From positions 54,436,001-54,500,000 of the forward strand of contig OX597828.1 in NCBI GenBank assembly GCA_951406725.2: 64,000 bases of DNA, written 5' to 3'. This DNA is from Octopus vulgaris. Its lineage: Eukaryota. The translations under genes were made by a program, and so were the position numbers. Shown piece after piece: positions 1 to 64,000 of the stretch; positions within the stretch are counted from its first letter, which is position 1; every line of letters begins with the position of its first letter. Below the pieces are notes generated by a model. That model saw only the letters and a list, made by a program, of their open reading frames with translations, did no database searches and was not told where the DNA came from.

Positions 1-1297
<1,297 letters not shown>

Positions 1298-1410
1298 TTT
1301 ACTTTTTTTTAATGGTAATGATGATGAATGAAGAGAAAACATTTACACTATACTATTACTGTTGTTTCTGAATGTGAATATTAATAACGTGAAGCTCATC
1401 TCTATAGACA

Positions 1411-1464
<54 letters not shown>

Positions 1465-2057
1465 AAACATTGGGATTTTGACAACTGTTGTTCTTATAGA
1501 ACTTACGTATACCCGAGAAGGAATACTAGAACCATTTTTACCACTGATTAGAAAAGATATCTAATTAGCTGCTTGGCAAAGTAATTCGTGAAAAAGATCT
1601 CTTGAATTCTCTTGTCCAAGTAAGAAAGAAAAATAAAATTTAATCCTACAAAGGATGAAAGATACTCAAAAAAACATATTTTAGCAGGTCCTGTTTTGTT
1701 ATATAATTTATAACCCACAGAGTGGCTTCCAGTTAAATATACAATATACGTACAAAAAAAAAGGTTTCATTAAATGTACATAGAAAAATGAATTATAAAC
1801 AGTACCAATTTATTATTATTATTTTTTATATTCTAACTTTATTTTCTTAATTTATGAATGTTGTACTAATATTTAATGTAAGTTCATGCAAAACAGAATT
1901 ACACAGAATATGGGACTTTGAATTTTGAATTCTTTTTTATTTTTCTGTGATGACCGCACTCCCCCACTTTTTCTTATTTCTTCCATCCTACTTCCTAAAC
2001 ACACATATGTTTATACATACATATGTGTGTGTCTCTGTGTGTACGTACATACGCATA

Positions 2058-2096
<39 letters not shown>

Positions 2097-2103
<7 letters not shown>

Positions 2104-2640
2104 TAAATTAGAGATAAAACCACTATTAGGAAAATCAAACAGTGAAAAACATAAACCAAAACATAAAAATAAATATAATTAATATAATATACAAAAAATC
2201 TAAAATTTAAAATATTAAATTTAAAATTTCTTATATTCATAAATTTTTATTATTTTATATTAAACATTTTAATACTTTTTGATAGTATAAAAAAAATTAA
2301 AAGTTTAAAAATTTATAAATTTAAAATTTTAAAAATATATAAAAAAAATAAATAAAATAAAAAAATAAAAAAATTAAAATTTATAAATATAAAAAATAAA
2401 AAAATAAAAATTTATAAATATAAAAATTTTTTAATTTAATGATTTAAATTTTAAATTTTATATTTTTTGTATATTATGTTAATTATATATATTTTTATGT
2501 TTTGGTTTATGTTTTTCACTGTTTCATTTGCCTAATAGTGGTTTTATCTCTAATTTAATTTATATTTATACCGTGAAATTTGATTTAATCTTAAATCTAA
2601 CTTTTCCCTTTAAGTTTGGATTTAATCCCTATTATATATA
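2097..2640. repeat. AT-rich foldback element between (TA)n tracts, arms about 2097-2225 and 2440-2564
   Basis: aattaaattagagataaaaccactattagg...acagtgaaaaacataaaccaaaacataaaaat is mirrored by atttttatgttttggtttatgtttttcactgt...cctaatagtggttttatctctaatttaatt. Confidence 0.85.
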
Positions 2641-2654
2641 TATATATTTTTAAA

Positions 2655-2972
2655 GACTCCGCCGGTTACGACGACGAGGGTCCCAGCTGATACGATCAAC
2701 GGAACAGCTTGCTCGTGAAATTAACGTGCAAATGGCTGAGCATTCCACAGACACGTGTACCCTTAACGTAGTTCTCGGGGATAATCAGCGTGACACAGAG
2801 AGTGACAAGGCTGGCCCTTTGAAATACAAGTACAACTCATTTTTGCCAGCTGAGTGGACTGGAGCAACGGGAAATAAAGTGTCTTGCTCAAGGACACAAC
2901 GCGTCGCCGGGAATCGAACTCACAACCTTACGATCATGAGACGAATGCCCTAACCACTAAGCCACGCGCCCT
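2655..2972 (-). mobile_element. tRNA-derived SINE, family D (head 1 + CORE-like body + tail T1)
   Basis: Pol III A box TGGCTTAGTGG and B box GTTCGATTCC on minus; gtgtccttgagcaagacactt body; homologous copy at 61861-62140. Confidence 0.85.
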
Positions 2973-3058
<86 letters not shown>

Positions 3059-3192
3059 TGCATATACATACATGCGGATAGATGAGTGTTATTTGCTTCT
3101 GTTGTCTGTTTTCAGCACTATCGTCAAGGATGTCATATACAACTGTACAACATACATTTATAAATGCCACATGAATAAGTGTGTGTATAGAT

Positions 3193-3240
<48 letters not shown>

Positions 3241-3557
3241 GCACACGTATATGAATGAGATATATATCTAAGAACATATATGTATAATGCAGTCATACAC
3301 TTATATGTGGACGTACGTAACAAGAAAACGGCGCGTTAAAATGATGACAGAATATAAAACACAGAACGCATTATTTTATAGAAAATCGAATCACGGGAGA
3401 CAAGATTAATGACGTGGAAACCACAAAACAACTCCAGCAATAACTTATCGACAACAACAATAACAGCGACCAAACACGAGAACAACAACATGAATAATTA
3501 CAAGATGTTTATATTAATTATTCTAATAAATTCATCTCACAAATATCAAAATGTAAT

Positions 3558-3616
<59 letters not shown>

Positions 3617-3742
3617 TGGCTTCGTAATTTATTTTGCGATTTTAAAACGTTTTGAATTTAATTTTTGTCTTTAACATTTTTTCTTCGCTGTTTATTTTTC
3701 AATGCGAAGCAATCTTTTTTTCAGTTCGTAAAAGAAAAAGGT

Positions 3743-3880
3743 AGGGCTAGGATAAGTCGATTACATCTACCCCAGTACTTAACTGGTATTTATTTCATCG
3801 ACCCTGAAAGGATGAAAGGTAGAAGTTGACCTCAACGGAATTTGAACTCAGAACGTAAAGACCGACGAAATGCCGCTAAG
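3743..3880 (-). mobile_element. SINE family B fragment
   Basis: Minus strand has acgttctgagttcaaattcc and cctttcatcctttcagggtcgat, as in the other B copies. Confidence 0.75.
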
Positions 3881-4315
3881 TCAGTATTGAGTACTCAATT
3901 TGTATTGAGTATACATGGAGTAATCAATACCTTGTATCTCTACCGTGAGGCTTTATTTCCACACACGCCAGCTTAATGTAATTCGTCCTTAGTCGAAAGA
4001 TACCTGTTGTTATGTCCCGTTATTTGTATTTGTGTAACATTCTCCGTTTTTTTTTACCGTCCTGGTTTTCGTATACATTCGCTGCTTTCTTCCAAGGAAT
4101 CTAATGCTCTTAGCTTAGTTATTCCTTGGGGTTGGCCAGATTGTAGCAATCTCGAGTATAATCAGCCGAAATTGCAAAGATAATCTGGAACTCGAGTGAG
4201 GAAAGAAAACTCCGAATGATCCGTCCTTGTTTTCTTTGCATCGTCTATCTAGATGTTTTGTTGTCCCCTTTTTTGTATCACTTAGGTGTCTGGATGCTTT
4301 CGGCGTTCTTGTCCC

Positions 4316-4318
<3 letters not shown>
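3881..4318 (+). mobile_element. Dispersed repeat (family G) ending at (TA)n; possibly Penelope-derived
   Basis: The 3' part (atcagccgaaattgc...ccgtccttgttttctttg...gcgttcttgtcc) recurs at 47106-47275. Class assignment is inference. Confidence 0.6.
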
Positions 4319-4380
<62 letters not shown>

Positions 4381-4383
<3 letters not shown>

Positions 4384-4860
4384 AGAAAATGAGATGACAA
4401 AGGAATAAGCGATTATTTTATGAACTTCAATAGCTTACAGCTGTTTCTGCTATAAGATGAAGTGGACTCATAGATGAGTGCCTGAATAACACCTTATAGC
4501 TTCATCGGAACCGCAAAAGAACATGCGTTACTCAGGTATTCAGTTCTGAGTCCACTGTGTTTTATAGCAGACACGGGTGTAATGAAGTTCATAAGATAAT
4601 CGTTCATCTCATTTTCTAACTACCACTCTGTACTCGACTAACACTTCGTTCTGAAGGATAAGCATATGGAGTACAAGTGTACTGAGTTCTATGGAAATGT
4701 GTACATGTCCATACGTAATGTGTATTTAACAGTATCAGAGAAATAAGTTGTCAACTCATTCCACAAATGACAATGTATTTCTCGAGGCATAACAATGGAT
4801 CCTGTCACATATTATTTACCTTCTAAGTTCAAATTTACTAAAGATTCACAGTTTTGCATT
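4381..4860 (-). mobile_element. (TA)n-abutting palindromic element with hammerhead-like motif (putative Penelope pLTR derivative)
   Basis: Long imperfect inverted repeat, about 4382-4490 versus 4527-4619; hammerhead-like motif at 4432-4512. Confidence 0.65.
4432..4512 (-). ncRNA. Type I hammerhead ribozyme-like motif (U4C core variant)
   Basis: GGTT-CCGATGA-A-GCTATAAG...CTTATAGC-A-GAAA-CAGCT-GTA-AGCT: long stem II, palindromic stem III ACAGCTGT, GUA triplet. Confidence 0.6.
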
Positions 4861-4889
4861 GTCACCTTATGTGTATACACACACATACG

Positions 4890-4944
<55 letters not shown>

Positions 4945-4983
4945 ATCTATATATATATATATATACATACATGAATGCATATA

Positions 4984-5020
<37 letters not shown>

Positions 5021-5038
5021 GAATGCATATATATGTAT

Positions 5039-5348
5039 ATCACGTGACCACGTGACCGACCAGACCATCAGATGTTATTACACATCGCTGGTCACAATGC
5101 GTTCGCATTGTTTTAGCCTTCGAATGACACCACCCCGCTGGCTAAGCGAGCAGGCCAACAGAAGAAAGAGTAGTAGAAAAAGTGGTGAAAGAGTACAGCA
5201 GGGATCACCCCCCCCCCCCTGCCGGAGCCTCGTGGAGCTTTTGGGTGTTTTCGCTCAATAAACACATACAACGCCCGGTCTGGGAATCGAAACCGCGATC
5301 CTGCGACCGCGAGTCCGCTGCCCTAACCACTAGGCCATTGCGCCTCCA
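5039..5348 (-). mobile_element. tRNA(Arg-like)-derived SINE, family F (head 2 + tail T3)
   Basis: tggcctagtggttagggcagcggactcgcggtcg...tttcgattccc head is shared with 11399, 27350 and 34674. Confidence 0.85.
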
Positions 5349-5892
5349 CACACACACACACACACACACATTATATATATATATATATATATGTATATAC
5401 ATTTTATATATATGCATACATGCACATGCACACAAATACGCATTCTCTCTCTCACACACACACGTGTGCGTGTGTGTATGTGTGTGTGTGCGTGTTCGTG
5501 TGTGAACGCCCGCGCGTAGTTATGCAATACCAGCTGCACCCGTCCATTCTACTCTGTCTTTGTAATGTCATGAGCGCAGAAACTAAACAAATCGCAAAGT
5601 TCCATTGTCGCAGAAACGCGTCTTTTCTCGTCTTCTGTGGCCAAGTGTCTGCCGTCAGTTCAGTTTACCGATTTCAAAAACTTCGATTCCTGGTTTATGC
5701 TTGTGAGAAAGACGAGACAAAACACATAAAATTTATAGTTGCAATTGTTTTTGTAACAGAAACGCCATCCCTTGCCAATGTTTTGAACTCGCGAGAGCGA
5801 AAGATGTATTTCATTTAATAGAAAAGGTTACAAACAACACCGGCTTCAAGTAAAACATTTTCCTCCTACCATCTGTTATCTTTTGTCTTTTT

Positions 5893-6124
5893 TTACTTGT
5901 TTCAGTCGTTTGACTGCGGCCATGCTGGAGCACCGCCTTTAGTCGAGCACATCGACCCCAGGACATATTCTTTGTAAGCCTAGTACTTATTCTACCGCTA
6001 AGTTACGGGGACGTAAACACACCAGCATCGGTTGTCAAACGATGTTGGGGGGACAAACACAGACGCACAAACAAACACACACACACACATATATACATAC
6101 GACAGGCTTCTTTCAGTTTCCGCC
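5893..6124 (-). mobile_element. SINE family A, 3' half
   Basis: Matches the 3' half of full copies at 23072 and 54668. Confidence 0.85.
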
Positions 6125-6142
6125 TATAAAATAAGAACGAAC

Positions 6143-6371
6143 CTATTTCTTTATTACCCACAAGGAGCTAAACACAGAGGAAACAAACAAGGACAGACAA
6201 ACGGTTTAAGTCGATTATATCGACCCCAGTGCGAAACTGGTACTTAATTTATCGACCCCGAAAGGATGAAAGGGAAAAGTCGATTACGGCGGAATTTGAA
6301 CTCAGAACGTAACGGCAGAGGAAATACTGCAAAGCATTTCGCCCGGAGTGCTAACGATTCTGCCAGCTCGC
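6143..6371 (-). mobile_element. SINE family B (tail-1) inserted into a mariner remnant, 12-bp TSD
   Basis: aagaacgaacct at 6133-6144 and 6374-6385 flanks the copy. Confidence 0.88.
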
Positions 6372-6373
6372 AG

Positions 6374-6964
6374 AAGAACGAACCTGTTAAACGACGAGCG
6401 GTCTGGAAGACCTGTCAAGAGTATCACCGCCAGTAATGGGGAGAAAATTCATCAGCCTGTGCACGAGGAACGTCGGAAGACAATCAACAACATTGATGAT
6501 GTTGTTAGGTCTGTCGTATGGTTCCGTGAAGGCAATTCTACCTCCGCGAAAAAATTAGATTCCTCACGACGACAATGCATCCAGTAACAGAGCTTTCCTC
6601 TCTCGTGAGGTTCTGACCAAAAAAAAACCCCAAAAAACAAAAACATGCTTTCGCTTCTGCACCCACCCTATTCGCCATATTTAGCGCATGTAGACTTCCA
6701 CCTCTTCCTCAAGATGAAAATACAGCTCAAAGGTCGCCATTTTAACGCCATTGTCGAGATCAAGAGCGAATCGCAGAAAGTCCTCGACTCGCTTACAGGA
6801 AACGACTTCAAGGCTGGATTCCAAAAGTGGCAGGGACGGTGGGACCGGTGTAGTGCTGCGCAAGGTGTCTGTTTCGAAGGTGTCTATTTACCTAAAACTT
6901 AGGTAAATAAATTATTTTTTTCTTAGACATCCCTAGTCCGGGAACTTTTTGATACCACCTCGTA
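6374..6964 (+). mobile_element. Tc1/mariner transposase remnant with right TIR
   Basis: DERSGRP, HDNAS, HPPYSPYLAHVDFHLF...KWQGRWDRC...FEG; ends in gggaactttttgataccacctcgta. Confidence 0.88.
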
Positions 6965-7448
6965 CATACACACATTCTGCACACACGCATATACTGCATT
7001 TGTCAGATTCTGTTGTTTGATCAATTTGCTCAAAGTAAATGACAGCATTCATAAGTGTGTGTGTGTGTGTGTGTATCTATATATGTGCATGTGAACGTAC
7101 ACCGACACACAGACACAGACACACACACACACAGACCAGACATGTATCTACGCGTGCATATATGCATGCACGTTTGAATGTGTTCGTATGCGTGCGTGCG
7201 TGTATATTTGATACGCCTGTGACATATTTGTGTAGAAAAGCAAATGTAAATAAACCAGTGTAGGGTCCATGTCAGCTCCAGGGGTCAAAACACCGAAGCA
7301 AATATAAGAACGAAATCTTGTTTTGACCCCCACATTTAGCCTGCCAATATTCTACAGGCTTCCGTTTGCTTGTTTTGATTTCCACTAACGCAGTTGGCGT
7401 CATGTGCGTATGAGTGTGCGCGTAAGAATGCTGAACAAGAGAGTAAGA

Positions 7449-7451
<3 letters not shown>

Positions 7452-7532
<81 letters not shown>

Positions 7533-7537
7533 TGTGT

Positions 7538-7574
<37 letters not shown>

Positions 7575-7595
7575 TGTGTGTGTGTGTGTCTGTGT

Positions 7596-7648
<53 letters not shown>

Positions 7649-7707
7649 TGTGTCTGTGTCTATGTGTGTGTGTGTGTGAGAGAGAGAGAGAAAGAGAGAG
7701 AGAGGGA

Positions 7708-7759
<52 letters not shown>

Positions 7760-7776
7760 GAGTGTGTGTGTGTGTT
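7452..7776. repeat. Compound (GT)n/(GA)n microsatellite
   Basis: Directly visible. Confidence 0.95.
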
Positions 7777-8512
7777 TGTAAGTGAATTTGTGTCTCTATC
7801 TCAGACGCGAGTGTTTGACGTGGCCGAATAGGTACGTACAAGTCAAAATACGAACGATCCCTTTCTCTTTCTCTACGTATATGTATGTGTGTACGTGTAT
7901 GTGTATGTGTGCGTCTGTGTATTTGTATGTGTGCGTCTGTGTATTCACGTATATACATATAAAGAAAGAGACAGTGCGTATTTTGACTTGTACGTAAACC
8001 TTGAGTAATCTCTCTCACTCATTTGGTCACGTCACACACGTAACACACACAAGCATACACAAAAAACACACATACCCACTGATACATATGTATATAATAA
8101 TTTAAGTCGGTCCAGTAGCCTGTTAGTCTCGTGTGCATAGGACGTGCTGCTGCGCTTCTTCAGACATGCTCAACAGATCTCTTTCAGCAGGTCTTTGGTA
8201 ATCTGATCTCTTAAAAAACTTTTTAAATGATAATTTTCAATAAAAAATATATCATGACTCAATAAAAAATTGCCCCCACCCACAAACACATACATGCATA
8301 CATACATATATACATACATATATACATACATAGATACACGCATACATACATAAAAGAAAACACACATCTGCACGTATACATTCATACATACATATATACA
8401 TACATACAAAAATACCCTGTTGCTGTTGTTGAAATTCCAATGAAGGGGCCTTGGAACTTGGTCAGAAGACGGATATTTCTCTATTGGCAAGAAATCTTGA
8501 AAGAAAACTGAA

Positions 8513-8920
8513 TAATCTTTTCTACTCTCGGCACAAGGTTCGAAATTTTTGGGGCGGGAGCCAGTCGGTTAGATCGACCCAGTATGCAACTGGTACTTAA
8601 TTTACCGACCCCGAAGGGATTAAAGGCAAAGTCGACCTCGGCGTAATTTGAACTCAGAACGTAAAGACAGACGATATACCTATTTCTTTGCTACCCACAA
8701 GAGGCTAAATACAGAGAGGACAAACAAGGACAGACAAACGGATTAAGTCGATTATATCGACCTCAGTGCGTAACTGGTACTTATTTAATCGACCTCGAAA
8801 GGATGAAAGGCAAAGGCAAAGTCGACCTCGGCGGAATTTGAACTCAGAACGTAGCGGCAGACGAAATACCACAAAGCATTTCGCCCGGCGTGCCAACGTT
8901 TCTGCCAGCTCGCTGCCTTA
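8513..8920 (-). mobile_element. Composite SINE B: head-body-tail1-body-tail2
   Basis: Two bodies joined at aaagaaatag|gtatatcgtctg (about 8680); flanked by aaaactgaat on both sides. Confidence 0.85.
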
Positions 8921-8964
8921 ATAAAACTGAATGACATACATATGTATTCTTTTATTCTTTTATT

Positions 8965-9310
8965 CTGTTACTTGTTTCAGTCATTTGAGTGTGACCATGC
9001 TGAAGCGCCGCTTTAGTCGAACAAATCGACCGCAGGACTTATTCTTTGTAAACCTAGTACTTATTCTATCGGTTATTTTTGCCGAACCTCTAAGGTACGG
9101 GAACGTAAACACACCAACATCGGTTGTCAAGCGATGGTGGTGGTGGGGACAAATACTGACACAAAGACACACACACACACATATATATGACGGGCTTCTT
9201 TCAGTTTCCGTCTACCAAATCCACTCACAAGGCTTTGATCGACCCGAGACTATAGTAGAAGACACTTGCCGAACGTGCCACACAGTAAGACTGAACCCAG
9301 AACCACATGG
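8965..9310 (-). mobile_element. SINE family A, near full length
   Basis: Homology to 23072-23508. Confidence 0.85.
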
Positions 9311-10060
9311 TATGTATATGTCTGTTTCCTGTAAAAGAACGTCGAAAAAATACCGGTTTTTAACGTTCTGGATTCGAATCCTTTTGTGGTCGATTGCACC
9401 TTTCATCCTTTCGACATCGATAAAATAAGCACCAGTAATCGGCTTTCCACTCTCCTTATTCTTCTTATTGTTGGCTTAGTGGTTAAGGTGTTGCTACTTC
9501 ACCGCATCCACGTGTTAGACTTTACCTTATATAAGAATCAACACTCCACACTTTTTCAAACCAAATTCCATTCTAACGTCTGTGCTAGAGTAATGCACTG
9601 TTTGAATCAGTAAATGCAGTTGGTTTTCCTCTTTCCATAGAGCTTCAGATCATCTATAAAAAAGGAAATGATCTTTTCTTTCCTTGAATTCATACTCATA
9701 ACATTTCGTGTTATGTATAGCGTCCTATGTGAAAGATATTTCCCTTATCACCGATCGACTGAAAATCGTAACAATTTTGCCACATTCCATTTGTAGCGCC
9801 CCCTCCAGCCGTGACCAGTTGCATTGACGTTATAGTGGAATGTTCGTTTATTTCGGCGCACCTCATACTAGAGTTTATTCGTCTGTCATTCATGCTGTTC
9901 CTTCAACAAATTAAGCTGAAACCACTCTAGGTATTAGAGTAGATACAGGTGATATAACAACACCTGTAACTATGCAACAGAAATAATTTTGCTTCATAGC
10001 AAAAGATTAGGGTTTTGCCTTCAGTTTCTGATCTTTCCCTTACTTGAATCATGAATCTGC

Positions 10061-10158
<98 letters not shown>

Positions 10159-10233
10159 GTATATATGTATATATATATATGTATATATGTATATATATAT
10201 ACATTGCATGTAGGTATACATGCATACATAAAT

Positions 10234-10266
<33 letters not shown>

Positions 10267-10376
10267 TACGCAGACACACATGTATATGTGCTTCTAAATC
10301 TACATCTATCTCTCTCTACATTTTTTTTTACTTATCTGTCTATTTAAGTCTTTCTCGCTCTCTATATATAAATATG

Positions 10377-10420
<44 letters not shown>

Positions 10421-10430
10421 CACACATATT

Positions 10431-10464
<34 letters not shown>

Positions 10465-10541
10465 AAGAGTTAAATAGACAAATAAGTAATATATATATAG
10501 ATGTGTGTGTGTATATGTATGTATGTGTGTATTTTTGTGCG

Positions 10542-10580
<39 letters not shown>

Positions 10581-10773
10581 CAGAGAAAAAGAGAAAGAGA
10601 GGAATAATGGCAGAAAGGAAGAATGAAAGACAAACAGACAGATCTAAAGGAAGAAAAAGTATATAATTTAAGTAAGCAGAATTATTTCGTTCTCTTCAGT
10701 TGAAGTCTTACAGCAACAACTCCAAATGACGATCATTCACCCTCGCAAAGTGAGAGTGAAAGGAATTAGAAAC

Positions 10774-10861
<88 letters not shown>

Positions 10862-11236
10862 GGCTTCCGTAGCTTCTCAGTTTTCCCGTGTCTTGAAGTT
10901 TTGGTATCGATGACATCTTAGTTGTGGCAGTGGTGGAGGTTTGTTGTGGTGGTGGAGGTGGTGGTGGTAGTGGTTTGTCGTTGTCGTTGTTGATGACACA
11001 CGGCGTTGACAGGTTTTGAAAAAACTGTACTCTATCTTTAAATAAATGATGCTTGCATTACTACGTGGATTAACTGATCGCTTCGTAACGCCATTTTTCT
11101 TTTTGGTTTCAATCCCACTGTCTTCTGCCTTAATTTTGAACAGACTAAAAAGAGGATTAGGAAATGGAAACTCGAAGATGCAAGCTTTTTCTATCAAACT
11201 TGTGTTTGGAACTCTCTATATTCTGTTAATGTAGGC

Positions 11237-12300
11237 ACTTCTTGTCTTGTCTTGAGACAGCATTCACCCGGGGTGGGTTGAGCTGGCTTCATTCATCCTC
11301 AATGCTGCGTCTCTCACAAACGCCGACCAGGCCTGGCGATTTGAGACTAACGACCGCGTGATCTCCAACCACTCCTTATTCCAGCAGCGAACGCACTAGG
11401 CACATGGCCTAGTGGTTAGAACAGCGGACTCGTGGTCGAGGGATCGCGGGTTCGAATCTCAGACCGGGTGATGTGTGTGTTTATGAGCGAAACACCTAAG
11501 CTCCACGTGACTCCGGCCGAAGGTAATGGCGAACTTCTGGTGAGTCTTTCGCCACAACTTTCTCTCACATTTTTCTCCTGCATCTTTCAGCTCACCTGCG
11601 ACGGACTGGCGTCCCGTACAGGTGGGGAACCTATTTGCGAAGGAAACCAGGAAACCGGCCCTTATGAACCAGGCATGGCTCGAGAAGGAACAAACGATAT
11701 TCTGTTAAATATAGCATTTCTCGAAGTTAGAGCATAACACTGTTGCCAGAGCTCCTATCAGAAGCTTTCTGTGTATTGTACTTACATTCTTTTCAATCTT
11801 TATTCATTTTTGTTTAGTCAATCCCATGTTCTCTGATTCAAGAAACAATGGAACCAGTCACCCTGTTTTTCCTGTCGTTCTTCCATCGTTACGCTGTTCA
11901 ACTTTGTTAAAACCTGGAGATGCTACTTTCCACAAGAATTTTATGGCCTATGATATTAACTCCTGCATCTACTCTTGGAGTAGTTCAGCATTCCCGATTG
12001 CAGTCCCTATTTGAAGAATCCATGAAGATATAAATAGCAATTGACTATCGCGAATGTCACATCATTTTGTTCCTAATTCCCGAGGCATTGTCATGGATGT
12101 CTCAAATTCTTGTGGTATTGTTTTCGACACCACAACTGCCGTTTGAAAAGAAAACAGAAACGATGAATGGTTATCAAAATCCAATAAAACTCTTTCTTAT
12201 GTAGCTTTCGCCAAATTCTGTAAAAGTAGTTTGTTCCCAAAGAATTTATTGCTTCTGTGGGTATTTCTAACAAATTTGATGCCAGTTCAATGAATTAAAG
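11237..12300 (-). mobile_element. Decayed RTE-like LINE 3' region interrupted by a SINE
   Basis: 11237-11396 reads RCWNKEWLEITRSLVSNRQAWSAFVRDA...STHPG* followed by a (CAAGA)n tail. 11700-12300 shows only weak RT-thumb-like remnants. Confidence 0.55.
11399..11695 (+). mobile_element. tRNA(Arg-like)-derived SINE, family E (head 2 + tail T2)
   Basis: A box tggcctagtgg, B box ggttcgaatct; close copy at 34674-34976. Confidence 0.9.
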
Positions 12301-12599
12301 TAAACGAAAATTGTTGTTCACTCCGAGGTAAGATCTGATCCAGGAAACTTAGCGTCAAAACAATTTTCTCGACGCCTATCGAATCTCTCTCACAATGTAT
12401 CTATCTAGAACTGCGATTCTTTAGAAAGTTAACGATTCCTGAATCTCAAAGGACATCAGTATGTCCATCAAAATTATTATCACCAGTTCTTATAGATGCC
12501 AGTGGGAGTTTAAAGATGTCAATATTTAGCTTTTTATTTTACAAAACAACAAAGAAAATTCGATTTCAATACATTTTTTAATATCTTGGATTATATTTG

Positions 12600-12815
12600 A
12601 GGCAAAGAGCTGGCAGAATCGTTAGCATGCCGGGTAAAATGCTTAGTGGCATTTCGTCCGTCTTCATGTTCTGAGTTCAAATTCCGTCGAGGTCGACTTC
12701 GTTTTTTGTGCTTTCGGGGTCGATAAATTAAGTACCAGTTTAGTACTGTGCTCGATGTAATCCACTTATCTACAGCTCCGAAATTGCTGTCATTGTGCCA
12801 AAATTTGAAATCAAT
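12600..12815 (+). mobile_element. SINE family B (tail-2)
   Basis: gagctggcagaatcgttagc...ttctgagttcaaattcc...ttgtgccaaaatttgaa. Confidence 0.8.
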
Positions 12816-12894
12816 ATCTTGGCTTATATTATGAGACGGATTCACCGTAACTTAACTATATGCTCTCTGCAATACCCCGTGCAGCATATAATGT

Positions 12895-13105
12895 CTCAAA
12901 TTTTGACACAAGGCCAGCAATATCGAGGAAGGGGCTAAGTCGATTAAACCGACCCCAGTGCTCAACTGGCACTTATTTTATCGACCCCGAAAATATGAAA
13001 AGCAAAGTCGACCACGGCGGAATTTGAACTCAAAACGTAAAGACAGACGAAATGCTGCTAAGCACTTCGCTCGGTCTGCTAACGATTCTGCTAGCGTGTC
13101 ACCTT
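12895..13105 (-). mobile_element. SINE family B (tail-2), inverted relative to the 12600 copy
   Basis: Reverse complement of the same motifs. Confidence 0.8.
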
Positions 13106-13920
13106 ACGGGCAGCATATAATGGAATCAAAAAGCTACCGTTTCTTAATCAAGATATTTATCAACGTGACTTGAATTGACTGATGGAGACCCGAACACTCA
13201 CAGCTAGAAGCCACTTTAGAATTTCACCAAATCTTTCTTTTTTCTCGACAACATACATCAGTTGTGGGCGCGTTCAATATCCAGGAAACTTTAAGTAATG
13301 TTGAGCCGAGTCAACCCGTTATTAAATGTTGCAACTCGAATTAAATGTGTTGAGAGCTGTTTTCTTTCCATTGCTCACTTACTCTCACACACTCACAGCA
13401 CACATATATACGCGCACACAAGCATATACACATAGATATGGATATAGTTAGGTATGTATGTATGTATATATGCGGGTGGCTAGAGCAACATGAAAAAGTA
13501 GGGCGGGCACCTACCTGGTGGTGTAGGTAAATTCCATTGCTATTAAATGAGCCATGTGCGATTAAAGGATCAAATAACACCAAATACAAAGCGATAAAAA
13601 GAAAAACACCAATAACAACAACAACATCAGCATCAACAGCAACAATAATCTCAAACAAATATCTTTGTGGTGTGTTCTATTCCACATTTCTCGTAAAATA
13701 CTTATATTTACACACACACACACATACGTACAAGGGCACAAACGCATACATGCACCATCTCACACACGGGTACGCACGCATAAACAAACACACACATACA
13801 TTCGTACTAACGCATTTTCATGTGTACATATGTACGTTTCATTATCACTACGTATATGTATATCCATGTATGTATGTGCGCGTGTGTGCATGTGGTGTGT
13901 GTGTGAGTGTGTGTGTGTGC

Positions 13921-14020
<100 letters not shown>

Positions 14021-14194
14021 ATATCCTGCACAGATCTTGATCTTCAGAGTTCAACTCTCAGCGCAAAACAGTTCAGCACAACCAGTAACATCTGTAGAAG
14101 ATACTTACCTGAGGTGCCTCGCCGTAGATTCGAACTCACCAACCGTTCAGTTATGACCTTATATATATATATGTATGTGTGTTGTGGATGTGTA

Positions 14195-14228
<34 letters not shown>

Positions 14229-14413
14229 CATACACACATACACACACACGTACACATACATGTGTGTGTGTGTGTGTGTGAATATGTGTTTGTATGTGTG
14301 CGTGCGTCTGTATGTGTGTGTGTGTGTGTAATCTATAAATTAGTGCTTTTACTAATATTGAGTCAGAAGATTTAATAGACGTCTGAACAAAGAAAAAAAT
14401 ATTTTTAAAAAAT

Positions 14414-14456
<43 letters not shown>

Positions 14457-14841
14457 CAACAATAGAAATAAAAGGCTTTAATGCTTTCCAAGCGAACCGG
14501 CCGACTGCAACGAGGCGCGAACTTAAAATAGCCGTAACACAGCGATCGACAAATGAAAACACGACAAATTACTTAATCTTTCCTATATTTCTCTTCCAGA
14601 CAAAGCCACATAAAATAAAAAAAAAAAAGATACAACTGTGTGTGTGTGTGTGTGTGTTATATGTACAAGCATATACGTATATACACAAATATACGTATAT
14701 AAATATATATATATATATATATATACGAACACATATATATATATTATATGTGCACATGTACACATATAAATATATATATATATAAATATATGTGTATATA
14801 AATATATATATGTATATATACACACACAGACACACACACAT

Positions 14842-14886
<45 letters not shown>

Positions 14887-15151
14887 AATATATACATGTA
14901 TATGTACACAGACACACACATGCATACAAATATGTGTGTGTGTGTATGTGTGTGTGAGTATATGTATATATATTTATATACACCCACACAAACTATAAAT
15001 GGCCTTACAAATAAATAGCTTAGACGAGGTATTAATTCCATTAAGAAATAAATTGAAACATCTGGCATACATACATACATAGGTACATGCACGCATATAT
15101 ACACACACACACATGTGTGTATGAAAATAATTACATCCATACACACATACG

Positions 15152-15222
<71 letters not shown>

Positions 15223-15324
15223 ATATATATGTATGTATGTAAATGAATGTTTTTGGCTTAATTTTTTTTGCCTCTCTTGCTCCCCCTCTTTTCCACACAA
15301 ACCCTCTCTCTCTCTCTATTTCTC

Positions 15325-15374
<50 letters not shown>

Positions 15375-15484
15375 AAACTCTATTACCTACATACACATAT
15401 ACGTAGAAGAAAATATTCACCTATCCATTTTTATTCCCTATTCTTTCAGTGTTTCAATACCTTTTCGATTTTCTAATCCCCACC

Positions 15485-15557
<73 letters not shown>

Positions 15558-15647
15558 TTATATATATTTATAGATACATATTTATATATATATATTGTAT
15601 TTTCAGCGTTGTTAATATTGATACAGATCTCTCTTTCTATCCATCTT

Positions 15648-15726
<79 letters not shown>

Positions 15727-16010
15727 GTCTGTCTTTCTGCCTGTCAGTCTGTCTATATTTTGTTCTTCTGTCATTTTTCTATCACTTAAACATTTTTTCG
15801 GTCTGTCAACTATTCATTCTTTCATTATTTCTTTCATATACCAGCACCACCAGCACCAGCACCAGCACCACCAGCACCAGCACCAGCACCAGCACCACCA
15901 GCACCACCGCCACCACCACCGCCACCACCACCACCACCAAAAACTACCACATTTTGGTCGATATCTTCATTCTTCCTGTGCTGTCTCTCTCTTTACTTTT
16001 CTCATATCTG

Positions 16011-16042
<32 letters not shown>

Positions 16043-16218
16043 AGTAATGGTGGGGGTAGTGGTGGTGGTGTAAGTGGTCATTGGATATGTTAAACGGGTG
16101 GATATCCTGAGAGGAACAGCACAGAACACCCACTCAGTCCATGACAACATTCTTCATTCAACAGGTAGCGGAGTTTTATGAACAGAACGAATATATAACA
16201 TCACTTTGCTGAACACTC

Positions 16219-16425
16219 AGGCGTGGTGTGTGGTAAAAAAGCTTGTTTCCCAACTGCATGGTTCCGGGTTCAGCCTCACTGCGTCTTGTGCTATAGCCTC
16301 GGGTTGACCAAAGCCTTGTGAGAGGATTTGGTTGACAGAAACCGAAAGAACGCTGTTATGTATATATGTATATTTGTTTCAGTCATTTGACTGTGGCCAT
16401 GCTGGTGCAGCCCCTTTAGTCGAAC
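16219..16425. mobile_element. SINE A fragments: head half (+, 16219-16350) and tail end (-, 16372-16425)
   Basis: Homology to full copies. Confidence 0.7.
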
Positions 16426-16664
16426 AGAAAGAAAGAAAGAAGGAGAAAGAAAAAGAAAGAACGAAAGAACGAAAGAAAGAAAGAGGGAGAAAGAAAAAGA
16501 AAGAACGAAAGAACGAAAGAAAGAAAGAGGGAGAAAGAAAAAGAAAGAAAGAAGGAAGGAAAGAAGACAAACTAAAAGAGAGAAACTATTACAGAGGGTG
16601 AGAGAAAATATAAGTAAGCAAGAGAAAGAGAGAATTAGAAAAGAGAGAGAATCGATTGAAAACT

Positions 16665-16863
16665 GCAATTTTTAGAGAAAAACCTGTGTAAAACACCTTT
16701 CCTCTGTTTCTCGCTTTATGCGGGAGCTCTGGGCAAAAAAATTGTAGTGCATAACCATCCTTGGCACATAAGTGATGTGTGTGTAACGTTTGGTGAAAAT
16801 CGGTTGAAAACTGTAGAAATGCATAAGCATTACAGACACAGATACACACGCAAACAGCGTTTG

Positions 16864-16872
<9 letters not shown>
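16665..16872 (-). mobile_element. Non-autonomous Helitron-like fragment
   Basis: tttggtgaaaatcggttg...acagacacagatacac...ttatatata layout resembles the ends of 38584-38882 and 63129-63668. Confidence 0.45.
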
Positions 16873-16909
<37 letters not shown>

Positions 16910-17099
16910 TTCAGAACTACGAGAAAATCCGTGATGATCCTTCCATTCGATATGTGGAGCGGTTAAAATAATAATGGGACGAAACTCAGAGGAACTTAAA
17001 TTATTAGGCTTAATTATAAGAGATGCATTCCTTACTCATGGCTGCTAAAGTGTCAATGTCAGGCAAAAATAGCTGCTACTTGGCTGCTGCCATTGAGAG

Positions 17100-17720
17100 G
17101 CTCACGAAGACCTTGTCAACAATCATCGTACTTATAACTGAGAACGTCAGATGTTATAAATATTTCAAAAGGAATATTCCATGGAGACAGTCATTCTGTA
17201 TGTTTGCTTATTTTGGTTTTAAATCTTTTAAATCCATTATCGTTCCTACTATAAAAATCCAGTAGCTACACGCTAGGGTTTGCAACTGTTAAAGATGTTA
17301 GTTTAACCCACAATTTATTTGCAGATAACCTGAAAATCTATTGTAAAAATGTTTACAATGCCAAAACACAGTTGGACTGAAATAGCATTTTCAGCTGGTA
17401 TAGAAATGGAATTTGGCTAACAGAAGTGTGCATATTTCATTGTTAAACCGTTGGTACACAGAATTTTGGTCACCCAGACCAAAATTCGGTGTACCAACGG
17501 TTTCACTATATATCTCTCTCTCTCTTTTTCAGCACAAAGAATGCTGCAAATATCTAGGCATTTATGAAAATCATGCGATATCATGCGAAGGTGCTGTGAA
17601 TAAAGATAGAGAAACTCGAGAATATGACACCAGACTTAGTAAAATATGGCAGTCGAAACTTTCCTCATACTACAGAAAAAGACATCGAGCAACTGGCATT
17701 TTACAAATGCAATTTGTAAG
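17100..17720 (+). mobile_element. Decayed R4/Dong-like RT fragment
   Basis: KGIFHGDSHS, LTHNLFADNLKIY, MEFG and KYLGIYE appear across frameshifts, collinear with the 1-1171 copy. Confidence 0.7.
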
Positions 17721-18010
17721 CCCAACAATAAAAATATGCAAGAATTTTCCGAAGTCCAAAATGTGAATTTCTTTCTGGTTATGTATATTCCAACAATAAA
17801 ACTTTGTATATCTGTTCGAAACTAGTTCTTTCCCCACAAGAACATTTCAAGTCATTTAATTAAGAAAAAGATAAGTAAACGCATAAACGGGTACACGACT
17901 ACTAACGCAGGTCTTTATACACGTATGTCTATATGTATATGTATGTATGTATATATGTATGCATGTATGTATGTATGTATGTCTATGTGTATATGATAAT
18001 ATAATAATAA

Positions 18011-18256
18011 ATGCGCCCTTTCAAAGCCTAGCCAGGCTCAGGGGCCCGGTTTCCCGGTTTCTATGGCGTATGTGCTCCCCAGCTGGACGGGACGCCAGTC
18101 CATCGCAGCGTTACTCACTTTTGCTAGCTGAGTGGACTGGAGCAACGTGAAATGAAGTGGTTTGCTCAAGAACACAACGCGTTGCCCAGTCCAGGAATCG
18201 AAACTACAATCTTACGATCATGATGCTGACACCCTAACCACTAAGCCACGCGCCTC
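18011..18256 (-). mobile_element. tRNA-derived SINE, family C (head 1 + CORE-like body + tail T2)
   Basis: Reverse complement of 45375-45622. Confidence 0.9.
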
Positions 18257-18400
18257 ATGCACGTATGTATGTATATATCTACGTACGTATGTGTATGTAT
18301 ATATGTATTTACGTATGTATGTGTGTATGTACGTACATGTGTGAGTAAATGTGTGTTCATGTATGTATGTATGAACGAATGTATGTACATGTATGGGTAA

Positions 18401-18449
<49 letters not shown>

Positions 18450-19041
18450 CTATCCACACACGTTTACGTTCGTACAGAACAATGGGCATTTATGCAAGAG
18501 TCTATGAATCAATCAAAAACTCTAAACCAGAGGAAAGTGCCAGTTGTCTGGTGAGAATAGCATCAAGGAATAAACAACATCAACAACAACAACAGCAACA
18601 ACAATAGCAACAACAGCAACAATAACAGCAGCATCATTATAATCACCATCACCATCAACAATAACAACAACAACAACAACGACAACGATAACCATCATAA
18701 TTATGAAATCAGCTCGTGCTTGCTGGAGCGGACACGATCCAACATTTCAATGCCAGAAACTACAAAAGAACTTAGTCTTTTGAAATGTGCCACCAGGCAC
18801 TAACAGTTCCTATTGACCCCCAAGCTTGATCGATAACATCGATAACTAATCATTAGTGACTTATTAATATATCCACCAACTTGTTACTTGACACGTTTTG
18901 TGTCTGAGGCCGCTTACGTCACGAAGCACCAGATGATGCAAATGAAAATTTGTATTTTTATTTTTGCGTATAAGGTTGTAAACTTGTAAAATATGCATAC
19001 ATACATACATGCATATATACATACATACATACATACATACA

Positions 19042-19074
<33 letters not shown>

Positions 19075-19106
19075 GTATATATATATATATATATATACAT
19101 ATATAT

Positions 19107-19299
19107 AGTTAAAATTTATTGAAAAGCAAAGGACGAAGACAGGTATGTATGGGCAACAAGCAAGTGTAATAGTTTGACATTTGGGAAAATGAAAAAAGTC
19201 TTTTACGTTTCGAGCCTACGCTCTTCAACAGAAAGGAATTAAGTGAAAATAAACAGAGAGAGAATGAAAAAAACTTGCAGATTTAGCGGTCCAGTATAC

Positions 19300-19300
<1 letters not shown>
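19107..19300 (-). mobile_element. Short (TA)n-embedded element with minimal hammerhead motif (family H)
   Basis: Related copies at 20810-21005, 30429-30541 and 45710-45922. Confidence 0.75.
19200..19235 (-). ncRNA. Minimal type I hammerhead-like motif (A6U variant)
   Basis: CTTT-CTGTTGA-A-GAGC(GTAG)GCTC-GAAA-C-GTA-AAAG. Confidence 0.6.
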
Positions 19301-19351
<51 letters not shown>

Positions 19352-19374
19352 TTGAAACACTCCTGTCACAACCT

Positions 19375-19418
19375 GGGATCTTGAAGACTGCTTTAATGCA
19401 AGAAAGTATACTAGTCCC
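19375..19418 (+). ncRNA. Minimal type I hammerhead-like motif
   Basis: GGGAT-CTTGAAGA-CTGC(TTTAAT)GCAA-GAAA-GTATA-CTA-GTCCC, with palindromic stem III AGTATACT. It lies in an insert of about 270 bp (19349-19617) between (TA)n tracts. Confidence 0.55.
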
Positions 19419-19614
19419 TTAATATTTGATGTTCAATATTTCATCTATTCAATAAGACAATCAATACTTCATTTCATTTTACAATATATACTATTTGTAC
19501 TATATATTCTATATTCTACATTAATATTATAAAGAATATAAATAAGACATAAAAAACAGACAGAGTTGGAATTCCTTTGAATAATATATATCCCTCTATA
19601 CACAATCATACAAA

Positions 19615-19674
<60 letters not shown>

Positions 19675-19960
19675 GTATGTATGTGTGTGTGTGTGTGTAT
19701 GTATGTGTATGTGTGTGTGTATGTATGTTTGTATGTATGTATGTCTATTTGTCGACTCACCCTCTTACTACTGAGTTTTGCTTGCAGATGTACAATGGTT
19801 TCTGGCAAGTTACAAAAAGTAGTGACTTACATAAATTCTGAAGACTGTGTTGCTGCAGGTGAAACCCAGAGCAGTAAGAGACTGCATCGACCAAAATAAA
19901 AATGTTATTAATCTTTACTGTCAAGTACTCTTTCTCCCGACAATCAACACTAAATGTATA

Positions 19961-20804
19961 TACGAGGGGTTACCCAAAAGTAACCGGAAACGTTCTCTGT
20001 TGTAGTTCAGACTTCCACCGCTAGAACCCACTTGATTCAACCCTCAGGCATCAGTATACCAACCGGCGGGGTCAAGTGTAGTCCTACTGCTGCGTGGTGC
20101 GCCTTTACTTTGCAGTGCTTCTCCCCTGTTCGTTGATTTTTGCGATGGCTGAAAGAAGGAACTGTGTGCTGCCGTGAAATTTTGTTTACTGTTGGGGAAA
20201 ACGGCAGTTGTCATGCTTCTAGCTGCCATGTGAAAAACACAAGTTTATGGAGCGGTTTTCACGCTTTAGGAACGGTCACTTGTCCCTTGAAGACCAGTTT
20301 CGTTCAGGGCGACCGTCGACCTCCCAAACGAATGAAAACATCACGAAAATTCATGAACTGATCTTGGAGGACCATCATCGAACAACTGACGAAGTTGTTG
20401 ATATGACTCTTGTGTCCAAGAGCTCCTGCTAACGAATTTTGAGCGGGGGAATTGTGAATGAAAAGAGTTACATCAAAATGTTGTGCCTCGCTTTCTCACG
20501 GAAGATCAAAAGCAGCCACAACTGAATGCGTGTTGTAAACTGAAAGGACAGTTGGAAATTGATCCGGACGCTTTTTTCGAAGGTCATCACTGGTGACGAA
20601 TATGGAATTTGCAGATGTGGAAGAGATGAAGAAAAAAATGACGGCGGCATTAAAAGGCATCACTTTGCTAGAGTTTCAGCTCTGCTTCGAACTGGGAAAT
20701 GCGTCTAGACCGGTGTATTACTTCCAATGGAGAATAATTTGAAGGCGATAAAAGTGTAAACATGTAAAACTAAGTGAATAAAATTATATTACAAAATTCC
20801 TCGT
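19961..20804 (+). mobile_element. Internally deleted mariner element
   Basis: Left TIR tacgaggggttacccaaaagtaaccgga; LEDQFRSGRPSTS, VPRFLT, VITGDE, EGDK; truncated right end cctcgta. Confidence 0.85.
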
Positions 20805-20809
20805 ACACG

Positions 20810-21004
20810 TGTGTAGGGTGTGTAGTTCAAAATTATATAAAAAACAAAAAAAAAACATGAAACAGAGACAGGTAAGGGAAGAAGAAACAAAGTGTATTAG
20901 TTTGACGCTCAGGAAAAATGGAAGAAGTCTTTGACGTTTTGAGCCTACGCTCTTCTATAAAAAGGAATGAGGAGAGAGGGAAGAAACGGAGAGAATAAAA
21001 TACG

Positions 21005-21005
<1 letters not shown>
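20810..21005 (-). mobile_element. Family H copy with decayed hammerhead (20929-20964)
   Basis: GAAGAGCGTAGGCTCAAAACGTCAAAG on minus; core mutated. Confidence 0.7.
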
Positions 21006-21043
<38 letters not shown>

Positions 21044-21893
21044 TATAGATATATGCATGTGTGTATGTATATATATGTATGTATGTATATGTATATATAT
21101 ATATATAGAGAGAGAGAGAGATAGAAAGATAGATAGATAGATTGATAGATAGATAGCTATATGTGTGTATGTATATATATATGTGTATGTATATACATGT
21201 ATATATATGTATGTATATATGTATGTGCGTGTGTGTATGCATGCATATATGTATGTATATAGAGTGTGTGTTTGTGCGCGTGAGAGAAACAGAGAGAATG
21301 GGTAAGAGTCACACAACCCTGAATAATTTCGTCTGTTTCTATGGCACCCAGTTTTACTGTAAATAAATAAGCCAAAACTAAGACGTATTACAAAATGTCT
21401 CTCCTTTGTTGTCCTCGTGGCAAATAACGAAATCATTTGTTATTCATCTCGTTGCTGTTGTAGTTGTTATATATCTGTTCGTGTTCTTACTGTCTTTCAC
21501 TGTATAATACGATACAACATGCCACGCCGAACAGTGATAAATCTTCGTTATTAGCTTTCTTTCGACAAAAATATATGGATTTCCTTATAGAAATTATTTA
21601 GAAGACAAACAAAACAACGAAACAAATGGAAAAAACAACAACAACAAACAAAACTTTATATGTAGGTTGCGTGTATATTGAGAATATAAATAACAAATAT
21701 GGCGGCGAGTGTTTGTGTTTCTACGTTAACTTAAATTAGTATCTTGATATTTTTTTTCTTTCCTCTCCTCTGATATAATGTATGATTCAATGTAAAATGT
21801 GCTTGCGTCCGTTCCTAAGGGAAGAAACTTTTGCCACTCATCGTTTTCTAAAATATCTGTCTTGTCAGATTACATTTTGCTGCCCAATTTAAA

Positions 21894-21933
<40 letters not shown>

Positions 21934-21942
21934 GTTATTATT

Positions 21943-22040
<98 letters not shown>

Positions 22041-22085
22041 CATCATTATCAGCATCATCATTTTTATCATTATTTATCATTATTA
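21894..22085. repeat. (ATT)n/(ATC)n compound microsatellite
   Basis: Directly visible. Confidence 0.95.
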
Positions 22086-22964
22086 ATGTTGTTGTCGTTG
22101 TTGTTGATATGAACATTATAGACCTCCTCATTGATTCCGGTTCCTTGTTAGTAAGTAGTACTACAGCAAGACTGAATTACTCTCCCCTCGGGATTGGCTC
22201 ATCAGTTCATTCCGTATTAAAAGTGATCGAAGTTTGGTTTGGTGCAGACATCTTGATAAACAGAACTGGGAAATACTGTTCATGATCGGAGCGGTGTTGG
22301 GGAATTTAATTCTAAAAAAAGTCTATGAGGGATATATCTCTGAAAATGGATGTGAGTTGGTGGAGAATGCCTGTAGGATTTTATGAGTTAATTACCATTT
22401 TGATCTTTATATTTTGTCCAAAACCAATATCTAACTTGATAATAACTCTTATTCTTCTTGCGGAAGCGACATGTTTCACTGGTTAGGAATACTATAATAT
22501 CTAAGAAATGCGATCCTTAAATCATCCTTTAATTGTAGTCCTACATCAAGCGTATACCGATGACGTGTGTTTTTAGTATTGAGTGTTACCTGAAAAATTT
22601 ACAGCTCTTTTATTATGTGAGTAATGTGTCCAATGGTATTTTGAGTCAGCAGTTTCATTCCATAGTGATGTTACTGAAGAGTACAAGAGATAATGGTCCT
22701 TTCGTGTGTCCTGAGAATCAATGAGGGTTACTGATCAAATTTTCCTTTGTACATTCAAGCCAGTATCATGATTATGAATATTTCCCATTTCTTCAACTTA
22801 ACAGTGTTTCCGGGAGAAATTTCCGGTTTGGAATAAATTCTATTGATTAAAATTCGATTTGGCTGGCACCTGGATCTATCCTTGCCTCTGAAAACCCCCC
22901 AAACTTTCCTTCACTCGTTAAATGTTCAGGTGTTGTAGATATATGCAACTATGTCAAACAGCTG

Positions 22965-22997
<33 letters not shown>

Positions 22998-23035
22998 ATC
23001 GGGGCCTGATCGTACCTCGCATGTGTAGACGAGGT

Positions 23036-23071
<36 letters not shown>

Positions 23072-23074
<3 letters not shown>

Positions 23075-23235
23075 CGCAGGAGTGGTTGTGTGGTAAGTAG
23101 CTTGCTAACCAACCACATGGTTCCGGGTTCAGTCCCACTGCGTGGCACCTTGGGCAAGTGTCTACTGCTATAGCCTCGGGCCGACCAAAGCCTTTGTGAG
23201 TGGATTTGGTAGACGGAAACTGAAAGAAGCCTGTC

Positions 23236-23271
<36 letters not shown>

Positions 23272-23508
23272 GTATGTGTGTCTATATATTTGTGTGTCTG
23301 TGTTTGTTCCTCTAGCATTGCTTGACAACCGATGCAGGTGTGTTTACGTCCCCGTAACTTAGCGGTTCGGCAAAAGAGACCGATAGAATAAGTACTGGGC
23401 TTACAAAGAATAAGTCCCGGGTTCGATTTGCTCGACTAAAGGTGGTACTCCAGCATGGCCGCAGTCAACTGACTGAAACAGGTAAAAGAATAAAAGAATA
23501 AAAGAATA
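23072..23508 (+). mobile_element. tRNA-derived SINE family A, full length, with internal microsatellite
   Basis: tggttgtgtggtaag A box, ggttcagtcc B box, caccttgggcaag body, 3' stem-loop and (taaaagaa)n tail. Confidence 0.9.
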
Positions 23509-23582
23509 TATCTATGAATGACCGTTTAAGTATCCATAAGTCAGAAAAAAATATGCATTCGTATATTTGTCAATAGAGTGGC

Positions 23583-23730
23583 TATATTAATCGAAGTGTC
23601 CAGTGTTATATATCCATTACGGTCGGTCTTACCAATCGTTTACCTTGCACTCCGTTGAAACCCTAGTACAAAACTGATTGATAAAACCGACCGCAATGGT
23701 TATATAACACTGGACACTTCGATTGATATA
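23583..23730. repeat. Palindrome of about 150 bp (MITE-like hairpin)
   Basis: tatattaatcgaagtgtccagtgttatatatccattacggtcggt pairs with accgaccgcaatggttatataacactggacacttcgattgatata. Confidence 0.85.
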
Positions 23731-24447
23731 TATGTGGGGGTGTGTGTGTATGTATGTATGTATGTATGTATGTATGTATGTATACACTGAGTGTCAAAAC
23801 ACAAAGTAATTGGATACATAACCGTGTTACATGTATGAAGTTAATTGTAAAAATATATATTGATAAACCGGATTATTTGTTTGTACTTAAAGTATTACTA
23901 ACATAGTCCGTGTGTATGGGTGGGAGGTGCTGTTGAAGCGTCGTCTCCTTGCATGTTAAGTTCAATTCATACCGAAGTCAATGGCTTTCTTTTTTATTTT
24001 TCCGAAATCAATAAAAATAAACACCAGTGAGGTACTGGGGTCGATATAATCGATGGCACACTTATTTTATTAAACGCAAATGGCTTTGTGGTCTAAGTCA
24101 GAAATCATGTTCTCCAATACATCTGGCTAATAACACACACACACACGTCTGTGTATTGATTTCCCTCCTTGATATTGATGACGTGTTTGATGTCGCTAAG
24201 TTCCAACTGAGATCTGGTCGAACAAATCTATGATGATACTATCCGTGACCATACAGCTATTTTCTATATCTAACAGTGCTCAATGTATCAATTTTAAGAT
24301 ATTAAGGTGTTATTTGAGGTTTAAGTTGGCAACTATTTCTTCTCCTTTTGCTGTTCCTTGGTTGCTTTCTCGATGACCCGAGGCCGTTTCATGGTTCTTG
24401 ATTTCAGTTTGGAATTATTCTACTTCACTTTAGTCTTTATTCTTTTA

Positions 24448-24660
24448 TTATTTTACCTGTTTCACTCATTTGACTGCGGCCATGCTGGAGCACCGCATTT
24501 AGTCGAGCAAATCAACCCCAGGACTTATTCTTTGTAAGCCTAGTACTTATTCTATCGGTTTCTTTTGCCGAACAGCTAAGTTACGGGGACGTAAACATAG
24601 CACCATCGGTTGTCAAGCGATGTTGGGGGGGGGGACGGACAAACACAGATACACAAACAT

Positions 24661-24693
<33 letters not shown>

Positions 24694-24862
24694 CATATAT
24701 ACGACGGGCTTCTTTCAGTTTCTGTCTACCAAATCCACTTACAAGGCTTTGGTCGGCTCGAGGCTATAGTAGAAGACACTTGCCCAAGGTGCTAGGCAGT
24801 AAAACTGAACCCGGAACCCTGTGGCTGGTAAGCAAGCTACATACCACACAGCCACTCCTACG
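24448..24862 (-). mobile_element. SINE family A, full length
   Basis: Reverse complement of the 23072 copy. Confidence 0.9.
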
Positions 24863-26201
24863 CCTTTGTTAATTCTCTTTAGAAATGGCATCAAGATTCC
24901 ACTGATATTGAAGCCGTTGATATTGCTGCTACCGTCTCGAAGAACAGGCACCAAAGTGAAATCTCCATGTCTCTTTCTCATGAAGTTACATCAACACAAA
25001 TCACATTTGCTGACCATTTCACCTTAGGTTGTCAGACTTGATCTGGCAAACTTATAAATGAAGCTGTTCTAACCATGACAACCTCCAGAGAAGGTATAGC
25101 TAGGACTATAATCCAATATGGCGTAGTAGGCCCCACATGTTGTTATTGTTGCCGATGTTGTTGTGTAGTCCCAGCTCAGCCCTGAGTGCGCGTATCTAAG
25201 ACAAAAGGCGTTCCAAGCGTGACCTTCCAGGCTAACTGCTTCTCTATTTTAAAGATTCTAAAGTGTAATTTGAGTGAGATTTCACTGCTAATTCTAGCAG
25301 GTAGAGCGAACACGTAGACACTTGCACATTTTTCTGTATATCACTTCTGTACTGAATGGGTAGCGGTGGTGAAATAATGTGGGGTAGACGGAGCGGAGGT
25401 GGTGGTACGGAGGAGGGGTAGCGAGGGTAGAAGAAGGTACGGGGGTGGTAATTTTTGTTGTATTTCCCCGATGATCACAGTTTAGTTAATTAATCATTAT
25501 TCTTAAGAAAACACGTATTTATATAATTAAGTCATTTGCTGCAAAAGAAAAGAGGATAATTAAATATTCATGTAATGAATATTTAAAAACATTCGTCATG
25601 CTCCCCACCCCTCTAAACACACACCCACCCACACACTTCACATATTTACTTCAAGAAAAGAGCAAAAAAACTAAATGGAAAAAAAAATGACAAGATTTTC
25701 TTCAGCAGGTGCGATCTGTACATATTAATTAATCGTTTAAATGAAAGTCATGCTATTTTTTAAGAAAATTAAACAAATACAAAGCATGACAGAAGCAACA
25801 ATAACAACAACAACAGCAAGAATAATTACTAAAAACAACCAATAAAAAAAGAATATTTAATAACATTAAAAATGATACAAGAAAACCGAAGAAGAAATGA
25901 GTGAAAGATACAAAATGTATTTTTTAAAAAATAAAATTAAAAAAAATAAAATTAAAAAAATAAGAATTGCAAAAAATAAAAAAAAAAGAAATAACTGGTT
26001 TTTCGAGTATATCCCGCCCCCACATTTGAACCTACGACGTTTACTTCTAAAAACTCTTAATTTCTCCATTATTTTCCTCGCATTCCTTCCACCGTTTCCT
26101 TGTTGCTTTTAGCGTCACTGGTTGTTTGTTTTGTTTTTGCGTGTTGTGTTTATTTGTTTTACCTTTTTTCATTCCTCTCATTCTTTCTTTGCTCTTCTTT
26201 T

Positions 26202-26271
<70 letters not shown>

Positions 26272-26607
26272 ATCTGCCTGTTCTCTCCTCAGGGAATGAA
26301 TTTCTCCTTCATTCACTCTTACCTTTTCTTTCATTCTTTCCTTCTTTCCGCTTGTATTTTCATTATGCTGCTCAGATAGCTTTTGTTATTGTTGTTCTGA
26401 AGCATCTGTTGCCACAACTTTTCTTCTTATTGCTGTTCTTGTTGCAGTTATTTTGATGTTGTTGTTATTTTTTTTTACTGTTCTTCGACTTACCCCCTCC
26501 CCAGAAATTGCTGGCCTTGTGCCGAAATCTGGTATCAGTATTATGCCGTTATTTTTATTTAAGTTGTTTTTGTTATTTAATCCCAGGTCGGCCTCAAACC
26601 TATGATT

Positions 26608-27008
26608 ACGAGTGGCTGTGTGTTAAATAGCTTGCTTACCAGTCACATGGTTCTGGGTTCAGTCCCACTGCGTGGCACCTTGGGCAAGTGTCTTCTGCTT
26701 TAGCCTCGGGCCGATCAAAGCTTTGTGAGTGGATTTGGTAGACGGAAACTGAAAGAAGCCCGTCGTATACTCTTTAAGGTGGTGGGCTGGCAGAAACGTT
26801 AGTACGCAGGGCGAAATTCTTAGCGGTATTTCGTCTGCCGCTACGTTCTGAGTTCAAATTTCGCCGAGGTCGACTTTGCCTTTCATCCTTTCGGGGTCGA
26901 TTAAATAAGTACCAGTTACGCACTGGGGTCGATATAATCGACTTAATCAGTTTGCCTGTCCTTGTTTGTCCTCTCTGTATTTAGCCCCTTGTGGGTAGTA
27001 AAGAAATA
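26608..27008 (+). mobile_element. SINE A head half (26608-26769) followed by SINE B tail-1 (26776-27008)
   Basis: Homology to other copies. Confidence 0.85.
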
Positions 27009-27047
27009 TGTATTGTTGTTTGACGAAAGTGTTGATAGTTGTTGCTG

Positions 27048-27350
27048 TCTTCTTCTTCTTCTTCCATTCAGGACTCACGCCATTTGCTACAAAGAATAAT
27101 CTCTAATTCGAGCCTACTCTAAGCCACTAAGAATGCGTGTGGCAACTTGAAGATCCACCCACCGCACGCGATAGACTGGCAGTTGCACGGGTGTGAAAGC
27201 TACGTTGTTATCCTCATTCCGTAAACGGTGGACTCGTCGATCTTAGGTGTTTTTGCTCAATAAACATTCACAATGCCCGGTCTGGGAATCGTAACTGCAT
27301 TCTTACGACCGCGAGTCCGCTGCTTTAACCACTGGGCCATTGCGCCTCCA
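27048..27350 (-). mobile_element. Chimeric SINE: head 2 + LINE-like 3' tail ending in (GAA)n
   Basis: Head is shared with families E and F; the tail is unrelated and ends gagtcctgaatgg(aag)n. Confidence 0.7.
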
Positions 27351-27530
27351 CTGATATTGTTGTTTGGCGAAAGTGTAGATTGTTATTGCTGTTGTGGTAG
27401 AGAGGTGTTATAGTTGCTAGTCTTGCGATTATTATTTCAGTTGTTGGGTTCTGGGGCCACTGTAATCGACTCGTCTCCAAAAATTTCAGGCCTTGTGCCT
27501 ATAGCAGAAAGGATGAGTTCAATTGCTACT

Positions 27531-27980
27531 GAGGCGGTGAGCTGGAAGAATCGTGAGCACGACAGGCAAAACGCCTGGAGACAACTTCGTCCGTTCTTAC
27601 GTTCTGAGTTCAAATTTCACCGATGTCGACTTTGCCTTTCATCCTTTCGGGTCAATAAATTCAATACCTATTTCTTTACTACCTACAAGAGGCTAAACAC
27701 AGAGAGGACAAACAAGGACAGACAAACGGATTAAGTCGATTACATCAATCCCAGTGCGTAACTGGTACTTATTTAATCGACCTCGAAAGGATGAAAGGCA
27801 AAGTTGACCATGACGGAATTTGAACTCAGAACGTAGCGGCAGACGAAATACGGCTACGCATTTCGCCCGGCGTGCTAACGTTTCTGCTAGCTCGCAGCCT
27901 TAATACCAGTGAAACACTGGGGGACGATGTAATCGACTAGCCTCACCTCCCCAAAATTCAAGCCAGGTGCCAATAATAGA
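27531..27980. mobile_element. Old SINE B (+) carrying an inverted, nested SINE B tail-1 (-, 27669-27901)
   Basis: aatacc is duplicated at 27663-27668 and 27902-27907, and the host sequence resumes after the insert. Confidence 0.85.
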
Positions 27981-28140
27981 TAAGATTATTTAAATTTTTT
28001 TGCTGGTTATTGCTTCTGCTATTTTTGCTGTTGCAATTAGCATTGTTATTGTTGCTGTTGTTTTTTTTCCTCATCACCGCCGCCGCCGCTACCGTCGTCG
28101 TCATCATCATCATTATCATCATTATCATCATCATCATCAT

Positions 28141-28177
<37 letters not shown>

Positions 28178-28434
28178 GTCGTCGTCGTCGTCGTCGTTTC
28201 TATTGTTCTCCACCTGTTTTACTGCTTTGTGAACGTGAGATATATCTTGTCTTCCCATTTATAGCCGGGGGCGAGATTTTCTCTAAAAATCGTTCATCTT
28301 TAAATTGGAATTTATGCACCACGTACACATGACCTCGTTGAAAAATTAATACTAGTTTTGCATATATACCCCCCCTCCACACACACACACCAATGTAAAC
28401 ATACATACATTCAAGCAAATATATAATACTCTCT

Positions 28435-28570
28435 ATTATAGACACAAAACTTAAAATTTTGGGGGAGGAGCAAATCGATTAGCTCAATCCCAATTCTCAA
28501 CTGGTATTTATTTTATCGACCCCGAAAATTTAAAGTAAAGTCAATCTCCGCCGCACTTGAACTCAGGACA
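28435..28570 (-). mobile_element. SINE B (tail-2) fragment
   Basis: Homology to other copies. Confidence 0.65.
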
Positions 28571-29264
28571 TAAAAAAAAACAAGAAATTAAATAACTTTA
28601 ATTAATAAATTTTCGTAATAATAAAAATAATTAGATTAAAATAAATGGTAAGAATAAACAAAAAAGAGAAAGAAATACATTTAAAGAATCAGGCAACTAG
28701 GACTCACAAAGGAGAAATTGAAACCAAAGAAGTATAATTTTTGACTTTTTATGTTTGTTTGTCTTTGAAAACCCTTCTCACAACCGCTTTTCCTTTCCAT
28801 TTAATATAAAATTGGCCTCAAAATGAGATAGTAATGTTAAGAGCCTACTTATAGATGACACGCAAAGTAGGAGTCCATTTTAAGAGTGTCTTTATTTAGA
28901 CTGGTCGCTGTTATGTGGTTAACTAATTTTAACATATCATGATCTACACTGCTAAATATACAATTGATTTAAAAACATAGGCGTTTGCAGCTATGGCTCT
29001 TGGCTTAAGTAATAAAGTACAAATAAATGCTTTCAGCGCCAGCTTATAAACAAGTTAGTTGTGATAACGTTTACAATTTGGTATCATCAAAATTATTGGT
29101 GTTCAGAAGTATTATATTTTTAAGGAAATGTAATATTTTCAAATACAGCTAACTTCAGATAGTTTAGATTAGAATAGATGGATCATAACGATGTAATTTA
29201 ATTATTATGATGTTGCGTTCTGAAATATAGTTATGAACAAAAATTTACGTTTATTTTTTGCCAA

Positions 29265-29340
29265 GAGGCATGCGTTGCCATTGTGAATTGGTCCGCGTGC
29301 CACAAATGGTACGCGTGGCATAGGTTGCCGACACCAGATC
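29265..29340. mobile_element. hAT-like terminal fragment
   Basis: cgcgtgccacaaatggtacgcgtggcataggttgccgacacc resembles Charlie-type subterminal and terminal motifs. Confidence 0.45.
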
Positions 29341-29486
29341 TAAATCTATGCGGGTTTTTTTACCCCTTATCTACTGCAGTCCGATCGAATAGTCGAAAAT
29401 TGAGAATCTAACCCTAACCCTAATCCAAAACATCATTTGGTGACTGTCGATTTCACTCTTGTACTTGCATTTTATCCCTGTTATAT

Positions 29487-29529
<43 letters not shown>

Positions 29530-30049
29530 TGTGATGTGTGTGTTTATGTATATATTCGTTTCTCATTTTCCTGCCTTCCCTGGCAGTTTTCCAATATGAT
29601 CCTATTTTAACGGTCTTCAAGTCTTGGGTCTACGGACGAGGTGATCTTCACTATTTCACAGTTGTGACTGGTACAGCCCTGTTACCAACGACCTCTTTAG
29701 TCAACTGTTGTTGCAGCTCTCTGTGTTGTTCCCTGCTTATCAAATGTTGACTGAGGGCCACAAAGATTTTGAAGGTTCTCCCAGCTTAGAGGGATTCCAG
29801 TATCTACCTCTCTTTATTTTAGCTCTGGCAAAATTTGAAGTCCACATTTATTTAAAGTTACATAACCAAATATCACAAAGAATTTTTCTTTGTTGCTCTA
29901 CTGATTCTACCATCAATTGCTCAAGAGTAACGATAATAGGTACTGTCAGTGACAGAGCCTAAACGAGAACGCTCAACCTCTTAGAAATAGATGGTTAATC
30001 CGCTTCAAATCACCTGACTACCATACGTTTGTGTGAAGGTGCGTATAAT

Positions 30050-30374
30050 TATAAGTGTTTGCTATAGAATCAGAAAAGTCAAAGTTCCTAGAATCATTTC
30101 GAATTGCTATCGCACCGTTCACGTCATTTTTTGACCTCCATTCAGTTCTGGAGAATAAATTACGTCTACAGATAGACTCAACAATGAAATTATTTTCTCT
30201 GTATAATAGAAGTATATTTCATTTTCGGACGAAGAAGTTTTACAAATTAATTCCACTGGTACTATAAGCAAATACTGAATTTTTGCAATTTTATGTAACG
30301 TTAGATAAAATAAAATAAAATTAAACAGCAATAAACTATGCCGTTTTAATCCCGAGCAACGCCGGGTATCTCTG
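30050..30374 (+). mobile_element. Helitron-like 3' end
   Basis: cccgagcaacgccgggtatctctg hairpin, same motif as in the 38584 element; 5' limit uncertain. Confidence 0.55.
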
Positions 30375-30385
30375 ATATATATATG

Positions 30386-30428
<43 letters not shown>

Positions 30429-30429
<1 letters not shown>

Positions 30430-30539
30430 GTTAATCCAAATAAGTTAATCCAAACAAGAAAACAAAAACAAAAAAACAACAACGCAAGGACGTGGAACAA
30501 ATAAAGTATTATTGGACGCTCAGGAAAGAAGGGAAGAAG

Positions 30540-30541
<2 letters not shown>
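30429..30541 (-). mobile_element. Family H 3' fragment inside (TA)n
   Basis: Reverse complement of 45825-45922. Confidence 0.75.
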
Positions 30542-30574
<33 letters not shown>

Positions 30575-30577
<3 letters not shown>

Positions 30578-30735
30578 CGGGTATCTTTCAGTTTCCGCCA
30601 ACTAAATCTACTCTGAAGGCTTTGGTCGACCAGAGGCTATAGCAGAAGACATTTGTCCAAAGTGCCAGCGGTGAACTGAACTCGGAACCACGTGGTTAGG
30701 AAGCAAGCTTCTTACCAAACAACCACACTTGCGCG
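30575..30735 (-). mobile_element. SINE A head half
   Basis: Homology to full copies. Confidence 0.7.
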
Positions 30736-30736
30736 C

Positions 30737-30785
<49 letters not shown>

Positions 30786-31241
30786 AATTTGAATTATTAT
30801 TTAATATATAAGTCACGGCCCTACAGACAAAAGAAAAACAGTTCTGCGTTTGGTTGTCTTTAACTAACTTCATCACTTGATGGTTTGAGATAGCAGCGAG
30901 GTAATTAGGTTAACAAATGTAGTTAGTTTGACATTACTACGTGGAATGTATACTTTGTTTCTCGAAAATTAGTTCTCTGGGGATTTCGGTTAAAGGCAGG
31001 AATGGACATTTTCTATAGTTCTAATTATCGTGTGCGTAGTTTTCTGTAGGTCAATAATTGGACTTATTGATGCCACACAGATTGCAATAAAATAAGATCG
31101 AGATAATCAGGCTGTTTCTATGTGGTTACTAGACCTGCTGATAACAATAGCAGACAATTTCGCCTCAAGTCAAACAATCTTACTATGATTGATTCTTATG
31201 TAAGCAGGCAAAATTATTATCTACATAATTGGTAGTTATGT

Positions 31242-31300
<59 letters not shown>

Positions 31301-32164
31301 CATATATAAAATGGCTTGCTACTAACAATGCTTTATATGAAATGAATGTTAGTAGCAAGCCATTAAATAGGGGCATTGCAATGAATATCTTCTGTGATAA
31401 GTGAAACCGGTTGAAATTATGAACTATGATGTATTTTTGTAATTACGGAATAATTTAGTAAGGTATTTTCAAAATATTTGAGTGTGCTTTGGAATCTGTT
31501 ATTTGGAAATGATTTGATTGTAATAATGCATTTTGGTCATGATATGATATTTCGGAATATGAAACAACGTTTTCTGAATTATTTTGAATATGATAATCTC
31601 TTTTTCAATACATATTATTATATTTTGAAATAATTTGACTGTAATGATATACTCTGGAATTAATTCACTGCAATATAAGAAGGAAAACACATTTTCTTCT
31701 TATTATTATCCTTATTTCCTGACTTTTGTGGAATACTTTTAACATTACACACAGACACACATATAGACACAGAGAAACAAATAAACATAAAAAACACACG
31801 CACACATACACATTTATATTTATGCATGTATGTGTGTATACGATTATCAGTGTGTTTTTGTATGGACGTATGTGTATGTGTAGGTATGTGTGTGTATGTT
31901 TGTGTGCTACAGAGAAACTGTTGTTTTCCCTTTCACAAATTGTTGCATACGATGCCTTATATAAATAAGTCCAATGATTGAAACAGGTTAAAGAGTAAAA
32001 AATATATATCCTTATCCAAAATAGAGACGAGTAATAATGTTGACATTTTGAGAGTTTGCCAATTGGTAAGAGATTCTATTTTACAAATAAGAAATATTCA
32101 TCCACCAATGCGTTGTAGCTTACTCATTTTCACTGTTAAATATTACTGTATATGTATCTATGTT

Positions 32165-32240
<76 letters not shown>

Positions 32241-32597
32241 CATGTGTGTGTACGGTAATATATATATGTATATACGTATGTATATATATATATATGAGTA
32301 TGTGTGTAAGTATATATATATGTGTGTGTGTGTACGTAAATTTTGAACGATGGAAATGAATGCTCAAAACCGCATTGGTGGATATATTTTTTTTAATATT
32401 TTATATTATATATTTTATATTTGAATTAAGGCTATTTTTGGTTTCATGTTAAGGAAAGTAGGAAAATATCCTAGTGTCGTAGCAAATTTTCAAGCCGATC
32501 ACATGGAGAAAGGCGTTCGCCTCCATTTTGGAATACTCTCTCGCTTCGTTCACGGAGTTTCTCGCAAATTCGCGTAAATAAATCAATTCCATGCATT

Positions 32598-32667
<70 letters not shown>

Positions 32668-32791
32668 CAGACAAAAATACATACATATTATATATCCCAA
32701 TATTATTTTCTGAAACAAGGATTATACAGAGTTAGCAAAAAGTGCGGCAATGACCCCCCAAAAAGGTATGTCCTCAACTACCTTACGCATC

Positions 32792-32831
<40 letters not shown>

Positions 32832-33002
32832 TATAATATATATGCATATATGTATGTCTGTATGTATATATATACATAAATATTGTATACCTGTATATAG
32901 ATAAATATCTATCAATTTACCTGTCTCTCTCTATCACTCTCCCTCCACACACACATACACACTCAGATAGATAAATAGATAGTTAGATAGATACACAGAT
33001 TA

Positions 33003-33099
<97 letters not shown>

Positions 33100-33502
33100 C
33101 ATTCACTGTATTTATGGCTCTTACAGGGATGCAGGAATATTTGTTCTTCCCTCAGTTTTATGGAAGTCTAAAAGCCACAGAAACATAACTAGTCCTGGAA
33201 GAGTAATTGATTTAATAAATGAAAATCTCTGCGCTCTCTACTTTCTATATTGAGTAATGAATGTTAAATTGTAACTGTCTCTGCCTTGAATGGGAGACAT
33301 CTAGCAATTATGCATACGATCACTCACACCCACACACACACACACACACATACTAACGCACGCACATTTCAAATACCAGCTGGCCTCACACATATTTATA
33401 CGCACATACGTAAAGTCGCGCGTATTATTGAATCTCCCCAATAGTAATTGTTCCGTTGTTGGTCTTTAACTTACTTTAAAATAATAACCTCAATTTGACA
33501 TT

Positions 33503-33555
<53 letters not shown>

Positions 33556-34673
33556 AAACACACAAACACATTCACAAACACATACATATACAAACACACA
33601 CAGATACACTCACAAACACACACACACACACAGACATGCACACATTCACAAACACACACACACACATTCACAAACACACACACACACACATTCACAAACA
33701 CACACACACACAACACACACACACATACACAAACACACACGCACACAAACACACACACACACACACACAAACACACATACACAAACACACACACACACAT
33801 TCACAAACACACATACATACACAAACACACACACATACATACACACGCACGCTCACACACACACACACATGCACGCAGACACAGAAACACGTATGTACGT
33901 GTCTTACCAAGCTGAGTGGCATAACCAATATTTCAACGTCTCCCACTCACGAATCCATTTCTGCGTGTATGTGTGAGTGTGTGTGTAACATATATGTATA
34001 TATGTGTGTGTGTGTGTTGTGTGTGTGCTAGTCGCCGTTATACGATCTTCTTCAGTCCAGTGAGACTTTACTAAGTACATCTTGTAATTATTGCAACAAT
34101 TGCAACCCATTAACATTTCATTTAATTGGAAAAGCACGTTTCATCCATCGACTTTGCAGTAATCCCTCTCTCTCTCTTTTCTTTTCTCTCACTCTCACTT
34201 TTTCTCTCTCTTTTCCTCTCTCTCATTCATACACACACACACTCTCTCTCTCTCTCGCTTTGCTTCTCCATATCTGTCTTTATCACTTATACTTTCTATT
34301 TCTCTCTTCCTCTCTCACACTCTTTCATTGCCCCTTTCCTCTCTACTTCTCCTCTTTGTACCTCATTGTTCTTCCATATTCCCCACATTCCACTTCCTCT
34401 CTGTTTTCGCGTTAGTTTCTTCAACGCTTCTTTTTCTAATGAAAATATCTGCAGTTCATGCGGAAAACCTGCAACTCGAACCCCGTTACCATTTATCAGA
34501 GAAGTTGCAGAAGACTAATGAGACCTAATCAGATTGGAAGTAGAATAAGATTTCGGAATGGAATAGGTTTTTAGATTATCTTCTAAAAAGGTTTTTAAGC
34601 TTAACCCTGTCCCGCTCTCGTAGTCATTATTTTCTATATTTGGTCAATACGTATAATTTATACGCTTCTTTGT

Positions 34674-34976
34674 GGAGGTACATGGCCTAGTGGTTAGAAC
34701 ATCGGACTCGCGGTCGAGGGATTGCGGGTTCGAATCTTAGACCGGGTGATGTGTGTGTTTATGAGCGAAACACCTAAGCTCCATGCGGCTCCGGCAGAAG
34801 GTAATGGCGAAACGTCTGCTGACTCTTTCGCCACAACCTTCTCTCATTCTTTCCTCCTGCATCTTGCAGCTCACCTGCGACGGACCGGCGTCCCGTCCAG
34901 GTGGGGAACCTATACGCCAAGGAAACCGAGAAACCGGCCCTTATGAGCCAGGGATGGCTCGAGAAGGAACAAACAA
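34674..34976 (+). mobile_element. SINE family E
   Basis: Close copy of 11399-11695. Confidence 0.9.
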
Positions 34977-36384
34977 CACGCTTCTTTGCTTGGATAACCA
35001 AAGCTCAATATCCAGTGTTTATTGGGTAACAAATCCTCTGAGAAAGCAGTCTCAGAGAGAGATGGGACATGTGCTATTCAGGCTGCACTAAAGAACAGGG
35101 AGTCAGGAGTATTCTATTTATATTAAAGGCTCCAGGCATTGCTGGAGTTCCTACTCTCCCTCCCAGTTATGAATATGTAATTGGTACTTTCGCGCAATTA
35201 TGTGGCTTCAAATCCCGGTGGCAGTTTTCAGTAAATGTCTCCTTCCATTGGTCACCTCGGTTTGACCAATATCATGGGAATAAATTACGCGGAAGCCCGT
35301 TTTACACCCCGCCCCCACACGCACACACAATATCAGAGTAGCTAGTTAGAAAATCTCAATAAGAGATGATAGCAATAACTATACTGAGAAGTAATGTTTA
35401 TCGCCACTTCAACATAGCTGTTCTGTAGGAACCGACGTTACTACTGTTTTTAACTCCAGGAGGACGCCTCCTCTAGTTGGCTGCGGATGCAATCTGCACC
35501 CGATATATATTGCTAGCAGGGGAGCGAACTCCTGCCATCTTCCAGCGACGTCGCGACCAAATGCAGTGTTGAAGAAAGGTACTCAGCCAATAAATTATCG
35601 TACATTTGATATATTCGTAGCATGTACTGAACTGTTATTATCCATTCATCTTAATTTATTATGCACACTTGCTCGCATTCAGAAATATGGATGGTGATGG
35701 TGGCGATGGTAATAGTGGTGGTGATGATGGTAGTGACGATTATAGTAGTGGCGGTTGTGGGGTGTTGGTGGAGGAAGGTCGTTGGTCACTTCTTGATAAA
35801 TTCTGCGGATGACCCGGTGCGAAGAAGACTTATGCAGCATCACCATAACGTATGTATAAATGTATGTGGATGCGTGCAATTGATAGACATCCGTAAAAAT
35901 AAAAGCGATTCAGTCACGTCCTTCGAGGCTCACAGATCAGAGTTCACCACGGGCATCTTTACCTCTTATATTTCACCATTAAAATATTTAGCGTCCCGTT
36001 TACGCGCAACTAGGGCGTGTGATTTGAGAGAGATTTGGTTGCTATTTCCTGCTGATCAAATGACCACATAGACGATAATATGGGGCTCAACAACAGCAAC
36101 AACATCTACTATGATCACCATATAACCGGGGACATCATAGGTCTGTCCTATCGTCTTGAGAATGGCAAAGGCACATTATCACATGTGGTCCTGCATCTCA
36201 AGGGGATGGTCTTGACTGGAACCTGTTTGAACATGCATAAATCTACTGGATTAGGGCTCGCCTCGCCTTACGCAACAAATAACAACAAGTAGTGTTCGTT
36301 CTAATCTATACGACTCTAAATTCCCTCCAAAATTGGTAACCTAAAGTTGAACTTAGAATTCATAACCACTACGGATTGTCAAGT

Positions 36385-36436
<52 letters not shown>

Positions 36437-37049
36437 AAAGAATGAGACGGAAAGAGAGAGCGAAAGTAGATGAAAAAAGAAAGGGGAGAAGATAGAGGGA
36501 GAGAGAAAGAAAGGAGAAAGAGTGGAGGGATTTGATGGATGTTATATGTCATCGGAGTAGGTGCAAATGGGGTGTAAATGGGGTGTAACTGTGCGTCTCC
36601 ATCCTGCGGAACGAGAAAATCTCAAGAATTAACGATTATAAAGTCGAAAACTAATATAACATTAGTTTGCTATACATCTGGTATTAGAAGACCTGCCTGG
36701 GACTAATTGAAACATGGTTCTTTCTAATTCCCTATCTCTGCATATCTCATTTACTGCGTATGTGCATGTATATATGCATACATGTGTGTATATGTATGTG
36801 TGTATGTGCGTATGTGCGTGTGCTTACATGAATATACATTTGCAGGTGTATGTGTGCGGGAGCGCGCGTGTGTACATATACTAGTGCGAACACGCTATCC
36901 CAAAGATAGCGTATTTGGCATTATTTGGGATTGAATATGGTGAAATTAGTGCACGTTCTTTTTTACGCGCCCGCGCACACACATTTATGCGTGTGAGTGT
37001 TTGTGTATGTGTGTGCATGCACATGCGTGGGTGTTTATGATATCAATTT

Positions 37050-37441
37050 ATATTCTTTTCTATTCTAGGCACAAGGCCCGACATTTTTGGGGAGAGATCC
37101 AGTCGATTAGATCTACCCCAGTATGCAACTGGTACTTATTTTATCGACTTCGAAAGGATAAGAAGTAAAGTCGGCCTCGGTGGAATTTGAGCTCAGAACA
37201 TAAAGACAGACGAAATACCTATTTCTTTACTACCCACAGGAGGCTTAACACAGAGAGGACAAAGGACAGACAAACGGATTAAGTCGATTATATCGACCCT
37301 AGTGCGTAACTGGTACTTAATTTATCGAGCCCGAAAGGATGAAAGGCAAAGTCGACCTCGGCGGAATTTGAACTCAGAACGTAACGGCAGACGAAATACC
37401 GCTAAGCATTTCGCCCGGTGTGCTAATGTTTCTGCCGCCTT
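37050..37441 (-). mobile_element. Composite SINE B: head-body-tail1-body-tail2
   Basis: Same aaagaaatag|gtatttcgtctg junction (about 37219) as the 8513 composite. Confidence 0.85.
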
Positions 37442-37962
37442 GTAATGTCAATCTAAATTGTCTACGTTGATGCTACTGTGTGCGATTTCGAAGGAGATTT
37501 GGCTGCTATTTTGATCACGTGATTTAGAAAGCAGATTATTGTAAGATACTGTGTAATATATACAATATAGTTATGCTCATTTGTGCCTAAATTAGCTTAT
37601 GATCAAGCAGAACCTTAATGAATGAAGATCCAACCGTGATCATCCAGTCTGCCTTATAACAAGGACTTAATACAGTAAACAGCATCAACCGATTAGGAAA
37701 AAAACCTAATTATTTCAAGATTAGATGAAAGCGGTTCTATAATAATCTAGTAGGCTGTTGTTTCTAGCAGGTCAGGCGACCACTTAAAAGAGCTTGGTTT
37801 TTCCTTAGCTCAAACGTCTCTAGTTCGACAGGTAAATTTCTAATACTCGTTGGGTTGCAGTAGTAAAGGATGAAAGCCATTTCATAACTTCTATACTCTC
37901 ACGTTGCTATGGAAATTTTATCATCGCTTTCGTATCATTATTTATATGGCAATATTTGATGT

Positions 37963-38007
<45 letters not shown>

Positions 38008-38086
38008 TACATATATGTGTTTGAAGTACACATCATATTTACATCAACATGAATATGTATACACACACACACATATATATACACAC

Positions 38087-38141
<55 letters not shown>

Positions 38142-38583
38142 CATACATATATATATTTATATATACATATATATACGCACAAACACATATATGTATGTAG
38201 GTGTGCGTGTGTGTGTAACGCAGCATAGTGCATAATAAATAATCAATGTTTAGAGCTCCATGTGTTCATTTATAGTTTGAAAGATGCGTTCGAAAGCAGA
38301 AATCGAATTATTTTTCGAAATATCTTTGCTATCGATGTACAAAAAAAAAAGTACAAATTCAGCGCAGAAGATCGTGTCAACACTGCAAAGAAATGCATTT
38401 TTAGCAACATTCTCCCGATCAGGGCAACTTGGCCTTTTCTAACGGATACGTTGGAACTTATGCTATTCTATACATTTACCATATTATGGGTCTTTGTTAT
38501 GTAACGAACGTGTTTACAGCGTAAGCTATGGTTCACTCAAAACAACGAACTAGATAAGACTATAACACCTTTTGTTTATGTTA

Positions 38584-38882
38584 CTAGCAGTATCGCCCGG
38601 CGTTGGTCGGGTTTGTAAGTGAAATAACTATATAAGCATTTTTAGAGAGTTACTTCCCTTATATAATAGCAAAAAAATGCATTAAAAATGGGAAAAAATT
38701 ATGGTAAATTTTTTTTTAAATCGTTGACTCATCGTAGACGCGCGCTAATACCCAGAAGGGCTCGATATGAATCACGACTATAAGATACCCGCTTTTAGTT
38801 ACACTGCACCGCAAAATGTGGGAGTAGTTAGGAATCTAAATCGTAGGAGACAGACACACAACTTCACTTTTATATATAAAGA
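38584..38882 (-). mobile_element. Complete non-autonomous Helitron
   Basis: On minus: A|TC-TTTATATATAAAAG...CCCGACCAACGCCGGG hairpin...CTAG|T, i.e. canonical 5' TC, 3' CTAG and AT target. Confidence 0.8.
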
Positions 38883-38926
38883 TATTCTTTTATTCCGTGC
38901 TCTATTTTGTTGTACTCCATCAAAAT

Positions 38927-39189
38927 CAGTGACTCCCAAAGTGGGCAGTACTACCTCCCTGAAGGCGGTAGAAAGATCAAGGGGTCCGTTGAAGAAAAGT
39001 GGGGCGATAATGGGAGGGTGGGGGGCGATGAATATAAAAAAAACAAAAATAATAGGTTAACTAGGTTTAGTTTTATGTGTGAAATAGAGTTGTTTTGAAT
39101 TTGCTGCCGAAAGTGGTCTATGTTTGTGGTATTGAGTGGCGGTGGGGGTGGGGCTAGAAATGTAGCCCGAAAATGTTTGGGAACCACTT
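38927..39189. mobile_element. hAT-type MITE
   Basis: Imperfect TIRs cagtgactcccaaa and tttgggaaccact. Confidence 0.65.
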
Positions 39190-39456
39190 GTGTAAATATA
39201 CATATTGAGCCTACTTGTATTTATCTGCGTTTCTACTTTAACACAAAATAGATATGGAAAAAAGTATGAGTGAATATATTTTCATATGGTTAGTCTCATC
39301 AGTCTTACACGTATTTCGTTAATGAAGAAATCATTTATGCAACGATGTACATAACTATCAGATCACATCACCAAATCATCAGAGTTTGTATAATAAGCAA
39401 GACAATGTATAATAAATGACACAATTCAAAGCAGTCCGACTTACTATATTCTAATG

Positions 39457-39590
39457 CAGTGTTCCACAACCGGTATGCCGCGGCACACTGATGTGCCACG
39501 AGACGATACTAGGTGTGCCACAGTGTAACTTGAATATAATTTTTTCCTTATACTTTTAGTTATATTTTTATTTCAGCTGTGTGCCGAATT
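39457..39590. mobile_element. hAT (Charlie-like) left-end fragment
   Basis: cagtgttccacaaccggtatgccgcggcacac...gtgtgcc repeats. Confidence 0.55.
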
Positions 39591-39600
39591 TTAAAAAGCA

Positions 39601-41215
39601 TATCTCGTATATACTCGTGTAAAAGTCGAATTTTTAAAACCATTTTTTAAGGTCAAATTTATGGCGTCCACTACTACATGGATACTACTTTTGAGGGGCT
39701 GAAATTTAAGCTAGAATCCGAAGTACCGTATCAGCAGCAGAAGCCCAACTGATCTCTAAGCGAATAAAAACAAAAACACGATGGACTAGTATTATCACCA
39801 ATTCTATGCAACAAAACACACGTCCTAGTAAATAACAAAACCCATAAACAAGACCTCGTAGCACTTATAAATATTTACACTTTCTCTTTTATTTGTATCC
39901 AGCAGACTTACCAGACCAGCTGAGTGAAATCAATTTATACCTCATAATTATGTTATATTACCACCGGTAACATATCTACCCGGTACCGGCATGCTACTAC
40001 CTACCGTAATACGGTGCATGCAGCAGAAACCTGTTCAGCGTGTTACACATCATAACTCTTCAATAACATTACATTCTTTTCATATTCATGGCTAAAGTCA
40101 TATTCGTCACAAGTGTTTTAGTGGTGCATTTTTATTTCTAATTAATTAAAAGCATCTTAATGTTTTAAATACCAAAATTGATAAAAGAAGTAGAAACACC
40201 ACACCACTCTCCATCACCAACAGTCTCCACCGAAAACGTTTTCTTCTTCGTGTCTGGATAAAAGACCACCGTAACAATTCCTTTGCGGGCATTTTTATTT
40301 TTTATAAATTCAGTGAAGCTTATGGCTCAAAATATAAAATAGATATCAAAATAATTAATAATGTCAATAAAAACCAATAAATTATCAAATTTTTATTTAT
40401 GCAAACAAAAAGTGAAGTACAAATTTACGAAAATACAGCTTTAAATTATAATTACGATACGTGGTACATCTTCAAAATTTTACGCACAAAAGTTCAGTAA
40501 AATCCTATAAAATAAAGCTTTTCATCATCTTCAGCATTGAATGCAGCTTCATAATGATCAGGATGAATGATAACATCGTATGGATTCTCTTCATCTTCAT
40601 CTCCGCTGTCCATAATTAGAGGTAGCACACCATCCACTTCTTCGTCATCCATGTCATTCTATAGACAATCGTCTTCCATACCATCCAATGTATTCACAAT
40701 TCCACATTTCTTCCATGATCTGACAACAGTTTCAGCTTCTATTTCCTTCCATGAATCAACGATCCATTCACAGATCAGACGCAGTGATGGAGCCCGGCAT
40801 ACTACTTCCTTTCGTGTACGTTTTTTCTCCATCATCACGCATCCAGTTATTCCTCTTCATTCACACCATGTTCTTAAATGGCTTATTGATATTAACGCCT
40901 TAATGGTTGCAAAACACTTGTAAGTCCGACTGGAACTTCAGCTATATCAGTATTTGGTGACTTGGAGGCTATTAGCTGCGACGATTTCATCTCAATCGAA
41001 GGAGAGGGGCTTTCTCCGTCCGGGTTGCGGATCCGTGGAAATAAGCTGCCGGACGAGATAGTGAAGATGCCGACGACCGCTTTGTTCAAAGCCTCCCTGG
41101 ACCTCAAGTGGCCTGAACTCTTTGCGTGAACACTACCCTGTACATAACTCCATGTCCCCCTACATGGCCTTGCTTTTTGCTTATTTTGAAATTGTATGGA
41201 TAATACCGTACTAAA
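39601..41215 (-). mobile_element. pogo/Tigger-like transposon remnant (DDE_1 C-terminus at about 40520-41150)
   Basis: VPVGLTSVLQPL..INKPFK and RAPSLRLICEWIVDSWKEIEAETVVRSWKKCGIVNTLDGMEDD; end motif cgtatatactcgtgtaaaagtcga. Confidence 0.8.
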
Positions 41216-41282
41216 TTCTGGTGCTTCAACTTAAGTACCATATTCATCTGAATCTATCTATCTATCTATATACATATATAAG

Positions 41283-41428
41283 TCGGGCTTCTTTCAGTTT
41301 CCTTCAACCAAATCAACTCACTAGGCTTTGTTCTGCCTGAGGCTATAGTAGCAGACACTTGCTCAAGATGCCACACAGTGAGACTGAACTCTGAGACTGG
41401 TTGGGAAGCAAGCATCTCAGCACACAAC
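41283..41428 (-). mobile_element. SINE A head half
   Basis: Homology to full copies. Confidence 0.7.
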
Positions 41429-41446
41429 CAAATCAACACCTATACA

Positions 41447-41502
<56 letters not shown>

Positions 41503-42427
41503 TGTGTGTACGTGTATTCAAGTATTAAAGATTGTCAAGGAAAGACGAGGAGGAAATTACTCAATAAAGTATCTGAGGCATATTCTTCATTCTTGCATCT
41601 CGAGATTTACGTTACTGCAAACCTCAGAAAAGATCTGTCTTCTTGCGATATTTCCTGTTTTATATAGACTGAATACAGTGTGTATGAAACTATTGTATAT
41701 AATGTCTATAAAACCAGCTCGGAAATACTGAACGACTATACATCTCACCTGATGATAGCAACCATATGAATCGTGATTCTCAAGGAACATAATTCTATTG
41801 GAATAAACAATATATGAATACCTGACGTTGTGTTAATCACTCTAACATGCTTACTACTGCGACTAAGTTTCTAGCTGGGAGCAGTCTTCAGATAAACTTA
41901 TCTGCACATATTGCTAACAAATGAAACTTCTAATATCATTCTTCATTTATTTATTTTATTTTTATTTTTAACTCTAGAAAGATGAAAGTCAGATGAGACA
42001 GTAAAGCAGGCCAACACTATACAGGCAGAGTATTGTATTTATATATTCATATATTCATTTTCCTTTTTCCTTTATATTTTTACAGGCTGTTGACATTATC
42101 TTCCGTTGTTCCGTATCTTCAAAACACAATGTTTGAGTCTCCTCTTCTGTCCGTCTCCCCTCCCTCAATATCTATTATGCATACGTACGCACGTTTACAT
42201 CTGTGTGCATATATATACATCATGTACGTATGCATGTAAACAGATACCGGTACGTATGCATATATGTATATGCATTCATATAAACACATACATATGCATA
42301 CAGATATGTATGCATACATATAAACTTATGTTAGCTCACAAACACACACATATGTTATGCATGTATGAATGTATCTGGTGATGTGTAAGTTAGGCCATAC
42401 ATACACTGTCCACGTTTACTCACGCAT

Positions 42428-42527
<100 letters not shown>

Positions 42528-42739
42528 TTATTGTGCATTTGCTACTCTAAAGATTGTAAAAGCATTCAAAACACCCTCCTGTTAAGGATAGTATTAATCT
42601 AATGTATTTGATTATTTTTTAAAGTTCAAGTTAGCAGGATGCCAATCCGAACCAAGGTTTCGTTCAGTCGACTTCCAGATGCAACAGCTGAACGTCATGA
42701 AACTTTTATCACAGTCCTTCATTGTGTGCATGTGTGTAC

Positions 42740-42853
<114 letters not shown>

Positions 42854-42909
42854 ATATATATATATATATATATTTGTGTGTGTGTGTGTGTGTGTGTGTG
42901 AGTGAGTGC

Positions 42910-42940
<31 letters not shown>

Positions 42941-43397
42941 TAAAATTAGAAGTTAAGTTATGAATGACTTAGCAAACACAGTTTTCAGGTAAGGCAAATA
43001 CACGGTGGTAATTGTTTGTGGCTGCCAATGATAGGAGAAGATAATAACAAGGAATTAAGAATTAATTTCACAAAATTAATTTAGAAAAAACATGACAGCT
43101 ATTTGTCAATTAGCAGGGAAGGTGGGAACCACTAGGAACATCTTATGCTCTTACTGATCATTCCAGTGGCTGATGTCCTTTTGCTAGCCAACAAAAATCA
43201 GGTAAGGTAATTGATTGAAAAGGAAATTTCAATTCTCGAAATTTTCTCTCTTCATCATTGAAACTCAATATCAATAACCGCTACATTTTCGTTTAATTAT
43301 TCCAGCTAAGAAGAAATGTTCAATTATTTGCGAATAAGTTGTGGACATGGTTCATTAAACTTGCCGAAAGTTTTTGCCTTTGGCCTATATTATGTTT

Positions 43398-43552
43398 TAG
43401 GCATGGCTGTGTGGTAAGAAGCTTGCTTCCCAACCACATGGTTCCGGGTTCAGATCTACTGCGTGGCACCTTGGGCGAGTGCCTTCTGCTACAGTCTCGG
43501 TCCGACCAAAGCCTTGTAAATGGATTTGGTAGACGGAAACTGAAAGAAGTTC

Positions 43553-43555
<3 letters not shown>
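43398..43555 (+). mobile_element. SINE A head half ending in (TA)n
   Basis: Homology to full copies. Confidence 0.8.
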
Positions 43556-43612
<57 letters not shown>

Positions 43613-43842
43613 GCGTGTGTATAACTATTTTCATTTATATTCCTGTGTATTGTGTTGAAGAAGGAAAAAAGACTTCTTTATGGCTTTAATCCAGAAACTG
43701 GACCCACTTTACAATTGGCGTGAAGTCCTTTTTTGTATTTTTTCATTTGCCCAACTGCAACTTGTGTTTTGGGGGTAGTTTCTTAGTACCTTTGTCTTCT
43801 ATTACAAGCATGCAGGAGACAGCTCTTTTCGCCCTGCTCCCT

Positions 43843-43892
<50 letters not shown>

Positions 43893-43920
43893 AGTTAAAT
43901 ACAGGTGTTATTCAAATTCT

Positions 43921-44017
43921 TTTACTTCCGACACATGTTTCGAAGACATCACATTGGTATTATTCCAAAGGAATAAAATGGTGTAAAACAATGTAATCAT
44001 CTCTTCAGGGAAATAAA
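43921..44017 (-). ncRNA. Type I hammerhead ribozyme with canonical core
   Basis: Stem I TTTATTTCC/GGAAGTAAA (9 bp, one GU); CTGAAGA at 44008-44002; extended stem II (ATTACATTG/CAATGTGAT, TATTCC/GGAATA); GAAA at 43941-43938; palindromic ACATGT in stem III; GUC triplet ending at 43930. Confidence 0.8.
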
Positions 44018-44559
44018 GAAATAAAAGTCGTCAATAAGACATTTTAACAGAATATGATGGATATGTATATTGGCAAACTGAACGCTTTTAAGTTTTCTTT
44101 TAAAAAAACTTTAGACGATATAACGTTAAAGGTAGCATATAGAACGAGGAGGGGGTAAAGGAAAGAAAAAATGAGAAATCAAATAAATGAGAATTATAGA
44201 ACGATATGTGAATTAAATAAAAGCCTAAAGTCTTGGTAAAAATATATCTAGTGGAAGTGAAATGCAAGAAGAAAATCAATGTTTAAATGATATACAATGG
44301 TAGATATTACTTGCTTGCAACTGAGTGGGGTGTTAGCAGTTTAAAATTGGGCGACGAGTTACGTCTAATATGTATGTATTTATATATGTAAGTATGTTTA
44401 TATGTATGCATGTAGGTATGAGTATATGTATGCAAGCATGTAGGTTTGTATACATATTTATGAAAATAACGTAACTCAAAAGAAAAATTACATTGGTATA
44501 TACGAAAGCGATTTTTTAAAAAAAATACACTAACTATAAGTCTTCTTTCTGACATGTAG

Positions 44560-44775
44560 ATAATAAGAAACCCACAAAGTTAGCTAACCGTATGTGACAC
44601 CACACACCATCAAATAGAACATCGTGGAAGGATACATGCCATGCATTAATGGATCAAAATGATGTAGGCTTGACTTAAGCGAAACTGTTTTTAGATCTAA
44701 CAACTCTACTGACCTGAAATTTTTACTAAGTGTAAGCCTCTGGACAAATTTCTTTTATTGAACTGGAAAACACTA
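44560..44775 (+). pseudogene. Decayed Penelope-like GIY-YIG C-terminus
   Basis: IK*NIVEGYMPCINGSK*CRLDLSE...EIFTKCKPLDKFLL resembles the PLE motif KWxI..PYxNGxKRCxLCLxE..ExxxKCRHxNKFLL. Confidence 0.55.
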
Positions 44776-45199
44776 CCCTCTCTGGATTAAGCATGTATTT
44801 TCACAAACTTTGACCTTTTCCCCGTTCAATTTATTTACACCACCCATATCAATTCTGATTCGAACGAGTTAAAAAGACGCCATTCTTAATTTTCTCATTT
44901 TTTTCCTAATCCGGTTTTTTTTCTTTTACCTTCCTCTCGTCTTTTCTCCTTGTTTTCCAAAGATCAACCATATTCTACAGTTGAGTCTGAAAGATTGTTT
45001 GGTGACTCATGGTGCGTTATATAAGCTTGTCTGATAGTAATGTTTTCACAAGCTACCAGCAGTAGCTTGAATTTAAATCCTATGTATAATTAATGATATT
45101 TATCCCTCACTAGATGGAGTATTTTTTTGACCCAATCAATAATGGAACATTACATTATACATACATACGTACATACATACATGCATAATGTATACTTAT

Positions 45200-45265
<66 letters not shown>

Positions 45266-45374
45266 ACACATATATACATATACATACATATGCATACATA
45301 TGATATAACGTTAAAGGTAGCATATAGAACGAGGAGGGGGTAAAGGAAAGAAAAAATGTATATTTTTTTATTGT

Positions 45375-45622
45375 GGAGGCGCGTGGCTTAGTGGTTAGGG
45401 TGTCAGCACCATAATCATAAGATTGTGGTTTCGATTCCTGGACCGGGCGACACGTTGTGTTCCTGAGCAAAACACTTCATTTCGCGTTGCTCCAGTCCAC
45501 TCAGCTGGCAAAAAATGAGAAACGCTGCGATGGACTGGCGTCCCGTCCAGCTGGGGAACACATAGGCCATAGAAACCGGGAAACCGGGCCGATGAGCCTG
45601 GCTAGGCTTTAAAAGGGCGCAT
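45375..45622 (+). mobile_element. SINE family C with (TTTA)n tail
   Basis: A and B boxes; ctgcgatggactggcgtcccgtccag tail motif; homologous copy at 18011. Confidence 0.9.
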
Positions 45623-45709
45623 TTATTTATTTATTTATTTATTTATTTTATATTTTTTATCATGGGTCCCTCCCTCACTCTCTTTATATATATATATATA
45701 TATATATAT

Positions 45710-45917
45710 TCAAAGTGTGACCGCGTGTGTACCGTTGCCAATTTTTTTTCCTCCGTCTTCCCTTCTTTGGATCTTTCCTTTTCCTATGTTTCTGACGGAG
45801 AAATGTTCGAAACGTTAAACCCTCCTTCTTTCCTTCTTTCCTGAGCGTCCAATAACACTATACTTGTTCCACGTCCTCGCGTTGTTGTGTTTTCTCTTTG
45901 TGTTTTCATGTTTGGAT

Positions 45918-45922
<5 letters not shown>
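45710..45922 (+). mobile_element. Family H element between (TA)n tracts; minimal hammerhead-like motif at 45788-45820
   Basis: GTTT-CTGACGG-A-GAA(ATG)TTC-GAAA-C-GTT-AAAC. Confidence 0.7.
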
Positions 45923-46016
<94 letters not shown>

Positions 46017-46081
46017 TTTGATACTTTGATAGGTTTCGGCCATTATTGGCCCAGGCCATGTCTAACTTAATAGCACCACCT

Positions 46082-46266
<185 letters not shown>

Positions 46267-46829
46267 TCACGCATATATAAACGCATATACATATACCTAC
46301 ATACACACAAAAGCACAAACATACTCGTACATACATCTGTGTGTGTGTATTTTCCTGTTCCGTTTCTCCTTCATTTTCCGGTGACCTGTATTTCAAAACT
46401 ACGACATCGCGTTATGCAAATGAGGAGGTCATGCAAATGAGCAACGTCGTCCACCATTGCTGTGAGCACACATATTTCCGTCCGCGTAGAAGCAACTTGT
46501 GTGCAAAAATAGAAATAACTCACCCAATCACGTTTTCCTGCTTACTCAGCTTTTTAAGCCACGTCCTACCCAGTCTCCCACCCGATAGTCTACCCACTCA
46601 TTCGTCATTACAAAGGAGAGGGAAATAAAAAAAAAAACAAAACAAAATCATGATGGACGATTTTACAGAAATCTTATTTTAGCACAAGGTCTTCTCTCGT
46701 CCTTGGTCACTGTTGTTTTTGTTGTTTGTTGTTGTTTGCTGTTGTTGTTCTAATTGTTATCGTTGCGTTTGTTGTTATTAGAGTTGTGATTGTTTTTTTT
46801 CTTCTGTTTTGGTTATTATTTTATTCTTT

Positions 46830-47050
46830 TATTCTTTTGCTTGTCTCAGTAATTTTACTGTGGCCATGCTGGAGCACCACTTTCTTTTTTTTTAGTCGAA
46901 GAAATCGACTCCAGGTCTTATTCTTTGTCTCTTTATTATATTAGTCTCTTTTGCGCAACTGCTAAGTTACGGGAACGTAAACACACGAACGCCAGTTGTC
47001 AAGCGGTGATGGGGAGACAAACACAGACACAAAGACACACACACACACAC
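46830..47050 (-). mobile_element. SINE A tail half
   Basis: Homology to full copies. Confidence 0.75.
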
Positions 47051-47105
47051 ATACGCCCACAGACACACACTCACAGACACACACACACACACACACACAC
47101 ACACT

Positions 47106-47275
47106 TATCAGCCAAAATTGCGAGGACACTCTGGTGCTTGACCGAGGAAAGAAAACTTCTAATGACCCGTCCTTGTTTTCTTTGTATCGTCTATCTGGAT
47201 GTTTTGTTGTCCCTTTTTGTATCACCTGACTGTCCGGGTGTTTTGCGTTCTTGTCCAATCATTTTGTATTATATA
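47106..47275 (+). mobile_element. Family G 3' fragment
   Basis: Homologous to 4161-4318. Confidence 0.75.
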
Positions 47276-47929
47276 TACCACATAGCCACGCCTACAACTG
47301 AAAGTTTTGGTTGCTGTTGTTGTTGTTGTTGTACTAGCATTGTTTCGCCAAAGGTCAGTTCTGATAAAGTATGGACGAAAGTCGTCCACTTGTAACCATT
47401 TTATCTTATTTTTTCAAGACACTGCCTAAGACTGCAATATCCAGTGTATCCTTCGCTTTTTAAAAAATTTCTACGTCAGCTATTATTTCTAGCTGCATGT
47501 AGAGCAATTACCTAGCAAATTACTTTCCTTCGTTTGCTTGTGTTCCTCTAATTTCCTTGTTTAACCCTAAGTCAGCCTGGATTAAGTAGGTATATGATCA
47601 AAGCTATTCCTACCATCATCAACCTCATCATCATGTGGATGTATGAATTTAGAAAGGAAAGGAAACCTCGTAGAACTCCTTCAAATGTTTAATTTGTGAC
47701 CGAGATTATCTTTGAGAAGTTGGTTTTGTCTTTTTATTGGCGCTTTAGAAATACTCAGCCGTGCGCGATATTGTTCATCGTGATTCTGTATTGGATCTAA
47801 CTAAGAGGAGATATTTCTCTGATAGCTTTGGTAATGGCTAGAAATCATTGGCTGGGTTAGAACATAACTTTTGCTTTGAAAGCCATTCATTATCGACCAA
47901 CGGTCGTACTCATTACTGAGTTGACCTCG

Positions 47930-48235
47930 ATCCTCCTCCTCGTCCCCTCCTCCTCTTTCCCTCCCCCTCCTCTAATCCTCCTCCGCATCCTCCCCCTCCT
48001 CCGCACCCTCCCATCCTCCGCTTCCCCCTCCTCCGCATCCTCCCCTCCCATCATCCGCACCCCCGCACACCCCTCCTCCTCCTCTTTCTCCTCCTCCTCA
48101 TCTTTATCATCCTCCCCCTCCTCTTCCCCCCTCCTCTTCCCCCTCCTCTTCCCCCCTCCTCTTCCCCCCTCCTCTTCCCCCCTCTTACTCCTCCTCTTTC
48201 TTCTCCTCCTCCTCCTCATCATCATCATTGTCACC
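47930..48235. repeat. C/T-rich low-complexity (CCT)n-like tract
   Basis: Directly visible. Confidence 0.9.
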
Positions 48236-48511
48236 ATCATGTATGTTTGAGTTACTACAAATGGTGCAAACTAGAGCTAAAGACAATACTCACTATGAAT
48301 CAGCCATTCTTGCGACAAAGTGCGACTCGAAGGATATTTGGCTGCTATATCTAGCAGTAGTCTGAGCCACCACGTGTGGCCGAATTCTTCTTGGTCATCG
48401 TTATTGGTGGTCATGTTAGTTGTTGCGGTTGTTATTGTTTTAGTAATAGCAGCACAGCAGCATGAGTTTTTACTAGTACTAAGTAATATATTTATAGCAG
48501 TGGCGGTGGTG

Positions 48512-48593
<82 letters not shown>

Positions 48594-49159
48594 TAGTAGT
48601 AGTAGAAGTAGTAGTAGCAGTAGTAGTCTGTGATCCGTCCTTGTATATCTCATACCCCACCGCAAACTTGCTGGTTTGACCAGACAGGCGACTCATTTGA
48701 CAAAAGCAACAAAGTAACAGAACCCATCCTCCGCTCCCACCCCGCCCACCTCTCCTACATCTCTCATATTGGTGTGGAATGTATGCAGCAGCAGCGGGGA
48801 GAGGGAAGGTGAGCTGTCAATGTCTGAGAAATTGAGAAAATATTTTCTTTTTTTTTTTACTTTGGTATTTTTTCATTTGATTTGTTTTGTGTTTTTTTAA
48901 TGGTTGTTTTGCTTGTTTCGTTTTTGTTGAAAATATCAAATGTAATGTCAAATCCGAGCGACAACTTTTGCTCTCCACTTTACACTGCATCGCTGCTCTC
49001 CACTTTACACAATTCTGCGCCGTTCTAGACAGTGTGTCTAAAGCTAAATTTATCCCATGTGTACAACAGTAACAAAGATGAGGAGAAAGAAAGAGAAAAA
49101 ACGGTGGAATGCGGTAAAAGAATACAAAGTATGTGACCATTGGAATGATGCAGTCCTCC

Positions 49160-49850
49160 TGATTAGTATAGGAGAGTCTCTAACGGGAGTCAATCAAGGA
49201 ACCCCACAGATCCAATGTTATCCAAAGCAACAAAGGCACCAGCCCTGGCCCAACTGTTCTCCAATCTACCGTAGGCTCATTCACCCTAACCATTTTTGTA
49301 ACAGTCACCCATTTTTTCGAAAATTCTCTGAGTAAGAACACTCTCCTCTCTACCCGGAGTGGCAGCTGCTGTGGGAACCGCTGGATGACAGACTCTGGTG
49401 ATGATGTTACTTCACGCTTTCCGATCCATGGTGCTGGCCTTAACATACTCGAGGTCGAGTAGCTGCGACTTCAGGGCTTCCTCAAATTGTTTCATAATTT
49501 CTTTGGTGTTTCTCCAGTGTGTGGAGACATAAATTCCAACCGTTCTACAGTTAATGTTAGGGCTAATCCTACATACCATGAAGTTATCATTGGTACATAT
49601 GGTATTCTCAAAGGGGCACGTTCTACACAGTTGTGATCTGATGGAATTCCTTGGCTTTTCAACAATCTTAATGTTGAGTTTGGTCTCCTTCAGAGCTTTC
49701 CTAAATCTACGGGCTATTTCTCCATGGGCTGTGGCCTCTACAAACATCACTCCTTGATATTTGTCGGTTTTATACCACGTGTTCACCCTGCTTGCTTTGT
49801 CACAAGCTCTTTGTATCCTATTCCAGTCTTAGCTTCTATATCTAGGTGTA
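49160..49850 (-). mobile_element. Rearranged Penelope-like fragment
   Basis: 49543-49846 is nearly identical to 52179-52469 (WYKTDKYQGVMFVEAT...CRT), then jumps to a different segment. Confidence 0.8.
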
Positions 49851-50645
49851 GTAGCCTTCTGGGGCTCATCCTGCAGACGTGACCGAACCAAGGTAGTATG
49901 AGCTGCAGGACTTGGTCTTCAATGATCGGCTGCTGCTATGGACCTCTATACCCACGTTGGCTCGGACAGATATGGTTAGGAAACTATCATAGCCAAGTCG
50001 ATAGAGTCTGACCGAAGTGGAAGGCGCCTTTCCGCAATCCTTCAAACCCACGCCCACCACACAAACTCTTTCTCCATAGTCACAAGACAGAGAATTACCT
50101 CCTGCCCTATCTTATCAAATGTGAGTAGTGGGGCGATCCGCACGACCGATTGTCAGATTCGCTTCACACGTGACAGAGGTTGTTCGATAGAACTCCACAA
50201 GTCAGCAATACTCGACCACTGCACGAGAGCGTGCATACGGTTTCGGCGCTCTGCTACATCTCGGTATGTCCTAGACATAGCAGATACACAGCTAAATTGC
50301 TCTATGGCCATGGGTCACTTGACTATGGAGTTGCTTCTGTTGCTGTTATTGTTTACCCCAAGGTCAACCTGAATCAAGCAGGGGGTCGATGCTAGATGGG
50401 TCGAAGCAATTGTAGTGATCAATAGACATTCTCGTTTCTTCCATCTTCTGTCTCTCTCATAAATAAAATACCCAACGATCACTGTGAAAGCGAACGTGCT
50501 TTACCGGTAAGCTACCAGGTGTATATCGTACGATTTATTCACACACAAACATATATGTATATATAAATTTATATGTATATATATATATATATATGTATGT
50601 ATCAAAAGAAAAACAGGACGTAAAGTTATCAAGTATTCACCGTGA

Positions 50646-50741
<96 letters not shown>

Positions 50742-51234
50742 GTATATACATACATACATGCATGCATATGTATATATATATATTGTAAGCAGGTGCAACT
50801 GAGATGGATGGTGTGACAGCCATGCCAAAGCAATCAGAAAAGAAAGCTGTGAAAAAAAATATTAAAAATAAAATAAAAATACTGAAAAAGAAAGTGAAAA
50901 AGGCATAAAGACAACAAAAACGAATGAAAGGTTAAAATAAGAAAGAAAATGTTGTATGTATATATGCATATATATGTATATATGTATATACATTCATATA
51001 TACATATGTGTGAAAAGGGGAGAGGGAGAGAGAGAGAGAGAAAGAGAGAGCGGGTAACATAGAATACAACACTGAGGTGTGATATTAAGTGGATAGGGGA
51101 TAGCTGTGTGTGAGATAGCGACAAACATAGCCGGGTATGAGTGTGGGCCATGGATGGAACAGTTTACTTTTCTTCAATTTTCCTTGCGTTTTGCAACCTT
51201 TTCAATGGTTGTTGACTCTGTCCGTTATTCAAGC

Positions 51235-53125
51235 TGCGTTCTTTTTGTTCGTTTGGGCGCATGCGTGTGGGTCAGTGTGTGCGCATGCACATGTGTGTAT
51301 GTATGTATGTATGTATGTATGTATGTATGTATGTATGTATGTATGCATGTGTGTATGCATGCATGTATGTATATGTGTGTGCGTATGTATATATGTATGT
51401 GTGTGCGTACGTTCGTATGTATGTATTCTGCACATTCATGTTTGTGTTTGTGTATTCGTGTTTTGCATGTGCGTGTGTGTGTGTACATCTGTCTCCTTGT
51501 GTGTGCATGTCTAAGTGTGTCTGTGCGTGTGCATGGGTTTTGTGACTATGTACTGTGACTGTATGTATGGATGCGTATCTCCATATATGTGGACGTGTGT
51601 CCCCATATGGTCCTTGTGTGAAGTGTGTGTGTATAAGGTCATGTGTTTCAGTCTTCATTTCCGTATTGTGTGTATGTGTGCTTGTCTGTTCATATTACCT
51701 ATGTACCTATCCGGGTGTATGTCTGTTTACTTTCATACCCATTTACCTACATACATGTGCATATACATATACATATGTACACACACGCACACACATGCAT
51801 ACATCTACATAACATCCCATTAACTATTCTACCTGTATATAAATATAAACTGTGGGTATGGGGGGTATGATTATCTACTACATATATTTCCTATTTAGTA
51901 CTGAGATGTTTCATTCATAAGGACGTGCTCCTTTATTTGTCTGAGTGTTGGGTCCTTTGAGTGCTTGGATAAAATGCGGATGTCATGTTGACCCAGGCTG
52001 CTTCCATGTTGGTCCTTGGCATGTTGGTAGAGTATGGAGGACTGTTTTTTGTCGTTATATTGTCTCAAATGTTCATTTAGTCTTTCCGCAATACTTCTCG
52101 ACGTCTCCCCTCTGTATGTCATATTCGTGTCTTTACAAGCACCTTCTATGCATCTTATGCTGTAAACTCCATTTCTAGTTCTACAGTTAATGCTAGGGCT
52201 AATCCTACATACCATGAAGTTATCATTGGTACATATGGTATTCTCAAAGGGGCACGTCCTAAACAGTTGTAATCTGATGGAGTTCCCTGGCTTATCAACA
52301 ATCTTAATGTTGAGTTTGGCTTTCCTAAATCTACGGGCTAGTTCTCCATGGGCTGTAGCCTCTACAAACATCACTCCTTGATATTTGTCGGTTTTATACC
52401 ACGTGTTCACCCTGTTTGCTTTGTCACAAACTCTTTGTATCCTATTCCAGTCTTTGCTTCTATATCTAGGGCAGGTATCACTGGTTTCATTACATATAAT
52501 GTTATCTAACTTCTTTCTGGCACCTCTGTATACTCGAACCCTATCTTTGTGATCATATTCAGAGAATTGCATGCGGTGCATGAAGTTCTGTACATGTTTC
52601 TTCGTTTCATAGGGCTTGCCTAGTGGGGACATGCATTTCTCCTCAGCAAAATCTATGTCTATAGATGGGTAGAGTAAAATCATATCCATACTACCCACTA
52701 CACAACCTGGAGTGGTTGCAAGTACTGATTTTACTGAGGATATCTTCTGTGCTCACGTAGACATCTGAGGACACTTCTACGAGAGGTCGTGATACTTGTG
52801 AGAGAAAGTAGGACAGTCTATAATTGCTGGAGATATTCGCTTGGCAAACTGGTCAGGTTGGGGGCACCATGACAGAGTTTAAGTAGGGTTTGTGATCGTT
52901 ACGTAACCCGTATCGTGTAGGAACATCACCACCACCAATAGCAACAACAATGCCAGCAACAATAACAACAACAACAACAACCACAACGATAATTCTATTT
53001 TCTATAAGCCTAACAACAAACCTTATGACATGACGAGGATCTACCCTACGGATAAGTACATAGGTAATATGAACAGACAAGCACACATACACACACATAC
53101 GCCAAGGAAGACTGAAACACACGAC

Positions 53126-53172
<47 letters not shown>

Positions 53173-53267
53173 CACTTCATACAAGGACACATATGGAGAC
53201 ACACAATCACGAACAGACAGACACATAAACATGAATATGCAGAATACATACATACAAACGTACACAC

Positions 53268-53312
<45 letters not shown>

Positions 53313-53387
53313 TATGCACACACACATACATACATGCATACACACACTGACCCACCCACATGCGCACAAACGAACAAAAAGAATGCA
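51235..53387. repeat. Inverted duplication (51235-51713 and 53049-53387) bracketing the Penelope-like ORF
   Basis: tgtgcttgtctgttcatattacctatgtac is mirrored by gtacataggtaatatgaacagacaagcaca, and ttctttttgttcgtttg by caaacgaacaaaaagaa. Confidence 0.85.
51895..52925 (-). mobile_element. Internally deleted Penelope-like retroelement (RT N-terminal motifs fused to thumb, Cys linker and GIY-YIG endonuclease)
   Basis: YGLRNDHK..PPT.PVC and GSMDMILLYPSID (RT). ORF 51895-52698 has C..C linker, NGVYSIRC...YRGETSRS..ERLNEH...LYQH...H...RQIKE. Confidence 0.88.
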
Positions 53388-53469
53388 TATACATCTATGT
53401 GTGTGTGTGTGTATATATATATACACACACGCACACAGATATAAATACACACATATGCATGTATACCTA

Positions 53470-53501
<32 letters not shown>

Positions 53502-53567
53502 CTGACACACACACACATATATACACATATATATGTATATACATATATAGATACATACACACACACT

Positions 53568-53612
<45 letters not shown>

Positions 53613-54667
53613 ATATGCACACACACACATACACACACACACCGCACATATATCTGTACACGCACACATACGCACTTAAGTACATTTATGTGTGTATTAA
53701 TGTATGTTATGTATTATTGTACGTATGCATGTGTGTGTGTGTGTATTTGCGAATTCATACTGAAGTATACAGCTAGTGCTTCACGTTAATCAAAGCAAGA
53801 AAAATGTTGCCACAGCTGAAATTTTTCCTGAACTTCCGATCAGATAACAGAAGTGTTATCATGCATACACCTAGAACTCAGCTATTTCTTATACACTACT
53901 ACTACTACTACTACTACTACTACAAGTATTAGTATTAGTAGTAGTATGTGGTCGTGTACACGTGTGTTAGAAAAGTGCCTTAGCATTTTGTATTATATAC
54001 AGAGCACAACTGAAGAAAAGAGATTTTGTTTTGGAAAATTTTCAACAGGGAGCCTCTTGGGACATATTAGTAGGACGTCTAGATCCCTTACATCAGGAGA
54101 TATAAATTGTGTCATTTTGTTTTTTGCCATAATCTAATTTCTTTCTTCTTATTTATATGTAACTCAAGAGAACATGTCGGCAGAGAAACATCCTGTTCCC
54201 TTAAAAACAACCGCAATGAAAGCAACAATAAAGAAAACTGATAAAAGAAAAACAAAATCCAATCTTACAAAATGCGTGTATTTTTAGTCGAAAAAATAAA
54301 ATTTTAAGGGTTAAAAATGTCGGTCTGTACCATTTTAACATCACATGTATAAACATAAATGTACGCACGCATGTACACACACTCGTATACACACACACAC
54401 ACACACACACACAATCAAACAGAATTTATCAGGTGAATAGAAGTTAAATTTAATGAGCAAAAATGTTGTTTAGAGACAAAATGTTTAGAGAGAGAAATGA
54501 GACAAAAAGTTCTTCCGCCAGCGTTGCTAGACGTAAAGAGGAAAATATATGTGATCGGTGAACTACCATCCACTAAGGATCCATATCCGAGAGCGAGCAA
54601 AGAGGAACGTTGCATATTTCTACATCTGTACAAACACAGCGGTTTTTTTTTATGCACTCTTAAACAA

Positions 54668-55082
54668 CGGCGCAGGAGTGGCTGTGTGGTAAGTAGCTTG
54701 CTTACCAACCACATGGTACCGGGTTCATTCCTACTGCGTCGCACCTTGGGCAAGTGTCTTCTACTATAGCTTCGGGCCGACCAAAGCCTTGTGAGTGGAT
54801 TTAGTAGACGGAAACTGAAAGAAGCCCGTCGTATATATGTATATATATATATATGTGTGTGTGTATAAGTTTGTGTGTCTGCATTTGTCCCCCCCCCCCC
54901 CAACATTGCTTTACAACCGATGGTGGTGTGCTTACGTCCCCGTAACTTAGCGGTCCGGCAAAAGTGATTGATAGAATAAGTACTTGGCTTACAAAGAATA
55001 AGTCCTGGGGTCGATTTGCTCGACTAGAAAGCGGTGCTCCAGCATGGCCACAGTCAAATGACTGAAACAAGTAAAAGAGTAA
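54668..55082 (+). mobile_element. SINE family A, full length
   Basis: Homology to 23072. Confidence 0.9.
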
Positions 55083-55084
55083 CG

Positions 55085-55810
55085 ATTGAAAGTCTTGGCG
55101 GACGTAAGGAGTGATATCTCTTCCATCCATCAAGGTAAGGCTCATGGAATAACATGCTTAGTATGCAAAACTGAGAATAGGATGAGAAAACATGTGAAGC
55201 AGGTGCCTCATACGGTACATAGGCCATCTGAATGCATGATGGTCCCAGTGATGATCATTGGTCATAATATTGATATTTGGGTCGCTTTCACTTTTGTGGA
55301 TCAGTAAGGAAGTGTAGGAACAGCAAAGGGGATAGAAACATGGACTTGATCTTATTAGAAATCCAAATCCTACCGACTTCCGAAAACTATAGCCATTCCA
55401 AACCTTACCTCCATTGTAGGCTGGAAAATAAACGCATTGTTGTTGGCAGTGAATGGCAGGTAACCCAGTTGCTACACAGATAGCCGCAAGTGCCATTTGA
55501 GAGCTTTCTGTCTGGGAGACATCGTGAAGATGAAAAAATGGAAAAGAAAATGCCAGTAACAGCATCAGTGGCAGCATACCATAGAAATTGCTATTTTCAA
55601 AGTATCACGAGTTGAGGCACCGGAAATCTAAGAAGGGATCACCTCATCCTCAACTCCAGCTGCCAACGATGAAGGTCCTCTACCCACGACTAGAACCGGT
55701 ACTCCAATTCCATCGCAGTTGATGGACTATAAACACGAATGGAAGACTGTCGGAAGCAGCATAAAGAGTAAAAGAAAAAGGAAAGTGACCCCTAAAAAAG
55801 AGTGTAACTA
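55085..55810 (+). pseudogene. Possible decayed L1/Tx1-like ORF1 (gag-like knuckle)
   Basis: VNGR*PSCYTDSRKCHLRAFC is a decayed CCHC-like motif, followed by EWKTVGSSIKSKRKRK. Confidence 0.45.
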
Positions 55811-55994
55811 AAATGAAGGTGTATTTAACGTCCCCCCCCTTACATTGCTCGACGTAATATATATAGAAAAGCCAATGGATGTTTACTGTATAAGTATAAA
55901 GTCTGGAGTATTCTACCTAATGTAAAAGCAGTGCCTAATAAAATTGTGTTATGTTTTCTGTGAGTAGATCCTAATTTATTTTTTAGTACGGTAG

Positions 55995-57160
55995 TGGTGG
56001 TCCTTTAAAGCCTGTATCATATCAACATTAACCTTGGTTTTATACCCAAAGCAACTATTGTTAACATGATTGCTTCTGTTTTCAATTCTTACTTTTTTTC
56101 CAGGCATATATATCCGGATAGAGTTTTTGTTCCCCATTTCTTTCAGAAATATCTTTCCTTGAATTTGATTTCGTCAATTAGGAAATGGAGATAATTCTTT
56201 TCCTGACATACTATCTTGACAATTTGCTTTAATCTCTCTGTCTATATGAATTAACATACCCTGCTATATGGTTATTTCGTTATTCTCTGAGATCTGCTGT
56301 AGATTTGTGCCGTTTCTTTACAGTCGAGTATTGCATAATGTCACAATATTCACAACTTATCTTTGACATTTCTCACAGATATGTCTTTTTAAATATTCTG
56401 TTTGAACTGTGGCTTCGCAACCCAAAACTATTTGATTGATTGATTCTTCATAACACACACATATTCTCATGTTATTATCTGAACTCTGATTCGTTTTATA
56501 TCTTTGGTGCCAAGGAGAATTCTGATGGTTTTCTGTCACTCTCAACCCTTTTCTTTCTCTCTCGGCTTTAACTATTGAACTTTTCAACCAGTGTTGAGGT
56601 TTTTGTTTTGTTGGTTATTCGCCATGAAGTAGCTTTCTTTTTAAACGTCTTAACACGACGTTCTCTAGTTATGTTTTTAATTTTTATTTTTGTTTAGATC
56701 TTCTGACATTGTTTCTTCACTCTCTTTCATGGCTGATAGTTTAATATTTGCTGAAAAACGGGAAATAATCTTTATTCAATTTATGTTTTGTAATAGTTTC
56801 TAGTGGTTTCTCTTTATTCTTTTCGAGGTATTTTTATAGTTCTAGCAAATAATTTATAATAGTTTTCTATTTAAAGGAGACCCATATCGCTTTTGTTCCC
56901 TGAAATCATTGTAATGTTGGCATTGAGTCGTGTATTCTAAACGTAGTTTTCATTTTCCTTGTTTTTCTGCATAGCTTTGTTAACTTCATTTAGCTTCCAG
57001 TTGAGAATATTAAATCTGTGACTTCTTATAGAAACAGTTGGGTCATTGAAACCTTTGGTATTATTTTTGGATTTTTTGGAATTTTGCTTTGGATGTATGT
57101 AGTAGTATGTATTGCAAGAGGCATCTAAGTTTCTTTCTCTAACATTTTACATAGTTCAAC
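55995..57160 (-). mobile_element. Heavily decayed R4/Dong-like LINE
   Basis: KSSIVKAE...RICVCYEESINQIVLGC...EYLKRH is collinear with the knuckle region of the 1-1171 copy. Confidence 0.65.
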
Positions 57161-57189
57161 CCACACAAGTTAATGTGTGAAAAACAATA

Positions 57190-57312
57190 TAGGAATTTTG
57201 AAAAAAAAGCTTCTATAAAACTAATTTTTAACCATTGAATGGCTATAGGGGCCCAACAGAATAAAATAGTAATCAAAGGGGTCCATAGATAAAAGTGGTT
57301 GAGAACTCCTGA
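57190..57312. mobile_element. hAT-like right-end fragment
   Basis: aaggggtccatagataaaagtggttgagaactcctg. Confidence 0.45.
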
Positions 57313-57856
57313 TCTAATCCAATGTTTCTTTTATGAGACGGCAGAGCATGATTGGAGGGGTATTTTAGAAACCGCAATGAAGGCCTTTTCGCAGGTTGTG
57401 TATCGTTCTTGTTTAGTCCAGGCCAATTATGATTGGACAGAACTATTATGAAAAGCATTGCAGTCATAATCATCTTGTCGTGTTTCTTTGTACAAGGAAC
57501 TCAGGTTGCATTATCTAACGTATCCTTTATTAAGGATGTGCTTTAAGAGAGATTTGAGACCTATTTCTAGTGGGTTGAGCGACCACATAAGGGCCTGACA
57601 ATTCGGCTTGTAATAAATGTGGATAAACACGTGATTGTACAGACGCGCGTGTACGAGCGTGTGTATGTGTACGTGTATGTGTATGTGTGTATGTGTGTGC
57701 GCACGCGCGTGTTTGTGTGTGTGTGTGTAGGGAGGTTTTGAAGGTGTGTGCATGTGTTTATCTATACATGTCGGTACGTGCGTGCATGTACGTTTATTAT
57801 ATGTGTTTGTGTGTTTATCTAGACATGTGTGCATGTTTATTTTCATAGATATATAC

Positions 57857-57929
<73 letters not shown>

Positions 57930-58470
57930 GTAGGTAGGTAGGTAGGTAGGTAGTTATGTGTATGCAAAGGAGATAGCGCGGTGCCACATCTGTCAATACC
58001 TACTTAGTTGAACGTTTGGTTTAGAATGAAAGACAAGATGGACGAGGTGGTGGCAGTGGTGGTGTTGGTGGTAGTAGTGGTTGGTGTGGTGGTGGTAGTG
58101 GTGTGGTAGTGATGGTGGCGGTGGCGGTGGTGGTGGTGGTGGTGTTGATGGTGGTCGTAGTGGTGGCGGTTTAGGTTTGAAATCTCCTTTGTATAGATGA
58201 GGTCGAGGATGTCAACGTAAGTTAGGAGGGTGTTGCTATGTCAGAGAACAGTGGACGAAACTTCAATATTTGCTAAAAACAGACTCCCTTTTTTTGTGAA
58301 AGGCCCCCCCCCACCACCACACACACACACACACAAACATACTCATATACGCATACACACATGCACACACGCGCATACACACACAGGTACTTTCATATTT
58401 GTACACATAAATATTACTTACACGAACACATTCATAAACACTACTATTTATGTATAAACACATACACAAC

Positions 58471-58510
<40 letters not shown>

Positions 58511-59126
58511 CATACATACATACATATATATATGTATGTATACATACATATATATATATATATACATAAATATATATTTATATAAATATATATATATAGT
58601 ATATAAATATACAGTACATACATACATACATACATACATGCATACATACATACATACATACATACATACATACATACATACATACATACATACATACATA
58701 CATACATACATACAAGAATGAATACAACACATGCATTCACGTACAAACATATACTTACCTACCTACACACATGCTTATTGTACTCACATACATATGTACA
58801 TACATTCGATCGAATAAATATATGCATACACACGTAGATGCATATATACACACAGACATTCGTCCATACGTATTATATATAAAGACAAAGGGATATACGA
58901 AAATGTCAATATATACGAATATAGACATGTGTGTGTAAACTTGAGTCTGTTTACAAATACATATATTTCTGTCATACAATATATTTTTGTTATATTTGTG
59001 TAATATATTTATTTATGCAATTATGAGAGAATAACGGGAGAAGGCAGTGGAAAAGTTCTCTGAGTAAAGATACGTGTCTTTGTATAAGTATCCACATGTA
59101 TTTCTCCCTCTCGCCGATTGTGTGCA

Positions 59127-59176
<50 letters not shown>

Positions 59177-59747
59177 GAGGAGGAATGGATAATGACAGTG
59201 CAATACATGTGACAAATGTTTCAATGGCATGGGAATTTATTTGCATTCTGTGTATTACGTAAGCCAAAATTATCTGACATTTCGTCGGGTATTCTGAACA
59301 ATCGATAGGAAAAGATAGATTGCTTACTATGGAAGAATTTTCAGGGTTTAAGCGAATTGATACATCCATACATACGTGTATACATGACGGAAGCCGACTC
59401 ATTACTATGACTACTTCTTAGACCCATTTCACCCTAAGATACATCCAAAAATTGATCTCCCCGTCGCCAATGACGTGTCATAAGGCTCTTAAGGCCTGGA
59501 AAGACCTATAAGACATTCCACACCGTCAACAAGTTAGCCTTCATGCAACAGCCTGGCCATCTGGGATGATGGAACCCCAAAATGCTGAGTGAATCCATTG
59601 GCAGATCCACGTACTCTTCTACACAACATGCGCGAAAGAACATGTTGGAAGATGGAGTTGCCTCTGTCGCCACGCTTATGGCTGAGTAGGCCAACCTTTG
59701 ACGAGCAAACACGACCAGCTGGTCACAGGACAGAAACTGTTTCAGGA

Positions 59748-60718
59748 AGGCGGCGAGCTGGCTGAAACGTTAGCACGCCGGCCGAAATGCTTAGCGGTAT
59801 TTCGTCTGCAGCTACGTTCTGAGTTCAAATTCCGCCGAGGTCGACTTTGTCTTTCATCCTTTCGGGGTCGATAAATTAAGTACCAGTTACGCACTGGGGT
59901 CGATGTAATCGACTTAATCCGTTTGTCTTTCCTTGTTTGTCCCCTCTGTGTGTAGCCTCTTGTGGGTAGTAAAGAAATAAGTATTTCGCCTGCCGCTACG
60001 TTCTGAGTTCAAATTCCGCCGAGGTCGACTTTGTCTTTCATCCTTTTCGGGGTCGATTAAATAAGTACCAGTTATGCACTGGGATCGATATAATCGACTT
60101 AATCCGTTTGTCTTTCCTTGTTTGTCCTCTCTGTGTGTAGCCTCTTGTGGGCAGTAAAGAAATAGGTATTTCGCCTGCCGCTACGTTCTGAGTTCAAATT
60201 CCGCCGAGGTCAACTTTGCCTTTCATCCTTTCGGGGTCGATTAAATAAGTACCAGTTACGCATTGGGGTCGATATAATTGACTTAATCCGTTTGTCTTTC
60301 CTTGTTTGTCCCCTCTGTGTGTAGCCTCTTGTGGGCAGTAAAGAAATAAGTATTTCGCCTGCCGCTACGTTCTGAGTTCAAATTCCGCCGAGGTCGACTT
60401 TGCCTTTCATCCTTTCGGGGTCGATTAAATAGGTACCAGTTACGCACTGGGATCGATATAATCGACTTAATCCGTTTGTCTTTCCTTGTTTGTCCCCTCT
60501 GTGTGTAGTCTCTTGTGGGCAGTAAAGAAATAGGTATTTCGCCTGCCGCTACGTTCTGAGTTCAAATTCCGCCGAGGTCGACTTTGCCTTTCATCCTTTC
60601 GGGGTCAATTAAATAAGTACCAGTTACGCACTGGGGTCGATATAATCGAATAAATCCCTTTGTCTGTCCTTGTTTGTCCCCTCTATGTGTAGCCCCTTGT
60701 GGGCAGTAAAGAAATAAG
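59748..60718 (+). repeat. SINE B tandem array: one head + five 184-185 bp body-tail1 units
   Basis: Units start at 59797, 59981, 60166, 60350 and 60534. Confidence 0.95.
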
Positions 60719-60744
60719 AAACTGATTTATGCCCATATATTTAC

Positions 60745-61625
60745 TAGCACGTTTGAAGTCTATGCAAAACTGTAGTTACCCAATTCATTAACACCAGTAT
60801 CAACCAGATTCCTCCGCAGCTCCCTATCTGAAGCAAAATGTTCCCAGGTGTTAGTATCGACATTAATATTTTTGAGAGTGTTTTTAAAATTGTCTTTTGA
60901 AACGCTTGCATCGCTGGCATTAGGGACATTTTCCTTTCTCCAGCGCATCATGTAACACTTGTTTTGGAATGTTGTCTTCCAAACGGAGAAACTGACCAGA
61001 CTATCCAAGCTGGTATATCATAATCATGAACTTGATACTCATCATTTTCCCCAGCTGCAGTACATATGATACCGTCATGAAAACTTCAGTATATTAACGC
61101 AAACATCGCTTGTGGAGTCGCTCGAGACGTTGGATATGCCTGCGGTAGGATGTCCAAGTTTTGCATCCATAAAACAGCGATGTTAAAACATCTCACCTTT
61201 CGTTACTGTTTTGATGTTCGATTGTGATCAAAGTCCCGAATCAAACTTTCCAAACGACTTAGAAAGTCTACCGTTGACTTCTACGTCAAGTGTATTAAAT
61301 CTAGATAGTGTGTTAAGGTAGACAGACTTCTAACTTTTTGCCCTTGACGTATATCGATGGTGGGGTATGTGGCTTGCCTTATGTTAATTGTAACGTGACT
61401 ACGGTTTTCTGAAGACAGATTGTTAAGTTCAAACTCATCATACTCGGCTACAAATCAGGCCACCAGAAGCTGCAGGTCTTCCTCGCTGTGGCTTACGAAA
61501 TCCCAATCATCAGCATAAAGGAGATCACGAAGGGGAGCCAGGAAGGTTTTGTTGCTGCAGTAAAGCGACAGATGTTGAAAAGCTTTCCTCTTGTACGGTA
61601 ACAGATGTGGATACCAGCGTCGCTA
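60745..61625 (-). mobile_element. RTE-1/BovB-like LINE remnant
   Basis: GIHICYRTRGKLFN, LRDLLYADD, TWTSYRRHIQRLERLH, KDNFKNTLK...TWEHFASDR, with frameshifts. Confidence 0.85.
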
Positions 61626-61798
61626 TGCACAAAGGCACACATACATACATGCATACATACATACATGCACGCAAACATACAAAAGCAAATATATATAAAT
61701 ACACACACACACACATATATACACCCACACCCACATATATATATATACACACATACATATACCACCCTTTCTATCTACCTGTCTCTCTCTCTCTCACT

Positions 61799-61857
<59 letters not shown>

Positions 61858-61860
61858 TAC

Positions 61861-62140
61861 GTGAAGGAATGTGGGTTAGTGTTTAGGCGACGCGTCGTGA
61901 CATTGAGCAAGACACTTTATTTCATGCTGCCCCAGCCGACTCAGCTGGCGAAAATGGGTAATACTATATTTCAGAGGGCCAACTATGTTGTATTCTGTGT
62001 CACGCTGAATCTCTCTGTGAACTACGTTAAGGGTACGCATGTCTGTGGAGTGCTCAATCATTTGCATGTTAACTTTACGAACAGGTTGTTCCATTGATCG
62101 GATCAACTGGAACCCTCGTCATCGTAATCGATGGAATGTC
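61861..62140 (+). mobile_element. SINE family D, diverged copy
   Basis: Homologous to 2655-2972. Confidence 0.8.
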
Positions 62141-62162
62141 TGTAGTAGTATATATGTATGCA

Positions 62163-62450
<288 letters not shown>

Positions 62451-62469
62451 ACCTACCTGTTGGCAATAA

Positions 62470-63118
62470 AGCTTAGTTAAAACCATACAACTGTTCATCG
62501 TCATCTTCACCAACTTGGAAAGGTTCTTAAACTTGGAAAATGGGTACCTTATGAATTGTCCGAAAGCAACCGCAAATCCCGAGTTGACATCTTGCTCATC
62601 TCTCCATTCTCGCGAACTCATTTTACCCTTTTTGGATAGACTTGTGACTGGTGACGAAAAATGGATCGTCTATCGAAATATTAAACGTCGTAAACAGTGA
62701 CTTGGTAAAAGGGAAAAGCTGAACCACAACCGAGATGGGAACTTCTTGGGAAGAGGTTCTTCTCTCTATCTGGTGGGATTGCAAAGGAGTAATTCACTTT
62801 GAATTGTTACCACCTAATGCAACAATTAATGCTCAAGTTTACTGTCAGCAATTAGATCGTTTGAACCAAGCTTTTAAGAAAAAAGACCCGCTTTAGTGAA
62901 TCGAAAAGGAGTGATGTTTCATCAGGACAATGCGTGACCCCACACTGCAAAGATCACATCACAGAAAATCGAAGAGCTTGGTTGGGAAAAAATTCCTCAT
63001 CCACCTTATTCTCCCGACCTTGCTCCTTCAGACTACCATTTTTTTCGTAGTTTATATGATCATTTGGAGGACATAACCTTCGTAAGCCAGGAAGAGATCC
63101 AAACTGACATTTCAGAAC
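62470..63118 (+). mobile_element. Mariner transposase remnant (D,D,D catalytic domain)
   Basis: GKWVPYEL, VTGDEKW, IWWDCKGV, FHQDNA*PH, HPPYSPDLAPSDYHFF, with stops and frameshifts. Confidence 0.9.
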
Positions 63119-63128
63119 CTTAATTCTA

Positions 63129-63668
63129 ACTAGCAGAAATACCCGTCGCTGACTGGGTTCAGAAATAGCCTTCAAAAATTATACCCTAATTTATGAAAGT
63201 TACTGCTTCGATATTACTGAATGTCTTGTAGCGGAATATCCGCAAGCACTTATTGTCAGGTTTCGGCCCAAAAAGTTATAAATTTTTTACTAATGGGTCT
63301 GCTGATAGTTAGTCTTTTCAGCTCTTTCTCTTTTCCTACGCTGAGATTGCTTGGATAGTCCAAATTAAATTTTTTTCGGAGGCATTATAGTAGGGAGAAT
63401 TAATCTATAAGACAGGGGACTTAACTCATGTTAGCAAACTTACGGATTTCACTGACGTGAAAATTGGTAAATGTTATGGTTGAAAAACAATTTATACCGC
63501 TATCCGTGTGTACCTTGGGGAAAATAAGTTGACGAAAGCACACCCAGGGTTGTGACCAATGTCCTCCTAAAATTGGAGCGACTTGCATGCTAATTTGTGG
63601 ACGTGCATAAAGTACATTCACGTACACACACACACACACACACATTCTGCTTTTTATAGATATAGATT
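63129..63668 (-). mobile_element. Non-autonomous Helitron
   Basis: On minus: ATCTATATCTATAAAAAG...CCCAGTCAGCGACGGG hairpin...CTGCTAG|T. Confidence 0.7.
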
Positions 63669-63781
63669 ATACTTATAATTATAAAAAGTTTTGTTTAAGT
63701 TTACCGACAATGGTTCTTTTAACATACCGAACTACTTGGTAAAATTAATTATTAATTAATTAATTAATTAATTTTACCCTT

Positions 63782-63855
<74 letters not shown>
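63782..63855. repeat. (TAA)n microsatellite
   Basis: Directly visible. Confidence 0.97.
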
Positions 63856-64000
63856 GATCTTAACTGATTGGAAGTGTTATCATGTACATTGTTTTGTCTT
63901 GGTATAAAAGATGGGCTACAGCAAATATTCTGCTCAATACCACAGATTTGCTTGTCAGTTGTTTGACCTTAACCAGTTGAGCATGTCTCTTAGTGGCTGA

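Follow-up and report, generated by a model that had tools for sequence, protein, structure and literature searches.

A type I hammerhead motif in the (TA)n-anchored 3' end of a high-copy, probably Hydra-clade Penelope-like element of Octopus vulgaris

Hydra-clade Penelope-like elements (PLEs) insert at (TA)n and carry a type I hammerhead core close to their 3' end along with a stem III that is weak and self-complementary (PMC8557442), all features that recur at the locus described here. In the supplement to that work, 26 of 27 Hydra families are placed at (TA)n, including Hydra-1_Obim of Octopus bimaculoides. Counted by eye, three of its six new Hydra consensuses end 36-47 nt past the ribozyme cut and the other three about 90-115 nt past it, and a hammerhead roughly 35-45 nt before (TA)n is already published as a Hydra-clade layout. 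The clade is defined by RWK, DKT, a CxCX5C linker, and CxxC and CxH motifs (PMC8557442). Inverted 5'-truncated copies and tails of 30-40 nt are standard for PLEs (PMC8557442), and one Repbase Hydra family carries an inverted 5'-truncated copy at its 5' end (PMC8557442 supplement). More generally, animal type I hammerheads have a weak self-complementary stem III and cleave better as dimers (PMC4209133, PMC7229834, PMC3088659). Those of PLEs cut poorly in vitro (PMC4209133), and in one reconstituted PLE cleavage needed protein and was dispensable for insertion (PMC11167929).

Within the 64-kb stretch of DNA that we analyzed (the window), the minus strand carries a type I hammerhead motif at 44020-43917, identified by descriptor scan, shuffles, and Rfam alignment, with a predicted cut between 43930 and 43929. 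The core CUGANGA, the GAAA strand, and the NUH site are all present in type I order, and the pairs of all three helices are possible. Reading along the minus strand, the 5' strand of stem I (44017-44009) is followed by the catalytic core CUGAAGA (C3-A9, 44008-44002), an extended stem II region, the GAAA core strand (43941-43938), stem III, the GUC site, whose C17 is at 43930, and lastly the 3' strand of stem I (43929-43921). Stem I of this copy can form 9 contiguous base pairs, one of them U·G, with 3 more past a bulge. A 39-nt tail 3' of the predicted cut (43891-43929) opens with the stem I 3' strand and finishes at 43891 with the letters TTTAACTCC. There the element gives way to a perfect (TA)23 microsatellite (43845-43890), the likely insertion target, given that Hydra families target (TA)n in PMC8557442. 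The initial annotation, made from the letters of the sequence, had seen a minus-strand type I hammerhead with every element in order and an element end about 40 nt past the cut at (TA)n, and both observations stand.

A scan of both strands with hammerhead descriptors returned two loose matches, only one of which, at 44020-43917, has G-C at 10.1/11.1 plus C-G at 15.2/16.2. When the entire 64 kb was shuffled 200 times on both strands, block by block with dinucleotides preserved, a descriptor with a stem I of at least 9 bp, which has one match in the window, found nothing in any shuffle (0/200), nor did the strict G-C/C-G descriptor with a stem I of at least 6 bp (0/200); the loosest descriptor averaged 0.24 matches per shuffle against the two observed. 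Rfam at its gathering threshold had no match across the window, and the 41 weak matches obtained for 43400-44600 did not include any hammerhead. Aligned to a 141-nt stretch that was hand-picked post hoc, the RF00163 model (Hammerhead_1) nonetheless spans 44014-43924 on the minus strand from model position 1 to 45 of 45, at 23.9 bits (E 5e-4), below its gathering score of 34. Because the hammerhead of an apparently intact relative (L001, below) also goes undetected by Rfam, the cut-off misses such variants. An exact 22-nt pattern had no match in metagenome contigs and none in viral contigs. A chance resemblance in AT-rich DNA would fit the score below gathering and the fold of the whole hammerhead region, whose z is only -2.0, but the shuffles, the majority bases of the family, which improve predicted pairing, the full-length RF00163 alignment, and a position that matches the known layout refute it, and we give it virtually no credence. 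The hammerhead motif is real.

Stem III is the 8-mer ACAUGUGU (43931-43938, minus strand). Within a single molecule it offers 2 bp and a tetraloop at +2.4 kcal/mol; two molecules together form a helix of 8 bp whose two central pairs are G·U wobbles, at -6.0 kcal/mol. A duplex of the off-register palindrome ACAUGU, which had been named as the palindrome within stem III, likewise reaches -6.0 kcal/mol, but catalysis requires A15.1 paired with U16.1, so the catalytic helix is ACAUGUGU and not ACAUGU; the Rfam alignment uses the same register. ACAUGU is indeed a palindrome, lying out of the catalytic register, and a weak self-complementary stem III that favors dimers is in line with PMC4209133 and PMC7229834. 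We also considered that stem III was once a perfect palindrome since changed by CpG decay, and rejected this, as no such majority difference occurs in the best 40 of 341 difference rows from the sequencing runs.

Sequencing runs place the motif in a large repeat family. Part of 43891-44360 is contained in 20 of 24 indexed runs, under four species labels. Contigs were placed on 43879-45160 at 80% likeness from three DNA runs (species labels A, C, and D; 2373, 2465, and 1742 contigs) and from X15 (218 contigs), a run guessed to be RNA. The X15 contigs give no indication of strand or level and do not serve here as evidence of expression. What follows draws on the best rows, 40 of 341 for differences, 12 of 47 for gaps, and 24 of 1137 for loose ends. 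Summed contig depth, which is not a copy number and is good to an order of magnitude only, reaches 113,000-330,000 over 43879-44007 in the three DNA runs, then falls to 40,000-169,000 at 44008-44050, 12,000-73,000 at 44051-44093, and about 1,000 at 44094-44136; a near-identical contig of run X3 spanning 44259-44769 with two differences has a depth of 53. The profile delimits a hammerhead-bearing arm of about 208 nt (43891-44098, minus strand), the non-coding 3' end of a high-copy element. To an order of magnitude, the family comprises thousands of dispersed copies.

The ends of these contigs carry further information. Loose ends at 43881/43885 are heterogeneous and AT-rich, with an agreement of 0.58-0.65 in the best 24 of 1137 loose-end rows of the three DNA runs, and such low agreement past the TA run is the pattern expected of dispersed insertions. 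A fixed 3' end with coverage declining toward the 5' side, as found here, marks a dispersed repeat. In a subset of contigs the TA run is preceded by about 13 additional nt. One subfamily differs in its distal tail, yet its distance from cut to end, counted from an X15 loose-end row, is again 39 nt. None of the best 40 of 341 difference rows falls on a core or stem III position. The window copy itself stands about 11-14% apart from the family contigs (16-20 differences per 120-180 nt). Two X15 contigs leave the window exactly at 43929, the first base past the predicted cut, which we treat as a lead only, the type of that run being uncertain.

The initial annotation had noted that both PLEs and non-LTR retrozymes carry type I hammerheads. 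As a retrozyme, the arm would be a solo monomer of a tandem 170-400 nt repeat making circular RNA. Very high abundance would suit this, and the canonical core, G10.1-C11.1, the 2-bp stem III with tetraloop, and the 6-bp stem I of the family resemble invertebrate retrozymes (PMC7229834). However, the window holds neither a tandem unit nor a second copy, the contigs run past the TA run into heterogeneous AT-rich flanks rather than into a next unit (seen in the best 24 of 1137 loose-end and 15 of 43 joint rows), and a Penelope-like ORF remnant adjoins the arm. We regard the retrozyme as highly improbable and keep the Penelope-like element at (TA)n.

Closed by G10.1-C11.1, the stem II region occupies 60 nt (44001-43942, minus strand), with 13 pairs between arms at 44001-43989 and 43956-43942 and a 32-nt loop II that contains a 7-bp hairpin at 43976-43960. 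Its fold has a z of -2.3, and 5 of 200 shuffles are equally stable. An unusually extended stem II had been remarked on from the start, and the extension is shared by the family. The window copy departs from the family within this stem, having a U·U at pair 3 and a 2-nt bulge. At 43999 (stem II position 10.3) it has a U that faces U, where 96, 94, and 90% of summed contig depth in the three DNA runs carry an A that forms a Watson-Crick pair; the bulge at 43949-43950 is absent in 63, 28, and 52% of depth in those runs, which makes the 13-pair stem continuous, one wobble and one mismatch included. Majority bases, taken position by position and not as linked haplotypes, restore stem II pairing. 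In stem I, pair 7 is broken by the base found at 44015 in 85-89%, and the family version of this stem is therefore 6 bp, then a small internal loop, then some 5 further bp. The 9-bp stem I of the initial annotation is correct for the window copy and particular to it, most family copies differing at the seventh pair. One loose-end consensus has a U at the free core position 7.

These differences matter for the predicted fold. In nearest-neighbor prediction, with tertiary contacts and protein outside the model, the core GAAGA of the window copy pairs with the 3' arm of stem II at a probability of 0.62-0.67, G10.1-C11.1 has a probability of 0.0, and the active fold is not the predicted minimum. 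The probability of an open core with stems I and II closed is 1.3e-4, or 5.5 kcal/mol above the ensemble. Substituting the family base at 43999 raises this probability to 0.04; removing the bulge as well gives 0.10, with G10.1-C11.1 at 0.93; and adding further family bases gives 0.03, so that the four family-type variants span 0.03-0.10. No second family copy lies within the 64-kb window, so there is no dimer in cis nearby. On these predictions the window copy quite probably misfolds and would cut far less than family-type copies. The earlier description of it as possibly active is not supported, given the U at 10.3, where 90-96% of summed contig depth has A, the predicted GAAGA trap, and the missing cis partner. 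The prediction is weakened by two precedents, an axolotl hammerhead whose stem II has a U·U at its base and whose monomer nevertheless reached 22% cleavage in an hour (PMC7229834), and an anole PLE hammerhead that cleaved only once its protein was added (PMC11167929). A conserved AC-rich hairpin like that of the anole element was looked for in the 39-nt tail, where the fold is unstable (z +1.1).

An intact core and a stem I longer than in most copies could also mean that this copy has been retained by the host as an active ribozyme that processes a host transcript. Its distance from the family contigs is, however, what neutral decay would produce, its private stem II change is predicted to be harmful, and no dimer partner is nearby. 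Retention by the host is therefore a very remote prospect. The window copy is most likely a silent fossil, because of the mutation at stem II 10.3, with its predicted trap, and because no partner copy is nearby.

What lies beyond the arm bears on its identity. On the plus strand, 44099-44772 is probably the decayed C-terminal end of a Hydra-clade Penelope-like ORF, comprising the end of the reverse transcriptase thumb, a linker, and a GIY-YIG endonuclease, with stops and frameshifts and an interruption by a TATG-rich repeat at 44368-44434. We judge the remnant real but faint. Pfam found nothing in six frames of 44021-45160. Among 1.84 billion proteins, 44462-44731 had four matches, three of them unrelated repeat proteins matching in short pieces at similar E-values. 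The sole full-length match, P0003 (residues 2-80, 42% identity, E 7.6e-5), comes from Octopus vulgaris by its source and also matches 44716-44763, outside the query frame. Its origin and the window's richness in microsatellites both point to a likely octopus host. A search with P0003 led to the full-length P0006 and then to 512 relatives, of which 120 were listed; Pfam found nothing in P0003 or P0006. Among those listed, RWK is present in 47 of 51 full-length proteins and DKT/DKS in 38 of 51, and the endonuclease motifs CxCx4-8C, CxxC, and CxH occur in 117, 117, and 116 of 120.

A profile of the last 260 residues of the 120 relatives, from which the window sequence and P0003 were left out, was then compared with the locus. 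Allowing frameshifts, it scored 56.9 at 44456-44772, against a mean of 32.6 and a best of 50.9 for 40 background tiles and a best of 36.2 for 15 shuffles. The match continues collinearly at 44099-44291 with a score of 38.5, where the best of 15 shuffles reached 28.6; the upstream piece alone scored 40.5 against 39.8 for the best of 158 tiles, a narrow margin. A single-frame hmmsearch gave E 0.13, and P0006 by itself scored 46 against the locus, not above shuffles (maximum 50). The Hydra motifs of the remnant are decayed, reading KCKKK at the linker, CRLDL for CxxC, and CKP for CxH. The locus lacks the N-terminal part, where the related full-length proteins have RWK/DKT. The remnant's segment 44117-44173 (57 bp) recurs 1185 bp away at 45302-45358, identical throughout (100%) and set between a microsatellite and a different repeat. 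This second segment has the window copy's own bases at 44127, 44145, and 44173, where paralogs differ, and is therefore a recent local duplication or an assembly artifact.

Past the end of the ORF, 44773-45080 is by its position the presumed 3' UTR of the plus-strand copy, and its last letters, TTTAAATCC, ending at 45080, resemble the arm end TTTAACTCC. It includes a possible hammerhead relic at 45024-45054 (plus strand), 33 nt before 45080, with a 7-bp stem around CUGAU...UUC and with stem II and GAAA missing. The relic, which was found post hoc, is equaled in 10 of 5000 shuffles and in 2 of 328 tiles, one of these being itself, and it has a competitor in an 8-bp hairpin of the same stretch. 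Just downstream, 45083-45125 has a summed depth of 2,400-4,700, above its neighbors, and is a separate small repeat.

The locus thus consists of (TA)n, a 208-nt minus-strand hammerhead end, and, head to head with it, a 5'-truncated plus-strand Hydra-type copy. ORF homology begins at 44099, which coincides with the end of arm coverage, and a short AT-rich fold-back lies at this junction (44090-44111), the fold of 44076-44125 being weak at -4.7 kcal/mol. No coding sequence was found on the hammerhead's own strand, where the arm is truncated at about 44098; ORF homology is confined to the opposite strand. The clade of the arm is for this reason drawn from its layout and its neighbor. Comparison of the arm with the plus-strand 3' UTR gave scattered similarity only (local p 0.16, global p 0.37), and this missing alignment is a misfit with a simple one-step inversion. 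The candidate in which the arm split an older ORF, with the upstream part at 43610-43845, was rejected, since the score there (22.5 against 20.1 +/- 3.0) is not above shuffles; with no ORF continuation to the left of (TA)n, the arm did not split an existing ORF.

One reading of this architecture is that the two halves are mere neighbors, the arm coming from another PLE clade, such as Neptune, or from another family, and having inserted beside an older Hydra remnant. PLEs tend to insert next to older PLE copies (PMC6765202), the window holds other PLE families (at 51898-52752 a GIY-YIG remnant, at 45792 and 19231 minimal hammerheads), no significant similarity links the arm to the plus-strand 3' UTR, and the possible relic has a different stem I. 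The canonical core, the 39-nt tail, and (TA)n are, on the other hand, the Hydra layout, the ORF does not resume left of (TA)n, and paralogs share the junction. We consider separate origins unlikely and prefer an arm of Hydra-clade origin.

The shared junction raises a further possibility. Diverged contigs cross about 44099 collinearly in three DNA runs (X3, 44000-44182 with 24 differences; X5, 44017-44170 and 44032-44203; X9, 43955-44149, 43974-44144, and 43990-44151), and the fused form therefore exists in more than one place, having either been retrotransposed as a unit from antisense read-through or been carried within segmental duplications. If the former, the arm and the antisense ORF piece would form one non-autonomous unit copied genome-wide, whose tail for reverse transcription came from an old head-to-head insertion with transcription entering from the right. 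This would complement the explanation by a Hydra-clade PLE and not replace it. A variant at 44097 common to 10, 7, and 11 contigs of the three DNA runs is consistent with such a unit. So is the depth of 9,000-17,000 at 44180-44308, which exceeds the 20-1,400 of most of the downstream endonuclease part, the opposite of what 5' truncation of a plus-strand copy would leave. Against this, the depth spanning the junction is about 1,000 (some 20 contig-equivalents) compared with more than 100,000 over the ribozyme, an indel and a nearby microsatellite in the window copy can account for the drop at 44312, the contigs are short, and segmental duplication would yield an identical pattern. We rate a retrotransposed fusion as less likely than not.

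Several other repeats share the window. The minimal hammerheads at 45792-45816 (plus) and 19231-19204 (minus) come from other repeat families and each have a palindromic ACGU stem III and one core mismatch. A (TA)n follows the one at 45792-45816 after about 105 nt, and 30375-30541 repeats the 3' part of that hammerhead. Another Penelope-like element is represented by two fragments, at 51898-52752 and 49529-49852 (both minus), which are 92% identical to each other in DNA; this element has a weak match to GIY-YIG (PF01541, E 5e-4), below the curated cut-off. A tandem array at 59797-60716 holds about 5 units of 184 bp that are 94-95% identical and related to dispersed repeats at 8512-8931, 26774-27015, 27662-27913, and 37050-37436. 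Two self-inverted stretches of about 480 bp, 2091-2570 and 12609-13095, are 80% and 74% identical to their own reverse complements and are possibly MITE-like or head-to-head repeats.

Taken together, these data support a model in which the hammerhead sits in the 3' end of a high-copy, likely Hydra-clade Penelope-like retroelement beside a decayed ORF, in a family whose copies would likely cut weakly, and best as dimers, and of which the window copy is predicted to misfold. We think this model as a whole probably correct. That the arm is a Penelope-like 3' end is very likely; that the arm itself belongs to the Hydra clade is likely to a lesser degree. The arm combines a (TA)n insertion site and a canonical hammerhead close to its 3' end, a pairing not exclusive to Hydra. 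By analogy with Hydra and Poseidon elements (PMC8557442, PMC11167929), the element protein would nick (TA)n and the RNA would be reverse-transcribed from its 3' tail, a process that would leave numerous short 3' stubs, each with the ribozyme. Where the RNA is tandem or read-through, two hammerheads may swap ACAUGUGU strands into an 8-bp stem III, and cleavage by the dimer would then follow GUC, at a point 39 nt from the end of the element. The change observed at stem II 10.3 of the window copy is predicted to let the core GAAGA pair with the 3' arm of stem II instead.

By itself the window copy adds little, being one decayed stub among many. The family offers more. With its long stem II, very many copies, and presence in related species, it would be a good natural data set for covariation, and would suit the question of whether the fixed 39-nt spacing from cut to end is selected. 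It may represent an undescribed Hydra-type end with thousands of octopus copies, a 13-pair stem II, and a 32-nt structured loop, whose fusion with an antisense ORF fragment was itself retrotransposed, although we rate this full combination as doubtful. If true, a hammerhead-bearing tail alone would suffice to mobilize anything upstream of it. The literature searched had no description of this family, nor of octopus hammerheads besides those in PMC8557442; Repbase, Dfam, and subscription journals lay outside the search, and the family may for that reason already be catalogued.

Set beside its closest relatives, the locus shares a layout and differs in its parts. A metagenome contig (L001, 220-2508) holds an apparently intact Hydra-type element with a full ORF and a hammerhead at about 2430-2478, in which the core is followed by 33 nt past the cut and then (TA)n, the same layout in an independent element; a second contig (L002) ends before the hammerhead/(TA)n point. 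Compared with Hydra elements, the ORF remnant here lies on the opposite strand from the hammerhead. The ORF of Hydra-1_Obim ends in KFLLQNWKT and the remnant in KFLLLNWKT, compared by eye, but the hammerhead of Hydra-1_Obim, with a 7-bp stem II, an 8-nt loop, and other stems I and III, marks it as a different family from the arm (PMC8557442). Mussel, coral, and axolotl retrozymes resemble the arm in being high-copy, of type I, and equipped with a 2-bp stem III and tetraloop (PMC7229834; bioRxiv 10.64898/2026.07.22.740005). They are, however, tandem repeats making circular RNA, whereas the window copy occurs singly, has its end at (TA)n, and lies next to a PLE ORF remnant. The invariant core, G10.1-C11.1, and 6-bp proximal stem I of RF00163 and metazoan type I hammerheads are also found here, and in metazoan type I hammerheads stem III likewise pairs fully only between two molecules (PMC4209133).

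Stem II is where this family stands apart. Relative to the RF00163 model it contains a 56-nt insert, which would place loop 2 too distal for the contact that loop 1 usually makes with loop 2. The 26 Hydra rows of File S2 have a stem II of at most 7 bp and a loop II of at most 10 nt, against 60 nt, 13 pairs, and an inner hairpin here (PMC8557442), a region more than twice the span of that in any listed Hydra hammerhead and a 13-pair stem that is the longest among the animal PLE hammerheads listed there. A long stem II does have precedent, because two plant PLE hammerheads, PLE-X1_sMoe and PLE-X1_sTam, have stem II regions of about 50 nt, made up in PLE-X1_sMoe of 9 bp and a 34-nt loop (PMC8557442), and both are flagged in File S2 as deviating from the canonical structure. 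Those elements are endonuclease-less, target rDNA, and come from spike-moss, and their likeness to the octopus family lies in the size of stem II.

What the first reader, a model, noticed from the sequence alone, without database searches (positions are those of the whole stretch)
59748..60718. SINE turned into a tandem array with higher-order structure
Seen: one A-box head followed by five body-tail units. Junctions alternate aataagtatt / aataggtatt / aataagtatt / aataggtatt. Units 2 and 4 share gggatcgat. Units 1-4 share gtctttcc while unit 5 has gtctgtcc. Inference: an initial dimer was amplified as a two-unit block, i.e. a nascent SINE-derived satellite. Rolling reverse transcription of a circular RNA of about 184 nt is an alternative.
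Basis: partly seen in the sequence, partly recalled or inferred. Interest (0 to 1): 0.7.

Follow-up and report, generated by a model that had tools for sequence, protein, structure and literature searches.

The report
Stalled five-unit octopus SINE array
Five head-to-tail copies of part of a very common octopus-type jumping element sit between one pair of insertion scars; they likely grew by ordinary local DNA duplication and then stopped, a kind of array already described in reptiles and a clam.

Summary
The array is real: one 50-nt head and five 184-nt units (TRF period 184, 94%) between an 8-nt target duplication, inside a decayed LINE. The family is an Octopus SINE. Units share variants that dispersed copies lack, and the outer halves of units 1 and 5 keep family alleles. 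This favours DNA-level expansion of an inner block and argues against a rolling circle or five independent insertions. The 'higher-order' signal is two sites: a two-unit step is most parsimonious by one change (26 vs 27; 20 of 250 single-unit simulations do as well). The array is not nascent: duplicated blocks differ about 3% and a relative shares the insertion. The tail-to-body junction is family-wide: 3 of 6 same-tail copies in the window, hundreds of contigs in three organisms. Unit number and right junction are unchecked against reads. Similar arrays are published for squamates and a blood clam, and this scan already noted head-less arrays of this SINE elsewhere in the genome.

The parts
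59732..59739 (+). left copy of the target-site duplication (AGAAACTG; imperfect extension to about 15 nt)
59747..59796 (+). single SINE head, 5' part of a tRNA-like region
   Evidence: 5' loose ends at 59747; aligned with 8 other heads
59759..59769 (+). A-box-like word (consensus recalled); T at 59763 is A in most family copies
   Evidence: sequence; table 3
59796..59801 (+). GGTATT word at the head/body boundary, the same word that ends the tail; it sets the phase of every junction
   Evidence: (joint 59979 to 59796, goes back 184)
59797..59980 (+). unit 1: 5' part carries family alleles (positions 9, 77, 80, 109), 3' part carries array alleles (133, 156, 184); B-box-like word at 59823-59833
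59981..60165 (+). unit 2 (185 nt; extra T makes the only T4 run in the array, 60044-60047); diagnostic A at 60084
60166..60349 (+). unit 3
60350..60533 (+). unit 4; diagnostic A at 60452
60534..60717 (+). unit 5: 5' part like units 2-4, 3' part with 6 of its 7 distinct sites; last base may belong to the target duplication
60717..60724 (+). right copy of the target-site duplication
59380..61625 (-). decayed LINE remnant interrupted by the array near the end of its reading frame (YADD motif near 61500, Cys/His tail motif just left of the head); RTE-type by recalled motifs; ends approximate
   Evidence: no Pfam hit

Best explanation
This is a five-unit tandem array of an abundant Octopus SINE inside one insertion site, which likely began as a one-headed dimer and was likely expanded by DNA-level misalignment (unequal crossing-over or slippage), 2 to 3 to 5 units, the last step probably copying a two-unit block, and has likely been static since. 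Shown: the anatomy, one target duplication around the whole, junctions phased at a 6-nt word shared by tail end and head/body boundary, variants shared among units, and mosaic terminal units. Inferred: the amplified block ran from about position 110-133 of one unit to the same point of the next, so the outer halves of units 1 and 5 were never copied. Inferred and weakest: the seed dimer came from one SINE copy landing at the 6-nt word of another. The array is likely a neutral by-product.
For: Units are closer to each other (mean 5.3%; units 2-4 3.6%) than to five dispersed same-tail copies (8.8%; dispersed among themselves 8.6%). They share bases that 0 of 5 dispersed copies have: position 156 in 5 of 5 units, 9 and 171 in units 2-5, 133 in units 1-4. 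At 133 about 91% and at 156 about 76% of contig depth in run X1 shows the other base. Unit 1's distinct sites lie 5' (5 of 6) and unit 5's lie 3' (6 of 7), Fisher p=0.029 (cut point chosen after seeing the data). An exhaustive search of 90,123 duplication histories gives 26 changes for 2-3-5, 27 for single-unit steps, 29 for 2-4-5 and 30 for a star. With the break at 111, blocks 1-3 and 2-4 differ by 6 and 5, other pairs by 9, 8, 7 and 6. Seed: 3 of 6 same-tail loci in the window continue from the tail into a head-less body at the same base. In two of them the second part has another tail type and is more diverged (26 of 168 vs 11 of 181, p=0.005), which local duplication cannot produce. Tail letters precede 59796 in 257, 179 and 383 contig records of three organisms (counts incomplete).
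Against: The two-unit step rests on 2 sites and a one-change margin; likelihood ratio about 1.4 in simulation. One of the two alternating alleles also occurs in 1 of 5 dispersed copies. The history still needs two repeat changes (positions 54 and 171), and 291 of 625 two-step histories tie, so parsimony does not fix the break point. With the break at 132 the block pattern blurs (2-4 differ by 9). The tree has no well-supported branch (array clade 69/95). All five units share the position-156 variant, which fits a duplicated monomer as well as two independent templates. Unit number and right junction are not read-checked.
Confidence: 0.52

Rival explanations
1. Same DNA-level expansion, but by single-unit steps; the alternation is repeat mutation or gene conversion and there is no higher-order structure.
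For: Only one change worse (27 vs 26); 20 of 250 single-unit simulations give the observed margin; it can explain position 54 (units 1-2), which the two-unit history cannot.
Against: Two separate sites both follow the alternating split; 230 of 250 single-unit simulations gave a margin of 0 or less.
Confidence: 0.25
2. The multimer formed at another locus, was transcribed whole from its single A box and was retrotransposed here in one event.
For: One target duplication flanks the whole; the only T4 run inside the array is in unit 2, and single-base run lengths in this assembly may be unreliable (one G missing against two runs at 59502).
Against: No second copy of this haplotype in the window; it needs a 970-nt transcript copied in full. 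No genome was available to look further.
Confidence: 0.09
3. Serial self-insertion: each unit is a separate SINE copy that landed at the 6-nt word of the resident head.
For: The junction is family-wide and mixed-tail dimers exist; earlier scan notes report a Tx1 LINE and this SINE targeting that site (unchecked leads).
Against: Units share variants absent from 5 of 5 dispersed copies and are more alike than dispersed copies; unit 1 and unit 5 change allegiance in mid-unit, not at junctions.
Confidence: 0.07
4. Rolling reverse transcription of a circular RNA of one unit, with template jumps onto linear SINE RNA at both ends.
For: The tail end and head/body boundary share 6 nt, so a circle would give these junctions. 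The three 2-versus-3 split sites alone do not reject a star (P 0.05-0.54).
Against: A plain star needs 3 of 4 array-specific sites to go back to the family base, plus a paired switch at 77 and 80 in one unit: joint P from 0 of 200,000 to 1.6e-4 depending on hot-spot weight. No CTGANGA core on either strand; no Rfam match at E up to 5. No RNA evidence was examined.
Confidence: 0.05
5. Assembly artefact.
For: High-copy repeat; unit number and right junction not read-checked; the 0.86-0.91 word share in three runs is weak support because other family copies supply many words.
Against: Units differ by 6-14 columns, nearly all substitutions, in a structured pattern; left junction present in organisms A and C; target duplication intact.
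Confidence: 0.03

Closest known systems
TSD-(SINE)n-TSD arrays of the blood clam S. broughtonii (PMC11481361; section 15 read whole, other passages)
   Same: [quoted passage not shown]
   Different: There the first and inner units are also tail-truncated; here every unit keeps the full tail and the phase is fixed at a 6-nt word shared by tail end and head.
SINE-derived satellites (sSat) of squamates (PMC10702118; parts 1, 3 and 4 of 5 read)
   Same: Tandem repeats of part of a SINE, 70-290 nt, with a longer terminal unit; alternating di- and trimeric monomer patterns reported in Arizona elegans; short loci are heterogeneous.
   Different: Only three middle monomers (the paper mostly used at least four); no long or subtelomeric arrays shown here; invertebrate host; one phase seems to dominate family-wide.
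Tandem SINEU-3 and Tx1-Mar of crocodilians (PMC4494074; passages)
   Same: Tandem SINEs explained by sequential insertion at a preferred target; a model for the seed dimer here.
   Different: The target there is a Mariner element and whole SINEs sandwich a target duplication; here the site is in the SINE's own head, later heads are missing, and units share local variants.
Animal non-LTR retrozymes (search listing and abstract starts only)
   Same: Tandem units of similar size; rolling-circle spread proposed.
   Different: No hammerhead core or Rfam ribozyme match here; the units are not star-like.
Octopus tRNA-derived SINEs OK, OR1, OR2 (Ohshima and Okada 1994; citation seen in PMC4824008, paper not read; names OK and OR2 recalled)
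   Same: Octopus, tRNA-like head, high copy number.
   Different: No sequence comparison was possible, so the family name is open.

Membership tests
tRNA-derived SINE | A and B boxes in a tRNA-like head | tested here: inconclusive
   Box-like words at 59759-59769 and 59823-59833 by recalled consensus; the fold pairs the 5' GGCGG with CCGCC but z=-0.42; ARAGORN 0; Rfam 0.
tRNA-derived SINE | Short, non-coding, dispersed at high copy number | tested here: met
   20 blastn hits in 64 kb; 140,497-362,888 contig records laid in three runs.
tRNA-derived SINE | Target-site duplications | tested here: met
   8 nt here; 12-13 nt read by eye at copies near 6140-6370 and 8510-8920.
tRNA-derived SINE | Tail shared with a partner LINE; Pol III transcription | not tested
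   An earlier scan note proposes a Tx1 tail; not checked here. Tail hairpins were not significant.
SINE-derived satellite (sSat, PMC10702118) | Tandem repeat of a SINE portion with a longer terminal unit | tested here: met
   definition.
SINE-derived satellite (sSat, PMC10702118) | At least four middle monomers (working threshold) | tested here: not met
   Three middle units; it works like an early sSat but falls under the paper's usual cut-off.
SINE-derived satellite (sSat, PMC10702118) | Homogenisation across loci, subtelomeric bias | not testable with these tools
   No genome held.
TSD-(SINE)n-TSD array (PMC11481361) | One target duplication, first head complete, later heads truncated | tested here: met
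TSD-(SINE)n-TSD array (PMC11481361) | First and inner units tail-truncated ('usually') | tested here: not met
   All units keep the full tail.
Higher-order repeat | Units one period apart consistently more alike than neighbours | tested here: inconclusive
   2 sites, one-change margin, 20 of 250 null simulations.
Non-LTR retrozyme | Hammerhead ribozyme in each unit | tested here: not met
   No CTGANGA on either strand; Rfam 0.
Non-LTR retrozyme | Circular RNA form | not testable with these tools
   RNA-like runs are held only as contigs, which cannot show circles.
Nin/Deu-domain SINE | Conserved central domain | not tested
   Resemblance recalled and named in an earlier scan note; no reference sequence was compared.

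The most novel reading that the evidence does not exclude
The SINE builds its own satellite nursery: because its tail ends in the word that marks a retrotransposition target in its own head, one-headed dimers of one fixed phase are seeded at very many loci, and DNA-level doubling turns some of them into arrays like this one. Octopus genomes would then hold thousands of dated, same-phase replicate experiments in satellite birth, with a 2-3-5 doubling signature.
Probability: 0.3. Interest if true: 0.6.

Novelty: new member of a known kind. Interest (0 to 1): 0.3.

Why it matters
On its own this is one small, stalled array of a published type. It extends SINE-derived tandem arrays to a cephalopod and records the hand-over from retrotransposition to DNA-level expansion in its terminal units. 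It also warns that the tail-to-body junction is common in genomic DNA and so is no marker of circular RNA. It would matter more if a genome-wide count showed many same-phase arrays with three or more units, because birth and stalling rates of satellites could then be measured across replicate loci.

Tried and rejected
No whole genome was held, so head+(unit)n loci could not be counted. Raw-read run X22 was useless: 10 of 12,895,792 reads were laid. The junction counts do not separate n=2 from n>2, nor same-tail from mixed-tail dimers except for 8, 5 and 7 contigs with a 184-nt go-back joint; no other locus with n>2 was seen by me. A junction motif scan of metagenome contigs found 0. A protein search with a junction-crossing frame found nothing; a one-unit frame found 1 hit among 11 candidates, a predicted Octopus vulgaris protein ending in the SINE frame, 94% identical, and nothing at near length. 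Pfam did not recognise the host LINE. Head and tail folds were not significant. The unit tree had 0 of 7 well-supported branches. Counting 2-versus-3 split sites did not reject a star. Small word shares in metagenome RNA runs were ignored. Paper searches for an octopus SINE array, same-site SINE multimers and Tx1 targeting of SINEs showed no description of this array in their listings; PMC13282606 (part 1 of 3 and passages), PMC4758252, PMC4824008 and PMC9795677 (passages) do not describe it in what I read. Repbase, Dfam, the 1994 octopus SINE paper and all supplements were not seen and may bear on novelty.

Full report
Observation. The window is microsatellite-rich animal DNA. TRF finds one array at 59796-60716, period 184, 5.0 copies, 94% matches. 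It follows a single 50-nt head that starts at about 59747. The units start at 59797, 59981, 60166, 60350 and 60534 and differ at 24 columns. The B-box-like word is inside each unit, so only the A-box part of the tRNA-like head is single (consensus recalled; ARAGORN and Rfam find nothing). An 8-nt duplication flanks the whole; 11 of about 5000 random pairs match as well. The array interrupts a decayed minus-strand LINE near the end of its frame (RTE-type by recalled motifs, no Pfam support). A frame read through one unit matches a predicted Octopus vulgaris protein at 94%, which places the family in Octopus.

The family and the junction. Blastn gives 20 hits in the window. Six loci carry this tail type. 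Three are monomers. Two (near 8500-8920 and 37050-37440, minus strand) are head + unit + a head-less body with a different tail. One is the array. All three multimers join at the same base, where the tail's last letters and the head/body boundary share GGTATT. In the mixed dimers the second parts are more diverged from each other than the first units (26 of 168 vs 11 of 181, p=0.005). That fits a young copy added to an old resident, though two subfamilies of the second part would look the same. In public contigs the junction is common: tail letters precede 59796 in 257, 179 and 383 records of organisms A, B and C, against 177, 232 and 248 records ending at the head's 5' end; a clean 184-nt go-back joint is listed in 8, 5 and 7 contigs (the tool says counts are incomplete). 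These data show dimers, not longer arrays. Earlier notes of this scan report head-less arrays of this SINE and a Tx1 LINE targeting its head on other pieces of the genome. I took the self-insertion seed from them as a lead and tested only the junction and the mixed dimers.

How five units arose. The units are closer to each other (5.3%) than to five dispersed same-tail copies (8.8%) and share bases that none of the five has, so they were copied locally or from one source rather than inserted independently. The terminal units are mosaics. Unit 1 differs from the inner units mainly in its 5' part and unit 5 mainly in its 3' part (p=0.029 with a cut chosen after the fact), and at several of these sites the terminal unit has the ordinary family base. 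This is what is left when a block running from mid-unit to mid-unit is duplicated. A plain star, as a one-unit rolling circle would give, needs 3 of 4 array-specific sites to revert and a paired switch at positions 77 and 80; the joint chance was at most 1.6e-4. The simpler count of split sites does not reject a star, so the case rests on the terminal mosaics. A circle with template jumps at both ends is not excluded, but neither strand has a hammerhead core.

Higher-order structure. Over 90,123 histories, the best with a final two-unit step needs 26 changes, the best single-unit history 27, 2-4-5 needs 29 and a star 30 (minimum 24). Simulated single-unit histories reach a +1 margin in 20 of 250 runs and two-unit histories give exactly +1 in 28 of 250. 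So the two-unit step is the best reading but close to a coin toss. It rests on two sites, one allele of which also occurs in a dispersed copy, and parsimony does not fix the break point.

Age and reality. The putative duplicate blocks differ at 6 and 5 sites, about 3%. A contig of organism C runs from the left flank into the head with 4.3% flank difference, so the insertion predates that split; its unit number in C is unknown. The array looks stalled, not nascent. An artefact is unlikely given the structured substitutions and the left junction in two organisms, but unit number and right junction were not checked against reads. One single-base gap against two runs at 59502 warns that the T4 run in unit 2 may not be reliable.

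Comparison. PMC11481361 (section 15 read) describes TSD-(SINE)n-TSD arrays of 4-15 units in a blood clam, with one full head and head-truncated followers. PMC10702118 (parts 1, 3, 4 of 5) describes SINE-derived satellites in squamates, including alternating monomer patterns and growth by dimers. PMC4494074 (passages) explains tandem SINEs by sequential targeted insertion. The array works like these. It misses the squamate paper's usual four-middle-monomer threshold and differs from the clam arrays in keeping full tails at a fixed phase. Searches listed no description of the octopus case; repeat databases and supplements were not seen.

Verdict. A real, small, stalled SINE array of a known kind; higher-order structure suggested only; rolling circle unlikely. 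Interest 0.3. The boldest reading not excluded is that self-targeting seeds same-phase dimers genome-wide which DNA recombination then doubles (probability 0.3, interest 0.6); a genome-wide count would settle it.

Noticed in passing
window 8500-8920 (-) and 37050-37440 (-): One-headed mixed dimers: same-tail unit followed at the same junction by an older body with another tail; their heads resemble the young monomers' heads (GAAAC) rather than the older copies' (GAATC), so the resident head may have been replaced or the dimer may move as a unit.
   Followed up: partly
window 27534-27900: A same-tail monomer inserted in reverse orientation into an older family copy, with the target word GGTATT doubling as the tail end.
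   Followed up: partly
window 6135-6375 (-): Monomer whose tail end overlaps the first bases of a 12-nt target duplication, suggesting priming by tail-target microhomology.
   Followed up: no
tails at 8500-8575, 12752-12825, 12878-12950, 37045-37115, 60640-60724: Three tail types share a CCTTGTG core with different flanking stems; single folds were not significant.
   Followed up: partly
window 62470-63120 (+): Broken mariner-type transposase (Pfam Transposase_1, E 2e-18).
   Followed up: no
runs X1, X4, X5 laid on window 59250-59985: Whole-element head-to-tail dimers (joint 59983 to 59747) in 3, 1 and 6 contigs, fewer than the head-less junction.
   Followed up: no
P0001: A predicted Octopus vulgaris protein ends in a reading frame of this SINE, probably a spurious gene model.
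   Followed up: no
run X22: Carries the same species label as run X1 but only 10 of 12.9 million reads fit this abundant SINE; mislabelled or filtered.
   Followed up: no
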